DNA of 64,000 nt, taken from positions 1-64,000 of IMG/VR virus record IMGVR_UViG_3300008113_000144, one strand, 5' to 3'. The notes beneath the pieces are model-generated. The model was not told the origin of the DNA, searched no databases, and worked only from the letters and a program-made list of their open reading frames with translations. Position 1 is the first letter of the stretch; every line of letters starts with the position of its first letter. The stretch is from a virus. Positions 1 through 64,000 of this stretch are shown here, one piece after another. Both the position numbers and the translations under genes were made by a program.

Positions 1-3000
1 AACAGCAGGTAGAGAATTAAGATTTCCAGCAGCAATAGCGGTAGTAGCAATAGCAATAAGAGTGCCGATGCTATTACGAACATCAATACAAGAATCTGGG
101 TTATTGTTATTGTTCAATTCTCCCTGAACACCATAACCAAATTCTGTTGGAAGATAACCTGGATTTGGATCTCCAGTGATAGTTAAATCTCTTACGTTTA
201 GCTGGTTGGTTACAGCTAATCTCATTACATCTCTAGCCTTATTAAAGGCAGTGATCGACTGAGAAGTTTCGCCAACTAATCCATTTGAAAGTGGAATTGT
301 GTTGGTTAAGAAATATCTCTTGGTAGCTCTAATTGTATTCTTATTACCACCATCATAAAGGTCAGAAGCAACAGCGTCAACAATATAACCAATATCTCTA
401 CGACACTTGCTTTCTCCAGCAAAATAAGTCGTAGCAGTCTCAGCAGGTAGACCAGTTAGATTACCAGCACTAATTCTATCGGTGATGAGTGTGGTGAAGT
501 TGGTGATTGCTGTTTGAACATCCGAGCAAGCAGCAGGATCTGTATTAGCTACATTTCCACCGCCACCACCATACGTAGCAGGACCAGTGCTGACAGTGAG
601 ATCCTTATAATATAGACCGTTGTAAACGGCTAGCTTCATCATGTCTCTTGCTTTGTTGAAAGCAACGACAGACTGAGCAGTTTCTCCAACTAGACCATCG
701 ACAATTGGAGTGCCGTTGTTAAAATACTGAAGAACAAATTGTCTGGAATACTTATTGCTTCCAGAGAAAAGGTCTAGAGAAATAGCATCAACGAAGTAAC
801 CAATATCTCTACGGCACTTGAGATTACCACTTGCTTTTCTTACAGCAGGAAGACCTGATGTATTACCAGCTTGAAGTGTGGAAGTTAGGATAGCAATTAG
901 GTTGCTAACAGCAGTTCTAACATTAGCACATGAAGCTTCACTAATATTAGATAGAGTATCAGGATCTGCTGTAATGGTTGTATCCTTAACATATAGCTGA
1001 TTTGTTAAGGCTTTGTTCATCCAGTCTCTTGCTTTGTTGAAAGCAACAACAGACTGTGATACTTCGCCAGCTAATCCATTTGTTAATAGAGTAGTAGCAT
1101 TTTCAAAGTATCTGAGTGTGTAATCAATAGTTCTTGAATTACCACCTGTTTGAATATCGTAAGCAATGGCATCAACAATATATCCAATATCTCTACGGCA
1201 CTTAGCTTCTCCAGCAGGAGTTACACTAGCACCTGTGGTGATTGTTGGTAAAACGTTAGCTCCATTGATATTTCCAGCAAGTAATCTGGTTTGAGCAATG
1301 GTTGCTAAAGTTTCTACTGCTGTTTGTACATCAATACAAGAAGCGGCATTTCCTGATTGTAAAACAGCAATGTTAGGACCAGCAACACCATAAGAAGCAG
1401 GACCAGCGGTTATAGTGAGATCCTTAATATAAAGCTGATTGGTTACAGCTTTCTTCATCATATCTACTGCTGTTGTAAAAGCAGTATCAGCTTCTGATTC
1501 TTCACCAGATAACCCGTTAGTAATCTTAATGCCAGTTTCTGGATTAAAGTATTGCTTAGTAAATCCTACAGTAAACTGGTTGCCTCCATCGTAAATGTCT
1601 AAAGAAATAGCATCGATGAAGTAACCAATATCACGCTTACACTTAGCTTCTCCAGCAGTTACAAAACTATCTCCTGTAGTTGGTGTTGGAAGAGCATTAG
1701 CGCCATTAATATTACCAGCAGTGATTCTGCTTGTAATTAGAGTAGTGAGTGTTTGTAGAGCGGTTTGAACATCAGAACAAGCAGTTGGATCTGTATTAGA
1801 AACAGAACCTCCACCTCCACCGTAATTAGTTGGACCAGCAGTTACACTAAGATCTGTATATGCTAATTGATTTGTAACAGCAAGACGGCATTGCTCTGTC
1901 GCTTCATTGAAAGCAAAAACTGATTGGGCAGTTTCTCCAACTAAACCATTGGAAATAGCTAATCCACTTCCATCAAAGTATAGTTTTGTGAAAGCAATAG
2001 AATACTGGTTTCCGCCAGTTGCCATGTCAAGAGAAATAGCATCAACGAAGTAACCGATATCACGCTTACACTTAGCATTATCTCCTCCAGGAACAGTAAA
2101 TCCAGGATATTGTGCTTGCATTGAAGCAAAAGCAGCATCAATAATAGCACTTCTGTTCTTTTGAATTAGACGATAACCATCTTTAAATCTTGATCTGGCG
2201 TTGGTTTGAGCATCTCCAGGGTAATAAAAATCTGGATAATCTACAGCAATTTGAGCAGCAGCTCTATCAATAATTTCTTGACGATTCTGTTGAATTAGTC
2301 TGTAGCCATCTTTAAATCTTGATCTTGGACCAGTTTGTGGATCATTTGGATAGTAGAAATCAGGGAACTGAATAGCAATTTCAGCAGCAGCTCTTACCTT
2401 AATCTCTTCTTTGTTTGCCTTAATTAGATTAGCAGCATCATAGTATCTGCTCTGGTAATCTCTATTTACGTTTGGAAGACCAGTTAGATTACCAGCATTT
2501 AATCTAGTAGTGATGATTGATGTTAGGTTGGAAATATATGTTTGAACATCAGAACAAGCAGTTGGGTCAGTGTTAGCTACTGTAGCTCCACCAGAAGCAT
2601 AGATTGCAGAACCAGCAGTTACACTAGTATCAGTTACACCAAGTTGGTTAGCAACTGCTTTTCTCATTTCATCTCTTGCTGAATTAAAAGCAAGAACTGA
2701 TTGAGAAATTTCTCCAGCTAAACCATTAGTTGTTAGATTTCCTGAATTGTCAAAATATTGCTTGAGGAAATTGATGCTATTTGAGTTTCCACCGAGGAAA
2801 ACGTCAAGAGAAACAGCATCAATAAAATAACCAATATCACGTTTACACTTAGTACCATCTGGATCTGCTGGAATAGAACCACCAGAAGCAGTGTAAGCAG
2901 TATCAATGATAGCAGTTTTGTTTTGCTGAATTAAACGATAAGCATCAGCATAACGTGAACGCTCATTAGTTTGTAAATCGCCAGGATAATAGAAATCAGG

Positions 3001-5916
3001 ATACTGTACAGCAATCTCAGCAGCGGCTGTATCAATAATAGTTTCCTTATTCTTTTGAATTAGGCGATAAGCATCGTTGTATCTGCTTTGAGCGTTAGTT
3101 TGAGTATCACCAGGATAATAGAAATCTGGATGATCTACGGCAACTGCTGCTAAAGCACGATCAAGAATTTCTTCTCTGTTAGCTTTGATTAGATTTGTTG
3201 AATCCTTGTATCTAGCAGCAGAAGCATTAGGACTGATAAAGAGTTCTGGGTAAGCATCTTCAATGTATCTTGAAGTCTCTTGCTTGATAAACTCTTGGTT
3301 TCTAGCGATAAGATAGCTAGCCTCAATAAATCTATCAGTTTGATTATTAGAAATAATAGCAATGAAGAGATTTGCTAAGTTATTAATAGCAGCTTCTACG
3401 TTAGCACAATATGGCCAAACTGAATCAATTGTTACATCTGGATCATAGTATCTAGAAATATTAGAAAATTGTGGAGCATATAAATCGCCAGCTTGATTAA
3501 TTCTCCATCCTCTCATGGCGAGGACAGCTAAATTTCTAGCAATATCAAATGCTCTAATTGTTTCTGAAAGCTCCGTAGCAATATAACCAATACCAGTGCC
3601 TAGAACGTAATACTTAGCAGCTTCAATGGTGTTATGGTTTCCACCATATTCCATATCACGAACGATAGCACTCACAAAGTGACCGATATCTCTAATACAC
3701 TTTGCTTCGTTTGGATTTGTGAATTCTGGGAACTCAGCAATTACCTGCTTATAAGTTTCATCCTTGATAAACTCAAGATTATTTTTAATTAGATTTCTAG
3801 CATCTTGATATCTTCTAGAAATATAAGGAGTAGCTTCAAACTTGTTTGGTGAGTTTAAAAGAGATAGAGTTACATAATATGATACAGGAGAAACTGTAGC
3901 GTTTGCTGGAGTGTAATTGCTATCAGTAAACGAAGTCATGTTATCTTTAGGGATAACAAATCTTCTTGATCGGGAGTCGTCGTCAATCAGTACACCAACT
4001 TTATCTAAATCATAAATTCTTTGAATACCATTAAGGTTAGCTAATTCTGTTGGAAGACCAGAAATAAGAACTTCCTGACCTTCATGGAAATCATGAATAT
4101 TATCTACACCTTGAAGTTGATTTGTGTAGAAAATAATGCCACCAACTTGAGCTTGCTGAGAAGCATCAATTCTTACGATTGGGAAAGTTGTTGTGGTGTC
4201 TGTACCATGCTCTACAACTTCGCCTTCTGGTCTAATAGAAGAAAGGTCTACAATTGTAAATGTAAATTCTTCTGCCCAGTTAGAGCCATTCCAAGTATAA
4301 GTAATGCCATCATTTGGGTGAACAAAAGTATCTCCAATTGATGGCGAAGATGGCCAACCAGTATATTCTACAGGAGCTTCAATATAATAACGAGCACTTT
4401 CACCTTCAGCAAATACACCAATAGTAGCTTCAAAATCTATAAAGCCTTTTTGGTATGCTGTTGGTCCTGTAGTAGAATCAAAACTTACAACTTTAACAGA
4501 ACCAATAGCACTAGTATTAACACCATTAATCGTTTCACCAACAACTAACTTGTTGCCTCCAGCGTTAAAATCAAATACTGCTCTGAAAAGTGTTTTACCA
4601 AAGATTTGATGGCCAATTGGAAATCTTCTCTTGAAGTCTCCGCCATATGTTGGATCATAATATAATCTTTGCTTATCATCAAATACACAAGCAAAATTCC
4701 ATGTTGAAACTGGATTACCTAAAGTATCTAGTTTATCCCTAAACACCATACCAGTGATATAGTTTTTATCGGCAAACTTAAATACATGTTTACCAGGATT
4801 ATTTGGTCTTACAATTACAATTCTTAGCGAGTCACCAACAACCGAACAATCAGGTGGAATAGAAATTGGGTTATCTTCTACATAGTCACCACCAGCAATG
4901 ATAACTGTTTCTTTTACATTTCTTGATTCTGTAGCAATTTGACAACCACGCTTGATTGTTCTTACTGGAGAAGCAACAGATCTACCGTCATTTTCATCAT
5001 CACCAATTTGCTGAGATACGTAAACACGACCACCAACGTCGTTTGTAGCGAGGTTTAATACGTATTCGGTAGTAGCAATCTTGTTGGAGTTATCTCCTAG
5101 GGGAGGAGTAATAGATCTTGGCCAAGAAAGTTGACCAAAATATGGTTGGTTTGAATCATTTACACGAAAACCAACATGTTCTAATTCAACTGTACCATTA
5201 GTTACTATGCCACTGGTATGTAAAGGTGGATTACTTCCAGTAATACCAGTATTTTTTGCTCTATATAAGTTACCTTCATAATAACGAATAGAATTTTTCG
5301 TTAACGAAACGTTTGAAACCCAAACTTGTTCCGAGTTATTATCGAATAATTTTAATGAAGGTGCTCTAATAGCAAGATCGGCTGTTACAAAATTCTCTAG
5401 ATCTAGATTGAGAATTCTAGCAGTATCAGAAATAATAGATGAAGAAGTTCTAATAGCACCATTAACATCAATTTCGTAATCAATGGTATCTAATGTACAA
5501 GTTGCTACAGCACCACCGCCTGTAGTATCTCCTTCCGCATTTTGAATCGTAATTGAAGGTGGGGTAATATAACCAGATCCTGGGTTTGAAATAATAACTG
5601 CTATTACTCTTCCATTTGATAAAATTGTGCTAGCAGTAGCTTGAATAGAACCAATTCCAGCGGGAGGTGGATCTATAATTACCAATGGTGGTGTAGTATA
5701 TCCAGAACCCTGAGCTGTTACGTTAATATTATCTACACGACTTCCTGTTCTATTGACACCAATTCTCGGTAACTTGGTAGTTGGATCAATTAAAGCTCTA
5801 AATACTTCTTTTTCATCAGATCCTTGACCTGATCTAATGATAAAATTATCGCTACCAATAATATTAGGCGAATCAGATTTGATATATTGCTTATCAGAAT
5901 TAAATTCTAATCCCAT
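1..5916 (-). CDS. Giant virion structural protein (3'-truncated by window edge); DUF1565/pectin-lyase-like beta-helix start plus nested phycobiliprotein-like repeats
   Basis: ATG at 5916 (MGLEFNSDKQYIKSD...); hand-translated segments stay in one frame to position 1 (...AAGNLNSLPAV). Late promoter ATAAATA at 5966-5972. VYVSQQIGDDENDGRSVASPVRTIKRG...AGGDYVEDNPISIPPDCSVVGDSLR near 5030-4830. Seven KCxRDIG(Y/H) repeats. Confidence 0.9.
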   Translation of the reverse strand, partial: MGLEFNSDKQYIKSDSPNIIGSDNFIIRSGQGSDEKEVFRALIDPTTKLPRIGVNRTGSRVDNINVTAQGSGYTTPPLVIIDPPPAGIGSIQATASTILSNGRVIAVIISNPGSGYITPPSITIQNAEGDTTGGGAVATCTLDTIDYEIDVNGAIRTSSSIISDTARILNLDLENFVTADLAIRAPSLKLFDNNSEQVWVSNVSLTKNSIRYYEGNLYRAKNTGITGSNPPLHTSGIVTNGTVELEHVGFRVNDSNQPYFGQLSWPRSITPPLGDNSNKIATTEYVLNLATNDVGGRVYVSQQIGDDENDGRSVASPVRTIKRGCQIATESRNVKETVIIAGGDYVEDNPISIPPDCSVVGDSLRIVIVRPNNPGKHVFKFADKNYITGMVFRDKLDTLGNPVSTWNFACVFDDKQRLYYDPTYGGDFKRRFPIGHQIFGKTLFRAVFDFNAGGNKLVVGETINGVNTSAIGSVKVVSFDSTTGPTAYQKGFIDFEATIGVFAEGESARYYIEAPVEYTGWPSSPSIGDTFVHPNDGITYTWNGSNWAEEFTFTIVDLSSIRPEGEVVEHGTDTTTTFPIVRIDASQQAQVGGIIFYTNQLQGVDNIHDFHEGQEVLISGLPTELANLNGIQRIYDLDKVGVLIDDDSRSRRFVIPKDNMTSFTDSNYTPANATVSPVSYYVTLSLLNSPNKFEATPYISRRYQDARNLIKNNLEFIKDETYKQVIAEFPEFTNPNEAKCIRDIGHFVSAIVRDMEYGGNHNTIEAAKYYVLGTGIGYIATELSETIRAFDIARNLAVLAMRGWRINQAGDLYAPQFSNISRYYDPDVTIDSVWPYCANVEAAINNLANLFIAIISNNQTDRFIEASYLIARNQEFIKQETSRYIEDAYPELFISPNASAARYKDSTNLIKANREEILDRALAAVAVDHPDFYYPGDTQTNAQSRYNDAYRLIQKNKETIIDTAAAEIAVQYPDFYYPGDLQTNERSRYADAYRLIQQNKTAIIDTAYTASGGSIPADPDGTKCKRDIGYFIDAVSLDVFLGGNSNSINFLKQYFDNSGNLTTNGLAGEISQSVLAFNSARDEMRKAVANQLGVTDTSVTAGSAIYASGGATVANTDPTACSDVQTYISNLTSIITTRLNAGNLTGLPNVNRDYQSRYYDAANLIKANKEEIKVRAAAEIAIQFPDFYYPNDPQTGPRSRFKDGYRLIQQNRQEIIDRAAAQIAVDYPDFYYPGDAQTNARSRFKDGYRLIQKNRSAIIDAAFASMQAQYPGFTVPGGDNAKCKRDIGYFVDAISLDMATGGNQYSIAFTKLYFDGSGLAISNGLVGETAQSVFAFNEATEQCRLAVTNQLAYTDLSVTAGPTNYGGGGGSVSNTDPTACSDVQTALQTLTTLITSRITAGNINGANALPTPTTGDSFVTAGEAKCKRDIGYFIDAISLDIYDGGNQFTVGFTKQYFNPETGIKITNGLSGEESEADTAFTTAVDMMKKAVTNQLYIKDLTITAGPASYGVAGPNIAVLQSGNAASCIDVQTAVETLATIAQTRLLAGNINGANVLPTITTGASVTPAGEAKCRRDIGYIVDAIAYDIQTGGNSRTIDYTLRYFENATTLLTNGLAGEVSQSVVAFNKARDWMNKALTNQLYVKDTTITADPDTLSNISEASCANVRTAVSNLIAILTSTLQAGNTSGLPAVRKASGNLKCRRDIGYFVDAISLDLFSGSNKYSRQFVLQYFNNGTPIVDGLVGETAQSVVAFNKARDMMKLAVYNGLYYKDLTVSTGPATYGGGGGNVANTDPAACSDVQTAITNFTTLITDRISAGNLTGLPAETATTYFAGESKCRRDIGYIVDAVASDLYDGGNKNTIRATKRYFLTNTIPLSNGLVGETSQSITAFNKARDVMRLAVTNQLNVRDLTITGDPNPGYLPTEFGYGVQGELNNNNNPDSCIDVRNSIGTLIAIATTAIAAGNLNSLPAV

Positions 5917-5965
5917 GATTGTATCTCTTCCAAGAATTGTTGTTATTACAGGAATTTATTATTAC

Positions 5966-5972
5966 TATTTAT
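5966..5972 (-). promoter_or_regulatory. T4-like late promoter (ATAAATA)
   Basis: Motif 50 nt upstream of the ATG at 5916. Confidence 0.7.
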
Positions 5973-5978
5973 CAGGTC

Positions 5979-6488
5979 TTACCAAGAAACTGATACAACT
6001 TGTATGCTAGAAATCCATTTAACAACACCTGTTGCTCCATTTGCTTCTACACTAAAACTAAATTCACCAGAATTTCCAGTATCATAATTTTCTACTGACC
6101 ATGTTTGACCTGATGGTACATCATCTCTAAGAATTGTTGTCAAAGATGCTAAAGTAGAAACATCCCCAGAAGAACTACATTTAACAGTTGTCTCCACTTT
6201 AGTGGAATAAATTCCAATACCGTTTTGACCCACTCCTATTACATTAGCTGTAATAAAATTTACTGTGTTATTTTCTAATTGAATATAAGCATTTTCAGTA
6301 TTACTTTTAGATAATATAGCAGTATTTAATGCTTTTAAAATAAATTCAGATTTTTTAATATCTGTATAATTTACATTTTTTAATTCAAATGAATTAACAT
6401 TTTGAAGATCATAATTATCAGAAATAATGGTGGTTTGTTTTACACCAAAACCACCTTCTGAATTGAAAGTTTTTGTGTCTACTGGCAT
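5979..6488 (-). CDS. Virion structural protein (tail-associated, beta-rich)
   Basis: 169-aa ORF within the late tail cluster; similar in style to the C-terminal domain of the upstream fibre protein. Confidence 0.7.
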   Translation of the reverse strand: MPVDTKTFNSEGGFGVKQTTIISDNYDLQNVNSFELKNVNYTDIKKSEFILKALNTAILSKSNTENAYIQLENNTVNFITANVIGVGQNGIGIYSTKVETTVKCSSSGDVSTLASLTTILRDDVPSGQTWSVENYDTGNSGEFSFSVEANGATGVVKWISSIQVVSVSW

Positions 6489-6493
6489 TTTAA

Positions 6494-9400
6494 TTATCTA
6501 ATAAAGGTTTTTAAAATAGTAAATTCTATACTAGAACCGCTAGAAACGGAGCTATCTAATGTAGTTGTTAAACGAACATCTCCGTTTGAATCAAAATCAA
6601 AAGTAGCATCATATAAAAGATTTCCTGAAAGCAAGCTTTCATATTCTATGTTATATATGTTTGCTCCATTAGCAATAATATTATAATCAACCATATGCTT
6701 TTCGTATGTTGACAAATCAACAGCAATAATAGTCAATTTACAAGCAGATGCTAAATTAGGATCATACAATACATAAGAATTGAAATTAGTTGTATCTTTA
6801 ACTAAAGTAAATTTATTAGTTTCTAATACAGCATTAGCAAGTCCAAAATAAGTTAAAGTTCTATCTAAAACTTTCTCTCCTGTATAAGAACCTTCAGTAA
6901 AAGTTTTATTTACATAGATATCACCAGTAGCACTTAATCTTAATAAAGCGTCATTAGTAAGACCAGATTTTAATCCGATATCTAAATTATTTTTACCAGA
7001 ATAAAGCTTTGTTATTGTAGAACTCGTTGAATCGATACCAAAAGTATCACTAGAATATCTAACTCCATCAACATTAATGTTTAAGATATTATTGTTTGAT
7101 GTGATAGTATTAGCAGTCTGGAATGTTAATGATGTTTTTGTTACACGTAAAGTATTATCACCATCATTATAGAAGTATAAAATATTCTCATTAGCTCCAG
7201 ATGAAGATTCTGGAATAATATAAGTATTTCCATCTACGTCTCTAACGCCACCAAGACTTGTCCAAGCAGTGCCGTTGTATCCTTCATACTGAGTTGTAGC
7301 AGTATTAAATCTTACAGCTCCAGCTTCAGCAATACCTCTGTTTAGATTATTTCCCACAGGAAGAACAAATGAAGTAGTTGAATTTACTTTGACTAATTTT
7401 CCTGAGAATGGAGTAATAGTAATGTCTTCTGTTACGCTAGAAATATCACTATTAATAATTTTTAGTTTATTATTTACATTAAGTACACTATTAATATTAA
7501 CATTATTAATATTAGTAAATGTTAAATTACCATAGATTGTTCTGATGTATTCATAATTATTTGTAGTACCAGAAGTATGAGTAGGACCAGAACCACCAGA
7601 AGTTAAATTGGTAGTTATTTTGTATACGTTAGTTCCATTATGTACTAAATCGTCTTGCTCATATGTTGTAGCTGGCTCCCATTTCAAAACTCCTACCAAA
7701 TCAATAGATGAAATTGTATTAGCTGATCTAAATTCTAATTTATCTTGATCTAATTGTAGGGTATTAACCCCGTTGTTGTAGAAATACAGAATATTTTCAT
7801 TGGATCCAGCAGAAAGTTCGGGAATAATATAAGTATTTCCATCAACATCTCTTACTCCACCTAAGCTACTCCAAGCGTTTAAACCATAACCTTCAAATTG
7901 CTGGTTGCTAGTGTTAAATCTGATAGCGCCAGTTGTAGCAGAACCTCTTTGTCCAGTTGAACCAGTGGGAATAACCAAAGAAGTTTGAGCATCAACAACT
8001 ACGTTAGTTCCTGTAGAAGGTTTAATAGTTAACCCAGATAATCTAGTTTCTATTAAATTAGGAGAAAAGGTTAAATTTTGATCTATACTTAACGAAGTAT
8101 TTTTTACAACAAGCGAACCATTCGTGGAAACTAAAGAATTAATACTTTCAAAAACTAGATCTGTTGTAGTAATTTTTAAAGTATTGCTATTATTATTGTA
8201 AAAATAAAATATATTGTCATTGGCTCCTACTGTAGCTTCAGCAAGTAGGAAAGTATTTCCATCAGTGTCTCTAACACTTCCTAAACTAGACCAAACGTTT
8301 GTGTCTCCATCATAACCCTCAAATTGTCTTGTGTCTGTATTAAATCTAATAGCTCCAGTTTCAGCATCTAATTGTGGTCTCTGTACTTGAGTTCCTACTG
8401 GTACAATAAGTGCTCTATTAGAATCAATTTTTATATTTTTTCCTGGAAATGGCTTTAAAATTAGTGGATTTTCTAATAACGATGAAATTGTATTATCTAC
8501 AATTGTAGTAATATCATTAACGTTTAAACCATCAAGACATTTAACTTCGCCATTAGTAGTTATATTTCCGTTTGAAGATTCTATTGATAAAGTAATTGTA
8601 TTACTATTATCAAAAATATTAACTCTATTTGTACCGATATTAATATCATTAACAACATCAAACTCTAAAATATTTGATGCTGATAATTTTGGAGTCGAAA
8701 TATTTGTACTGGCTGTTAGATTGTCTGTTGTAATAAAGTCTGAATTAATATCATCAATAAAACCAAGTTGTCCTGTAAATGATACTGCTTCGACATCTCC
8801 TGTCAAAACCTCTACTTTTACAGGAGATGTTACAGATATTCCAGTTGATGTAAATGAGAACCCGCTACCGTCACTTGTATCTACAATAGTATAAGTTGCT
8901 TGATCTGGAGTATTATTGACGCCCGATACAGTAATTACATCGCCTACACCATAACCTGTTCCAGGATCATTTACTTGTATATTAGTAATGTTACCACCAC
9001 TAATATCAGTAACTACAACTGTGGCAGTACCATTTCCAATGGTAATTAAATCGTTTATTGAATATCCAGATCCAGGAGTATTAATTGATGCGGAAGTTAT
9101 CTCGCCACCAGTTACTCCAGATACAGTAAATTGACCACCTGTGCCATTTGGAATAGTTAATACATCACCAATTTGATAATTTTGACCACCATTTACAATA
9201 TTAATTCCAGTAATAGATCCACCCAAAATAGATGTTACTGTTACTGTGCCTCCAGTACCACCATCAATGGTTAAAATATCATTTACTTGATACTCAATTC
9301 CCCCCGAATTAATAATAACTGAAGAAATCGCTCCCCCAGGAGTAACCGAAGATATAGATAATCTAGCATCATCTGGCGCTGGTAGTCCAGTCTCTGGATC

Positions 9401-10627
9401 TAATGCCTGAGAACCAGGAATAGATACAGTTTCTCCTTGAACATATCCACTACCACCAGAATTTAAAGTTATATTTGATAGAGTTCCTCCAGCATCAACC
9501 ACAAAATTAACAGTTAAACCAACCCCAGTTGACGTAACATTTATGGGACTTGTTGGTTGATTTGTATATGTTCCTGGAGTGTAAACGCTACCAACACTAT
9601 CTACAGTAAAAGCAGAAACAACATTTTGAGGTCCTGCTACAATATCTACCGTAGCTCCATTACCAAATCCACCGCTTAAAGTTGTGGTTGATGTAGTGTA
9701 CCCAGAACCAACCGAAGTTAAACTAAGTTGATTGATTTCTCCAGCATTTATTACAGAAATTGAAACTGATGCTCCAGTTCCATTTCCTCCTGTAGGACTA
9801 TAAACTCCATCAAAATAATTAGACCCAGAAATTATATTTTCTACAGTTCCAATAATACCTCCCGTTGAGGCAACAATATCTAAAGTAAGACCAGAACCTA
9901 ATCCACCAGTAGTAGATACGTTCTGTGTAGTAACATATCCTTCTGTTCCATTTAAAAATCCAATCTGTTCAGGAACTCCATTTACTGAAGCAGTAATATC
10001 TACTGTTAGACCAGTTCCAGATCCGCCAGTTGTAGGTACATCTAAACCAGAAACATAAGTTTGTCCACCGTTTATTAAAGTTAACCCGACTACTCTTCCT
10101 GTGGGATCATTTGATATTTCTTGAGGAGCAACAGTTAGATCATCTCCAACTACATAGCTATATCCCCCATCCGTAATAACTACATCAGAAACCGAACCAT
10201 TAGAATCGACAGTAATAGTAGCTTTTGCTGCTGTGCCAGTTCCACCTAAAACATTTATGTTTGTGTAAACACCTTCAGCATATCCAGTTCCGCCACTAGT
10301 GATTGTTATATTTTGGGTTGATAAAGATCTTTTTTCTGTATATAAATTTTGAGCAAAATAAGATCCAGTAGGAGACAAAGATAAAACAGGCTTTCCTCCA
10401 CTAGCAAACCCTAATCTTTGAGCACCATCTTTATAAATTCCTAAAGTTACATCTGTTTCAAATGTAAACGATGGCGAAACCAAAGATCCATCAGCGTATT
10501 CTGTTTTGAGAACAGTAATACTCGATTCACCTGAAGTAAAATCATATACATCTTGAGCAATTAAATTAATTTTTTGCCTTTGAATTTCAAATGTGTCTGT
10601 TTTAGCAACGGATCTAAGAACTGCCAT
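6494..10627 (-). CDS. Tail fibre / baseplate-associated fibre protein
   Basis: N-terminal TDTFEIQRQKIN typical of cyanomyovirus fibres; Gly/Thr-rich GGxGY repeats; three GA(I/V)RFNT...EGY...WxSLGxVRDxDGNT repeats. Confidence 0.8.
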   Translation of the reverse strand: MAVLRSVAKTDTFEIQRQKINLIAQDVYDFTSGESSITVLKTEYADGSLVSPSFTFETDVTLGIYKDGAQRLGFASGGKPVLSLSPTGSYFAQNLYTEKRSLSTQNITITSGGTGYAEGVYTNINVLGGTGTAAKATITVDSNGSVSDVVITDGGYSYVVGDDLTVAPQEISNDPTGRVVGLTLINGGQTYVSGLDVPTTGGSGTGLTVDITASVNGVPEQIGFLNGTEGYVTTQNVSTTGGLGSGLTLDIVASTGGIIGTVENIISGSNYFDGVYSPTGGNGTGASVSISVINAGEINQLSLTSVGSGYTTSTTTLSGGFGNGATVDIVAGPQNVVSAFTVDSVGSVYTPGTYTNQPTSPINVTSTGVGLTVNFVVDAGGTLSNITLNSGGSGYVQGETVSIPGSQALDPETGLPAPDDARLSISSVTPGGAISSVIINSGGIEYQVNDILTIDGGTGGTVTVTSILGGSITGINIVNGGQNYQIGDVLTIPNGTGGQFTVSGVTGGEITSASINTPGSGYSINDLITIGNGTATVVVTDISGGNITNIQVNDPGTGYGVGDVITVSGVNNTPDQATYTIVDTSDGSGFSFTSTGISVTSPVKVEVLTGDVEAVSFTGQLGFIDDINSDFITTDNLTASTNISTPKLSASNILEFDVVNDINIGTNRVNIFDNSNTITLSIESSNGNITTNGEVKCLDGLNVNDITTIVDNTISSLLENPLILKPFPGKNIKIDSNRALIVPVGTQVQRPQLDAETGAIRFNTDTRQFEGYDGDTNVWSSLGSVRDTDGNTFLLAEATVGANDNIFYFYNNNSNTLKITTTDLVFESINSLVSTNGSLVVKNTSLSIDQNLTFSPNLIETRLSGLTIKPSTGTNVVVDAQTSLVIPTGSTGQRGSATTGAIRFNTSNQQFEGYGLNAWSSLGGVRDVDGNTYIIPELSAGSNENILYFYNNGVNTLQLDQDKLEFRSANTISSIDLVGVLKWEPATTYEQDDLVHNGTNVYKITTNLTSGGSGPTHTSGTTNNYEYIRTIYGNLTFTNINNVNINSVLNVNNKLKIINSDISSVTEDITITPFSGKLVKVNSTTSFVLPVGNNLNRGIAEAGAVRFNTATTQYEGYNGTAWTSLGGVRDVDGNTYIIPESSSGANENILYFYNDGDNTLRVTKTSLTFQTANTITSNNNILNINVDGVRYSSDTFGIDSTSSTITKLYSGKNNLDIGLKSGLTNDALLRLSATGDIYVNKTFTEGSYTGEKVLDRTLTYFGLANAVLETNKFTLVKDTTNFNSYVLYDPNLASACKLTIIAVDLSTYEKHMVDYNIIANGANIYNIEYESLLSGNLLYDATFDFDSNGDVRLTTTLDSSVSSGSSIEFTILKTFIR

Positions 10628-10811
10628 TTCTTATTATCTCTCTAAGAAGCTTTTTGATTTCAGATATTTCTTCCTTCAAAGTATTTATGTCATCTCTCAT
10701 CCCATTAAATTCAGTCGATAGTCTTTTTGTGGGGCGATCTTTACTTATAATCGCCCCCGTTGACATATCTCTAACTAAATTTGGATGACCTTCTACTGGA
10801 ATATATTTCAT
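10614..10811 (-). CDS. Small conserved cyanophage protein with C-terminal coiled coil
   Basis: VEGHPNLVRDMSTGAII followed by a heptad-like tail; overlaps both neighbouring genes. Confidence 0.8.
   Translation of the reverse strand: MKYIPVEGHPNLVRDMSTGAIISKDRPTKRLSTEFNGMRDDINTLKEEISEIKKLLREIIRNGSS
10682..10688 (-). promoter_or_regulatory. Late promoter (ATAAATA)
   Basis: Motif 55 nt upstream of the fibre gene start at 10627. Confidence 0.6.
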
Positions 10812-13800
10812 CAGAATGAAGCGACAGCACGTAGATCCTGAATTTTTGGAACATATGCTGGATCATCAGTCTTCATGATAATCTTAATAGCAAATGAGGT
10901 AAATTCAGATAAATTAGAAGCACTATATGTGAATTCTTGATAATATGATTGCTTTTCAAACTGACCAGAAATAGAATTAGAAGCAGATGCTAAATCATCA
11001 TTGTCTGGATTACCATCAACATTAAAGAAGTTCCAATTAATATCATCAAAATTGGTTTGAGCTGAAGTCTCTTTAATCTTATAAAGAACCTTGACATTTT
11101 CAACATCCTTTAGATTAATAGTTAATCTAACATCAATAGAAGTTCCTGGAGAATTAATAGAAACTTCTTTTGTAACGTACTTAGCTACAGAAGAGCTATT
11201 TTTGGCATCAGTCTCTTTAACATAATCAACGCCCGTAGTAAATTCCATTGAAGCAACTTCTACATATTTTCCATCGGTAGACTTTAAAATATCTCCGACT
11301 CTAAAAATATCTGGGGATTGATTTGCTGGATCATCTTGACGTACAAAAGCACTGTCTTTAGTAATTTTACTCATATAATCATTATTAATTGGAGCATATG
11401 AATTTTCAACAATCATTTCTTTATCTTTAGAATCCCAAACAATAACTCTTCCGTTAATTTTATTGGAATAATCAATATTGACATTTTGTGGATAATAAGA
11501 AACAACATTTGAATTTTCACTAAAACTAAATTCTAATTCAGAAATTGATGAAATAGTAATGCTGATAGTATCGATAATAATACCATCAGAACCAATTAGT
11601 GTAGCTCCTTCATTTTGAATAAATGGAGTTTTCGATTTTAATCTTACTAAAGCTACACTATTTGTTATTTGAACAATAGTAGCTTCTGCTTTAGATGTGT
11701 TGCCAACTAAAGTTTGATTTTGACCGATTACACCAGATGAGCCAACAACATTTAGGGATAAGTTATACAATGGCAAGAAGCGAAGAATTTGATTTCTCTT
11801 ACCATAACGATTTTCATAACCAGTTGAATTTTCTACACGAGAAGATTGTGTTTTGACAGAGGCATATCTTAAATCAATTACAGGGCTTAAGTTGGCATTA
11901 GTTGAAGATAATACAAATTTGTATGTGAGAGATCTGTCAATTTGATTTAATGTCTCGTTGATTCTTGATGAAATAACTTTTTGATTTGTGAAGAATTGCT
12001 CTTCATTGATAAAAGTTTTTTCAAAATCAGTTTGTGAATATGAAACATAGTTTGTTGTTCTAGAATCAACTGGAACAATATTAGTTGTTTTTACGAAAGA
12101 ATCTACCGAAGTTCCATCTAATTTTAAAAATGCTACTTGAGCATAAAGTTTTTCAAACTTTCTATTATATGAGGCGAGAACTTTATTTCCTCCACCAAGA
12201 ATGCTGGAACCAGCTCTATTTGGTCCAACAATATTATATGTGTCAATACCAGAGTTGGTAATTTTAAATAATCCACTGTTTAAGCTTACAGAAGAAATTC
12301 CTCCAACATCTTCACAGTTTTTGAAGAATACAAAAGAATCTCCATTATCTTCAAAACCATGATCTCTGTGAGTAACTTTAATAATCGAATTATTATTTTT
12401 GAATAATGAAGATGTAGCATTTGTTGCTGATCTTACACTAGTCTCAAATGGAGATGGATCTAGTAATTCATAACCTAAGTCTTGGTTTGAAACTAAAAGC
12501 TCAGCATTTCTTGAGATACTAAATTCTGCTTTATATAAATTAAATTTAATATCTTCAAATAAATCTTCTGTCCAGTTATCAGTATTTTGTGACTTATAAA
12601 CAGAACCAAGTAAAGGTTGTGAAGAAACTACATTGCTTGTGGAAATTTCAGTTTCACCGAGTTTAGAAGCCCACAATTCATATTCTATAGAATCAGTTTC
12701 AATATTTAAAGCATACTCAGTATTATTTTGTAGATAAACTGGGTACTTGAAATTAAATCTTGTAGGAACCGTAGATGGAGTGACACCATCTCTATCGATC
12801 GCCACGCCCATAGAAACAGCTGGAGTATCAATCTCAATAACTGATTCAATAACAGCACCACCAGAGCCAGTGCCAACTCCTCTAATAACAACAGAAGGAG
12901 CTTCAGTGTATCCTCTTCCATTTAAGGACAAGTTTGTATTATAAATTTTCCCGTCAGAAACATCAACAGTACCAGTAGCTGTGCTGCCGCCAGGAAGTTG
13001 AGGACTTTCAATAATAATTGTGGCACTGGTATAGTTTTCTCCTACATTAGTTACCTTCAAATCAACAACTTTACCAGAATCTTTAGCAATAAAGATTGCT
13101 ACATTGGTATTATTTCTAGCATTGTAATCTTTTACGGAAGGAATAACAAGCTGTTCATTTTGTACGAATGAAACACCGTTGTGATTTTCTAGAACAAGAG
13201 TATATACTTGCTCTTTGTTTAATTCAAAAGTTGTGGAAGTTTCGTCACCAATTTGAATGTTATTTTTGTCAAAAACTTTTAAAATTGGACCACTAGCATT
13301 AGAATTTTTTCCAGTTACAAATTCCGACTTGCTGATAGAAATTGTCTCTGTATCGCCAGTTACATATATTTTTAATAGTGTTTCTGGTCTCAAAGTACAC
13401 TCTGCTCCAGGTACTACAAACTTTCCTGGCTTACCAACATCAATGTTAGTTAAATATGCTCTTATAGGAATGGAAGAACTCTTCTTAGCAAAATAAAGAT
13501 CTACCCCAGTAACAAAAACACCACCTTGATAGTTTTCAATTTTGAAAGTTTGAGCCAATGGATTTGGTTTAATTTCTAGATCAGTATTGCTATTGACAAG
13601 TTGAACACCTTCATTAGCTTTGAAGAATGCTGTTTCTGTTGAAACAATAGAAGGAGGATTTTGTGGAATTATGCCAGTAGCATAGAATTTAACATCAGCA
13701 TAAGTATCTACATTTTCTTTAATATCGTTAGTAGAACTTGAGGTGAATCTAATTGTTTTAGCACCACTAGTGAATCTAACTTCCTCAGAATTTTCATCAT

Positions 13801-16800
13801 ATGAAACGGTATCAGGATTTCCAGTCCAACGGCTATTCTCTGTTGGAGCTTTGCCAGCTGGAATAAGAATGATACCACTCAAATTACCATTTGAATCAGT
13901 AACTAAAGGAGAATTAAATGTCGATAAAGAGTTTGCTGGAACACCAGTAAATCTAGTATCAGGAACAACCCATCTACCAATATCTCTATTGTCCATAAAC
14001 ACAAATACTTTAGTATTTGGTTTTAGTCTATTGATTACAAATTTAACTGGAATCGATCTGGCAAAGAATTGTAACTCTGTTGAAACATTTAATTCATTTA
14101 CTGATTTTGTGTTAACACCTTTCGCCAGTTCATTATTTTGTGGACTAACGTTAGAAGAGCTAGCAACTAAAGCATTAGTAACAGAAGATTGAATTTCTTC
14201 ACTGTTAATGTTAGCAAGAGATTCAATATTGTAGAAAGATCTATTAGTTCCTGTCCAGTTTACAATGAAAGAATTATGTAAGCTAGCAAAAGATTCTTTA
14301 ACATCATCCTTAGCTAAGAAGATAGTATTTAATTTTGTGTTTGTGTCATTAACTAAAGGAGCAACAGTAGTATCATACCATTGGTCTATTGTGGGACTTA
14401 GTGATCCTTCACCAACATATTGAATAACTACAAATGGATTTGGATTTAAAGTTTTTGTAGCATTATCATTGCCCAAGAACTTCAAGCTTTTGAATGGAAG
14501 AGTAATTACTCCATTATTATTAACATAACCAGCAACGCTTCTTTGATCTTCTCTGGTATTAACTTCAACTAAAGTAAACGAATCTTCTTTTGTTTGTGGT
14601 CTTAATACGGCTTGCTGAGAATCAATAGCACACTTATAATCGATAGAAGCTAAATTGCCAATCCTATGAGCTTCAAAATTATCTACGATAAATCCACTCT
14701 TGAATCTATCAAGACCGATTTCGTCCTTGACTTGCATGTTTAATGCTTGCTGCTCAAGAATACTTAGAGTAGTGTAATATTCTAGTCTTTCAATTCTCTT
14801 TTCAAGCTTACCAATGTCCTTCATTGTGTAACGCTTGTTATTTACAGGAATAATTCTTACGTCTTTGCTGTTGTTTGTGTACGCTGGAATGTGTAAATAA
14901 CATAAAGCAATAGCATCATCAACAGGATCTGGTTTAGATGGGTTCTGTGATGAGTTACCTTCCTTGACAATAAAATCACCTTTCTTAGTTAAGAATACTC
15001 CATCAATACGATCTAGGTACTGAGTTTCTGTAAATGAGACAGTATATTCTAAATTGGAATCTGAGGCAGGAGTTAGAGAAGTAACTCCACCAGAACCAAC
15101 AAAGTTTACATAATCTCTACCATTTGGATTAGCTAAAATAGAAATGTCTTGGAAGCCAGTAACTGTAGTTTCGCTATCTACCTTTGGTCTAAAATCAATA
15201 GCATCTTTGAGAGAAATAACTCCATTAACTGATGAGTTAAACAAAGGTATCTCATCTACAGTAACGCCAGCTTCGTGAAGATAAGAATCAACTGTACAGA
15301 AATCTCCTTGAGAATGTTCAAAATAATCAAAAGCAACTACTAGTTGTCCTGATGGTGGATCAAATCCAGGCTTTAATACTATTCTTGAAACATCATAGAA
15401 AGTATCACGTTGACCGTCATCAAAAGTAAACTTATAGGTAATGTCAGTACCGCTGACTAAATTACCGTTAGCATCTACGTTAGGTGGATTAGTAGTTGTT
15501 CCTTCATAAACATATCTTAATCTATAAGCATCTGAATACGAGAATGTTTCGATAGTTTCTCCATCATAATCTTGACCACGTAGAGGGATAACTCTATCTC
15601 CACTGGAGATTACAACAATTCTCTTATTTTTGATAGATGTCTTTAATCTAGGTCTTGCTTTATCAATTTCGATGGTAGCAGTTAGCTTTAATTTAGGGAA
15701 CGTGCCGCCTAAAGGAATATCACCGAAATAATTTGTTGGTAAGTTGATTAAAAATGCTCCAGCAGATACTTGATTAGCAGTAATTTCTGACTGAATAATA
15801 GTTACGTTGTCTGGAGAAATATAAACAATATCACCATTATTGACTGTTGTAGAAGATCCTTTATCTAATACAGTTAAAATATAATTGTTTTCACTAAAGC
15901 TTACAAATCTTTGAGTACCAACTGGGAGTTGAGCAGTAAATGTAATATTTCCACCACTTGAAGACAGATCAGTGATAAAATCTTTTCTTACATAATACTT
16001 GAATTTGGTATCACTAGTATCCTTAATTAACGAACCAACTTGCTTAGATCCTGTTGGGAAAACTAAAGTAGAGCTGTTAGCATTTTGAATGTTTGGTCTT
16101 AATCTAATAATAGAAGCATTACTAATATCATCAGGTAAAGCATAATCCAAATAAATTCTCGATTTAATAATTCCCTCTGGATCAGTAACTGATTGTACAA
16201 TGTTTCTAATAACGTTATTGTTGACATCAGTAAATTGAATTAGATCGCCTTGAACTAAATCTTTAGATAGATTAGCTCCAAAACCATTACATTCAACATA
16301 CTTTCTTCCTCTGTAACCAAAGAAAGTAAAATCAGTTACCTGTGAGTAAGTAGAATACTCTGTACTTGATACATCAATATCAGCAGTAAACTTGTAGTTA
16401 TTATAAGTCGATGAGAAAGACTTGATGTTTTGTGGAGTATATGTTAATACAGAATTTTTATTTAATACAGGAACAACTGTAGCAGCATTTGTTGAAATAG
16501 ATGGAGCTGGTGTAACTGTTACTGTGGGAGGAGAAGAATAAACGGAAGACAATCCGTTTCTATCAACAATAGAAACTGAATATAATGTTCCTCCATACTC
16601 TTTTACTGATACTTTAGACTGATCAATTTCTTGACCATTGACTACAATTTTAGAAGTAGAAGGATATGAGTTTCCTCCATTTGTAACAATGAAATGAGAA
16701 ATGGTATTATCTTTAGCAATCTTGATGGCATTTCCATCTTCATCTAAAATTGTTTCTCCAGAAACAAATGTTCCAGATAAAGTGGTTACGAATAAAGTGT

Positions 16801-18886
16801 TTCCAAATGTATAATTTCCTGTTGTGTCCGATTCAATAACTCCATAAGCTCCACTTGTTCTTCCTATAATATACTTACCAGTGGTAAATCCTGTATCTAT
16901 AGGAGTATCTGTTTTAATTCTTGTGAAGAATACTGGATTAAAATAAGAGAAATTAAATGTGGCATCATAAGGTCTAGTGTTAGAACCAGTTCTTCCCTTT
17001 GAAATAACAATGTCAGTATCTTCATTAAATCCAGAAGCTCTTTTAATTAGTGAAAAATCTTTTGGCTTAGCGATACCAATTACGGGTGTAATAGTTTCAT
17101 TGTAGTCAACTACAATGCCGTAAATTGAATTACTAGAATTAGATAATGCTTCTACTTCAGATAGATATACGTATCTCTTCTTTGCTGCTCCGCCTTCATC
17201 ATACTCAATCAAATAAGTATCCAGTAAAGATTTTTTACCAACTACAGTAAATTCAATATAAAATTGACCACTAGATTCAGAAACTTCAGGTCTTCTTACT
17301 ACAGAATGACCGATAACATCGGCAAAATCTACGGTTGATGCTAGACCACCACTTCTAGTTTTAACAAACCACAATTTGGTTGGGAAATCTGTTTCTAGAG
17401 TAGGTAGTTCTCCAGTTACTTGAACGTAGATAGTTTTGATGCCATCACTTAATGTGAATGGTGTTGATCTTCTATTTTTTGTCTGCTTAAAGTATAGAGA
17501 AGATTCTTCATTGTTTAATCCAATAGTTCCATCATTAAATACAGAATTTAGTAAAATATTTGGGGATGATGTAATTTCATCACCAATAGTATTCAATGGA
17601 ACTGTACCATATAAGTTGGTAATTTTAAACTGAGATAATCCCTTAGTTTTGATAGTTACATTATCTTTTACTAGAGTATCTCTAGCTTTATTGATTGTAA
17701 TATTTTTAGTTTCTTTGTTAACAATCTCAAAGCCTTTGACATAAGCTTTGCCAGGACCAACACCTAAAATCATCTTGGCAGCAGCTTCTGCTGGCTCTAG
17801 ACCATTTACTGTGTTGCTATTTGTATCTAAACGGTAAATACCGTTATTACCAGATTTTTGATAGTATTCTCTTACATCAAAAGAAAAATTATCAACTACA
17901 TAATCACCAGATTCGTCATATGTTCTTCTGGCAAGAGTTTCTTCTAGTAATGTATAATCAGCAGGCTTGATTTGTCTTTCAACTACGCCAGAATTGATCT
18001 GTAGTAATTGAATGAAGTTTTTATCTGTTTGTGCTAAGTAATCAAACTTTTGAAGTTCTAAATCAATCTTTAATCTATGTGCTCCAGGTGATGAGAAATT
18101 TGAATATCCTCTAGAGTTGTCATACAAAGAAGCATCTTCTTCTGGAGTTACGATAGATTCTTTAATAACAAAACCTACTTTTGCTGATGGCTTGTCGTAG
18201 TATTTGTCAATAACTAAAATTTGAGATTTATTTTGTACGAAGTATCCGTTGACAAAATAAATTCCTTCTTTTACTTCTACAGCAGAAGCAAAGCCCATAG
18301 CAGGACTTTGTAAGCTGGTTGTTTCTTCTGTAACTGGATTAGTTACAAAAATACTAGTTGGGAGAACACTGCCATCGGTTCCCACAACTAGTAAAGGAGT
18401 ATTTACGCCACCAATAACTTCTAAAGTTTCGCCTTGTCTAAAAGTATTTTCGTTATTGGAATCGCCACTTGTTAAGTAGTTTACAAAAATTGTATCAGAT
18501 TCAATTTCTGTTCCATAATCAGCTTCAATTACAGAGGCAACAACACCAGAGTTAATACCTCTTAGTTGTGATCCAATAAGTTGTTTAATGTCATACTTTT
18601 TATATACGATATTGCCGTTTTCGTTTACAGCAACTTCTGACACAGAAGACAACTTAACATAATTTAACTTGTTATTTAATCCTACTTCACCAGGAATTAC
18701 TAATTCTCCTTGCTTAAATTGGAACTTACCATAGTTCTCAATTTGTCCTTGAAGAATAGACTGGAGGGAGGTTAACTCCCTCGTCTGTATTGAATACCCA
18801 GGTCTGAAAAGAACTTTATAAAAGTTCTTTGAAGGATCAAAATCATCATAATATGGCGCTACATTAAGATTTGTCTTCTGTGGCAT
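10811..18886 (-). CDS. VrlC-like / DUF4815 large virion (baseplate-associated) protein
   Basis: MPQKTNLNVAPYYDDFD...KVLFRPG...QTRELTSLQSILQ, LARRTYDESGDY, LEYYTTLSILE, DRFKSGFIVDNF, PLAQTF and terminal PKIQDLRAVA; follows gp8 as in cyanomyoviruses. Confidence 0.9.
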   Translation of the reverse strand: MPQKTNLNVAPYYDDFDPSKNFYKVLFRPGYSIQTRELTSLQSILQGQIENYGKFQFKQGELVIPGEVGLNNKLNYVKLSSVSEVAVNENGNIVYKKYDIKQLIGSQLRGINSGVVASVIEADYGTEIESDTIFVNYLTSGDSNNENTFRQGETLEVIGGVNTPLLVVGTDGSVLPTSIFVTNPVTEETTSLQSPAMGFASAVEVKEGIYFVNGYFVQNKSQILVIDKYYDKPSAKVGFVIKESIVTPEEDASLYDNSRGYSNFSSPGAHRLKIDLELQKFDYLAQTDKNFIQLLQINSGVVERQIKPADYTLLEETLARRTYDESGDYVVDNFSFDVREYYQKSGNNGIYRLDTNSNTVNGLEPAEAAAKMILGVGPGKAYVKGFEIVNKETKNITINKARDTLVKDNVTIKTKGLSQFKITNLYGTVPLNTIGDEITSSPNILLNSVFNDGTIGLNNEESSLYFKQTKNRRSTPFTLSDGIKTIYVQVTGELPTLETDFPTKLWFVKTRSGGLASTVDFADVIGHSVVRRPEVSESSGQFYIEFTVVGKKSLLDTYLIEYDEGGAAKKRYVYLSEVEALSNSSNSIYGIVVDYNETITPVIGIAKPKDFSLIKRASGFNEDTDIVISKGRTGSNTRPYDATFNFSYFNPVFFTRIKTDTPIDTGFTTGKYIIGRTSGAYGVIESDTTGNYTFGNTLFVTTLSGTFVSGETILDEDGNAIKIAKDNTISHFIVTNGGNSYPSTSKIVVNGQEIDQSKVSVKEYGGTLYSVSIVDRNGLSSVYSSPPTVTVTPAPSISTNAATVVPVLNKNSVLTYTPQNIKSFSSTYNNYKFTADIDVSSTEYSTYSQVTDFTFFGYRGRKYVECNGFGANLSKDLVQGDLIQFTDVNNNVIRNIVQSVTDPEGIIKSRIYLDYALPDDISNASIIRLRPNIQNANSSTLVFPTGSKQVGSLIKDTSDTKFKYYVRKDFITDLSSSGGNITFTAQLPVGTQRFVSFSENNYILTVLDKGSSTTVNNGDIVYISPDNVTIIQSEITANQVSAGAFLINLPTNYFGDIPLGGTFPKLKLTATIEIDKARPRLKTSIKNKRIVVISSGDRVIPLRGQDYDGETIETFSYSDAYRLRYVYEGTTTNPPNVDANGNLVSGTDITYKFTFDDGQRDTFYDVSRIVLKPGFDPPSGQLVVAFDYFEHSQGDFCTVDSYLHEAGVTVDEIPLFNSSVNGVISLKDAIDFRPKVDSETTVTGFQDISILANPNGRDYVNFVGSGGVTSLTPASDSNLEYTVSFTETQYLDRIDGVFLTKKGDFIVKEGNSSQNPSKPDPVDDAIALCYLHIPAYTNNSKDVRIIPVNNKRYTMKDIGKLEKRIERLEYYTTLSILEQQALNMQVKDEIGLDRFKSGFIVDNFEAHRIGNLASIDYKCAIDSQQAVLRPQTKEDSFTLVEVNTREDQRSVAGYVNNNGVITLPFKSLKFLGNDNATKTLNPNPFVVIQYVGEGSLSPTIDQWYDTTVAPLVNDTNTKLNTIFLAKDDVKESFASLHNSFIVNWTGTNRSFYNIESLANINSEEIQSSVTNALVASSSNVSPQNNELAKGVNTKSVNELNVSTELQFFARSIPVKFVINRLKPNTKVFVFMDNRDIGRWVVPDTRFTGVPANSLSTFNSPLVTDSNGNLSGIILIPAGKAPTENSRWTGNPDTVSYDENSEEVRFTSGAKTIRFTSSSTNDIKENVDTYADVKFYATGIIPQNPPSIVSTETAFFKANEGVQLVNSNTDLEIKPNPLAQTFKIENYQGGVFVTGVDLYFAKKSSSIPIRAYLTNIDVGKPGKFVVPGAECTLRPETLLKIYVTGDTETISISKSEFVTGKNSNASGPILKVFDKNNIQIGDETSTTFELNKEQVYTLVLENHNGVSFVQNEQLVIPSVKDYNARNNTNVAIFIAKDSGKVVDLKVTNVGENYTSATIIIESPQLPGGSTATGTVDVSDGKIYNTNLSLNGRGYTEAPSVVIRGVGTGSGGAVIESVIEIDTPAVSMGVAIDRDGVTPSTVPTRFNFKYPVYLQNNTEYALNIETDSIEYELWASKLGETEISTSNVVSSQPLLGSVYKSQNTDNWTEDLFEDIKFNLYKAEFSISRNAELLVSNQDLGYELLDPSPFETSVRSATNATSSLFKNNNSIIKVTHRDHGFEDNGDSFVFFKNCEDVGGISSVSLNSGLFKITNSGIDTYNIVGPNRAGSSILGGGNKVLASYNRKFEKLYAQVAFLKLDGTSVDSFVKTTNIVPVDSRTTNYVSYSQTDFEKTFINEEQFFTNQKVISSRINETLNQIDRSLTYKFVLSSTNANLSPVIDLRYASVKTQSSRVENSTGYENRYGKRNQILRFLPLYNLSLNVVGSSGVIGQNQTLVGNTSKAEATIVQITNSVALVRLKSKTPFIQNEGATLIGSDGIIIDTISITISSISELEFSFSENSNVVSYYPQNVNIDYSNKINGRVIVWDSKDKEMIVENSYAPINNDYMSKITKDSAFVRQDDPANQSPDIFRVGDILKSTDGKYVEVASMEFTTGVDYVKETDAKNSSSVAKYVTKEVSINSPGTSIDVRLTINLKDVENVKVLYKIKETSAQTNFDDINWNFFNVDGNPDNDDLASASNSISGQFEKQSYYQEFTYSASNLSEFTSFAIKIIMKTDDPAYVPKIQDLRAVASF

Positions 18887-18920
18887 TTTACCCCGACATT
18901 ATACTAGTATCTCGTAGTAT

Positions 18921-18927
18921 TATTTAG
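18921..18927 (-). promoter_or_regulatory. Late promoter (CTAAATA)
   Basis: Intergenic, upstream of the start at 18886. Confidence 0.6.
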
Positions 18928-18945
18928 AAGGGTAAAATGTATAAA

Positions 18946-20635
18946 TCAGAACTCAATAACTAGCTTGATATCTTCGATTTGGTCAGGGGCTCTTGTGATG
19001 AGTCTTCTGTTTTCTACGTAGATAATTTCGCCAGAATTGTTTTCAATTTCTGGAGTAGCAACACCAGAAGCAAAAGTTACGCCACTAAGAACAGCATTAT
19101 TAGCGGTATCTACGTTACCTGAAGCAAGGGAAGAACCCCCAGTTACAGCATTAGCTCCGTTTGATTCAAATGCTCTTACTACACCATTATTTGTGTGTAG
19201 ATCTGGAGATTGGATATACTTAAGAACACCTGATGTGGTGCTTCCTGAATCCAATGTCCAAGAAACTACAGTACCAAAAGCAGTGCCACCAGTAACAGTT
19301 TGAGAAATAACTTCGTCTGCCTGATAATCAGCAGTAGCTCCAGTAATTTTTAGAGCACGAACACCGCTTAGAGTTGAAGTGGTAGCAAAAGTAGTAGTAC
19401 CAAAAGCATATGGATCCTTGATAATACCGATTCTACGGAAGTCGTTATCTACAGGGAAATCACCATTACCTTCAGCATAGGTTAAGCGAATGTTTGTCAT
19501 TACACGCTTACCATTAAGCTCCATTTCCATGTCGAACTGAAGCATATGTGTATCCAGTGCCAGCAGCAACTACAGATACGCTAGTTACAGCACCACCGCT
19601 AACTACCAAGCTAACCTTACCACCAGAACCATCACCAATGATAGGAGCATAATGTGTGCCGTTTGGAAGGTTGGCACCAGCATTTTCAATTAGGGCAACA
19701 TGTACGGCACCATTTACAGCAGCAGCTTGTACAGCAACTCTAGAAGGCTCTGTAGGAGCTACAATAGGCATAAAGTCGGTAGAGAGGAAACGTAGTACAT
19801 CATCAGTTGGGATGGTATACATGTACTTCCAAACATATCCAGCAGTACCAGTTTCTTCAGTGAATAGACCACCAGAATAAGTACCTTGACCAGCCGAAGG
19901 AGTTGTCTTTGGCTCGTTGGTAGCGTTTTGACCAGTTGGGTTAGCGGGAGTTTGACCGTTATATAGACACTTAAATACTTCGTAATTTGAGTTAATTACG
20001 TAGAACTTAGCATCAGCAATTGAGGTAGCACCAGTAGCCGAAGCCTTACCAATTAGACCACCGCTACCTGGAGTAGCAGAGTAGTCAGGCTTCCACATGT
20101 CAAACTTAGGGTTAGCAACTAGATCCCAGTTGTAACGTCTAATAACTGTTCTAGCAAACTCGGAAGTAATTCTCTTAGCAGCAATGATGTCATCATAAAC
20201 ATCATACTTTTCTTTTTGGTTATCTAGAGGTACTGGGGGTACATCTTCAGTAGCGTAACGATAAACCCCAGTTAGAGCTTGAGCGCCAGTGTCAGCAACG
20301 CCGTTCCAACCTTTTAATGTCGAACCTACAGCAGGAGCAGAGCTAACGGTTGGTCCAATGCTATAAAGTAGGAGGCTATTTTCGTATACTTTTCTTACAA
20401 CTGCCTTAAATGTAGCAGAACCATAAGAAGAACCTACATAAACTTCGTCGCCATCGACGAAAGCAGTAGCATTTTTGTTATAAACTTCTAAGTAAGCATC
20501 CCAACGCTGAGGACGACCTACGAAAAAATACATTCTAGTTCTTTCGGCGCTAACGTCTGTACTGCCTTCCGAAAGAGATTCTAGAAACTGTTTAGCATTA
20601 AAAATTCTAAACTTATCTGAAATAATAGCAGCCAT
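18946..20635 (-). CDS. gp8: Baseplate wedge subunit gp8, split into two frames (19514-20635 and 18946-~19536)
   Basis: N-half has MAAIISDKFRIFNA, YxVFKCLYN and GYVWKYMYTI. C-half has ELNGKRVM, NDFRRIGIIKDP and NSGEIIYVENRRLITRAPDQIEDIKLVIEF. The frame changes at ~19535. Confidence 0.85.
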
Positions 20636-20670
20636 TGAAGAATCTCTCTATTGAAATTATTTGTCTGATT

Positions 20671-20684
20671 TATTTATATTTATA
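20671..20684 (-). promoter_or_regulatory. Tandem late promoters (TATAAATA x2)
   Basis: Two overlapping perfect T4 late consensus motifs upstream of gp8. Confidence 0.8.
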
Positions 20685-23600
20685 TCAAACCGAGTAAGGA
20701 ATGATATCATTTCCTGAATCTATGGTGCTAGATCCAGAAATTACTGTACAACCAGTAAAGGATGTTGAAGTCTTTCCTGTGTAAGAAATAACTGTATATT
20801 GGGTCGAAGAACCTTGGAATAAGTAACCAGATGTTGGGAATTTAGAAGTATTACCAACAACACTCAAGATATTTGTTGTTGAAAGATCTGTTAGTACAGA
20901 AAGTACAACAGGATTTTGAATTGATGGAGCAGCTAAATTGAATTTTGCTCCAGATAAAGTAATTGCTGAATATGGTCGTTCGGTAAAATCATCTACCGTA
21001 ATTGTTGGATATATGAAGGAAATTTCTTCGATACTAGTAGAAGTTGATAATAATCCAGTATCAATAAACTTATTATTTTCATATGTTTTCAAATTAAAGC
21101 CAGCATTTATTGAATAGTATGAAGTATAAAATTCGTCAAGTATTACAGCTTTATTTTCAACTTCTACTATTCCATTATTTCTTGTTAAAACTTCGTTGAT
21201 AGGATCTTCTAAAATTACCTCACCTGTTCTCGTAAGAACAACATTATCTAATATAATTGATTCAAGGTAATAATCTAAAGTTCCTGTTTTATAGAATCTA
21301 GTTACATCAGCATTTTTAGCTAACTTAGAAGATAACAGAGTTGATAATGTATATACAGTTAATGGAACGTCTAGGTTAGTGGTTATCGTATTAGACGTTT
21401 GAATATATGTATTGTCAGCGTATAGATTATGATTTAATTTTATTTCCCTAGAAATAGGATCAGATAAAATAGTAGTTAATGTGGATACTACGGATAAAGC
21501 ATTTGCTGCTAATACAGTAATATTAGTTGATTCTACTAAGTTAGTATTATCTAAACCAATATTGACAAAGTTTGTAATTAACCTATCACTAGTTACTAAA
21601 GAAGTGCTAAGTACACTAGATACAGAGCTAAATGTATAATCAACTTCTGTTGTAATTGTGGAAGAAGTAATTACATCTAATTCTAAGTTAATTGACTGTA
21701 CTGTTGTAATTTCTTTGTCTGTCTCACCAGACATTTGAACATTAACAGCATTCGATACATTTAATACTCCTGCTTCAGTAAGTGTAGAAACATAACTTTG
21801 AGTTGAGTAAATGTTAGTAACAACATTATATGATATTGGAGGAATTATAATTATTTCCTTAATAACATCAATTTCTTTTACATCAGGTACTTCAAAGTTA
21901 TATTGAGTATTAATTTCTCTTTCTACATCTTCTATTACACTCGCTTCTACAACCAACGAAATAGATTGTACTAATACTGTAGGCTGAGGAATAACTGTAG
22001 AAGTAACTTCTGTGGTGAATATAGTAGTTGGACCTACAGGAACAATAGAAATTAGTTCTGGTAAATGTCTTAGATAATCGCCAGCTTCATGTGTTGTCAC
22101 CGTTGTGCCAGCAGCACCTCTTTCTACACCAAGGAAACGATCAGAAAGTTTTCTAGCGTATCTAACAATTTCTTTACCGATAAGAAGTCTGCTAGCATCA
22201 GGGAATCTTCTGGTATCAGGAATATAAACAATAGTATCAGTTAGAGATAATGGAGCATCTAAGAAAGCACCAACATCATTTGTGGCATCTGAAGGAATTT
22301 CAATAATAGCATTGTTTAAAATTTTGTTTATATTAACAGTAATTTCTCTGTCAATCGAAGATATTGTTGAAGAAGAAACAATATCTGCTGGTACATCAAT
22401 AATAGAAGTAATTTGTCTTGATGTAATATAATTTAAAGGATCAGCAATCGAAGTTCTAGAATCAATTAAGATTTCTGTGTCAAATTTTTGCTGAGCAGTA
22501 GCTAAAACTTTTGGTTTTGGCGTAATAATTTGAGTTACAAATCTATCTAATTCTTTTTTATCAAGTAATCCACCAAAAGTAATTAAAGAGAAAATACCAA
22601 GAGCAGCAGGACCAGAACCAGAAATAGTAATAGTAGAAGTTGTGCTATGCTCCGTTGTAATTGCTATACTAGAAGAAATATTTAATACTGTAGAGGAATC
22701 AATCTTTCTAGTAGGTTGTTTAATTCTGTTATAACCTCTAGCCACAACAACTTTTGGTGGCTGAGTATAACCAGAACCACCATCAACTAAAACAATATCA
22801 AGTATTTGACCACCATAAGCAATTACTTCTGCCTTAGCTCCACCGCCATTACCATCAACTGGAATGAAATAAACTTTTGGAGTGGTGTAATATTGATATG
22901 CTGTTGGTTGTAATAAAATTCCTCTTTCAAAATAAAGTTGTAGGTCTCTCTTATTGTATTCAATATCAGAAACATTTAACGAGCTAATAGAACCATCTTC
23001 AAAGTCTACATTGGCAGTAATACTTAATCCTTCTCCTCGTGTAATACCTTCGTAGTTTGTAGACCTTACTTTGGTATAAATTTGGTTTGAAATATATTCG
23101 GAAGGATTGTAATTTCTAGTGTTGACAAAATTAGGTAATGATAGTATTTCACGATAATCTAATTCACCATCAATTTGAATTTTATCACCAGGGTATAAAT
23201 TAGCATTCAACACATTCTTTTCTAGCCAAGCATCATCTCCTGCTTTAGTGTCAAATAACCAAGGAGAAATATTTCTCTTTAATATTCTATTTCCTTCGGA
23301 ATCTTCAGTGTAAGAATATTCAATTGAATCAACATTTGATATTGGATATTCTTTGTATTGTGTTGTTATTTGAGGAACAAAAATTGGTTCTCCTGATAAA
23401 ACATTTATTTCGCCATAATATGGACCAAAAACATCAACATAGTAATATTTTTGTACGGTGGTAGATTCTGTTAAGTTCCATGTAACAACACCATTAAAAG
23501 TGCCATTATTCTGTACAGCAGGAACTTCATAATTTTGATTGTAATATGATCCAGTATAACTGTTAACGAATATTCTATTATATACTGATGGATCTGAATC

Positions 23601-26600
23601 TAATTGATAATAATATATTGATGTTAAATCATTTGGAATTACCCAAGTAATTGTCCCATTTGACGTGCCATTATTAAGAATATTATTAGTTACAGGAGTT
23701 CTATTTCCAAATCCATCATCTTTTACAATAGACACCGAACTTGGAGAAGATATAACTAATTCTAATATATTATAAGCAGAAACAAAGATACTTGGATTTA
23801 CATCAGTAGGTCTTCCTGGATCTACAAAACCAGTTCCATTATAAGACAAAACAAATGTAGAAGTTTCACTATTTTGTGGTTCTAATCTATCTAAAATATA
23901 AAATGGTCTTCCTAGAGTGTTTACGTTAAATGTTACTGTATTTCCTTGTCTTAAGGTTAAAGTAGAATCGCTTAAATTTTGAGTAGGATTAAATGTTGTG
24001 GTAACATTCCAATCATTTGTTTCATCTGGAAAGGTAACATTATAGTTGTAACTAGCAGTATCTAACTGCTCAACTAAAATAAAAGTTTCTTCAAGTTCTT
24101 CTATATTAATAATTTTCAAGTCTGGGTCAGATAGATTTATAGTATCAGATAAATTATGATTTAATAATGTCACAATAATTTCATTACTTGATACTTTTTT
24201 AAATCCTCTTATGTATCCAAGAGTATTATCTCCTTCATTTAAAACAATTTTGAAAACAGATAGATCTGTGTAGAGGTCACTAAATGTCTGACTTACGTTG
24301 TTTCCAACGATAGTTACATCAATTGAATTATAATAAGTATCTGGTTCAAAATCATAGAATGTTAATGACTTTGGTAAATCTCTTCCATATACCAGTATAA
24401 TAGAAACTTGTTGATAAATTGTTTCTCCCGATTCAGAGATATATTTTTGGAGAGGATTCGTAAAGGTAATATTGGGTCCTACAATTTGATAAGAATCCCC
24501 TTCTCTTTGTAAAACACCATCAATTATAACAAAAGCATATAATGATTCATCAATTTTTCTTACTCTTCCTTCTAACTCATCAAGAATTAGATAAGGACCA
24601 CCCTTTCTAAATTCAATGAGTCTATTCTCGATAGTAAATCTTTCATAATTGCCAATAGTGTAGATAAAGCACTTCTCACTTCCTTTTAATTCGGAAGGTA
24701 ATTCGGTATCATATTGATCTTCCTGGTCAATTGGAGCGGAAGAAAATACAATTTTATCTGTAACGCTTGGATCTTCTGACCTTAAAATATAATAAGAATT
24801 ACCGAATTGAGTATCAGCAAAAGACTTAGAATTTTGAATAACTCCGTTTAGAGTTACAATTAAGTTTTCGTTTTGGTCTGTTTTGACAATAGAATTATCT
24901 TCATAGTATAAATCGAACGAAGTTTTAACTCCATCAAATTGATTTGATATCGATTTAATCTTTTTGAAGTATCTTGAATTTAATGAAGAATTTTTAAACT
25001 TAATCGCTCTACCATAGAATTTTTGTGGGCTGACTTCTTGCCCTTCTACAATTCTAGTACCAAATGGAGGTTGGGAGAATTTAATTGTTGTTCCAGAAAT
25101 TGTATAAGACTTTCCTGGCTCTTGTAGTATACCGTCTAAAGTTACAACAATTTGTTGTGGATTGTCTAAAAATAGTGGAGTATTTGTTTTGGTATTAATT
25201 AAAGTAAATTCTGTAGTGCCAACAACTTTACCTGTGTTTGGATCAAAATCTCCATCAAATTCTGGAGACAATCTTACATTATATGCTAATGTTTCCGAAG
25301 AATCAAATGTATCTACGGAAACAGCTCCTAGACCTCTTTCTACAAGTAATGATTCATATTTTACAACAGTATTAGTTACATATTTTCTAGTATCAATTAC
25401 AGTGATATTTACTGGCGCTAGAGTAATTACACTATAAGTTTCTACTGTTTTTTGATCGGATGGCATCGTGATTGAGCTATCCGTTTCAATTAATACTTCA
25501 CCAAATAATTGGAAACCTGCTGGGTGAGTGGTTTCTTTAATCAAATCTTTCCAAACTTCAATTGGAGTTTTTGATTTAATTACATAAGAATAATCTTGGT
25601 AGAAATACGAATCTAATAATTTCTGTGAGTTTGCTCCAACCTTTCCTTTGTCGGATGAATAAAATCCTAAGTTATCATAATATGATCTAATGTCAGGATT
25701 AAATTCTGTACTTAGTTGTGATACTAGAATAGCAGTTCTAGTAACGTCTTTGCCGAAAATAGGATAGTTATTTTCAAATATGCCTTGAATGTTTTCTACT
25801 TTTAATAAATTACTACCAGCACGCCAACCATTTTTTGATACTTTTGCTTTTGCTCCAGTGAAAGGTTGAGTTATAGTTTCTCCAGGGAAGAAATCATAAT
25901 CATTAAAATCTTTAAGTAAAAATGTGGTATTTGATTTGTACTTAGCTAGTGTTGTTTTATCGGCATTAAAATAATAACCATTATTAACTATACTAATATT
26001 TTGTGGTACGCCAATAGTTTCAGACTCTAGGAAAATACTTACGTCTGTTTCAATTATTTTTACGGTTGGTTTTTCTGTAAATTTACCACCGTTTAAAACG
26101 AGAATTGATGTAACTTTACCACTTTCTTGAATACATTTAAATTCGTATTCTGATTCAGAATCAATGATAATAGCTTTTGGTTTTGAATAATTAATTCCTT
26201 GCTGGATAATATCAAAACCAACAACAGTTTTGTTTAAAGTATCGTAAATAGGATCAACTAAACATTCGTATTCAGCAGAAGGAAGAACTCCATCAACTGT
26301 AGGTATCTTTTTGTAATTTTGTCCAGTATTTGTAATTTTTATTTTATCAATTTTACCAATGGCAAATGGAGAAGTTGTGGTATACGTAATTACTCCTGTG
26401 CCATCATATTCTGGTATTGTAGATAATTTGTATACTAATTTTTTGCTAGTGGCATAAGATACTGTCTTTTCTCCAACCAAAGGATCATCTATAATCTTTA
26501 AGAAAGAATTGTTGGTATTAACATCTGGTGAAACTTTAATGAAATAAAAATAATTATTAAAATTAATTCTTCTTCTTTCTGTAAAATTATTATTTGAAAT

Positions 26601-29600
26601 ATTTGGACCAAATCCTAATTTGATAGTTACAAAAGATCCTGGGCTACCAGGAGAAACATTACTTACAAATTTCTCTTCTGTAAAAATGTTATAATTTGAA
26701 CTAGCTGAAAAATCTAGATATGTGTTAACCATGGAAAAATGGCTAACGTCAAATTTATATTTGTAATATTTTTGTATTTCAATAATTGGATTTGTTATTA
26801 AATTATCTTCTGTATTCTTAGAAAATTCTAAATTAAATTGAGGATCTTCTGCTGTTTTAATAGTTACTAGTTTAGCTGGTGTGCTAGAATCAAAGAAAAT
26901 AGAACTTTGAAGTATTTTTACTGGATTTGTAGTTCCGTAATCATATGAAACAAAAATTTCCTTCTTATTTTCATCATAAGAAATAATGTACGGAGTATTA
27001 GCTTGTTCGCCAAATGGACGATAATTTTCGGCAAATCTATAATTTCCTTCAAAAAGAGATACAGCTAACCCGTCAAAATGATTAGTTGGTCTAGTTCCTT
27101 TTTGACCTCTTTCTACACGAACAGATTTTTCTTCTATATCAACACTAGTAATTTGTACAATTTCTTCATTTAATTTCAAATAATCGCCAATTGATAAATT
27201 GGTGATGTTAGATAATTTTAGTGTTTCATTAGTAGCAGCAAAACCAACATGGTCTACAACAATGTACAATCTTTGTTCACTGCCAGTATTTGATAATCTA
27301 CCTAAATCTTCATCTGCTACAGTTAGAACATCTCCTGGCAAATAACCAGATCCTTTGTTCGTTATAGTAACTCTACGTACAGGACCATAACCTAAGCCAT
27401 CAATATTTGAGATTTCAATAGTAGCTTTTGCGTTATTTGGATTTCCTGGAAGACCAAGACCATCTCTTGCTTTTGTAGAATCTTGGAAGATTAATTCGAC
27501 ATTTTGATATGATTGAGCAAAAGTGTAATCAGATCCACTGTTTAAAACATCAGCACTACCAATTCCCCTGTCAACAATACGAGAATTGTGTGATATTTGA
27601 TTTAAAATTGCTTTTTGATATAATCTTTTTCTTACAAAATATGTAGTTTGTGTTTCAGCATCATTTGGTAAAACATCAACTGTAATTTTATCGCCAATAG
27701 CAACGTTATGATTTTCTTCTGTTTCTAAAATAGCAACTTTATCATCGATTTCAAAGATATTCAAATTTTTACTTAACGAGAATTTGCTAATAATTTTTGA
27801 TCTAGAAGTATCACCTAAATTACTGCTCTTTAAGAAATAGTTGTCATCAATGTTAAATTGACCACTAATAACTTTAATCTTCAAAGAATTTTGGCGAAGA
27901 ATGCCTTCAAGAACTTCTCCTGTTGCTATATCAGAATTAGCTTTTCCTTTGCCGTCAGTTAACGTTAAAATTGACCCCTTAGTAAAGGTAGAATTTTTGT
28001 CTAGGATCAATGTTAAAACTTCAGTTGAAGATGAGATTGGATCAGTTAAGTTAAATTGTCCAGAAACATTCCTTAGAACAAATTCGCTATCATTTATAAC
28101 ATCACCTATTAAAACACCACCAGCTTGATTACCATCACTTTGATTTTGAGTAATGACATCTCCTTCAAACAGATAAGCAATTTTGTCAATTCTTATTTGA
28201 ACAGCTTTAGTCTGTTCTGATTCTAACGAAACAACATCTTTTCCTTGTACAGAAGAAACGTTAGCTTCTGCTCCAAAACCTTCTGTTAAAAAGTCATTGA
28301 TTGAAATAAAAGAATTTACTGAAAAATTAGGAAGTGAATTATAAACAGCAGCTTTCGATACCGTACCAGATTTTACATCTTTGATAAATCCAATAAAGTT
28401 TAATCCGTTTTCCTCAAAATCAGAAGTTTTTAATCTCTTTACATTTGTAGGAATATCATCCTGTGAAATTTTTGAATTGTAGTTAGAGTCAACAGGCAAT
28501 GAATAATAGTTATTGCCCAGAACATATGGGAAAACAGGCGTGTTGCTTGAATTGATTGACAAGAAATAAGCATAAACACCATTTGGATAATCTGGTGTTA
28601 CACAGAATCTGCCATTATTTTGATCTAGTTCAAGTTTTCCTGATTGTACACTAGGAACCCATGTGTAGTCATCAATGAAAGTACCCAATGGATATTCAGT
28701 AATAGAAGGACCATTGGGACGAGAATTTTTTAATTGATAGCCACTTGAAAGTCTAGCAATAGAAGAATTACTATTAACTGGATCAGAATATCCATAAGGT
28801 CCATATATTGGATTGCCATCATAAGCATATCCAATAATAGGAGAATGTTTTAATGTTGCTGTTTGCTCGTAAGCAGAAGTTAAATTATCGTTAATTCTTT
28901 TTCTTAAAACTACTGGGTTAGCTACTACACCATACCCATATTTTCTTGAAATATCAAAATTTTCAAAGACGTATGAATTGTTTGTGTCTAATGAATTTTT
29001 AAGTTTTTCGTATCTATTTTTTACCCAACGCTTGATTTTAGCCGATGCTTGAGCACCTTTTCCTACAGGATCTACAAAAATAGAAACATATCCTCTTGTA
29101 TAAAATCTACCACCACTGATTCTTTTACAAGATTCAATTTTTCCATCAGTAGTTAAGATTGCTTCGTATTCGGCAAAATTACCTTTACCCAATTCATCAA
29201 TAATTCTAATGATAGGTGGCGACGAATAGTATTGACCTGGATTATCTACTTTTATACTTGTAATTCTTCCTTCTGTTACAACAGCAGATAATTTTGCTCC
29301 TTCGCCAGATGTAATTCTAATTACAGGATCTTCTTGATAGTTGTCATCTGAAATTAAAGTTATTTCTCCAACTGTTTGTCCAGACAAAGATGACAAAGCC
29401 TTATTTGGTTGCTCGTTAATTAAAACATAAGGAGCAGCTTCGTAACCATTGCCCTTGCTATCAATAGTAATTGTTTCAATCTTACCAAATTTTACAGAAT
29501 CAAAATCTTTGTAACTAAAGATTGGAGTTCCATCAACTAAAATACCTACATCTCTATTTGTAGTTTGATATACTTCAGTTGTTGTAGTTGGATTTTTTCT

Positions 29601-31115
29601 GATTAATTTTAGATGCTTTTGATCTGCTAACGGCTCAACAACTTCAGTTGTTAATAAATCAGTAACATTTGGGAAAGATGAAGAGCAGATATAAAAATAT
29701 TGGTCATCTTCATAAATTGCTGATACATCAGCATTTAAATCACCTACTTGACTGTTTACGCCAGGAACAAAAGAATTTACTTTATCAAAGTCTGTATTTA
29801 ATAACCATCTTGTGGCATTTGATTCAACATCAAAAATTATTGGATGTCTAGATTCAAAACCAGAGCTTTCTGCTTGTACAATGTCTCCAGTTTCGGAATA
29901 TGGCTTGCCATCTTTTGGTAATAGGTTATAAAGTACACCTAAAGTAACAAGAGTTACTCCCGATCCTTCAATAGTAGAAAAACTGTATACTGGCTGACCT
30001 TCTGTGTGTAATTGTTGGGCAGATCTTTCTGTGATAACAAATTGATTTAGGTTCTTTTCTGTGTATTCAAAAATTTCTGAGCCAATTTGTATTTTTCCTT
30101 GCTTTGGAAATCCTTGAGTTGAAAATACATCAATTCTTTTTCCTGGTCCATCAGAAGGAGAAATGTTAGTTCTTAAAGTTGTTTTACCAGCTACTCTAAA
30201 AGAACCATTTACTGTAGAAGGCTCTAAAACAAGCTCGTAAATATCTTCGTTTCCTGCTTTGCCAATGTAAGAAACATTGTCTACAACAGCAGAAGCAAAG
30301 GTAATAGACTTATCAAAATCATCTAAAGCTTGAGTAATTGTGTTGCCAACAAGTGAATTTACGTCACCAGAGATTACTTTTACTTTTAAAGCATACTTAT
30401 TAATCCAATCTGAAGTTGATGCTTTTAAAGTAAAATCTTTTGGATTGTATACAGATACTTGCTCTGTAGGATCTTTAGAAATGATAGAATTAAAAATAAA
30501 TCTAATTGATCTATCAGTTCCTTTTGCTCTGTAGAAATCACCAATATTTTTAATTAGTGTTCTCTTGTCTACGTCATTCTTTAAATACTTTTCTGGAAAC
30601 GCTCCGAGATATTCAGCTTCAAAGTTTTTAACAAAAGCGTATAAGAATAAATTACTAATGTTGAAAACTTCGTCTCCTGTGTAATGAGGAGCCGCTTGTG
30701 TAGTTACGAATTCGCTTGAAGTGTATAGATCTCCTAGAGTATTGTTGCCGCTAACACCTCTAGATACTTCTAAAAATTGTGTTTCTGTTCTTTCTTTGTA
30801 GAAACAGATCTCGTCACCAATTCTGATATAACCATTTTCTTCTGGGAAAGAAGAAGCATCTTCTACGCTAATTGTTGTTGCATTATTAGCAATAGATTGT
30901 GATAGCTTTGTATTTTGGTTTAATAAATTCTTTTCGTAAAAATTAATATCACGATACTTAGTGATATTCGATAAAATATCTAATGGCTGACCACGTAGTT
31001 CTAACTGCTCGTAGTATTTCTCTACAAACTTAGAAAAGTTTTCGTACTCGCTAGAAATGAACCCAGGTAATTGACTCTCGATTAGGGTTGAGATTTTTCT
31101 TGTCTTAGCGGCCAT
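20685..31115 (-). CDS. gp7: Baseplate wedge initiator gp7 (3476 aa, expanded)
   Basis: Lies between gp6 and gp8. ISTLIESQLPGFI...FVEKYYE, IKNIGDFYRAKGT, DSYFYQDYSYVIKS...THPAGF; YHYH-like segment HSPIIGYAYDGNPIYGPYG. Confidence 0.85.
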   Translation of the reverse strand: MAAKTRKISTLIESQLPGFISSEYENFSKFVEKYYEQLELRGQPLDILSNITKYRDINFYEKNLLNQNTKLSQSIANNATTISVEDASSFPEENGYIRIGDEICFYKERTETQFLEVSRGVSGNNTLGDLYTSSEFVTTQAAPHYTGDEVFNISNLFLYAFVKNFEAEYLGAFPEKYLKNDVDKRTLIKNIGDFYRAKGTDRSIRFIFNSIISKDPTEQVSVYNPKDFTLKASTSDWINKYALKVKVISGDVNSLVGNTITQALDDFDKSITFASAVVDNVSYIGKAGNEDIYELVLEPSTVNGSFRVAGKTTLRTNISPSDGPGKRIDVFSTQGFPKQGKIQIGSEIFEYTEKNLNQFVITERSAQQLHTEGQPVYSFSTIEGSGVTLVTLGVLYNLLPKDGKPYSETGDIVQAESSGFESRHPIIFDVESNATRWLLNTDFDKVNSFVPGVNSQVGDLNADVSAIYEDDQYFYICSSSFPNVTDLLTTEVVEPLADQKHLKLIRKNPTTTTEVYQTTNRDVGILVDGTPIFSYKDFDSVKFGKIETITIDSKGNGYEAAPYVLINEQPNKALSSLSGQTVGEITLISDDNYQEDPVIRITSGEGAKLSAVVTEGRITSIKVDNPGQYYSSPPIIRIIDELGKGNFAEYEAILTTDGKIESCKRISGGRFYTRGYVSIFVDPVGKGAQASAKIKRWVKNRYEKLKNSLDTNNSYVFENFDISRKYGYGVVANPVVLRKRINDNLTSAYEQTATLKHSPIIGYAYDGNPIYGPYGYSDPVNSNSSIARLSSGYQLKNSRPNGPSITEYPLGTFIDDYTWVPSVQSGKLELDQNNGRFCVTPDYPNGVYAYFLSINSSNTPVFPYVLGNNYYSLPVDSNYNSKISQDDIPTNVKRLKTSDFEENGLNFIGFIKDVKSGTVSKAAVYNSLPNFSVNSFISINDFLTEGFGAEANVSSVQGKDVVSLESEQTKAVQIRIDKIAYLFEGDVITQNQSDGNQAGGVLIGDVINDSEFVLRNVSGQFNLTDPISSSTEVLTLILDKNSTFTKGSILTLTDGKGKANSDIATGEVLEGILRQNSLKIKVISGQFNIDDNYFLKSSNLGDTSRSKIISKFSLSKNLNIFEIDDKVAILETEENHNVAIGDKITVDVLPNDAETQTTYFVRKRLYQKAILNQISHNSRIVDRGIGSADVLNSGSDYTFAQSYQNVELIFQDSTKARDGLGLPGNPNNAKATIEISNIDGLGYGPVRRVTITNKGSGYLPGDVLTVADEDLGRLSNTGSEQRLYIVVDHVGFAATNETLKLSNITNLSIGDYLKLNEEIVQITSVDIEEKSVRVERGQKGTRPTNHFDGLAVSLFEGNYRFAENYRPFGEQANTPYIISYDENKKEIFVSYDYGTTNPVKILQSSIFFDSSTPAKLVTIKTAEDPQFNLEFSKNTEDNLITNPIIEIQKYYKYKFDVSHFSMVNTYLDFSASSNYNIFTEEKFVSNVSPGSPGSFVTIKLGFGPNISNNNFTERRRINFNNYFYFIKVSPDVNTNNSFLKIIDDPLVGEKTVSYATSKKLVYKLSTIPEYDGTGVITYTTTSPFAIGKIDKIKITNTGQNYKKIPTVDGVLPSAEYECLVDPIYDTLNKTVVGFDIIQQGINYSKPKAIIIDSESEYEFKCIQESGKVTSILVLNGGKFTEKPTVKIIETDVSIFLESETIGVPQNISIVNNGYYFNADKTTLAKYKSNTTFLLKDFNDYDFFPGETITQPFTGAKAKVSKNGWRAGSNLLKVENIQGIFENNYPIFGKDVTRTAILVSQLSTEFNPDIRSYYDNLGFYSSDKGKVGANSQKLLDSYFYQDYSYVIKSKTPIEVWKDLIKETTHPAGFQLFGEVLIETDSSITMPSDQKTVETYSVITLAPVNITVIDTRKYVTNTVVKYESLLVERGLGAVSVDTFDSSETLAYNVRLSPEFDGDFDPNTGKVVGTTEFTLINTKTNTPLFLDNPQQIVVTLDGILQEPGKSYTISGTTIKFSQPPFGTRIVEGQEVSPQKFYGRAIKFKNSSLNSRYFKKIKSISNQFDGVKTSFDLYYEDNSIVKTDQNENLIVTLNGVIQNSKSFADTQFGNSYYILRSEDPSVTDKIVFSSAPIDQEDQYDTELPSELKGSEKCFIYTIGNYERFTIENRLIEFRKGGPYLILDELEGRVRKIDESLYAFVIIDGVLQREGDSYQIVGPNITFTNPLQKYISESGETIYQQVSIILVYGRDLPKSLTFYDFEPDTYYNSIDVTIVGNNVSQTFSDLYTDLSVFKIVLNEGDNTLGYIRGFKKVSSNEIIVTLLNHNLSDTINLSDPDLKIINIEELEETFILVEQLDTASYNYNVTFPDETNDWNVTTTFNPTQNLSDSTLTLRQGNTVTFNVNTLGRPFYILDRLEPQNSETSTFVLSYNGTGFVDPGRPTDVNPSIFVSAYNILELVISSPSSVSIVKDDGFGNRTPVTNNILNNGTSNGTITWVIPNDLTSIYYYQLDSDPSVYNRIFVNSYTGSYYNQNYEVPAVQNNGTFNGVVTWNLTESTTVQKYYYVDVFGPYYGEINVLSGEPIFVPQITTQYKEYPISNVDSIEYSYTEDSEGNRILKRNISPWLFDTKAGDDAWLEKNVLNANLYPGDKIQIDGELDYREILSLPNFVNTRNYNPSEYISNQIYTKVRSTNYEGITRGEGLSITANVDFEDGSISSLNVSDIEYNKRDLQLYFERGILLQPTAYQYYTTPKVYFIPVDGNGGGAKAEVIAYGGQILDIVLVDGGSGYTQPPKVVVARGYNRIKQPTRKIDSSTVLNISSSIAITTEHSTTSTITISGSGPAALGIFSLITFGGLLDKKELDRFVTQIITPKPKVLATAQQKFDTEILIDSRTSIADPLNYITSRQITSIIDVPADIVSSSTISSIDREITVNINKILNNAIIEIPSDATNDVGAFLDAPLSLTDTIVYIPDTRRFPDASRLLIGKEIVRYARKLSDRFLGVERGAAGTTVTTHEAGDYLRHLPELISIVPVGPTTIFTTEVTSTVIPQPTVLVQSISLVVEASVIEDVEREINTQYNFEVPDVKEIDVIKEIIIIPPISYNVVTNIYSTQSYVSTLTEAGVLNVSNAVNVQMSGETDKEITTVQSINLELDVITSSTITTEVDYTFSSVSSVLSTSLVTSDRLITNFVNIGLDNTNLVESTNITVLAANALSVVSTLTTILSDPISREIKLNHNLYADNTYIQTSNTITTNLDVPLTVYTLSTLLSSKLAKNADVTRFYKTGTLDYYLESIILDNVVLTRTGEVILEDPINEVLTRNNGIVEVENKAVILDEFYTSYYSINAGFNLKTYENNKFIDTGLLSTSTSIEEISFIYPTITVDDFTERPYSAITLSGAKFNLAAPSIQNPVVLSVLTDLSTTNILSVVGNTSKFPTSGYLFQGSSTQYTVISYTGKTSTSFTGCTVISGSSTIDSGNDIIPYSV

Positions 31116-31119
31116 TTAA

Positions 31120-32928
31120 TTACTCGGGAAAAGCAGTGAACTTACTTTTTGCTATATCGATATCCAAATAGACATTACGAATAGCATTTAAATCATTTGA
31201 AAATGGTTTTACACGTACTTCAATACGATTATCGTCGAAACTACCTTTAATAATAGTTAAATCGTATATCATTATCTCTCCTTTTTCATAATCAACATCA
31301 CCTAAAGAATCATTTAAAATGATCTTATCACCAGTTAGAGAATCTAATCTATATAGGACAATTTTGCCAGCCCTATCCTCAAAATACACTGTAAAATTGG
31401 GGTAATCACTGGTTGTAAAACCAGTAGACATGACGACTGGACCATCACATGTAGAATCAAATTTATTTTGATAACAAAGCTCATAATAGAATTTTGAATT
31501 AAGTGATGGGAAGAAATCCTTTCTCATCAAAATCGAAGTTTGGTTTGAATTGATTGATCTATCAGCATCATCAATTACAGAAATAAATTTACTATATCTA
31601 AATTTACCATTGAATTTTTCTGTATCTGATTGAGCAATATACTCTTCCAAAGCAGAAATAATTTTACTACGAATTTCTTCTGGCTTTTGTGTAGTTTTTG
31701 ATCTATCAAAATAAATTTTACTATTCATTTCAACATACAAAATTGATGGATCTAAAATTTCTGGGATAACAGATCCAACCATGTAAGGCTTTAGTTTTCT
31801 AATAATTTCCTGTTTAGTCGTTGATGAAAGGAAAGCAGAATTTTTTGGCTTGATTACAATCTTAACCTTGCCATATTCAGGATTTCTTTCCTCTTCTCCA
31901 CCATAAGTGATAATATCAGCAACAGCAGGATAAATGTTTCTGCCGCTAATAATAGCAGCATAGTCAGATGCCGTCACAGCACGATCTTGAGTGCCGAAAT
32001 ATTTTGGAGCATTGAATTTGATGTTGGTGATAGATTCGATGCCTTCTCCTCCATCAGAAGGAGTGTTGGTGGAGTTTAGAACAGTAACCTGTGTTGGATA
32101 TACAGAATTTCCGTTAATATCTTCTAATACACCAGCAAACGTGAAAGTTCTTGCTCCATTAGTTAACGGACCATTTGTAATCAAGTAAGAAATTTCAACA
32201 AATTCATTGCTTTCTAGCTTTCTGCCCAATATTCCATCACCAAAAAATATTTCATATCTTTCATCTTCAATTTCTTCGATGTAAAATACTGTAGAATTTC
32301 TATTGACATTCAGAATGTTATCAGAATATTCGTATTCAGTAAATTGAGTGCTATTTTGATTTGGATATACTTTTACACGAACGGTTGAAATATCAGCATT
32401 AGGGTTGTCAATAATAAAACGCTGAGATTTTAAAGCTGTGTTTACAATAAAGCTATTTGTTATAATACCACCTTCATACACAGGAACATTTCTGAAAGCA
32501 GCAGTATTTGAATTAACAGCAGCTTCTTGTGCTTCTACTACAACATATTGATATAGATTCTCATCAAAAATTGTGTTGAAGCCAGTTCCTTTTCTTAAAA
32601 ATATAGTATTTGGAGCAGTTCCTGTAAAAACTACGTCAAAATTTACATATGCTACTGGAGCAGTGATCGATTTTGGCTTATAACCAATTTGCTTTGCTAA
32701 TGATACTACATTGTCTCTTATCGTAGCGGAAGACAAGAACAGCTCATTAACCACCATATTGGTGTTAAATGCTGTATAATAAGTATTATAAGCAAGTAAA
32801 TCTACTAACGTACTAAGAGCAGAACCCTCAAAGTCGTAATCAGTGAAATCTGAATGGGATCTTAGATATTCGATTAATGAAATTCTAATCTGATCGAAAT
32901 CTAGATTGTTTACTTGAGTATACGACAT
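31120..32928 (-). CDS. gp6: Baseplate wedge subunit gp6
   Basis: LDFDQIRISL...FTDYDFEGSALSTLVDLLAYNTYY; QDRAVTASDY; PEYGKVKIVIKP. Confidence 0.93.
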   Translation of the reverse strand: MSYTQVNNLDFDQIRISLIEYLRSHSDFTDYDFEGSALSTLVDLLAYNTYYTAFNTNMVVNELFLSSATIRDNVVSLAKQIGYKPKSITAPVAYVNFDVVFTGTAPNTIFLRKGTGFNTIFDENLYQYVVVEAQEAAVNSNTAAFRNVPVYEGGIITNSFIVNTALKSQRFIIDNPNADISTVRVKVYPNQNSTQFTEYEYSDNILNVNRNSTVFYIEEIEDERYEIFFGDGILGRKLESNEFVEISYLITNGPLTNGARTFTFAGVLEDINGNSVYPTQVTVLNSTNTPSDGGEGIESITNIKFNAPKYFGTQDRAVTASDYAAIISGRNIYPAVADIITYGGEEERNPEYGKVKIVIKPKNSAFLSSTTKQEIIRKLKPYMVGSVIPEILDPSILYVEMNSKIYFDRSKTTQKPEEIRSKIISALEEYIAQSDTEKFNGKFRYSKFISVIDDADRSINSNQTSILMRKDFFPSLNSKFYYELCYQNKFDSTCDGPVVMSTGFTTSDYPNFTVYFEDRAGKIVLYRLDSLTGDKIILNDSLGDVDYEKGEIMIYDLTIIKGSFDDNRIEVRVKPFSNDLNAIRNVYLDIDIAKSKFTAFPE

Positions 32929-33321
32929 TTATCGAGTTCTCTCTAAAAAGAATGTAACGGATTGTGGGAAGTCTTCTCTGCCAATAACTTCAAAAGTTAA
33001 TTCAACTTCAAATCCATTAGAATCATAATTTGTAAATGTTTCTAATGAAACAATCGAAATTCTTGGTTCATAAGTTCTCAAAACATTTCTAATTTCATTT
33101 GTTATTTGAGCAGCTGTGGCAACATCCAATGGTTCAAATAACAATTTATTTAAAGATGACCCAACTTTAGGTTTGAACAACCTTTCGCCTTTATTTGTTA
33201 ATAGCAAACTAACAATAGCCTGCTTGATAGCAGCCTCACCCTTTACTGTAGTTAAGTCTCCAGTAATAGGGTGAGGTTTAAATGTTATATTCAGATCTTT
33301 AAAAGTCTGAAAATCGGGCAT
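32929..33321 (-). CDS. gp25: Baseplate wedge subunit gp25
   Basis: AIKQAIVSLLLTNKGERLFKPKVGS...LFEP...YEPRI (GPW/gp25 family). Confidence 0.93.
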   Translation of the reverse strand: MPDFQTFKDLNITFKPHPITGDLTTVKGEAAIKQAIVSLLLTNKGERLFKPKVGSSLNKLLFEPLDVATAAQITNEIRNVLRTYEPRISIVSLETFTNYDSNGFEVELTFEVIGREDFPQSVTFFLERTR

Positions 33322-33337
33322 AGGACTGTTTTTATAT

Positions 33338-33345
33338 TATTTATA
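33338..33345 (-). promoter_or_regulatory. Late promoter (TATAAATA)
   Basis: Perfect consensus just upstream of gp25. Confidence 0.85.
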
Positions 33346-33347
33346 TC

Positions 33348-33539
33348 TCACTCCTCAAACCTTTCAACATAATCATCGAAGCCGTTGGCACCGCCACAAG
33401 GTCTCGATAAACGATCTTCTGGTACTTTATAATTATTTTTTCTAACTTTTCTCAAGTGTTTTTCTGAAGCAAGGTCTGAGATCAGAGTCATACCTGATTG
33501 AATAAACGCCTCACTTTTGTCTACGGGTGATAATGCCAT
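33348..33539 (-). CDS. Conserved cyanophage hypothetical protein
   Basis: 63-aa ORF with AGGAGA RBS; DRLSRPCGGANGFDDYVERF. Confidence 0.75.
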   Translation of the reverse strand: MALSPVDKSEAFIQSGMTLISDLASEKHLRKVRKNNYKVPEDRLSRPCGGANGFDDYVERFEE

Positions 33540-33583
33540 CTGTTTTCTCCTATAAGGTTTAAACAGAACTTTTAGAGGGGTTG

Positions 33584-34015
33584 CTATCCCTGTACAATCT
33601 TATTATACATCTCTTCCGTCCAAAATGAATAATAACGAGTTGTGTGGAGAGACTCTCTAGCTTTTAATAGTTTCTCTTTATTTTGGCATAGTATCAAATT
33701 ATATTTGCCATTATTTGTTTGTACGCCATTGATATAAGTGTGGTCATCTTTATGATCATCTAAAAAAATGTAATCGGGATAAGCTTCGTTAAGCTGCCTA
33801 CAACGCTCTAGAAGCTCATCGAGAGTATGAGAATCATCCAATACAAAAATAGCGACTTCAACCCCTTCTAGAGGCTGTAAGTCGCTAATCAGACGTTTTT
33901 CAATTTGATACTTAGCAAACATAGCGTAAGGGCAGGTGGCAAACCTGCCTAACTCACGCTTTGGTTTTGTAAGACTGAGAATCCAGTCTTGAATGTCTTT
34001 AGTTACCTTGTCCAC
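33584..34015 (-). CDS. Hypothetical protein, DUF1415-like (CPYA motif)
   Basis: Probable GTG start at 34015 (VDKVTKDIQDW...TCPYA...DDH); the upstream extension in the ORF track overlaps another gene. Confidence 0.65.
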   Translation of the reverse strand: MDKVTKDIQDWILSLTKPKRELGRFATCPYAMFAKYQIEKRLISDLQPLEGVEVAIFVLDDSHTLDELLERCRQLNEAYPDYIFLDDHKDDHTYINGVQTNNGKYNLILCQNKEKLLKARESLHTTRYYSFWTEEMYNKIVQG

Positions 34016-34142
34016 GATACTTTTTACGGGCATTGTTTCGACTAGTGCTAGCATACTTTGTATGCTTTCCATCTCCCTGACGGGACTTCTTCGGTTTGGA
34101 CTCAATTTGGTTAGCACCAGTAAACGAGGGACGCTTTGCCAT
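33999..34142 (-). CDS. Small highly basic protein (47 aa)
   Basis: MAKRPSFTGANQIESKPKKSRQGDGKHTKYASTSRNNARKKYRGQGN; has its own sigma70-type promoter. Confidence 0.8.
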   Translation of the reverse strand: MAKRPSFTGANQIESKPKKSRQGDGKHTKYASTSRNNARKKYRGQGN

Positions 34143-34167
34143 AGGATTAAAACTCAACTACCCCCCT

Positions 34168-34196
34168 AGTATACACCATTTACTTCCTGGTGTCAA
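34168..34196 (-). promoter_or_regulatory. Sigma70-like promoter TTGACA-17-TATACT
   Basis: Near-consensus boxes with 17-bp spacer upstream of the ORF at 34142. Confidence 0.8.
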
Positions 34197-34509
34197 CAAA
34201 CACAGAGGTGGCACCAAACGCCGCCACCTGTCCCGAAGGACCAAACTGAGATGTTAATAAACTACCGATCACTGCCATTGGTTGCTTATCAACAAAAACT
34301 GTTGGTGAACCAGTTGATATACGATCTGTATGTACGTCAGGTGGTAGATGTTGATGAGGAAGCGTTTCGTTGCCTACATGGTGTACTTGCTTCCCATTGA
34401 TGAATACCCCAGCAGAAGCTCCTGTAGGGGGCGGAGCATACCCCACAGGAGGCCATGGTCCATGTCCACTTGTCATGTCCTCAGGGGTGTATAGAGCAGG
34501 AATGTCCAT
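34180..34509 (-). CDS. PAAR-family spike tip protein (T4 gp5.4-like)
   Basis: SGHGPWPP...VFINGK...H...H...STGSPTVFVDKQPMAVIGS...GATSVFV. Confidence 0.85.
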   Translation of the reverse strand: MDIPALYTPEDMTSGHGPWPPVGYAPPPTGASAGVFINGKQVHHVGNETLPHQHLPPDVHTDRISTGSPTVFVDKQPMAVIGSLLTSQFGPSGQVAAFGATSVFVDTRK

Positions 34510-35237
34510 TACTCTTCTTCAAAATTATCTCCTTCAATATTTAGGATAGCATTTATTCTTCTACGCTTCAATAAAAACTTCAAACGCTCATTCGCTGCCT
34601 TTTGATTGTATTGTACAATCATATAAGCAGTTGAAGGATAGGTTCCTAATGTTGAAGTGATCACAACATCAAAATAAAATCTCAATTTCTTGTTAATTTT
34701 CTTTAAATCGAAAGGTAAATTCGTTGGAAAGTTCTCTAAAGGCGCATAAAAGAATCCGTCACTCGTAAATCGGGTAACGGCATTTAAATATGACACTACA
34801 ATCTCTCGATCATACCAATTTCTTTCAGTGAAATAACCTGAAATGGTACAGACGCCACCAGCCCCAGGCGTAGTGACCACCAGAGGCTCCAGGAAGAGCC
34901 CAGGAGCCCAGAAAGGTGACACTTTAATCTTCAGGGGAGCATCTAGAGAACGGGTGGTTTCAGAGCCAGGTAGAGGGTCCTCAAGAACACATGATTTCAG
35001 AGTTATAGTCAGACTAGTAATAACCTCCAAGGGTGCTGTTGGGATAGCACTCACAGCTAATGTGAATGGCTGATAAGTGCTGATATAATTGGCATTAGGT
35101 CCGCCCTCCCCATCAGGTAACTTATTTGCTACTGGACGAAACTCCCAGGTAGCCGAAGGTATCGCTGGATTTGCTGTCGGTGGACCTGGGAGTGGTGCTG
35201 GTCCTACTGTGAGACCATCAACTAATAACGTTGCCAT
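34509..35237 (-). CDS. Hypothetical Pro-rich protein, probably virion-associated
   Basis: 242-aa ORF coupled to the PAAR gene. Confidence 0.7.
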   Translation of the reverse strand: MATLLVDGLTVGPAPLPGPPTANPAIPSATWEFRPVANKLPDGEGGPNANYISTYQPFTLAVSAIPTAPLEVITSLTITLKSCVLEDPLPGSETTRSLDAPLKIKVSPFWAPGLFLEPLVVTTPGAGGVCTISGYFTERNWYDREIVVSYLNAVTRFTSDGFFYAPLENFPTNLPFDLKKINKKLRFYFDVVITSTLGTYPSTAYMIVQYNQKAANERLKFLLKRRRINAILNIEGDNFEEE

Positions 35238-35421
35238 TTTCTAACTTTCTAAGTCTTTCATCGAGTTCATCCAGAAACTCAACAATATTTACATATTCTT
35301 CCCGTTGGGGAGGCTTGTACATCATTTTGAATGGGACTGGAAGCTGGTCGAGCTTAGCCTTGAGGTTCTGGACCAGTTTCACCAAGGAATTCCATTCCTC
35401 TATTGTCACCTTGTTGTTCAT
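35218..35421 (-). CDS. Small coiled-coil hypothetical protein
   Basis: 67 aa; MYKPP...FLDELDERLRKLE. Confidence 0.7.
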   Translation of the reverse strand: MNNKVTIEEWNSLVKLVQNLKAKLDQLPVPFKMMYKPPQREEYVNIVEFLDELDERLRKLENGNVIS

Positions 35422-35602
35422 TCGTAACCTTCTCCTTTCTTACCATACTATCATAGATCGTCTCCACCGAGACTTCGGGTTTCATGCCAGCATAATACTG
35501 ATTGGCAATTTCATCGATGTTGTTGGCGAATTCATTGAAGTTGTCAAACATCTTCTCTTGTAATACCCCATCGGGGGTTCTGAAAGTGATTCTGTGTTCC
35601 AT
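35354..35602 (-). CDS. Hypothetical protein
   Basis: Likely start MEHRITFRTPDG at 35602; ATAAATA at 35719-35725 upstream. Confidence 0.7.
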   Translation of the reverse strand: MEHRITFRTPDGVLQEKMFDNFNEFANNIDEIANQYYAGMKPEVSVETIYDSMVRKEKVTNEQQGDNRGMEFLGETGPEPQG

Positions 35603-35612
35603 AGCGACCTTT

Positions 35613-35945
35613 TTAGTTAAAAAATATCTTGAAAATTTTTTTGAAACTGTCGAAAATAAAATCCCAAATTCCATCCAGGATTTTGTCTATAAAATCTGGG
35701 GAATGTGGTGTGTAACTGTATTTATTTGAATATTTTGTAGCGGAGCGCCGAGTTGATTTCGGTTTATTACTGGTACTGCCAGTTGACTCCCTGGTTCTTC
35801 GGCGTTCCCTTTTGTAATACTCTTTAAGGTTTTTACGTTTTTGGAGTTCTCTGGAGTAATTTGTTGCCTTTGATAAGTGTTGACCTTTTCTCATAATTTT
35901 TTTCTGGGCGGATTTTTTTATTTCTGTGAGAATCCTTTGAGACAT
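35613..35945 (-). CDS. Basic hypothetical protein
   Basis: 110-aa Lys/Arg-rich ORF at the boundary of the late region. Confidence 0.55.
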   Translation of the reverse strand: MSQRILTEIKKSAQKKIMRKGQHLSKATNYSRELQKRKNLKEYYKRERRRTRESTGSTSNKPKSTRRSATKYSNKYSYTPHSPDFIDKILDGIWDFIFDSFKKIFKIFFN

Positions 35946-36317
35946 TTAGAGGGCTCTGGGAAACGTTTATAGCTTAGAAAGACGGTACTTTTTTGGCGAC
36001 GCTCGGCGTTTATTATAATAAACGAACGATTACGATTAACTGTTAATTCTTTATACCTACACATACGATTAACTGCTATAAAGAATTAACAAACACTTAG
36101 GATTACAAAGTTATTATAATACACATGTAATCGTAAATGACTGTTTATTCTTATTACTGTGTAATTGTAATTATTGAATAATAGTTATTATCATGTATTT
36201 TATGTTTTTTCTAATAATAATAGAATTACACATTTTCCACATTGTATAATAAACTGAAAAAAAGAGAAAATAAAAAAAGGGGCAGATTCTGCCCCCTGAT
36301 AATTATAGAGAATTCGC
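35946..36317. other. AT-rich non-coding junction with palindrome and direct repeats (candidate origin or packaging region)
   Basis: Perfect 18-bp palindrome CGTTTATTATAATAAACG (36007-36024); TACGATTAACTG at 36031 and 36064; TTTTCCACA at 36233. Confidence 0.55.
36272..36295 (-). terminator. Intrinsic terminator
   Basis: GGGGCAGAATCTGCCCC followed by T7, just after the stop at 36318. Confidence 0.85.
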
Positions 36318-36596
36318 TCAATCTTGGGCGTAAGGCAGTTGCTGAAGATCGCCGTTTTTCCGTGCCTTGGCTATCACTGAACCGAGGGAGAATCCCAGGA
36401 GATCGGGTGATTTAATAATCTCGGCAAGGTGTACAGCAAAGCGAGATGTAGCATCGAAAGCGTATGCTTTCTCTGTGTTGCTCTGGTAGATGATTTCGAC
36501 GCAATTCTCGTCGATCTCGATGTTATGAATTGCCGAGGATTCGTCAATAGTGAAAGTCCGAAAAATCGGGGCTTTGCTGATAACGAAGGAAGGCAT
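36318..36596 (-). CDS. KTSC-like domain protein (copy 1)
   Basis: SSAIHNI...VEIIY...AYAF...SLGSVI pattern matches KTSC (SS.I..V.Y...L.V.F....Y.Y...S.G.YF); paralog at 40795. Confidence 0.6.
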   Translation of the reverse strand: MPSFVISKAPIFRTFTIDESSAIHNIEIDENCVEIIYQSNTEKAYAFDATSRFAVHLAEIIKSPDLLGFSLGSVIAKARKNGDLQQLPYAQD

Positions 36597-36662
36597 GGGT
36601 TTGAGTAGAGAATGGGGTGGTGGGGGGGCGGTGTGCCCCCCGTTGCTCGCTATCCTAGCACA

Positions 36663-36959
36663 TCACAGGCGGCTGTTCCGATCCTGTGCCCACATCGCCA
36701 GGCGCTGGGTGCTCGCCTTGCTGAACACCCGATCGTTCTGGGTGGTGCTGCCGTCAGCGTGGCGGACGACGTGGCGACCCGCTGCCTTGGCACACTGCTG
36801 GAGGGCACGGCGACCGAGGCGGTCGGTCTGGGCGAGGTTGAGCAGGAGGGCTGCTCGGTGCCCGCCGATCACCTGGGGGCGGTTGATCAGGATCTGAGCG
36901 ACTCGCTCGGCGTCGCCCATGAAAGCAGCGAAGCGGGAGGAGGGGATGATCTTGAGCAT
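36663..36959 (-). CDS. Early hypothetical protein (paralog of 40215-40394)
   Basis: Start MLKIIPSS; QTDRLGRRAL...AAGR...SKASTQRLAMW. Confidence 0.7.
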   Translation of the reverse strand: MLKIIPSSRFAAFMGDAERVAQILINRPQVIGGHRAALLLNLAQTDRLGRRALQQCAKAAGRHVVRHADGSTTQNDRVFSKASTQRLAMWAQDRNSRL

Positions 36960-37059
36960 GGGTCTCGGGGGTGGTGGGGGGCGGTGGTGCCCCCCGATGT
37001 CGTAATTATAGCGGATCGGGGGTGGCTGTCGAGGGTCGGCAGCCAGTTCCCGAAGTGTC

Positions 37060-37224
37060 CTAGTGGCGGTCGGAGATGTTCCAGGTGGTGGTAGGAACGG
37101 GGGTGAGCTTACCAGCTCGGATCGCCTGCCGCTGCTCGTGCTCACGCTGGAGGGTCGCCATGTAGGCTGCCATCGCCATCTGGCAGGCGGGGTCGTTCTT
37201 GGCGAATTCGTTGGTGATGAACAT
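37060..37224 (-). CDS. Early hypothetical protein (54 aa)
   Basis: MFITNEFAKNDPACQMAMAAY...WNISDRH; TATAAT immediately upstream. Confidence 0.7.
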   Translation of the reverse strand: MFITNEFAKNDPACQMAMAAYMATLQREHEQRQAIRAGKLTPVPTTTWNISDRH

Positions 37225-37259
37225 GGGGTGTCGGTTGCTGACTCTGTAATTATAACGGG

Positions 37260-37436
37260 TCAGGGGAGCTGGCAGCTGCCAGGGAGGACACTGTTGTAAG
37301 TGTCACAGCGGCGCTCGGTGGCGGTGTTGACTGCCTGGACAGTATCGGCAGCGAACCCGATGGCTGCCCCACCCACGGTGGCGATGGGAGCGTAGAAGGC
37401 AGCACCGAGGGCGAGCAGGGCGATGGTCTTGAGCAT
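37260..37436 (-). CDS. Small membrane or secreted early protein (58 aa)
   Basis: MLKTIALLALGAAFYAPIATVGGAAIGF...RCDTYNSVLPGSCQLP; promoter upstream. Confidence 0.65.
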   Translation of the reverse strand: MLKTIALLALGAAFYAPIATVGGAAIGFAADTVQAVNTATERRCDTYNSVLPGSCQLP

Positions 37437-37503
37437 GGGTGGGGGTGTCGCTGGTGATCAGTATAGCATGGGGGAGGGCACCGCTGTGGGTGCCCGTGGG
37501 TGC

Positions 37504-37758
37504 TCAGGGAGTAGGATCGAAACCGTCGAAGATTTCCTTTACAATGTCTTCGTGTGTTTGCTGGTTGAGTATACCAGAGACGGCGATCTCTTCTGCCCAT
37601 TCCCAATCCTCAGTGCCACCAGTGAGTACATCAAGGGGGAAGATGTGGGGGTGGATTGTGTTGAGAAGATCCTCGATCTTACCCAGCTCAGTGTAGAGAT
37701 CGGTGGGGATCTCCCATGCTTCGTCGATCTGAACCGTGTCGGTGAAAGCGTAGCTCAT
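37504..37758 (-). CDS. Acidic early hypothetical protein
   Basis: Start MSYAFTDTVQ downstream of a TATACT promoter. Confidence 0.75.
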   Translation of the reverse strand: MSYAFTDTVQIDEAWEIPTDLYTELGKIEDLLNTIHPHIFPLDVLTGGTEDWEWAEEIAVSGILNQQTHEDIVKEIFDGFDPTP

Positions 37759-37770
37759 GGGGTGTCTGTG

Positions 37771-37800
37771 GTTGACTTGATCAGTATAGGGGGCAGGTGG
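37771..37800. repeat. 30-bp direct repeat copy 1 (early promoter -10/leader)
   Basis: GTTGACTTGATCAGTATAGGGGGCAGGTGG, identical to 38571-38600. Confidence 0.9.
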
Positions 37801-37829
37801 GGGCATTGCTGCCCCCTGGTGGACAGTGC

Positions 37830-38558
37830 TCAGGCTGTCACAGCTTCACGAACTGTAACCTTCTGGATCTTACGGTTTGCCCTGGAAGCTTTGCCCCATT
37901 CGCTACCCTTAGGCTGTGTACCGTGTACCAGGAGAGCGAACGGACCATCCTCAAAACAGGAGCGATCCTTTACATCAACCTTGAAACCTGCTGCCTTAGC
38001 ATGTGCTTCGGTCATGAACACTTTACTATAGCGAGGGAACACACCTTCGTCGATGAGATAATCGAACTTGCCACCATAGCTAGCGGTGAAGTAGAAATTA
38101 TCGGGAAGGTTGAGACCAACAAACAGCGGCAGATTCTTGCTGTAGCAGTAGAACTTGATCGTAGGATTGTGGCGAGCAACCAACAACCAAGCGAGCAAAT
38201 ACTCTGCTGTGAAGAAGTCACCAGACTCGTGGATTCTCACTTTAGTGATAGATTTAGTGAGATTCTTCTGGAGTTCTTTGTTGATGAGATCAGCACAGTT
38301 ACCCTCTTTGAGAGCTTCACGGATCGCCTGAAGGTTACGCTGTCTTGCTTCGTATACTTTCGTATACTGTACTTCACTGCTAGCAGCAAAGCAGCGAAAC
38401 TCAGTCTGAGGACCATCCCAAATCTTGCGTTTGCCGTTAGAATCAATCCGAACCATTGAGAGACACTGACTAGCACCAGGGCAGGTTGTACCTGCTGGCA
38501 GGTTGAAGATCAGGGTCTGTTTGTCGAGCTTGTCGTTGCCTTTGGAGAAGCTGAGCAT
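37830..38558 (-). CDS. GP88-family (radical-SAM-like Fe-S) protein
   Basis: SKGNDKL...FNLPAGTTCPGASQC...CFA...RIHESGDFF...YCYSK. Confidence 0.75.
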   Translation of the reverse strand: MLSFSKGNDKLDKQTLIFNLPAGTTCPGASQCLSMVRIDSNGKRKIWDGPQTEFRCFAASSEVQYTKVYEARQRNLQAIREALKEGNCADLINKELQKNLTKSITKVRIHESGDFFTAEYLLAWLLVARHNPTIKFYCYSKNLPLFVGLNLPDNFYFTASYGGKFDYLIDEGVFPRYSKVFMTEAHAKAAGFKVDVKDRSCFEDGPFALLVHGTQPKGSEWGKASRANRKIQKVTVREAVTA

Positions 38559-38570
38559 GGCTCTGTCGTT

Positions 38571-38600
38571 GTTGACTTGATCAGTATAGGGGGCAGGTGG
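38571..38600. repeat. 30-bp direct repeat copy 2
   Basis: Identical to 37771-37800, 800 bp away. Confidence 0.9.
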
Positions 38601-38645
38601 TGCCCCCTGGTGGTGCTAGTGGACAGTGCCTGAAGTGGCACAGGG

Positions 38646-38840
38646 TCAGAAGTCTACAGCCCAGTCTGGGTCATTCTTTACAGCAACCCAGAAAAAGTTC
38701 TTGCCATTGCTAGAGCGAAGAAACACACGGTTTTCTTTGATCTGCTCAACAATACACTCTGGGTTGCTGTTCATGAGGTTAGCGAATCTGTTCTTCGCTT
38801 TGTTAGACTTAGGAGTGACAAAAGCGAGGTCAAACATCAC
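38646..38840 (-). CDS. Conserved cyanophage hypothetical protein
   Basis: VTPKSNKAKNRFANLM...FFWV...DPDW. Confidence 0.75.
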   Translation of the reverse strand: MMFDLAFVTPKSNKAKNRFANLMNSNPECIVEQIKENRVFLRSSNGKNFFWVAVKNDPDWAVDF

Positions 38841-39016
38841 AAAACGTAGATACCGTGGGTGTTAAACAGTGTGGGTTGATTCTGTTGCCAACCCGTCATC
38901 ATCTGCTGGAGTTGCTGTTCAGAATAGCGATTGAGGAAAGTATACTCAAACGTGGGTTGGCTATTCTGAACACGAAGCATGTTCTGGATTGAGTTAATCA
39001 AACGTGAACGAAGCAT
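38837..39016 (-). CDS. Early hypothetical protein (59 aa)
   Basis: MLRSRLINSIQNMLRVQNSQ...; stop overlaps the next start. Confidence 0.6.
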   Translation of the reverse strand: MLRSRLINSIQNMLRVQNSQPTFEYTFLNRYSEQQLQQMMTGWQQNQPTLFNTHGIYVL

Positions 39017-39051
39017 TGTGTTTGTTTGAACTGATGTCAGTATGGCATCAC

Positions 39052-39411
39052 TCAGGCACGCTTGGGGGTGTTAGTGGACAGTTCAGAAAGTGTCACATCA
39101 CATACCCAATAGTACAGCTTCTCTGTGCTAACACTAAGGAACAGCAGAAACTGTTTGGTATACTTTAGGAGGGTTTCTCGCCCACCATTGTTATACCAAT
39201 CGCTGACACGGTTAGCAACCCAAACCGTGACGCCAACGATAACACCAGCGATCGTGGCGATGGTATAAAGAATCTGTTGGATGGTCTCGTTGTTAGCAAC
39301 CTCATCCATCAGTTCATTATACTTTTCGATGATGGGGTTGTTGAAAAGAATGGTGGCGTTCATTGTTGTAGAGAATTGAACAGCAATGGTCGATCTCTCA
39401 ACCACGAACAC
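39052..39411 (-). CDS. Membrane hypothetical protein
   Basis: Hydrophobic helix ILYTIATIAGVIVGVTVWV; true start probably MNATIL at 39363. Confidence 0.7.
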   Translation of the reverse strand: MFVVERSTIAVQFSTTMNATILFNNPIIEKYNELMDEVANNETIQQILYTIATIAGVIVGVTVWVANRVSDWYNNGGRETLLKYTKQFLLFLSVSTEKLYYWVCDVTLSELSTNTPKRA

Positions 39412-39570
39412 ACCATAGCACCCCCAGCACCCCAGGTCAAGCGGTAGTGGACACTAGCCAAACTGGCACACACCCCCTTGACAAACAATAAAATACCCCC
39501 TAGATTACATCTAGAGGGTTATATGTTAACAAATTACGATTTGTTTGACATATAATCTATATGTGTTAAC

Positions 39571-39699
39571 TTATTCTTGTGTAGTATAGTCTATATCTAC
39601 TACTATACTATAGTCATCATACTCTAATTCTTTATTCTTTATATCTTCTTCTTTCATTTCTTGAATAATATATTCTTCAAATGTTATTGTATTAGCCAT
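39571..39699 (-). CDS. Small acidic protein (42 aa)
   Basis: MANTITFEEYIIQEMKEEDIKNKELEYDDYSIVVDIDYTTQE in an AT-rich island. Confidence 0.55.
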   Translation of the reverse strand: MANTITFEEYIIQEMKEEDIKNKELEYDDYSIVVDIDYTTQE

Positions 39700-39735
39700 A
39701 AGAATAAAGATTAAAGTTTAATTATTATAGTTTAT

Positions 39736-39777
39736 AAAAAGTGAGAAATCCTATTTTTTAAGATTTCTCACTTTTTT
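39736..39777. terminator. Bidirectional hairpin / terminator
   Basis: AAAAAGTGAGAAATC-N11-GATTTCTCACTTTTT, 15-bp inverted repeat. Confidence 0.65.
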
Positions 39778-39783
39778 AGATTT

Positions 39784-39957
39784 TTAACTTTCTAGCAATT
39801 CAGGATAATGATCAGCCACCTCAGTCATCAATTCCTCTTCAGTGTAATCATTGAAGCATTGAACTAGCATGTCATAAGCATACATTTCCAGCGTCTTCAT
39901 GTCCATGTTCTCTAGGACTTGCTGGGCGTAGGCATCAATCAGTTCAGCTTTGTTCAT
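39784..39957 (-). CDS. Hypothetical protein
   Basis: MNKAELIDAYAQQVLENMDMKTL...YPELLES. Confidence 0.7.
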   Translation of the reverse strand: MNKAELIDAYAQQVLENMDMKTLEMYAYDMLVQCFNDYTEEELMTEVADHYPELLES

Positions 39958-40214
39958 GACAGTTGTGGTGGTGGATTCAAACATCATAGCACAGGTAGGA
40001 TGCCATCTCATCCTCGTAAGAGTCAACCTCATCATCAGTCAACCAAGGCATGGTCAACACAAAATTGAAGTGGTCAACCATCCAAGCATTGAGTGTCATG
40101 TGTTCATCATGACGGCTGATAATGTTGGTGTTGAAGTAATCCATGTGGATTTCTCAGGAACAAATTAAGAATAACATGGGTGGGGGCTGGTGTCAAGCCC
40201 CCTGTGACACTTAA

Positions 40215-40394
40215 TCAGATGGCACTGGTGCCCTTGCTCACCCACAGGGCAAGCCTCATGGTGCTAGCCTTGCTCACCTGCTCCTTAGTACGACCAGCTG
40301 CCATGGCGGCAGTCCGAAGGGCAGGGCGACCAGTATCAGTCTGGCTGGCGGTCAGCACGTTACGGGCGGCTTGGAGCAGTTGCTGTTGGGTCAT
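40215..40394 (-). CDS. Early hypothetical protein (paralog of 36663-36959)
   Basis: QTDTGRPALRTAAMAAGR...SKASTMRLALW. Confidence 0.7.
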   Translation of the reverse strand: MTQQQLLQAARNVLTASQTDTGRPALRTAAMAAGRTKEQVSKASTMRLALWVSKGTSAI

Positions 40395-40545
40395 GATCCT
40401 CAGGGATAGTGTTTGCTCGGGGTGTTCCCCCGATGAACATAGTATGGCACCCACCAGAGCCCCCTACAAGCCCCTCTGTGCCACTTCTGAAACTGTCTAG
40501 GTGTCACACCACCAGGCACATGATCCTGTACGTTTACAAGGTAAT

Positions 40546-40568
40546 AAAAAAGGGGGCTCAATGCCCCC
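40546..40568 (-). terminator. Intrinsic terminator
   Basis: GGGGGCATTGAGCCCCC followed by T6. Confidence 0.8.
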
Positions 40569-40576
40569 CAATATTA

Positions 40577-40744
40577 CTATTCCCAATCACCATACTCATC
40601 GTAGTCTTTGAATTTAGCTTGTCGTTTTTGACGAGTTGAATATCGTTTGGCATTCTGGACTTCGTATCCATAATCCTCATATTCGTCTTCAAAGATATCC
40701 ACAGTGTTGAAAGACTCTGTGTACTTACGATTGTTTTTTGCCAT
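40577..40744 (-). CDS. Small hypothetical protein (55 aa)
   Basis: MAKNNRKYTESF...EYGDWE; AAGGAG RBS; CTAAATA at 40785-40791. Confidence 0.7.
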   Translation of the reverse strand: MAKNNRKYTESFNTVDIFEDEYEDYGYEVQNAKRYSTRQKRQAKFKDYDEYGDWE

Positions 40745-40794
40745 TTTCTAACAGTTTTTGCTCCTTATTAGGGGTAATTGTTGTTATTTAGTGT

Positions 40795-41019
40795 TCAAAC
40801 GGCGACAATTTGAAGGGTTTGATCCTCTTTGATCGCCCGATTGATGAATCGACCCACCGATTGGTTGGATTCAATCACTTTCTCCAGCGAATTTACGAAA
40901 TTAGCGTCATTCGTGGTGTAGTTATAGGTTTTGTTGCTGCCCTTAAAGGTAATAGCAACGGCAGTGCCTTCCACGTTGATGTCGCTAATGGCGGTCGAAT
41001 CAAGATTTACAAAGTTCAT
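40795..41019 (-). CDS. KTSC-like domain protein (copy 2)
   Basis: STAISDI...VAITFKGSNKTYNY...SVGRFINRAIK. Confidence 0.65.
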   Translation of the reverse strand: MNFVNLDSTAISDINVEGTAVAITFKGSNKTYNYTTNDANFVNSLEKVIESNQSVGRFINRAIKEDQTLQIVAV

Positions 41020-41426
41020 GGTTTTACTGATAATGATTAAAATTTAATTCTGAGATTTTTGAAAAATCTAGATTTCTCATTTTTTGAGATTTCTAGATTT
41101 TTGAGATTTTTGGAAATCCCTCAAATCTCATGTACACAGTATAGGGCATCCTGCCAGTCTTGTCAAGGGGTCTGTGCCAGTCCCTGAACTGTCCTCGGAA
41201 GGTCTCGGAGCCCCTTGGATAGTCTTAGAGGTAGACTCATGATTTTGTCAAGCCCCTGTGTGCCACTTTGAGATCTGGCACATTTCGACTTGACTTTCGG
41301 GTGCTGGCAGGCTTAGACAACAACACCTCCGTACATTTCTATGCTTTCAGCAACATTTAACGAAACCTTTTGTCAGAGAATCAAAACACTCAACTATGTT
41401 TTTTTAAACATTTATTAATATACCAG

Positions 41427-41460
41427 TTTTCCACAGCTTTTTCCACAACCCTGTGGAAAA
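41427..41460. promoter_or_regulatory. Cluster of three cyanobacterial-type DnaA boxes (TTTTCCACA)
   Basis: 41427-41435 (+), 41439-41447 (+), 41452-41460 (-); non-coding; AT-rich tract adjacent at ~41398-41421. Confidence 0.55.
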
Positions 41461-41524
41461 CTCAAAGGTATCGTTGAGAACATCCTAGTCATAGACTACA
41501 TTCTCTCAATGCGGAACTTCTTCC

Positions 41525-41728
41525 TCATTTCCTAAAACTCCTATGGATTTTAGCAAAGTCTATTCGTTTAGCAATCATCATATCCATATGATTTAATACA
41601 TCACCTATCAGTTCAGTCATACCAGAGATAGCATAGAATACATGCTTTAGTATAGGGATGATTAACAATGGTGTACATGGAATGAAGATAAGAAAACAAA
41701 TAATTCTTCCTTTCAATGTATACTTCAT
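41525..41728 (-). CDS. Small membrane protein
   Basis: Hydrophobic N-terminal segment. Confidence 0.6.
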   Translation of the reverse strand: MKYTLKGRIICFLIFIPCTPLLIIPILKHVFYAISGMTELIGDVLNHMDMMIAKRIDFAKIHRSFRK

Positions 41729-41976
41729 TTGTTTACCATACGAATAGCATCATCAATCATTTCATATGCTTGTTCATTAAGATAATCATATGATTCAATT
41801 TGATCTAAAACTTTAGTTACAGTATCAATAGGTAGATACTGTTCTTCAAATGTTTCTTGGTCGAAGATTGTTACATCATTCTGTGTGTAGATGAAGGCAG
41901 CCACAGGAGCATCTGGTCCTTGTTCTTTAATCAGTTGTTGGATGGACTCTTGGAGTTGTTGAAGAGTTCGTGCCAT
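41725..41976 (-). CDS. Conserved cyanophage hypothetical protein
   Basis: MARTLQQLQESIQQLIKEQGPDAPVAAFIYT; early promoter upstream. Confidence 0.75.
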   Translation of the reverse strand: MARTLQQLQESIQQLIKEQGPDAPVAAFIYTQNDVTIFDQETFEEQYLPIDTVTKVLDQIESYDYLNEQAYEMIDDAIRMVNK

Positions 41977-42053
41977 GTGGGTTGTTTGAACTGTTGATAG
42001 TATAGTGGCTGCTTGGTGTGGTGTGGTGGTAGTGTGTGACAGTTATTAAAGTG

Positions 42054-42554
42054 TCATACCTTTTGAGTAGAAATCAAATTAATACCATCTACAATATGAT
42101 TATACATGAACTTGGTTTGTTCTATGCTCAAATCAACAATACTAAACTCAACACTATTATTAGTTGTAGAGATATTATACTGACAAGGCTTAGTAACAAA
42201 ATTAGTAATTTTAACTGTTTGTTTTGGTTTAGATTGGATTGTTTTCTCTTTGGTGAAGATCATTGGGAAATGTTGGCGATAATCATCAAAAATGTCCATA
42301 TCCATATGAAGATCAAATTTCTTTTTAACCTTTTCAGATATGGATTCAATATGCTTATTGTTTCTGATATATGGAAAATGATACCTACAGTATTTCGCCA
42401 TTCCCCTCAGTGTATTAATTTGATCTAATGGTTTATTTTTAGTGGTTAATTCATCTAGTGTGTCAGTAATGACATTCATCCACTTAGTATTAAAATCAAC
42501 AATAAATTGTGGATAATTATTTTCAATTTGTATTTGCCAGCGACAGTTGCTCAT
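42054..42554 (-). CDS. Hypothetical protein (AT-rich)
   Basis: 166-aa ORF; stop codon lies in the promoter palindrome. Confidence 0.6.
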   Translation of the reverse strand: MSNCRWQIQIENNYPQFIVDFNTKWMNVITDTLDELTTKNKPLDQINTLRGMAKYCRYHFPYIRNNKHIESISEKVKKKFDLHMDMDIFDDYRQHFPMIFTKEKTIQSKPKQTVKITNFVTKPCQYNISTTNNSVEFSIVDLSIEQTKFMYNHIVDGINLISTQKV

Positions 42555-42590
42555 GATTTTTCAGCCTCATAATTTTGTTTAAGTTTACTT

Positions 42591-43160
42591 TCATTCAGAT
42601 GTACCTATGTTAATATCAAAGACCACAACCCATCGTGGTGTAGGAATAGGTGTAGTCCAATGGAGAATCTTTCCTGGGAAGATCATTACATCACCTTCCT
42701 TACATTGAGTAGAAGAGACAATACCATCAAACAAAGGATAAGTATTCGATGAATTGTTTGTTGGTAGGAATTTTGTTGGGTTAGGCTCTTCAAGATGTAA
42801 GAGATAGATCCCTGTGAAATCTGATTGATAATGCCGATGAGGATTACAGATTTCATGGGGATCATAATAATTCCACCAAATCGTTTTTACATTAGATCTG
42901 ACCAGTTTAACCTTATTCAGGTTAGAATCAAATTCTTTGAGCATCTGGTTAAATGGATCCCAGATAGCATCCCGTACAAACTCTTCATGAAACAATTCAA
43001 AATTCACCAGACCACTCGTAGTAATGCCTGTACCATTGATTTCACCACGATGAGCACGTTCTTTATCCTTTTCCAGTTTAGGAAGAAGAATACGCTTGTG
43101 CTCTTCGTGGTTGGGTACAGTTTGGTAAAAGAAAAACTCTGGTGTGAATGTGTGAATCAT
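42591..43160 (-). CDS. 2OG-Fe(II) oxygenase (TIGR02466-like)
   Basis: WWNYY...PHRH...FTGIYLL...EGDVMIFP..ILH...RWVVVFDI. Confidence 0.85.
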   Translation of the reverse strand: MIHTFTPEFFFYQTVPNHEEHKRILLPKLEKDKERAHRGEINGTGITTSGLVNFELFHEEFVRDAIWDPFNQMLKEFDSNLNKVKLVRSNVKTIWWNYYDPHEICNPHRHYQSDFTGIYLLHLEEPNPTKFLPTNNSSNTYPLFDGIVSSTQCKEGDVMIFPGKILHWTTPIPTPRWVVVFDINIGTSE

Positions 43161-43853
43161 TGTCCTTTCTTTTGTTTGTAGTCTTGTTTCAGTTCATGCT
43201 CATTGTAGTACAAGAACACTTCATCAGGATACTGTCCAATCCATTCGATAAACTCATCGCCAATGGCAATAGCATTATCCATTTGATTCTCTTCCATTAA
43301 ATGTTGGAAGCGATCTTGCATATACAGTAGAATCTGGTCTGATTGCTCAGACACAGACTCATACTCTAGTTCTTGTTGTTTTTGTAAGTCGTGTTCGTTC
43401 ATAGGTTCTCCACGGTGATACGATTTTGTAGATGATCGTAGGAGATGAATTTTTGATTGGATGGGAGAGCGTCAGCTAGTGCTCTGGCGAAGTCATTGGG
43501 GAATCGTCCATGATAACGCCAGAACAGTTCTGTTTCTCTTGTTGATAGGGATTCTTTGGGTACAGGTCTATAGGTTGTTTCTGATAATGGTATCAGTTGG
43601 ATTAGTTCCTGTAAATGATCTGCTACAATATTCATTTGATGTACATGGGGTGAGGGGCGTAAACTTGAAGGAAATCAACACATGCTTTGTAGAGTTGATA
43701 CTGGTCAGGGTTTAGATCCAACCAATCAATCAGATCTTGTGATTCCCAATCAACTGTACCATCTTGATTCATGTCATACATGACGGGAGTACCAGCATCA
43801 TCAATGCTGATAGCATGTTGACCGACAACAAAGTACATGTCTTCGTGTTCCAT
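43157..43853 (-). CDS. Three coupled small hypothetical proteins (43157-43402, 43399-43635, 43632-43853)
   Basis: ATGA overlaps; TTGACA...TACACT promoter at ~43886-43914. Confidence 0.7.
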
Positions 43854-43896
43854 TGTTTCAAAACCTCCAGGGTGTTCAGATGAATAGTGTAGCAGA

Positions 43897-44118
43897 TCAG
43901 TTGGTGAGTGTCAAGGCTTTGGGCAGACCCACCAGGATGAGGAATGTGAGTAGAATCACCACATCCCAACACTTGTTCCGCACCATGTACGGAATCGCCA
44001 AGCCATTGGCTACCATATAAATCCTGGCACCTGTTACAGTGTCATGGTACATGGTAATCCAATAGGCTGTGACGACAAGAATACTTGAGATTATTCTTGC
44101 TTTGACATCAGGTTTCAT
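43897..44118 (-). CDS. Small multi-TM membrane protein (paralog of 50910-51164)
   Basis: Hydrophobic helices; N..AIPY....KCWDVV. Confidence 0.7.
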   Translation of the reverse strand: MKPDVKARIISSILVVTAYWITMYHDTVTGARIYMVANGLAIPYMVRNKCWDVVILLTFLILVGLPKALTLTN

Positions 44119-44837
44119 ACTCTTTGATGATGATATTCTGTTGTGATGGAAACATTTCCTGTCCCGCCATTACAAAATCAACAAATTTCTCTACCACGTC
44201 TAGACAAGTATCATAAGATTTTGACAACATTGGTCCAGAATACCACAGTTGAAGCAGCAAATCATCTTTACAATCAATCCAAATACCAAATCGTTTGATT
44301 TGAGCGTAATACCAATGTGTATTTGGATTACCGAGAATAGATGGACGACGTTGGATTCTCAATTTCATGGTGTTGTTTCCGATGCTTGTGGGGGCTCAGG
44401 AGGGGCAGGAGGTGCTGCTGGCGTGGGTGGCAGCTGAGTTGGCGTTGGTGCCTGTTGTGGGGGCAGCTGGAGGGGTGTAGCGAGCTTTTGTTCCAGCTTC
44501 TCCTCCAGTTGAGTTAATTTCTGCTCAATAGCAGGTGGTTTCTCCTCTGGTTTGTAGTCTGGTTGTTGTTGTGCTAGTTTCCAGCCAGCAGCACCAGCAC
44601 CAAAGATGCTAGCCAGTGCTGCTACAGTTGAAATGGTTGATTGAAACTTACTCATTTGTTGTCAATGATGGCTTTCAGTTCATAGATGGCGTTGCTCACA
44701 GTCGCCTCAAGATAACCATAACAATAGGGATAACCATGCTCATTTTGAATGGCAGGGTTCTTTGTCACTTTAAGAGCATCCTCAAGACCTTCCAGAATGC
44801 TTTCCAGGTGCCAGGTGGTAACTTTGGTGGTGCTCAT
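44108..44837 (-). CDS. Three small hypothetical proteins (44108-44368; 44365-44655, Pro-rich and membrane-anchored; 44652-44837)
   Basis: Overlapping start/stop codons; early promoter at ~44860-44916. Confidence 0.7.
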
Positions 44838-45010
44838 GATGTGATGTGTGAACTGAGATCAGTCTACGCTGATCAGGTCTTCTAGCAAGTCTTCTGGGAC
44901 AGTCTCGTAACTGTCCTCAAGATAAATGTCTTCGGCATTTCGTAGGATATTCTGCCGAACAGTGTAATCATCGTAGTAGTATTCAGTTGTGTCAAAGTCA
45001 GAAAAGTAAG

Positions 45011-45594
45011 TCATGATTCGTGTGAATGATTACCGTTTACAAGTTCAAGTTCGTTTTGTTGATTGGGATAGACTAGCATACAGACATCCCGCCTTGGATC
45101 ATCAGGAAAGTGTCGGACACATACAGTTATATACGACTCACAAGCAAATCGTACATGACCATACATGCCTCTATAATACACTTCTGTTCCTTCTGGCAGC
45201 ATACTCGTACTCGGTGATTGGTTCGTGGTGGACACTGATTGATTCATAGTCAGGGTACATAACAGAAACAATGTATTGAGCCAAGTTATGATTAGCTGCC
45301 ACTACATACACGTCAGCAGTAATTGAGCTTGGTGCTTCTTCGGGGGCATCTTGCCAAGGTAATTCTACCTCAACAAGATATACATGCCCGTGTTTTAAAC
45401 TGTTGTCGAAATCAACGATCAAATCAGACATCATACTCTTTATTCAATTCAGATGTGAGTTCAAAACGTAGTTCATCAATCTCTTCACGAAGAAATTTTA
45501 TTTCTTGTTGTAAATGAATGATTTCGCCTTGTTGGGTTTTGACAAGCTCAGCGTATTCTTTTACGAGAGCTTCTGCCTGTTCTAGACTGGTCAT
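45011..45594 (-). CDS. Small hypothetical proteins (45011-~45202, 45171-45434, coiled-coil 45424-45594)
   Basis: Coupled ORFs; ATAAATA at 45618-45624. Confidence 0.6.
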
Positions 45595-45708
45595 GTTACT
45601 TTTTAGAAGACAAATGGTATTTATTGTAGTCTAAACTACCGAGTTTTTGCTCTTGGAGTAGTGTATATTGCCCAACAACAAGAGCAATCATGGCAATAAT
45701 GATTGGTT

Positions 45709-45918
45709 TCATCCCATACCTCGGGGGAATTGATGGTTACAATCAGGACACAGCCAGTAGGCAATACGATCTTCACCCAATGGCTCAACACCAATCACAC
45801 GAGAATAAAAATACGGAGCTGAATAGTTGTGTCGATACTCTTCGGGGATGGGTTTATCTACCCAGTTTGCCCCACATTCAGGACAGTTCCGCATGTGTGT
45901 GATGTCTTGGTAGTTCAT
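45709..45918 (-). CDS. Zinc-ribbon protein
   Basis: CPEC...CPDC. Confidence 0.75.
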   Translation of the reverse strand: MNYQDITHMRNCPECGANWVDKPIPEEYRHNYSAPYFYSRVIGVEPLGEDRIAYWLCPDCNHQFPRGMG

Positions 45919-46564
45919 TTACATAAACTCCGCCATGTAATAATCAACAGTCACCTCAAGTTCCGCAGCTTTCTCCTCAATGGCAGCCATGAATGCGGAA
46001 TCAATGTCCAGTTGATCGTGTTGCTGTTGTTCAGTCATGTTGGTCAAGTGCTTTCCAAGCATCAAATAGTTTAGCATAGAGTTCGTTTCCGTCAATCTTT
46101 GTGTGATTTTCAAGATGAACTTGGATGTGTTTGTTGAGATACTGGAGAGCCGAGATAAGATAGTTAAGCTCTCCAGAATTGAGACGTACAAAGTCTTCAG
46201 GCATCATAGCCAGCGTGACGGAGCATGGCTCGTCGGCAATCATAGGCTACCAGTTCGTTAGGATACACGCCGAGGCAGTGGCGAGATTCACGATCAATGA
46301 TCTCCCACTTGCTCGTACCGATCCTAGCACGAACGATGAAGGGGTTGTCAATGCCCAGGGGATAGGGCTTCTTGGTGATGGTGGTGCTCATTGGATTTTA
46401 CCCTCGCTAATGTCGTTAATGATGAAACGTAGTTTGTCGATAGTTTCTTGATCAACGTAGTTGTCGATCATCGAGTCTGTATTGTAGCAGTCTACGAGCA
46501 ATTTGGCAGCATCGTAGACGGCAGCAACAGCGTCGTCACGGGAGGTGAATTGAAAACTGCTCAT
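45919..46564 (-). CDS. Four small early proteins (45919-46038, 46031-~46204, 46197-46391, 46388-46564)
   Basis: Coupled ORFs downstream of the promoter at ~46590-46633; includes EEKAAELEVTVDYYMAEFM. Confidence 0.65.
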
Positions 46565-46635
46565 GTCGAGGTTTTCTTTGGTACGAAGTTATTATGGCAC
46601 GACCACAGGTGCCTGTCAAGGGCAGTGTGCCAGTT

Positions 46636-48381
46636 TCAGGACAGTAACAGGTGAGGTGCCGAATCGAACGCTGCTCGTGGTACACCTTTTACTTCTGCTG
46701 TGATGGCACTCTTAATTGTAGTTAAATTATTGTCATAATCAAAAATCTTATATCCTTTCTTACTAATTACTCCGTAAATAGTCAAGAACATTCTTTGTTT
46801 TAAGTAGGTTTGGAAACTCTTACCACCAATGAAAGCAAACCATGCTAACTGAGCATGAACATAGTGTGCCTCAATTCTAGCATCAGTTTCTTGTGAAGTT
46901 GCTGGTCTTGTAATTTGTATCTTATCTTTATCTTTCGCTGTTTTCTTATTTGGATTTGGTATCATGTCTTTCATAGTAAAACTAGCATACCTATCCGAAA
47001 TCTTAATAGATGGGCTTACTTGTTTTCTCACTAGATTAATAAGAGCAACTTGATATGCCGTAGCAGTATTAACTCTGCCAGTTTCTTCATCAAATGCTTT
47101 GAAGAAATCCATTAAGTTTTTGGATTGTTTAACTGTGGATAGAATCTTCTTAGTTAAAAGATCTTGTGTTGCTTTCCTATGTAGATTCTTCAATTTTGTT
47201 GAAAAACTACGTGTATCAATTGAACCAGAGGTCTCCTTACCAGTTAAAACATAATTAAATGCTTTTGCCCTCATGTGTACTAATTTTTGTATCACAGTTG
47301 AGTATTCTCTATACTGCTCGTAGAAATGTTCAAATGTAGACACACCACCGCCACCAGTCCAAGGTGGTCCTTGATGACCCTCAGCAACAAATCCATTCCA
47401 TCCAGCACCATAACCTTGAGCAAGGAATATGATTTTATAATTCATATCGCTGAGTGGTTCTATATCTCTACCAAATACTTTTTGTGCTGCTACTCTATAT
47501 CTAAATGTAACTGGCAGTTCCCATGTTAATACAGATGGCGATACTTTAAATTGACCATATTCAATCTTAATCAAATTTTCAATTAATGATTTTAATTGTC
47601 CTGGGTTAGCAGTATATGCTAAAGTCATGAACTTAGTATATGGGTCAATATAATCAGAAACTTCTTTTCTTACATTTTGTGTACCAATGATGTTAATATA
47701 TTTCTTCTGTTCTACTGTTCCTGGTAATTTTAATGATACGGCAACCAATGATCTAGTATTTGACTTGGAAGCAAAATGACGATTTAAAATAGTTCTATAT
47801 GTGTGGCGATTCAAACAATAATTTGAAAGTATTGTAGCATCATCAGCATTAACAATATGTTGATTAATTTCAGATAATATCTGCTGTTTTTTCTGTTTGT
47901 GTACAATGAATACATCAAAACTTGCTAACATATCAAGTCTAAATGTTAGCCCAAACACTTGTTTAATTTTATTCAATGCTTCATCTTTTACCGTGGTGGT
48001 AAATTTATCTGTTTGATCTAAAAACTCATATACTTCCCAATTTTGACCAACCACTTTTGAATTATACAGACTCAATGCCACATCATATACTTTTTGTATT
48101 GTTGTGTGAGCAGTGATAGTATCTTTCTTTGGATTGTATTTTGATTTGAAATCATTTATTGTTCTTCTAAAAGGAAATCCATTACCTAAATGATTTCTAT
48201 ATTTAATTAATCGTGGTCTTTCTACGCCAGACTCTTGTTGATCTTTTGCCGAAAGAAAGATGTCATAAAATGCTTGTTTATGTTGTTCTGCTTCATTAGT
48301 ATTATAAGGAATCACAGCAAAATGAGCAAATGCTAAACACTGAGCGAACTCTTTAGTATTTCCCGTGTTTCCTTTTGCCAT
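46636..48381 (-). CDS. 581-aa hypothetical protein, possible PD-(D/E)xK nuclease-like
   Basis: Long AT-rich ORF; N-terminal E, then SFDVFIV...LVAVSLK; CTAAATA at 48399-48405. Confidence 0.6.
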   Translation of the reverse strand: MAKGNTGNTKEFAQCLAFAHFAVIPYNTNEAEQHKQAFYDIFLSAKDQQESGVERPRLIKYRNHLGNGFPFRRTINDFKSKYNPKKDTITAHTTIQKVYDVALSLYNSKVVGQNWEVYEFLDQTDKFTTTVKDEALNKIKQVFGLTFRLDMLASFDVFIVHKQKKQQILSEINQHIVNADDATILSNYCLNRHTYRTILNRHFASKSNTRSLVAVSLKLPGTVEQKKYINIIGTQNVRKEVSDYIDPYTKFMTLAYTANPGQLKSLIENLIKIEYGQFKVSPSVLTWELPVTFRYRVAAQKVFGRDIEPLSDMNYKIIFLAQGYGAGWNGFVAEGHQGPPWTGGGGVSTFEHFYEQYREYSTVIQKLVHMRAKAFNYVLTGKETSGSIDTRSFSTKLKNLHRKATQDLLTKKILSTVKQSKNLMDFFKAFDEETGRVNTATAYQVALINLVRKQVSPSIKISDRYASFTMKDMIPNPNKKTAKDKDKIQITRPATSQETDARIEAHYVHAQLAWFAFIGGKSFQTYLKQRMFLTIYGVISKKGYKIFDYDNNLTTIKSAITAEVKGVPRAAFDSAPHLLLS

Positions 48382-48716
48382 GAGAATAGTTTTTTAACTA
48401 TTTAGATTTACGTTTTGGTTTCTTCTGTTTTTCTCTATGTTTCTTCAACGCTTCGATGGCTTCCTCATCAGTCTTGTGATCACTGAGTTGAAAGCCATTA
48501 TATATCAAAACAAAACGGTCCCCCCAGGGGACCGTAGCATATCCATCTTTGGTTATCATTTTAGATGTTCTCTACAATATACAAATCTATTCCATTCTTC
48601 ATCACTGAAATTATCACTGGCATAAGGAATGCCAACCACATAAGCACAAAACCGATTAATTTGTTCTGATTTATCCATGGGGGTAGCAGCAATCACAGAT
48701 GCCATTAGAATTTCAA

Positions 48717-49124
48717 TCATTTGTTCATTTGGAGAGTAGGGACGGGCATTCCACCTTCGGTGGGCACATAGATGGTCACATTACCATTCTTGCTACCATC
48801 TTCAAGACCAGTAATGTACAGGTATTGGAGATACTCACGGTTGTCCTTCAGGCTATCACCGATGATTTGGTTTGCCTTGGCAACACCAGTAGCACGGATG
48901 ATCTCAGCATCAGCAAGTTGTTGTGCCGAATCTTTTTTTGCCTGTGCTTCCAGCACAGCCACCTGTCGGGTGTATTCTGCTTTCTGAAGCTCTGCTTTAC
49001 CAGCAAGAGATTGCTGCCACACATTGTATTGTGGACCACCAATGAAGATGAGACCACCAAGCACAATCACACCACCAATAACAAAAACAGCAACAGGGTC
49101 AATATATCCATTTTGTTGTTTCAT
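48717..49124 (-). CDS. Membrane-anchored prohibitin/SPFH coiled-coil-like protein
   Basis: TM helix, then AEAxxxRAxGxAKANQIIGDSL-type coil and YLQYLYI. Confidence 0.7.
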   Translation of the reverse strand: MKQQNGYIDPVAVFVIGGVIVLGGLIFIGGPQYNVWQQSLAGKAELQKAEYTRQVAVLEAQAKKDSAQQLADAEIIRATGVAKANQIIGDSLKDNREYLQYLYITGLEDGSKNGNVTIYVPTEGGMPVPTLQMNK

Positions 49125-49200
49125 TTTTTTACCTCTTTGTAAATTTTCATAGCAAGGTCCATTACACAATAGCCAAAGGCAAATCCTGCCATAATTTCAA

Positions 49201-49476
49201 TCATAGTGCTGCTACCTCTTCCATGATAATTTCTACATCCTGTTCATCACGATGACCAAGCACATCCTCAGTCACAGGAGTATCATAGCACAGCTCAAAG
49301 TCATCTTCATTACCTTTGATGACTGCTACTTCATACAGTCCCGAAGTATAACCATATGAACCAGGGAAGCGAACAACACTCACACCATAACCATTAGGAA
49401 AGAAGTGTTTTGCTTGTACCCCATCATCTTTGTAGTGAGGATGGGGTTGAAAGTCAAGATCAGTAAATTTCGTCAT
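49201..49476 (-). CDS. Conserved phage hypothetical protein
   Basis: FPNGYGVSVV...SYG...GLYEVAVI...YDTPVTEDVLG. Confidence 0.8.
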   Translation of the reverse strand: MTKFTDLDFQPHPHYKDDGVQAKHFFPNGYGVSVVRFPGSYGYTSGLYEVAVIKGNEDDFELCYDTPVTEDVLGHRDEQDVEIIMEEVAAL

Positions 49477-49820
49477 CAGAAAGGAATTTCCTCCAGGGTG
49501 GGCACAGCAGACATTGTAGCACAGGCAGGATGCTCTTCAGTCACGGTGTCACCAGTGATAACATCAAGAATGTTCAGAATCTCTTGACCGTTGGCACCCT
49601 TACGGAGCATGGAAATCAGAAGTTGCTTGCTCATGGTAATAAAATGATAAGGTTTACAGAATCACTCTTCAGGGAAGAGTTTCCAGATGTCAGGGCGAAT
49701 GCCCAATTCCTCACAACGAACCTCATAGGCGATTCGCTGGAGGAGGCGAAGGTCCATGCCCTCGACCTCCTTGATTATAGCACGACGGATCTGGGCGTCT
49801 TGGGCAGTGTCAGTAACCAT
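49476..49820 (-). CDS. Two small early proteins (49476-49634, 49662-49820)
   Basis: MSKQLLISMLRKG...; MVTDTAQDAQIRR...; translated by hand. Confidence 0.6.
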
Positions 49821-49892
49821 TGTGGTTCCGTTGTTGACTCACTCATTATAGGGGTGGAACCACCCCGTTGTGGGGTGGTCTTGTGTCAGTTG

Positions 49893-50357
49893 TCAGGCTG
49901 TCACAACCTCGGGCATCGGCAGCTCGTGGGTGTTGCCACTACCCCAGCCGATCCTGTAGGCTCGCCACTTGCCTTCGGTGGTGTACAGGTAAGCAAACTC
50001 CTCGCCAGTGTTGCCACTGGTGAACTCTTCAAAGTCACCGTGAGTGATCTCCAGTTCTTCGCCACGCTCAGTGTGGTAGAGGGGCTGGGGAGCACGAGTG
50101 GGAGAATACACCCAGTTGCCGTCCATGTCACGAGCGATGTCTCCATCCTCAGTACGAACCACAGACGTGATCCACAGATGGGTGGTCCGAAGCGAAGACA
50201 TGCTACCGCCGTCGATCAGCTGACGGACAGCTTCACGATCTTGGTAGTGCTCAGCAAGAATACGACCGTTGTGCTCCAGGTAGCCATCATAGTGGCAGTA
50301 AACACTGATAATGCTGTTGTCAGGCAGTTGGTAGCCGATCCGAGAGCGAGTGCCCAT
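49893..50357 (-). CDS. Conserved phage early protein (MGTRSRIG...YCHYDGY family)
   Basis: GGAGGA RBS, strong promoter, EFAYLY motif. Confidence 0.85.
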   Translation of the reverse strand: MGTRSRIGYQLPDNSIISVYCHYDGYLEHNGRILAEHYQDREAVRQLIDGGSMSSLRTTHLWITSVVRTEDGDIARDMDGNWVYSPTRAPQPLYHTERGEELEITHGDFEEFTSGNTGEEFAYLYTTEGKWRAYRIGWGSGNTHELPMPEVVTA

Positions 50358-50383
50358 GTGGTCCTCCGTTGTTGACCCTCTTA

Positions 50384-50440
50384 ATATAGGGCAAAAGAAA
50401 GGGGGCGTCAAGCCCCCTGTGCCACTCTGTCAGCTGTCAC
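50384..50440 (-). promoter_or_regulatory. Early promoter with palindrome and overlapping terminator hairpin
   Basis: GTGACA-N10-TGGCAC, then GGGGGCTTGACGCCCCC-TTTCTTTT containing the -35, then TATATT. Confidence 0.8.
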
Positions 50441-50598
50441 ACACCATGTTCTCTCATGCTTCTCACAAGATATGCTGTAAATTGTTCCATTTTTTCTGGC
50501 GATACTGATTGTGGACAATAATGAATAGCATTCCTTAGAGCAATCATTTCATTGTATTCTTCCTGGTTAAGCTCTTCTTTTTTGTTGGAATAGGTCAT
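50437..50598 (-). CDS. Small hypothetical protein (53 aa)
   Basis: MTYSNKKEELNQEEYNEMIALRNAI...; stop lies inside the next promoter palindrome. Confidence 0.7.
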   Translation of the reverse strand: MTYSNKKEELNQEEYNEMIALRNAIHYCPQSVSPEKMEQFTAYLVRSMREHGV

Positions 50599-50686
50599 GG
50601 TGTGTCAGCATTTCAACACATTATACTGGTATTTAACCATGAAACACCAGTTCTTAATGTTATGTTTATATTTGTGTGTAGTAATG

Positions 50687-50908
50687 TTACTGAGAGAATG
50701 GTCCCCAACTACCTTTATCACCACTCATACGTTGCTCAAGCTTATCAATCAACTCATCAATTTTCATGAGCTGATCAATATCACCAATCATTGCTGAGAT
50801 AGTTTTACACACAAGTGGGCGCTCTTGGCGAGCAGCATATGCTAAAGCATTACGAAGCGATGCTTCTGCTTCTTTCAGACTAGATTCAACGGATTCGGAC
50901 AGTGCCAT
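50687..50908 (-). CDS. Conserved cyanophage hypothetical protein
   Basis: MALSESVESSLKEAEASLRNALAYAARQERP. Confidence 0.8.
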   Translation of the reverse strand: MALSESVESSLKEAEASLRNALAYAARQERPLVCKTISAMIGDIDQLMKIDELIDKLEQRMSGDKGSWGPFSQ

Positions 50909-50909
50909 A

Positions 50910-51164
50910 TTAAAAAAACCAAATTTGAATAAGTTTAATAGCTTCCACAATAGCAAAGAATGCTCGGATTGTCAATATATCCCACATCCTCATCTTTTGG
51001 AAATGAGGCCATGATAATACATTGCCAACCATACGACAATAGATACCAACTTCAACACTGGTAAAAAGAATGACAATGTAGCCAACAACAAACATCATGT
51101 TGCCAACTACTCTCATCCAACTGAGAATTGGATACTTGGGATCTATGAATTTATATTCTGTCAT
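50910..51164 (-). CDS. Small multi-TM membrane protein (paralog of 43897-44118)
   Basis: Hydrophobic; N..SWPHF..MRMWDIL. Confidence 0.7.
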   Translation of the reverse strand: MTEYKFIDPKYPILSWMRVVGNMMFVVGYIVILFTSVEVGIYCRMVGNVLSWPHFQKMRMWDILTIRAFFAIVEAIKLIQIWFF

Positions 51165-51436
51165 GCCATAGTATCATAATGTTTGATGAGAACATCAATT
51201 AATTCTTTAGTTTTTGATTTATCAAAAAGAACTTCAGCAAATGCTCCACAACCATACTTGGATCGTTTACCAAGAATATACATGAAGGCATATTTGATTC
51301 TATTCAACAACCCAGTGTCTGAAAGGTGAATTTGAAACCAAATGCTATCATTCAACAAAGGATCTGAGTCATAAGAAATGATCATTTGATGACTTACATC
51401 ACCACACTGACAAACAAAAAGATCGTTACTTTCCAT
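51161..51436 (-). CDS. Hypothetical protein (CxC...H)
   Basis: FVCQCGDVSH...RIKYAFMYILG. Confidence 0.7.
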   Translation of the reverse strand: MESNDLFVCQCGDVSHQMIISYDSDPLLNDSIWFQIHLSDTGLLNRIKYAFMYILGKRSKYGCGAFAEVLFDKSKTKELIDVLIKHYDTMA

Positions 51437-51698
51437 GATTGTTGATAGTAGTTTGCCAGAATGTACTGGTCATTTGGGTAGATCCTGCCATACGAGCAAC
51501 AACTTGACCATTAATCAATGCTACCAGGGTAGGAGTCGCTTCAACGCCACAATCTTTAGCAAATTGAGACCATTCGCCGTCAACTTTAGCAGGAGTAATG
51601 TTTACCACATTATCCCACCCGTCAACTTTCTTCAGTTGTGTTTCAGCATACAAACAAGGGCGGCATCCCTCTTGAACAAATAAATGAATTTCTTTCAT
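51426..51698 (-). CDS. Thioredoxin/glutaredoxin-like protein
   Basis: CRPC active site; GVEATPTL cis-Pro loop. Confidence 0.85.
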   Translation of the reverse strand: MKEIHLFVQEGCRPCLYAETQLKKVDGWDNVVNITPAKVDGEWSQFAKDCGVEATPTLVALINGQVVARMAGSTQMTSTFWQTTINNHGK

Positions 51699-52379
51699 GA
51701 TAGCATTTCTTTAATGGACATTGCTTGGAGTTCCTCATCAGTATATTGTGGATTCTCAGGATTTTCAAGACGAGAGAGTTTTGCTCTCACATCTTCAAGT
51801 TCTTTTCCCGCTTGAATAGAATACCCCCAAGCACGTTGAAATTTAATGTCGTGCTCATCAAGATAGCCCTTGACATAATCACCAAGAACAAATAGCATAG
51901 ATTCTGCTTTTTTGTACTCACGATTATCAAGTTCCTCTTGAACAAAACCAATCATTTCTTTGATATAACCCAGTTTTGATGTGATCATATCAAGTTCATT
52001 CATTGAATTCCAGACATCATCGTAGCTGGTCATGGGGTCTCCGTTGGGACGATGGGTGTATTATAGGTCTGTTGCTCCAGCCTGTCAAGTCTGTTAAGGA
52101 TCTCGTATATGGTATTATCAGTCTCAACCAGTTCGGTTTTGAGATAATTAACTTCATATTCAAGATCACGAATCTTATCATTTAAAGACTCATATTCAAA
52201 ACTATAATCACTCATAAAATACCCACCTCTTTTAAATAACGACGATATGCTAAAAATCTACCCATTTTGGGTTGACCAGGGACATTCAGTTGATGACAAA
52301 TTTCACAATAACACAACCAATCATACCATGGTGTGCTAGGATCTAATTCGTGATACTTTATTTCTGATTGCTTCGACAT
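51695..52379 (-). CDS. Three small hypothetical proteins (51695-52033, 52030-52215, 52212-52379)
   Basis: ATGA-coupled ORFs; the last has WLCYCEIC. Confidence 0.65.
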
Positions 52380-53754
52380 AATCTAAATGATGTATTGTGT
52401 CTGTTTTGTATTCTGGTTGTTTAAATGGCAGCACAGTTGATGAAGTATTCCAAGTGTGATCTTTGGCAGCTATTGTGTGCATAAACATAATATAATCATC
52501 ATGATCCATATAATAATCTCCAAGGAGATTTATAATATGTTCTTGGTAATCATATTTTATGTTTTTATGATCTATCCAAAAACGAGTATCATCTCGTTGA
52601 CACGTTTTATATTGAGTTAAAATGAATGCTGCCCAAAATTTGTATCTACTTTCAATTCTATCATTAATAACTTGTCTCAAACTATTTACAACATTTTTAT
52701 CTGGAATATCTTTCCATTGTTGTAAAATAGGTTTTAAATGATTAATGACATCAATTGTTAATGTTAGACCAGGAGCATCTAGTGGTTCTAGAAATCCATT
52801 AGCCAAACCCAGAGTACAGTAATTTTCATGATATGTTTTTTTATTATATCGAGGATAAAAATTGACAAGCCTTGGTTCTATATCTACACCAACGTCATTA
52901 ATAAATTCTTGCCTAGCTCTATCTTCACTGATATAGTTGGAGCTGAATGTATATCCTGTACCAATTCTTGAATAAGTTGGCGTTATCCATCTCCATCCAT
53001 ACTTCATAGTTTTTGCTACTGTGTATGGATGAAATTGATTTCTTTTATCAGTATATTCTAGTGGATATACAAAAGCTTTATTTGTTAACAATACATCAGA
53101 CAAATCTACATATTCTTCATTCAGAATATCATTGTAACCAGTGGCAACAATATAGTAATCTGCTGTGATTACAGTACCTTTATCAGTAATAAGTCTTTCG
53201 ATCTTATCATCTATTTTTTCTACTTTATCAATAGTTTCTGCTAGTGTAGAAACATGTTTATGTTTTTTACAGTGCTTAGAAATAAACTCAATATATTTGC
53301 CAGCATCAAAATGCCATGATTTTGGGTAAAAGAAATCTGATTTGAATACCTGATTATCTTTTATAGCATCGTTCAAGTTACAAGCAATTAGATCATTTAT
53401 AGAAACATCCTTTGGCTTGTTTGCCAAAAGCCTATAAAACATGGTCGTATGAATGCTCATAGCATTCGATGATCTATTATTTTTAAAATTGTGAATAAAA
53501 TTATTTTTAGACCAATTCTTATAATAGACACCATATTTTATAGCGGCATCTGATTCAGTGACAAAAATATCCTGATTTATTCCAACTTCTTGGTGGAAAT
53601 CATTTAACTTAATTGTATTAGATTCTCCAACACCAATACTAGGAATGTGTGGAGAACCTACAATTACAATTTCTTTAAAAAACTCTTTTTTCATCGCCAT
53701 GGCAGCACAAGCCATCCAGCCTGCTGCCCCAGTTCCAACAATACAGAGTTTCAT
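52336..53754 (-). CDS. Flavin-dependent (tryptophan-halogenase family) halogenase
   Basis: IVGTGAAGW, IGVGES, DAAIKYGV (catalytic Lys position), WHFDA, GWRWITP, GFLEPL. Confidence 0.9.
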   Translation of the reverse strand: MKLCIVGTGAAGWMACAAMAMKKEFFKEIVIVGSPHIPSIGVGESNTIKLNDFHQEVGINQDIFVTESDAAIKYGVYYKNWSKNNFIHNFKNNRSSNAMSIHTTMFYRLLANKPKDVSINDLIACNLNDAIKDNQVFKSDFFYPKSWHFDAGKYIEFISKHCKKHKHVSTLAETIDKVEKIDDKIERLITDKGTVITADYYIVATGYNDILNEEYVDLSDVLLTNKAFVYPLEYTDKRNQFHPYTVAKTMKYGWRWITPTYSRIGTGYTFSSNYISEDRARQEFINDVGVDIEPRLVNFYPRYNKKTYHENYCTLGLANGFLEPLDAPGLTLTIDVINHLKPILQQWKDIPDKNVVNSLRQVINDRIESRYKFWAAFILTQYKTCQRDDTRFWIDHKNIKYDYQEHIINLLGDYYMDHDDYIMFMHTIAAKDHTWNTSSTVLPFKQPEYKTDTIHHLDYVEAIRNKVSRIRS

Positions 53755-55776
53755 AGTTTTCCACCAACAGTCCCTTCATGTGTTTTTGTTTCTGGAAATC
53801 CTTCTTGTAGACATTTAAGATACCAACGTGTAGCTGATACACATTGCTCTCTAGTCCCTGAAGTAATTACACATTTTCCATCTTTTGTGTAAGAATCCCA
53901 AGTTCCGTACTTTTTTTGTTCCACACGAAATGTGTCGTCAATCCAGTCAACTTCAGCGATTTCAGGATGCTCATTCATTCAAATTCTCCTGTGTAGTTTT
54001 TGATTTTTCCTGAGCGATATACGCCCTCAATTCGGGTGTCTCTGTCCACTCCCAGATTGTGCCATCCTTCTGGGTATAAGATTTCGGAATTGTTTGGAGT
54101 TTCATAAATTTCTACCTCAACTTTAATTTCTTTATCATTCCAGTGTCTCACCACCCCCGCCACAATGAAGACGTTGGTGATGAGATATGTAGCAAAGATA
54201 ATCGTTCTAACGATTGCTACTCGGTCTGCCACGTCGTCTTTTTTGTGTGCCTTCTCGCCCAGTGCTAGTGCCCACAGATGCCACAGTTTTTTCATTTGGT
54301 TCAAAGAATTGTTCAAGAGAAGAGAATAGTTCCTGTTTGGGTTTCCTGCCACGCTTCTTAGGAGTTTCTACAGGATCCTCCTTGTCCACAACAGGAAGTG
54401 GCACAGCAAGTTCTGGATCTTGATAATGGATGGTAGCATCCTTTGCCTTGATTTTGTAGCGAGTCAGATGCTTGTCGAGATGATTCTGGCATTGAAACCA
54501 GCAGATTTTATGCTCCTTCCCGTCCTGATACTCCAGACGAATCGGAAACCCAGTGTGAGGGAACAGGTCTTGGTCTTGTTTCATAATGTTGTAGTTTGCC
54601 GTTGAGGAACGTGAGAGCACACTCTGGCCAGTCTTCCCACCGACCATCGTATTTCTGTGGATATACTACCACAGTTTTGGACAACTGGCAAGCTTTGACC
54701 CTGCCGTGGTTGCCGTTGAGAATGTATTCTAATCCCAATAGGTTTTCATCAGAATCTACAATGTCAAAGATGTCTTCATCTTCAATGACCCACAACCTAC
54801 CAGATGGATCTAGCCAATAAAAATCCAAAAATCCTCTGTATTTGTCATTAAATGTCTTGGATTGACATACAGCTTCAGTAAACTGTTCTCCTAGATCATA
54901 AGATGATCTAAACCAATCAAACATGCCCATGACATTAAGTTGTAGTAATGTTAAAGTTAAAACTATCTATGAATGTTTCCCATCCTTGATCAGTTGCTTT
55001 TTCATGCTCATAGACAAATTTATATCCACTTTCATTCATCAGTCCTACTTCAATCTCAGCTTTAATAAGTGTCCGAAGAATTTCTATTTGTTCTTTAGTC
55101 ATCCCAGTTTCCTCCTAATTTTATCAAGACAATCATTCCATCCTTCTACCAGTTCTTCAACACCAACAGATTGAGAACCTTCGGCAGATTGATAACTGGG
55201 CATCCATTTCCAAATCCTTTCAACAAGATCTTTAATACATGTGTCAGAATCTCCATCAACTCCAGTTGTGAAGATGTCACTCCACCAATCTTCAATCACA
55301 TCATATAGAGTAGGACCAAAGGTAAACTTGAGTGATCCTTGTGGATTGGCAGAGATGTCAGCAGCAAACATCTTCTCAAGCAATCGGAATGTTTCTGGAT
55401 CATCTATACGAGTGAGTTGATCACCTTTATCATTTTCACGCCACCACTTCACCCAATCATCACTATGTCTATACTTCATACGATAGTATTTGACGGTATT
55501 ATAATCAACACAATACACGCTACCATCTTTGAGGAGATCCATTTTACGAATAGGTGTTTTCTCAATCTCTTCAAGTAGTGCTACTTTCTTTTCAAGAATT
55601 TTAAGTTGTGCTTTCAGGTCTTCAAGTTCAGTCATAGGAGTTTCGTATTGTACTGGTTCAGATAGAGGAGACATAGGACACTTATTTGGATCAATACATG
55701 TACTGTTAATTGAGTTTGTTTTCAGATAGTTTGGAGCATAACACCATCCACAATCCCAGTATTTACAAACAGTCAT
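53751..55776 (-). CDS. Run of hypothetical proteins (53751-53978, 53975-~54295, 54207-~54584, 54508-~54930 MGMFD-type, 55099-55776)
   Basis: Overlapping minus-strand ORFs with phage-like composition. Confidence 0.6.
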
Positions 55777-56846
55777 CGGTCTTTGTGCTTCAGAAGATAC
55801 GAGTTAGCAATCGCCTTGAAAGTGAAATTACTCTCCCACGACTTGAATACTAGACCCTCACGCTTAGTTTGAGGATTCAGCGATGGACCTTCAGCATATT
55901 CTAGCAGATCATCAATGGTATCGTATGCTTGAGCAACACGAAGGTCTCCATCAATGATAGGCACATGCTCAATGTCAGCACCCATTTCATCTAGCATTTC
56001 AAGAACAGTGTATCGTTCATCTGGTTTCAGATAGTATCCATGAGTGATACTATAGATGTCAAACAAATAGAAGCGTTGACCTTTGAGTTTCTCAGGATTA
56101 CCCTGAATACCTTCACCAATCAGTTCACCCTGAATAGCATACTCTTCACCATGTTTGATGCTAAGTTGAAGCAAAGCATCAACAATACCTTGCTCCCGTG
56201 CTGCTTTCCAGAAACTATTGCCCTCAGTTTCAATCAGATCAATATTACGAGAGCACACACCAATTTCACCATTCTTGACATACACAGTCATACTGCTACC
56301 ATCAAGTTTGGTAGTTACTTCATAGATCTCATCTTTGTGGGTCTCAAAGATTTCTTTACGAAGGTTCTGACAACGTTCTTGGTCAGTTTTAGGAATGAAG
56401 TGAGGAAAGTTACCCTTCATCGTACCTTGAAGTTGAGCAGGAATAGGTGGTTCCCACTTCTGAATACCAAGATATTCAGTAATATCTGTGCCGATAGTAA
56501 ATCCTTCTTCACCAACAGTCCAGGGGCGATTTTCTGGACCCCAAGTGCTAAGAGGAAGCAGAAGTCCCTGTGAGATTTGCCCACGAAGTTTCACAGTTTT
56601 CAGACGTTCACCCTTCACACCATTATATTCACGGGGTTCTTGACCTTTACTCAGAAAGGGAGCAAGTTCGTGAGGCACCCAACTATCAATCTCAAGATAG
56701 ATGGCAACATCACCAACTTGATATTCACCTTTCTTGACCACTACAGGCCAACCACCATTCACGATGGCACATTCAATAGCATCAGCACCTTCAATCGGTT
56801 TGATGTAAGTGATTTCAGCGATACTAGCGAGTTTACGAATAGTCAT
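55773..56846 (-). CDS. RNA ligase, DRB0094/Rnl5 family
   Basis: N-terminal RKLASI...PIEGADAIE OB-like domain; FPHFIPKTDQER; motif I KLDGSS; QGELIG; FYLFDI; REGLVFK; FKAI. Confidence 0.9.
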   Translation of the reverse strand: MTIRKLASIAEITYIKPIEGADAIECAIVNGGWPVVVKKGEYQVGDVAIYLEIDSWVPHELAPFLSKGQEPREYNGVKGERLKTVKLRGQISQGLLLPLSTWGPENRPWTVGEEGFTIGTDITEYLGIQKWEPPIPAQLQGTMKGNFPHFIPKTDQERCQNLRKEIFETHKDEIYEVTTKLDGSSMTVYVKNGEIGVCSRNIDLIETEGNSFWKAAREQGIVDALLQLSIKHGEEYAIQGELIGEGIQGNPEKLKGQRFYLFDIYSITHGYYLKPDERYTVLEMLDEMGADIEHVPIIDGDLRVAQAYDTIDDLLEYAEGPSLNPQTKREGLVFKSWESNFTFKAIANSYLLKHKDR

Positions 56847-57365
56847 TACAGGTCTTCTCCAGCAAGTTGTTCCCAAGCGTATTGTTCACGCTCCCTCAAT
56901 GATTCAATAGAACCTTTAGCAACCTCAGGCCATTCTTCTTTAGAGTTCTGCCACCAATCTTTGTAATCTTCTGGCATTACAGAAGATAGTTCGTCATCAT
57001 AACGTTGAAGACGATCAAGTTCTGATTTGATAATCAGCAAGTTGTCGTAGTTTTCTTTATTAATATCATATTCTTCTTCCATCCAAGAAGGGTCACTATC
57101 TTCCTGATTCAATTCTTCACGAATCTCCCACGAAAGAGATTCCATGTCACCTGCTGTTTGTTGAAGGAAGTAATCAATCGTGTCAAATAAAGTCATGATC
57201 GTCAAAAGTAAAGTAATCAGTAATGGCAGACATTACAGCGTCATTGATTCGATCAATGATCACATGCTCTTCTGGATTCTCTACATGTTTGTGGGCAAGA
57301 CGCCAACCACGTTGAACACCTTGCTCAATTGCCATTTCAAGAATAACATGGAACTTAGGTTTCAT
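56846..57365 (-). CDS. Two hypothetical proteins (56846-~57196, 57183-57365)
   Basis: Coupled ORFs. Confidence 0.65.
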
Positions 57366-57565
57366 TTAAAAGCACCACCAATGATAGCAAAAATCAGAAT
57401 AACAGCAACAATAGCAAGAAAAATTAGAGCACTAATCCACAAAGGAGACAGCACCCACACCCAAGGCCAAGTGATGTTACCAGTGAGTTTCAGACCAATA
57501 AACAAAATGGTAAGCAAACCAGTGAAACCAATGCCACTGGAAGAGGAAGAAGAGTTGCTAGACAT
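57362..57565 (-). CDS. Small two-TM protein (Fragile-X-F/Tmemb_185A-like motif)
   Basis: GIGFTGLLTILFIGLKLTGNITWPWVWVLSPLW. Confidence 0.8.
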   Translation of the reverse strand: MSSNSSSSSSGIGFTGLLTILFIGLKLTGNITWPWVWVLSPLWISALIFLAIVAVILIFAIIGGAFK

Positions 57566-57586
57566 GTGTTTTATTTGAACTGAAGT

Positions 57587-57644
57587 CAGTATAGACCATA
57601 AAAAAGGGGGCGTCAACCCCCCTGTGTCGGTTTCAGAACTGTCC
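57587..57644 (-). promoter_or_regulatory. Early promoter with palindrome and overlapping terminator hairpin
   Basis: GGGGGGTTGACGCCCCC-T6 then TATACT; near copy of the 50384-50440 element. Confidence 0.8.
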
Positions 57645-58103
57645 TTTACCCTGCCCCACATCAAATACCCAGATGCCACGCTGAACCCACATGTTTACAA
57701 CACGCTGGCGATCATCAAAGACACCCAGAATCATGTGAGTTTTGAGGATTTCATCAGCAATCTCGCCTTTGACGACGGCATCATCACGATGATCTTTATA
57801 CTTTCTCATATACAGACCATCCCATTTGAAACCAAAGGCAGTCAACCACTCTTCTGTTTGCTCACGATAGTCGTCTGATCGACCAGATACAAAGAACAAA
57901 TCACAATCCATGGTTCCTTTGCTAGCATGTAGTGCTTTATACACATAATCTACTGCTAGATGAGGAACATCTTGTCCCAATCCTTTGTTCCAAGCATCCC
58001 AATTACGGGGTTTAGTTGCTACGTATTGACGACGATGGCGAACATCACAGATGGTGCCATCGAGATCGAAAACGAAGCACTTCTTTCGTACCACATTCGA
58101 CAT
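57633..58103 (-). CDS. HAD-family polynucleotide 3'-phosphatase (PseT C-terminal domain as a stand-alone gene)
   Basis: FDLDGT, VSGR, LYMR...R.D..VK, VFDDRQRVVNMW. Confidence 0.9.
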   Translation of the reverse strand: MSNVVRKKCFVFDLDGTICDVRHRRQYVATKPRNWDAWNKGLGQDVPHLAVDYVYKALHASKGTMDCDLFFVSGRSDDYREQTEEWLTAFGFKWDGLYMRKYKDHRDDAVVKGEIADEILKTHMILGVFDDRQRVVNMWVQRGIWVFDVGQGKGQF

Positions 58104-58554
58104 AATCAAATCCTTCTGCTACAGTTGGTTTTTCAAATTGATGATACATTCTTTTCAGAATGTCTTTAGGAATAAACTTACCGTCACGATGATTGTTTCG
58201 TTCCAGTGCTTCCTCTAGAGTAATTTCAAAGTAAATTGCTCCTCTATGATAGTATGATGGCAGTTTATTCAGTTTTTTCTTTCGTGCTTTGGCACTAAGA
58301 TTGGTCTGATCCCAGATAATATCTTTACCATTGTCGATGGCATATGGGATCAGTTTCTCCATCATCCATGTTGCTTCTTTGATATACTTATCGAACACTT
58401 CATTATACGTTTTGCCCTCTTTTTTGGCATAGTAATCAATGTAGTAGTCCGTCGAGAGAACCACAGAATTTTTCCAATAATCCAGAGCAAGAAGTTTATC
58501 CACATAGGTAGATTTCCCGCTGGTGGGGATACCACAAAGCATTACACATTCCAT
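58045..58554 (-). CDS. P-loop polynucleotide 5'-kinase (PseT N-terminal / AAA_33)
   Basis: LCGIPTSGKST, LSTD, DQTNL...R, RN..R, PTVAEGF. Confidence 0.88.
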   Translation of the reverse strand: MECVMLCGIPTSGKSTYVDKLLALDYWKNSVVLSTDYYIDYYAKKEGKTYNEVFDKYIKEATWMMEKLIPYAIDNGKDIIWDQTNLSAKARKKKLNKLPSYYHRGAIYFEITLEEALERNNHRDGKFIPKDILKRMYHQFEKPTVAEGFDYVECGTKEVLRFRSRWHHL

Positions 58555-59711
58555 TGAAGACCTCCGAAGAGCCAACGATTTTGGTCAATTTTAGTTTGAG
58601 TGGTGAGTGATTTGCTGATCATGTCAACGATAGTAGCACGGGATCCTTTGCCGCCTTTCATAGCATACATGATGGGGGCGTGGATTGGCAAGATTTTGGT
58701 CTGAACAAACTGGGTAGCGAAATCCTTTTTATCAGGATACATGGTGTTACCAGCATTATACATGTCTGCCATCTCACCAGCAAGGTCGTCCACTGCCATC
58801 CAGAAGGCGTTCTGGAACGCTTTGAGGCGATGGGCGTCGTCTGGTGTCAGCAACGGAATAACGTCGTCTACAGAGTCACTGAGGATGGTCTGGAGAACGT
58901 TTTTCTCTTGGTTGATCTGTTCTTTCGATTTGTGGCGAAGAACATATTCATCCGCTTTAACTTTGACCATGTGACCAGAATCAAAGCGAAGAACAACACC
59001 TTCACCATCATCCCATTCACGAACTTGCTTTACAAACAACTCAATGTTTTGAACAGCAAGACCAGCAAGTGCTTTTACGACAGGAATACCAGAATGTTCT
59101 GCCAGTTCAACCATATTATAATAGGGAAGATAAGTCCCACTGAAAGTATTACGGATACCAGTGAGAATCAGTTGATCTTCTGGATAATCTACAACGATAC
59201 GATTTTTACGAGAACACCACTCAAAAATAGGAGTCAGTTTAGCATCAATACAACCACGAATGAAATCATAGTAATCTAAATCATCAGCAATGAAATACTC
59301 AGCATTCATCGCTACCTCAGTAATACCTGCTTTGGTAGCAAGACGGAAACCTTCTTTGGTAGGGATCGGACGAATCATAGACCCATCCAGTTTCTCCAGC
59401 ACTACATGAGGTTCATATAGATTAATTTTATTGATTGCCGTTTCTTCACGCTCACCAGCATTGAAAAACTTGTGATACGGACGGGAGATAAGATTGCCAG
59501 TGGCAGTATCAAAGATCAGACCACGACATTCACGACGAATTTTCATGTTGTAATGAGATCGCTCACGAATGAGAGAGAAAGTATCCTCAAATGCTACCAT
59601 GTAGTTGATAACAGTATACCAATCCTTCTCCATGACCTTGAACTCAGGACGATCTTCGATGTGTGGAATCACATCGTCAATATGTTTGATCTCAGGAAAA
59701 TCGTAATTCAT
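58542..59711 (-). CDS. rnlA: RNA ligase 1 (T4 RnlA-like)
   Basis: RECRGLIFD, SRPYHKFFN, EKLDGS, FEW...NRIVV, EGVV, KVKADEY. Confidence 0.9.
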   Translation of the reverse strand: MNYDFPEIKHIDDVIPHIEDRPEFKVMEKDWYTVINYMVAFEDTFSLIRERSHYNMKIRRECRGLIFDTATGNLISRPYHKFFNAGEREETAINKINLYEPHVVLEKLDGSMIRPIPTKEGFRLATKAGITEVAMNAEYFIADDLDYYDFIRGCIDAKLTPIFEWCSRKNRIVVDYPEDQLILTGIRNTFSGTYLPYYNMVELAEHSGIPVVKALAGLAVQNIELFVKQVREWDDGEGVVLRFDSGHMVKVKADEYVLRHKSKEQINQEKNVLQTILSDSVDDVIPLLTPDDAHRLKAFQNAFWMAVDDLAGEMADMYNAGNTMYPDKKDFATQFVQTKILPIHAPIMYAMKGGKGSRATIVDMISKSLTTQTKIDQNRWLFGGLQWNV

Positions 59712-59778
59712 GATTTTGTTTGAATTGTTGATAGTATAAAACCCCTCAACACAATTGTCAAGGGGTCATTGATAAGTG

Positions 59779-60192
59779 TTACGGATAGTGAGCAAGGATT
59801 TCAACAGTATATTTTATCTGTCCGCCAAACCCAGTAAATGTTGGGTCAACTTCTGCTTTAATTTCTGTTATAACTCCCTTTCCTCTTGCTACATCTTCCA
59901 TAACTTTATGGAATTGCTGTTCGATATTTGTTTGATATGGGATAGCAACATTTCTGTGATATGTTCCTATCGTTGAACATGTTATTCCATTAGAAACGAG
60001 AAGATTATTTGGATGAACATAATTACCAGTTAAAGTAATTCCTGTGTTTGTTAGTTGTGCTGTAGGAATTACAAACTGATCTTGTTCTTCTTCAACTTTT
60101 TCGGTAGTTTCTTCTATTACTTCTTCTATAGATTCTGGTTTTTCGCCATAAACTTCTTCAAATTTATCAAGTAGTGGGTTGCTCATAATCAT
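59779..60192 (-). CDS. Hypothetical protein
   Basis: 137-aa acidic ORF. Confidence 0.65.
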   Translation of the reverse strand: MIMSNPLLDKFEEVYGEKPESIEEVIEETTEKVEEEQDQFVIPTAQLTNTGITLTGNYVHPNNLLVSNGITCSTIGTYHRNVAIPYQTNIEQQFHKVMEDVARGKGVITEIKAEVDPTFTGFGGQIKYTVEILAHYP

Positions 60193-60526
60193 CGTCCCAT
60201 GGTGCTTTATGACTTAATACTCTAGCAATACTTTCATTAAATTGTGGTGGTTCGTTAAGTTTTTCCACAAGATTATCAAAATCTTCTTTCGATAATGTAA
60301 TACGTTCTGGCGGATAAGATCCTTTCCCCCAGAACTCTTCAAACCTATGAACGTAATTCATATGATCCCAACCATGATTGAGATTCAACCAAAAATCAGC
60401 ATATCGTTGGTGATCATCCATTCTCCAATAATCATGATTAATAAGACGATACCAATACCAGAAAATTGTATACTTAATCGGACTAAATCCGATTATCCAC
60501 TTGTTTAGCCACACTGGAAAGTTCAT
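60167..60526 (-). CDS. Trp-rich protein with DUF1778/TacA-like C-terminus
   Basis: ERITLSKEDFDNLVEKLNEPPQFNESIARVL...APW. Confidence 0.6.
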   Translation of the reverse strand: MNFPVWLNKWIIGFSPIKYTIFWYWYRLINHDYWRMDDHQRYADFWLNLNHGWDHMNYVHRFEEFWGKGSYPPERITLSKEDFDNLVEKLNEPPQFNESIARVLSHKAPWDDDYEQPTT

Positions 60527-62077
60527 TGTCGATACCAGTTCAAATCACGTTGACGATAAGCAAGGAAATCAAATGAGAATGTCAGTTTGTAGATAGTAAT
60601 TGTAAATCCAAACAAACTTTCTCCTAAAATATTAACTAGAAGAATAGGTCTACATGGCCAATCATTCCAATCAAAGTTAAATTGAAACAGATTGAATAAA
60701 TTTGTACAAAATATGTTCAGATACCATTCATGACCAAAATCATAACAATAAAAGTAATCAAACAATTTCACGGCAAGTTCTCCAGTTCTTTGGATAATCT
60801 CATCATATCACCCTTGTCGATCACTGTCAAGTTGTCCAGTCTTGCTGCTGTCATGGTCTTGACATGTTCCATGGTTTTACGAATAATAGCAGCGACCAGC
60901 TTTTGCTCTGTATCTGCCCAAGTGTTTCTTTCATTCCACACTTGTTCCATTAGTTTTTGTGCTCTTTCTGTCATTGGTCACATAAGTCCATAGGTGGATA
61001 ATAGGTTCTGGTATCTCCAGTTTCGGATGTCATCTTATCATTCATCTCAAACCATGTCAAGTTAAGCATATACCAGAACGTTGCCCAATATCCATCATAC
61101 CATGTCAGACCATCACCTTCGTCAGCATAATGTGCCCACTCAACTGTATCAGTTGGCAGCGACATCCAATGCTTCCAATAATCAAAAATGAGTGTAGTAT
61201 GTTTGAGTGTTTCCATAATTAAGATAATGCCAAAAAAGTTTTCTCATTCTATCTTCATTTGGGTATCCATCAAGATGGTTCCACATATGATTTCTCCAAG
61301 AATATACACAATACTCAAAGAGATAGAGTGATGTCCAGATAGTCCATTTCTTCCAAGTATCTTTTGTCACTTGAGAACCTCATCAACATCAACAACACCA
61401 TAACCATCAATACCAAGTTTAAACCTTACAAAATCAGTAAGGTCTGTAGCATCTTGTTCATAAACACAGTACCCACCATTACTATCACTTTCAGTGTAGT
61501 TGGTGAAATAATCGTCAAATGCTACCATAATGGCAAGAGCACGAGACTGATCATGTTCTGTAATGGTCTTATGTGGATGTGCCACAATACGAGTGATACA
61601 ATCAAACAACTCTTCACGGGTGTAAGAAAATGCTTTTGCTTCTTCGTTGAGTTTGTAAGTCATAGATCATACGGGTGTTGAGGGTCTCTGGTCCAAAGTT
61701 TAGTATATACTAGCCATTTTTCTTGTTTGCTGTCCATTTCAGCAGTCCAGTGGATACCATTCTCATCAATAGCATCAAGGTAATGAATACCTTTACGGTC
61801 ATCAATTACACGGGTAACAGTTATAAACTTTACTTTTTCAACCATCCTTCCACTCCTCGTAGCGTGTTCGGATTCTACCATCATTCACAAAAACATTCAA
61901 GTGCCCTGTGCTACCATTCTCAAAATAGAATGCCATCCACACATGATGCCCTTCATCCATCACCTCATAATGATATGCTTTGATGTTATCAAGCAGAAAC
62001 TCATCAGGGTCGTAGAGTTCTTTATCCATGATTAAGAGAAGTTGTAGTGAACACGAGTGTGGAAATCTTTGTAGCAA
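60523..62077 (-). CDS. Run of seven small hypothetical proteins (60523-60771, 60768-60974, 60971-61216, 61182-61370, 61367-61663, 61660-~61884, 61838-~62029)
   Basis: Tightly overlapping minus-strand ORFs. Confidence 0.65.
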
Positions 62078-62805
62078 CTCTTATTAGAGAGCTTCATCAT
62101 CACAGGAGGAATGTAGTATGAATATTCACTGAAGAAATCTTCTTTACTGAGGAATCTGAGACCATGAAGATGCCAAGTGCCAAACTGCTCATGGAATGCT
62201 CTCACAGCACGATATTCTTTGGTTGTACAAGAAACATACCTATTGGTAGATGTTTCAAAATCTTCAGGATGACCAGGATTCGCCTGTGTCATCATAATAC
62301 ACACGGTTTGACCTTCACCTGTGCCGAAGTATTCGGAAACCATATACACCCAATGCTCATCCACTGGGAATACATCACGTTGATACTTCTGCTCGTATTC
62401 TTTCATACAAGCATCGGCAACCAGTTGAAAGTTTTCTTTCTTCTTTGCTTGTAGTTCTTCAATCAGTTCTTCATGTTCAATTTTACGAAGTTCTTTGAGA
62501 GCATCGGAATACTTATCAATACCAGCAATAGCAGTTCTCACAGCATCCATTCGTTCCTCCTTTTCAATATCAGCAAGTTCTTTTAGAGCATCGCTATTTT
62601 CAGCATACAGTTTTTCTACTGCTTCCCATGCTTTTTTGTTTGCTTCCTCTCGCTTTGCTGCTTCTTCAAGCATTTCTTCGTGTGTCATAAATCCATCGTA
62701 TTGTGTGTTTAACCAAGGAGTATCATCTTTTTTTGAAGCCCAGCCTAAATTTGGCCATGTATCACGGTAGATTTCGTTGAGTTTCTCGTTGTCATAGATC
62801 ATCAT
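62032..62805 (-). CDS. Hypothetical protein with coiled-coil N-half
   Basis: 257-aa ORF. Confidence 0.7.
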   Translation of the reverse strand: MMIYDNEKLNEIYRDTWPNLGWASKKDDTPWLNTQYDGFMTHEEMLEEAAKREEANKKAWEAVEKLYAENSDALKELADIEKEERMDAVRTAIAGIDKYSDALKELRKIEHEELIEELQAKKKENFQLVADACMKEYEQKYQRDVFPVDEHWVYMVSEYFGTGEGQTVCIMMTQANPGHPEDFETSTNRYVSCTTKEYRAVRAFHEQFGTWHLHGLRFLSKEDFFSEYSYYIPPVMMKLSNKSCYKDFHTRVHYNFS

Positions 62806-63986
62806 CTAACTCCACATCTTTTACAAGATCTTTAAGACGATCAAAGAAATCTTCATCAAGCGGAATCAGTTTTTCTTCGCCACGATCAATACGATCACAC
62901 ATTTCCATCAAATCTTCAAGGAAGAATTTAGGATAGCATTCATCTTCTCCAAGAGATACCCAAAACCATTCATAACATTCTGTAAAAGGATCGTCAGTGT
63001 GAAGTAAAGTATAATCTTTGAAATTATCTGTCATGAGATCACGCCAAATTCGGAATGCTCCATGAATACTTTGCCATCCAGTCATCCAACAGTGACCAAT
63101 CCAATACTCCCACCAATTCATTGTGGTTTTCTTAGATGCTGTTCCTTTTACAGATTTTGAAAATGTCATAGAAGATCGGAAATAATCAAGTTAACTTCTT
63201 CGATAATCTCTTCTTTGAGTTTATCGTAATCAGATTTGGGTGCCTCGCTGGTTTCTTCTTTTTCTTTTGATTTGGCAGCGTATTCAAGTTGAACAATCGT
63301 TGCTTGGAGAGTGATAATTTTGCTCTCAAGATCTCGTAAATGCTGCTCCAGGGGAACACAAGAACCAGAGTTGGTGTTGACAGTAATTTCCATGATAAAG
63401 ATTAATAAGAGTCAGTTCTTGGCGAGTTCAATGTAGAGCTTTTCGTATTTCATTTCAAGAAGCTCTACCATGTCATAATCATCATACTCCTCCAATTCAT
63501 TCAAAAGTTCCTTGGTGGTTGCCAATGAATTAAGGAGTTTTATCACTTTTAAATGTGTCATTAGTCAGACGCTCTCCAACTTCTTGCTAGTGGTGAGGAC
63601 TGATACTCTTCAACTGCTTGGAGAATCATGTGAGCAGATTCTAAAGCATCTGCTTCATCCCAGCCATCATCTTGCTGCCCACTAATATAATAAGCATACA
63701 GATGATCTTTAATCACGTCCATCAGTCGGTCATACTTGGTCATGAGATCGGTTTGAACTACAGTCAGTATAGGGGCTCAGGCGTCGTCTGTCAAGCGGTC
63801 TGTGTTGATCTTAAGATCTTTTTCCAGTTGCCTGGTCATCCTCTCAACACGCCACTTGAGAGTCCAGCGTGGGATTGGGTTGATAGGGTGAAACCTGACA
63901 ATCCACCATGCTCTCTTGAGTTGAACTCCAGCATAGCGAACCATCAGGTCAATGAATATAGCTACATTTTTATCTACTACCATCAT
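62792..63986 (-). CDS. Small hypothetical proteins (62792-63169, 63166-63393, 63561-63743, 63777->63986)
   Basis: Coupled ORFs; TTGACA-17-TATACT promoter at ~63766-63794. Confidence 0.65.
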
Positions 63987-64000
63987 ATAAGCAATGATAG

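Follow-up and report, generated by a model that had tools for sequence, protein, structure and literature searches.

The window analysed here comprises the first 64 kb (64,000 nucleotides) of a 92,980-bp viral contig that is 48% complete, and nothing lies to the left of its position 1. ORF analysis placed a gene on the minus strand (5916..1) that runs off this contig end and of which 1972 aa are present; the other end of the contig, checked in case the contig was circular, did not contain the missing 3′ part. The N-terminal 700 aa showed no Pfam family at E ≤ 0.01, while residues 1–514 matched phrog_5342, a 'tail fiber protein', and the genomic position matched that of S-PM2p091, also annotated as 'tail fiber protein'. 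In the full-length relative L012 (94% identical), a Peptidase_S74 domain was found at the C-terminus (E 1.3e-19); in the window, the gene is cut off by the contig end before reaching this part. The gene likely belongs to a T4-like cyanomyovirus and encodes a giant virion protein of the fibre or tailspike type, with an expected full length of ~3,900 aa. Virion location and a role in adsorption are inferred, and rest only on annotation, PHROG names, and the mutations of S-PM2d088 reported during host–phage coexistence (PMC9910659). Such giants were present in 340 phage records, annotated as 'hypothetical' or 'tail fiber'.

Behind its N-terminal part, the protein contained one intact phycobiliprotein-like domain (D0), followed by seven N-terminal halves (A) and six C-terminal halves (B) of the same domain. 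The features are as follows, all on the minus strand, with partners and depths as predicted from the nested reading developed below ('score' is the residue-compatibility score):

3817..5916, minus strand: N-terminal 700 aa of the fibre protein; tail-fibre PHROG matches, no Pfam
3709..3816, minus strand: A0, two-helix N-half of D0, the intact contiguous domain; A-HMM E 1.4e-21
3337..3702, minus strand: B0, C-half of D0, starting with KCIRD; B-HMM E 1.2e-47
3229..3336, minus strand: A1, outermost N-half, depth 1, putative partner B7 beyond the contig end; HMM, and B7 in L011, L012, L014 and L016
3109..3216, minus strand: A2, N-half, depth 2, putative partner B6; HMM and score
2980..3087, minus strand: A3, N-half, depth 3, putative partner B5; predicted fork domain with two inserts in its loop; HMM and score
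2851..2958, minus strand: A4, depth-4 N-half adjoining B1 in the predicted short branch; HMM
2467..2850, minus strand: B1, C-half, contiguous partner of A4; B-HMM E 1.7e-63
2344..2451, minus strand: A5, N-half of the predicted long branch, depth 4, putative partner B4; HMM, AlphaFold2, globin alignments and score
2215..2322, minus strand: A6, N-half, depth 5, putative partner B3; HMM, AlphaFold2 and score
2086..2193, minus strand: A7, depth-6 N-half adjoining B2 at the innermost turn; HMM and fold match
1690..2073, minus strand: B2, C-half adjoining its partner A7; Z 15–17 for phycobiliprotein chains aligned to A7+B2
1252..1644, minus strand: B3, C-half, putative partner A6; HMM, AlphaFold2 and score
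841..1203, minus strand: B4, C-half, putative partner A5; HMM, AlphaFold2, globin alignments and score
442..819, minus strand: B5, C-half, putative partner A3; HMM and score
1..408, minus strand: B6, C-half, putative partner A2, ending exactly at the contig end; HMM and score

The A units were arrayed head to tail at a strict 43-aa spacing, and the B units, each starting with KCxRD, followed one another with short linkers. The Arg codons of the A motif lay where a first-pass annotation of the sequence had listed them, namely at 3813 (intact unit), 3333, 3213, 3084, 2955, 2448, 2319, and 2190, and the KCxRD motifs started at 3702 (intact unit), 2850, 2073, 1644, 1203, 819, and 408. Both these positions and the HMM matches reproduced the order AAAAB AAAB BBBB that the annotation had given for the units after the intact one. 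Profile HMMs built from these units matched each A with E 1e-19 to 1e-25 and each B with E 1e-47 to 1e-64, which argues that the repeat pattern is not due to chance.

The same annotation had read this order as balanced brackets, and had predicted that exactly one further, unpaired B would follow immediately beyond the contig end. The contig itself lacks such a unit (B7), which is known only from close relatives; it was present in L011, L012, L014, and L016 (92–94% identical), whose 3918-aa ORFs showed the order AB AAAAB AAAB BBBBBB (8A/8B) and continued after the extra B into non-repeat, beta-helix-like sequence. L015 had the identical unit order but a deletion inside B6. In total, five independent contigs from different samples shared this order. 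In the more distant L013 (82%), one A and one B were additionally present, adjacent to each other at an innermost turn.

The reading further implied that A and B counts should balance among homologues, with balance defined as equal totals of A and B plus a prefix rule (at no point more B than A so far). This expectation held for 129 of the 171 scanned ORFs, which represented 21 architectures, branched ones included (e.g., A4B4, A5B5, A6B6, A3B3A2B2, A10B7A2B5, and A4B4A6B6). Nesting depth, whose comparison among homologues the annotation had suggested, varied from 2 to 10, always by matched halves. The cultured phages S-PM2 (AB AAAABBBB) and S-WAM2 (AB AAABBB) were also balanced. Nearly all unbalanced ORFs were truncated or contained split B units; apparent surplus Bs corresponded to a single B that was either split by an insert, such as the 406-aa insert of P0005, or carried an internal deletion, and further classes of exceptions were rescued once a weak outermost A was recognised. 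One homologue with full units, P0026 (A7B5A2B5), had an unbalanced order. In some proteins, as P0005 exemplifies, B indeed has a second site of insertion. In addition, many homologues terminated with half a B unit, so that two symbols, A and B, do not capture the full grammar. A three-symbol grammar (A, N-part of B, and C-part of B) was tried and rejected, as the last half-B remained unmatched in many proteins.

Kinship with phycobiliproteins was detected by Pfam family PF00502 (Phycobilisome), which matched the protein with E 6e-25 (88.4 bits against a cut-off of 22.2); the best single stretch (2005–2172) alone reached 26.8 bits, also above the cut-off, and the match was limited to profile positions 36–97. 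When a profile of 29 contiguous domains was compared with PDB sequences, it aligned to residues 39–104 of C-phycocyanin alpha (CpcA) only. KCkRDIGYF aligned with KCaRDIGYY of CpcA, so that the KCxRD motif corresponds to Cys84-Arg86-Asp87, and the A/B junction fell between 'FPY' and 'KC(A)RD', at CpcA residues ~62–82. Taking this segment to be the B-E loop, as textbook helix boundaries suggest, the insertions occur in the very loop that the first-pass annotation had named. Residues of the bilin-site motif were kept in nearly all of 690 unique B units (Cys 99%, Arg 98%, and Asp 99%). A second Cys, at the start of the last helix, was present in 98% of these units; it cannot be aligned by sequence because the sequence alignment stops at CpcA residue 104, and in comparison with beta-153/155 it would lie near chain residue 155, judged from the end-points of the aligned ranges only, without residue-level alignment.

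The AlphaFold2 monomer model of A5-A6-A7-B2-B3-B4 was confident (pLDDT 86.5, pTM 0.88), and its A7+B2 part qualified as a globin-like phycobiliprotein fold. Phycocyanin and phycoerythrin beta chains matched A7+B2 with Z 15.4–17.0 (rmsd 2.0–2.5 Å over 133–142 residues in the tighter alignments), and phycobiliprotein chain residues 32–172 aligned to model residues 87–247; the phage units begin at about phycobiliprotein residue 32–39. Some alignments placed the second helix of the preceding A at the position of helix Y (chain 7..177 versus model 60..247). The phage units resemble phycobiliproteins (CpcA/B, CpeA/B, ApcA/B, and cryptophyte beta chains) in Pfam score, fold, and the Cys of KCxRD, but differ from them in apparently lacking an N-terminal X-Y hairpin of their own, which in phycobiliproteins serves alpha-beta pairing, and in being split, nested, and part of a virion protein. 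The ApcE domain matched the A5..B4 model with Z 12.5–13.9, with chain ranges ~70 residues longer than the aligned length.

For the outer halves, direct structural information was scarce. Two globins aligned across model residues 1..531, one over 110 residues (Z 7.1) and the other over 133 (Z 5.7), which fits a predicted packing of A5 with B4. These matches were modest, gave only the first and last aligned residues, and constitute the sole direct structural hint for any outer pair, and no contact map underlies the pairing; a second fold-match run on the A5..B4 model yielded alignments to the contiguous inner domain only. The AlphaFold2 model of A2..B6 (1,074 aa, with only six close sequences) was uninformative on the fold (pLDDT 30.7, pTM 0.19), leaving both the fork and the pairings of A3 with B5 and of A2 with B6 without structural support.

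Which A belongs to which B was also addressed from sequence, using a residue-compatibility score trained only on contiguous A-B domains of other proteins and architectures. Among 120 permutations, this score ranked highest the nested pairing that the annotation had proposed (A1-B7, A2-B6, A3-B5, A5-B4, and A6-B3). In L013, the nested pairing was the best of 720, and across 17 classes it outranked all other permutations in 12, these two architectures included. Unit similarity was mirrored across the array (A2 resembled A5 as B6 resembled B4, and A4 resembled A7 as B1 resembled B2), and the most divergent units were A1 among the As and B7 among the Bs. Four column couplings (A11-B14, A12-B72, A7-B74, and A28-B53, ranking 5, 2, 17, and 7 of 4480, respectively) recurred in nested non-contiguous pairs and vanished when the partners were shifted by one. 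The global covariation map did not separate nested from shifted pairings (r 0.30 versus 0.31 and 0.26), and discrimination between them comes only from the individual couplings and the permutation score. The putative pairs A3-B5 and A2-B6 rest on bracket grammar and compatibility score alone.

Most likely, seven of the eight phycobiliprotein-fold copies are nested within one another to a depth of up to six, and the chain probably follows a forked arm outward and then returns. The arm, located in the middle of the protein and made of phycobiliprotein-fold (globin-like) domains, would consist of domains divided at the B-E loop, with two helices in each N-half (A) and four in each C-half (B). Along this arm, the chain would pass outward via successive N-halves, turn at a contiguous domain, and come back via C-halves, each of which would close the domain opened by its matching N-half (predicted pairs A7-B2, A6-B3, A5-B4, A4-B1, A3-B5, A2-B6, and A1-B7). 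At each turn, the observed A-to-B linker was as short as in a contiguous domain. The order AB AAAAB AAAB BBBBBB parsed to a depth of six with a fork at depth 3; the arm is inferred to fork because the A3/B5 loop holds two inserts (A4B1 and A5..B4), and would comprise a stem of three domains and two branches, one of a single domain and one of three, in six levels. Since the ends of such an array meet, the whole arm could sit as a loop insertion in a host scaffold, and its length could change only in matched steps of A plus B. The pairing of the outer halves in three dimensions, the forked shape, an inside-out order of folding, and the function of the arm as a projecting host-contact structure are inferences. 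Overall, the nested-insertion reading of the first-pass annotation is supported, and we estimate the probability that a nested phycobiliprotein-fold arm in a giant fibre explains this gene at roughly 85%.

Other explanations must be weighed against this one. If the repeats instead formed two independent tandem arrays, in which A hairpins stack as a helical rod and the Bs are self-sufficient truncated globin-like domains, a full domain would exist only where an A adjoins a B. The strict 43-aa spacing of the As and the short linkers between successive Bs suit such arrays, and the large A2..B6 model provides no evidence for or against them. Independent arrays, however, offer no reason for A and B to match, yet 21 balanced architectures were found and the two unit types changed jointly between close relatives. 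Furthermore, the compatibility score selected nested partners, and the pTM of 0.88 together with the globin alignments across 1..531 argues that A5 lies in the same globin-sized unit as B4; we consider independent arrays very improbable.

Pairing between molecules, with the outer As completing the Bs of a neighbouring chain by three-dimensional domain swapping in a presumably trimeric fibre, would escape some of this evidence: a closed swap also needs equal numbers of A and B, sequence compatibility is blind to whether pairing occurs within a chain or between identical chains, and the Peptidase_S74 chaperone of relatives suggests a trimer. By reasoning, however, branched orders such as AAAAB AAAB BBBBBB and A10B7A2B5 parse only as single-chain nesting, and an antiparallel swapped register would place A opposite A. 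The shortness of the turn linkers and the confidence of the monomer model also speak against a swap, which we regard as improbable. It is scarcely credible that the order was scrambled or collapsed by the assembler and that the bracket pattern is accidental. The contig does break within the repeat region, and the unbalanced P0026 could be a collapsed assembly, but the five independent contigs agreed in unit order and the cultured phages were balanced as well.

The nearest precedent for a nested arm is the six-level nesting of Si3 in cyanobacterial RpoC2 (RNA polymerase beta'), in which, as in the phage arm, copies of a fold lie inside copies of the same fold. Si3, an elongated appendage situated in a host loop (PMC10895346), follows an A1-B1-C-B2-A2 pattern with up to six nesting levels and nodes with several inserts per host, and was the highlighted example of complex nesting in a survey of 2.7 million classified domains (PMC13114784). 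The features of Si3-type nesting, namely discontinuous domains that enclose complete domains and a domain that is both insert and host, are met by the phage protein, in the absence of an experimental structure. The two systems differ in fold (a beta sandwich-barrel hybrid motif in Si3, versus the all-helical globin-like phycobiliprotein fold), in host protein (polymerase trigger loop versus phage fibre), and in that phage nesting depth varies widely between relatives, from 2 to 10. A second parallel is ApcE, whose loop insertion sits between helices B and E; there, too, a phycobiliprotein-fold domain tolerates a large insertion at this place, but in ApcE one non-globin loop is inserted, whereas the phage insert consists of further copies of the same domain, recursively. 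With its tail-fibre PHROGs and the Peptidase_S74 domain of L012, the protein otherwise resembles phage fibres and tailspikes that end in an intramolecular chaperone of the endosialidase type. To our knowledge, nested globin-fold domains have not been described as a side arm of any fibre, and a literature search directed at nested domains, or at phycobiliprotein-like ones, in cyanophage fibres yielded no account of them.

There are no data on pigment binding or alpha-beta assembly of the phage units. The possibility that the nested domains still bind bilin, making the arm a pigmented light sensor or antenna that gates adsorption, is speculative and rather unlikely to be correct. In its favour, the Cys-x-Arg-Asp motif of the bilin site and the second Cys are conserved in the B units (99% and 98% of the 690, respectively). 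A relative whose genome is 98% complete encodes the T-type lyase CpeT (133 bits), a family that serves beta-Cys153 and is, within cyanophages, restricted to myoviruses (PMC10452541). A search of that genome gave no bilin reductase, and a search of the 93-kb record (48% complete) gave neither CpeT nor a bilin reductase.

If true, a bilin-binding arm would give a role to the unexplained bilin genes of phages (PMC3037559). Abundant marine cyanophages appear to carry, in a probable virion fibre, a relative of the antenna protein of their hosts that retains the pigment-site residues, which makes the old puzzle of why cyanophages possess bilin genes, and why some need light to adsorb, directly testable. 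Recursive self-insertion is rare, and the phage arm appears to use the same logic as Si3 with a different, all-helical fold, six deep here and ten in relatives. The balance rule represents a strict, testable constraint on the evolution of repeat proteins since neither A nor B may change in number without the other, and giant proteins labelled 'hypothetical' or 'tail fiber' can now be parsed domain by domain.

The window takes up 64 kb at the start of a viral contig of 92,980 bp. By its best matches, the source of the window appears to be a T4-like cyanomyovirus: 340 phage records matched, nearly all of them Synechococcus or Prochlorococcus phages, with S-PM2 as the best. The repeats are located in a giant fibre-type ORF and consist of the two-helix N-half (A) and the C-half starting with KCxRD (B) of a phycobiliprotein-like domain, numbered in chain order from an intact first domain (A0-B0).

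5916 to 1, minus strand: giant fibre-type ORF, truncated by the contig end, with 1,972 aa present
3813, 3333, 3213, 3084, 2955, 2448, 2319 and 2190, minus strand: starts (Arg codons) of the A units
3702, 2850, 2073, 1644, 1203, 819 and 408, minus strand: starts (KCxRD) of the B units

The gene order around the ORF was the same as that for S-PM2p091, S-WAM2 gp162, and S-RIM32 gp148, which are annotated as 'tail fiber protein' (3,219–3,496 aa), and its protein matched tail-fibre PHROGs and Pfam PF00502 (Phycobilisome; E 6e-25). No Pfam match was found in the neighbouring 1,377-aa gene (window 6494-10627, minus strand). HMMs built from the units scored every A and B at E 1e-19 to 1e-64; together with the motif positions, they upheld all unit coordinates of the first-pass annotation, as well as its order after the intact unit, AAAAB AAAB BBBB, giving AB AAAAB AAAB BBBB up to the contig end. 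A7 plus B2 aligned with C-phycocyanin alpha residues 42–102, with the KCxRD motif falling on Cys84-Arg86-Asp87; the A/B junction lies in the loop preceding this Cys84, in agreement with the proposed insertion in the B-E loop, where the phycobiliprotein fold is known from ApcE to tolerate insertion. The repeat domain is a true, though distant, phycobiliprotein relative. A second giant gene occurs beyond the window on the same record (3,506 aa; G000:C1:81346-91863, minus strand), with units AABB, then an A plus a half-B, then AB; nested phycobiliprotein-like domains are thus encoded in two fibre-type proteins of this phage.

The bracket-like order had predicted one additional B past the end of the window. 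A scan of viral contigs retrieved six relatives (82–94% identical), four of which (L011, L012, L014, and L016) contain a 3,918-aa frame with the order AB AAAAB AAAB BBBBBB, counted as eight A and eight B, and the ~1,800 aa that follow the eighth B showed no additional unit. Exactly one extra B is therefore seen in these four relatives, though not in this contig. The relative L013 (82% identical) has the order AB AAAAABB AAA BBBBBB (nine A and nine B); compared with the window, it contains one more 43-aa A and one more ~142-aa B, the two being adjacent at the first branch's innermost turn. The sixth relative (L015:6332-9322, 90–93% identical) was rejected as a nine-B array because one B, B6, carries a 79-column internal deletion that leaves only HMM positions 1–24 and 92–128. 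Judging from its sequence, L015 is a natural variant in which a single domain is damaged while the rest of the arm is identical.

Iterated A and B HMMs were applied to the window protein, to 120 database homologues, and to the ORFs from 50 viral loci. After merging split B matches and admitting weak outermost A matches, balanced bracket orders (equal counts, with B never exceeding A along the chain) were obtained for 129 sequences with 21 different architectures, including A3B3, A4B4, A5B5, A6B6, A3B3A2B2, A4B4A3B3, A4B4A6B6, and A10B7A2B5, and the nesting depth among homologues reached up to 10. The expected A/B balance thus held, and the exceptions could be explained in almost every case: some unbalanced classes contain half-B pieces, others begin with a first unit at residue 1–5 of a cut protein, and three became balanced with a weak A (score ~7.5) just upstream of the first unit. 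The only unbalanced sequences composed of full units were one database homologue (P0026) and the truncated window protein.

B units themselves were also split between HMM positions ~80 and 95 (homologues P0005, P0013, and P0015; viral loci L017, L026, and L034), with a 406-aa insert inside B in P0005; on sequence evidence alone, a second insertion site is located here. In many proteins, the final unit is a half B directly ahead of a long C-terminal region, which looks like an insertion into the last domain. A partial homologue of 1,435 aa (P0047) bears the source label of a MAG protein from a 'Candidatus Nanopelagicaceae bacterium' and probably stems from a phage contig that was grouped into a bacterial bin.

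The proposed nested partners are A1-B7, A2-B6, A3-B5, A4-B1, A5-B4, A6-B3, and A7-B2. In L012, divergence is greatest for A1 and B7, A2 closely matches A5 while B6 best matches B4, and A4 resembles A7 while B1 resembles B2, a mirrored similarity that is expected if nested partners duplicated together. A residue-compatibility score, trained exclusively on contiguous A-B domains and then used on non-contiguous units, placed the nested partner first for 36–41 of 75 positions (17 expected). When the class under test was withheld from training, nested pairing outscored every other permutation in 12 of 17 classes, ranking 1/120 for the window's architecture, in support of the pairing first inferred there, and 1/720 for L013. 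The couplings A11-B14, A12-B72, A7-B74, and A28-B53 of contiguous domains recurred in nested pairs and were absent when partners were shifted by one; the global covariation-map correlation did not discriminate nested from shifted pairing.

An AlphaFold2 model of A5-A6-A7-B2-B3-B4 (mb3083645366a; 20-sequence alignment) reached a pLDDT of 86.5 and a pTM of 0.88, with two helices per A and four per B, and its A7+B2 matched phycobiliprotein chains at Z 15–17. Alignments of two globin chains, covering 110 and 133 residues, extended over model residues 1..531 with modest Z values (7.1 and 5.7, respectively), which would require A5 and the last B4 helix to lie in one globin-sized unit; only the end-points of these ranges were reported. 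A 1,074-residue AlphaFold2 model aimed at the fork failed, leaving the fork without structural support. In many alignments, phycobiliprotein beta chains from residue 1–7 on were matched with model residues 60–62 on, which would place the second helix of A6 (residues 60–87) roughly at the helix Y position.

If A and B formed independent arrays, the balance rule would be left unexplained, and this reading cannot account for it. Domain swapping between the chains of a trimer also needs balanced A/B counts and is not excluded, although neither the branched orders nor the short turn linkers fit it. Five independent contigs, as well as cultured-phage genomes, rule out an origin of the repeat order in misassembly. 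The closest known counterpart of the nesting is the Si3 insertion in RpoC2 of cyanobacteria, where hybrid-motif domains show six nesting levels and bifurcating nodes (PMC13114784; PMC10895346). No account of phycobiliprotein-like or nested domains in cyanophage fibres emerged from a literature search that did not cover all journals.

In virtually every B unit, the Cys-x-Arg-Asp bilin-site motif is retained along with a second Cys. The relative genome G001 (190,248 bp, 98% complete) encodes one clear CpeT-family gene (133 bits) and a second, far weaker CpeT-like frame whose match is split in two (28 and 23 bits).

G001 14624-15124: CpeT-family gene
G001 53278-53697: weaker CpeT-like frame

Neither adjoins the fibre gene, and no bilin reductase was found in G001. 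The CpeT lyase family serves beta-Cys153 (PMC10452541), and some cyanomyoviruses need light for adsorption, independent of host photosynthesis (PMC6628666). Given the kept bilin-site Cys, the CpeT gene in a relative, and light-dependent adsorption, a pigmented, light-sensing fibre is possible; it has not been shown, and we consider it unlikely.

In the architecture considered most likely, the chain would run outward via the N-halves and return via the C-halves, so that the array would start and end at one place and could be accommodated as an insertion within the fibre scaffold. The stem would comprise three domains (A1/B7, A2/B6, and A3/B5), the short branch one (A4B1), and the long branch three (A5/B4, A6/B3, and A7B2).

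L012:12509-17899, C-terminal 1,797 aa, residues 1705–1762: Peptidase_S74 (endosialidase chaperone), E 1.3e-19

Pfam gave no other match in these 1,797 aa. The Peptidase_S74 intramolecular chaperone is typical of trimeric fibres and tailspikes, and its presence in this full-length relative would imply three arms per fibre. The homologue S-PM2d088 acquired mutations while phage and host coexisted over a long period (PMC9910659), which, without proving it, is compatible with a role of these fibres in host contact.
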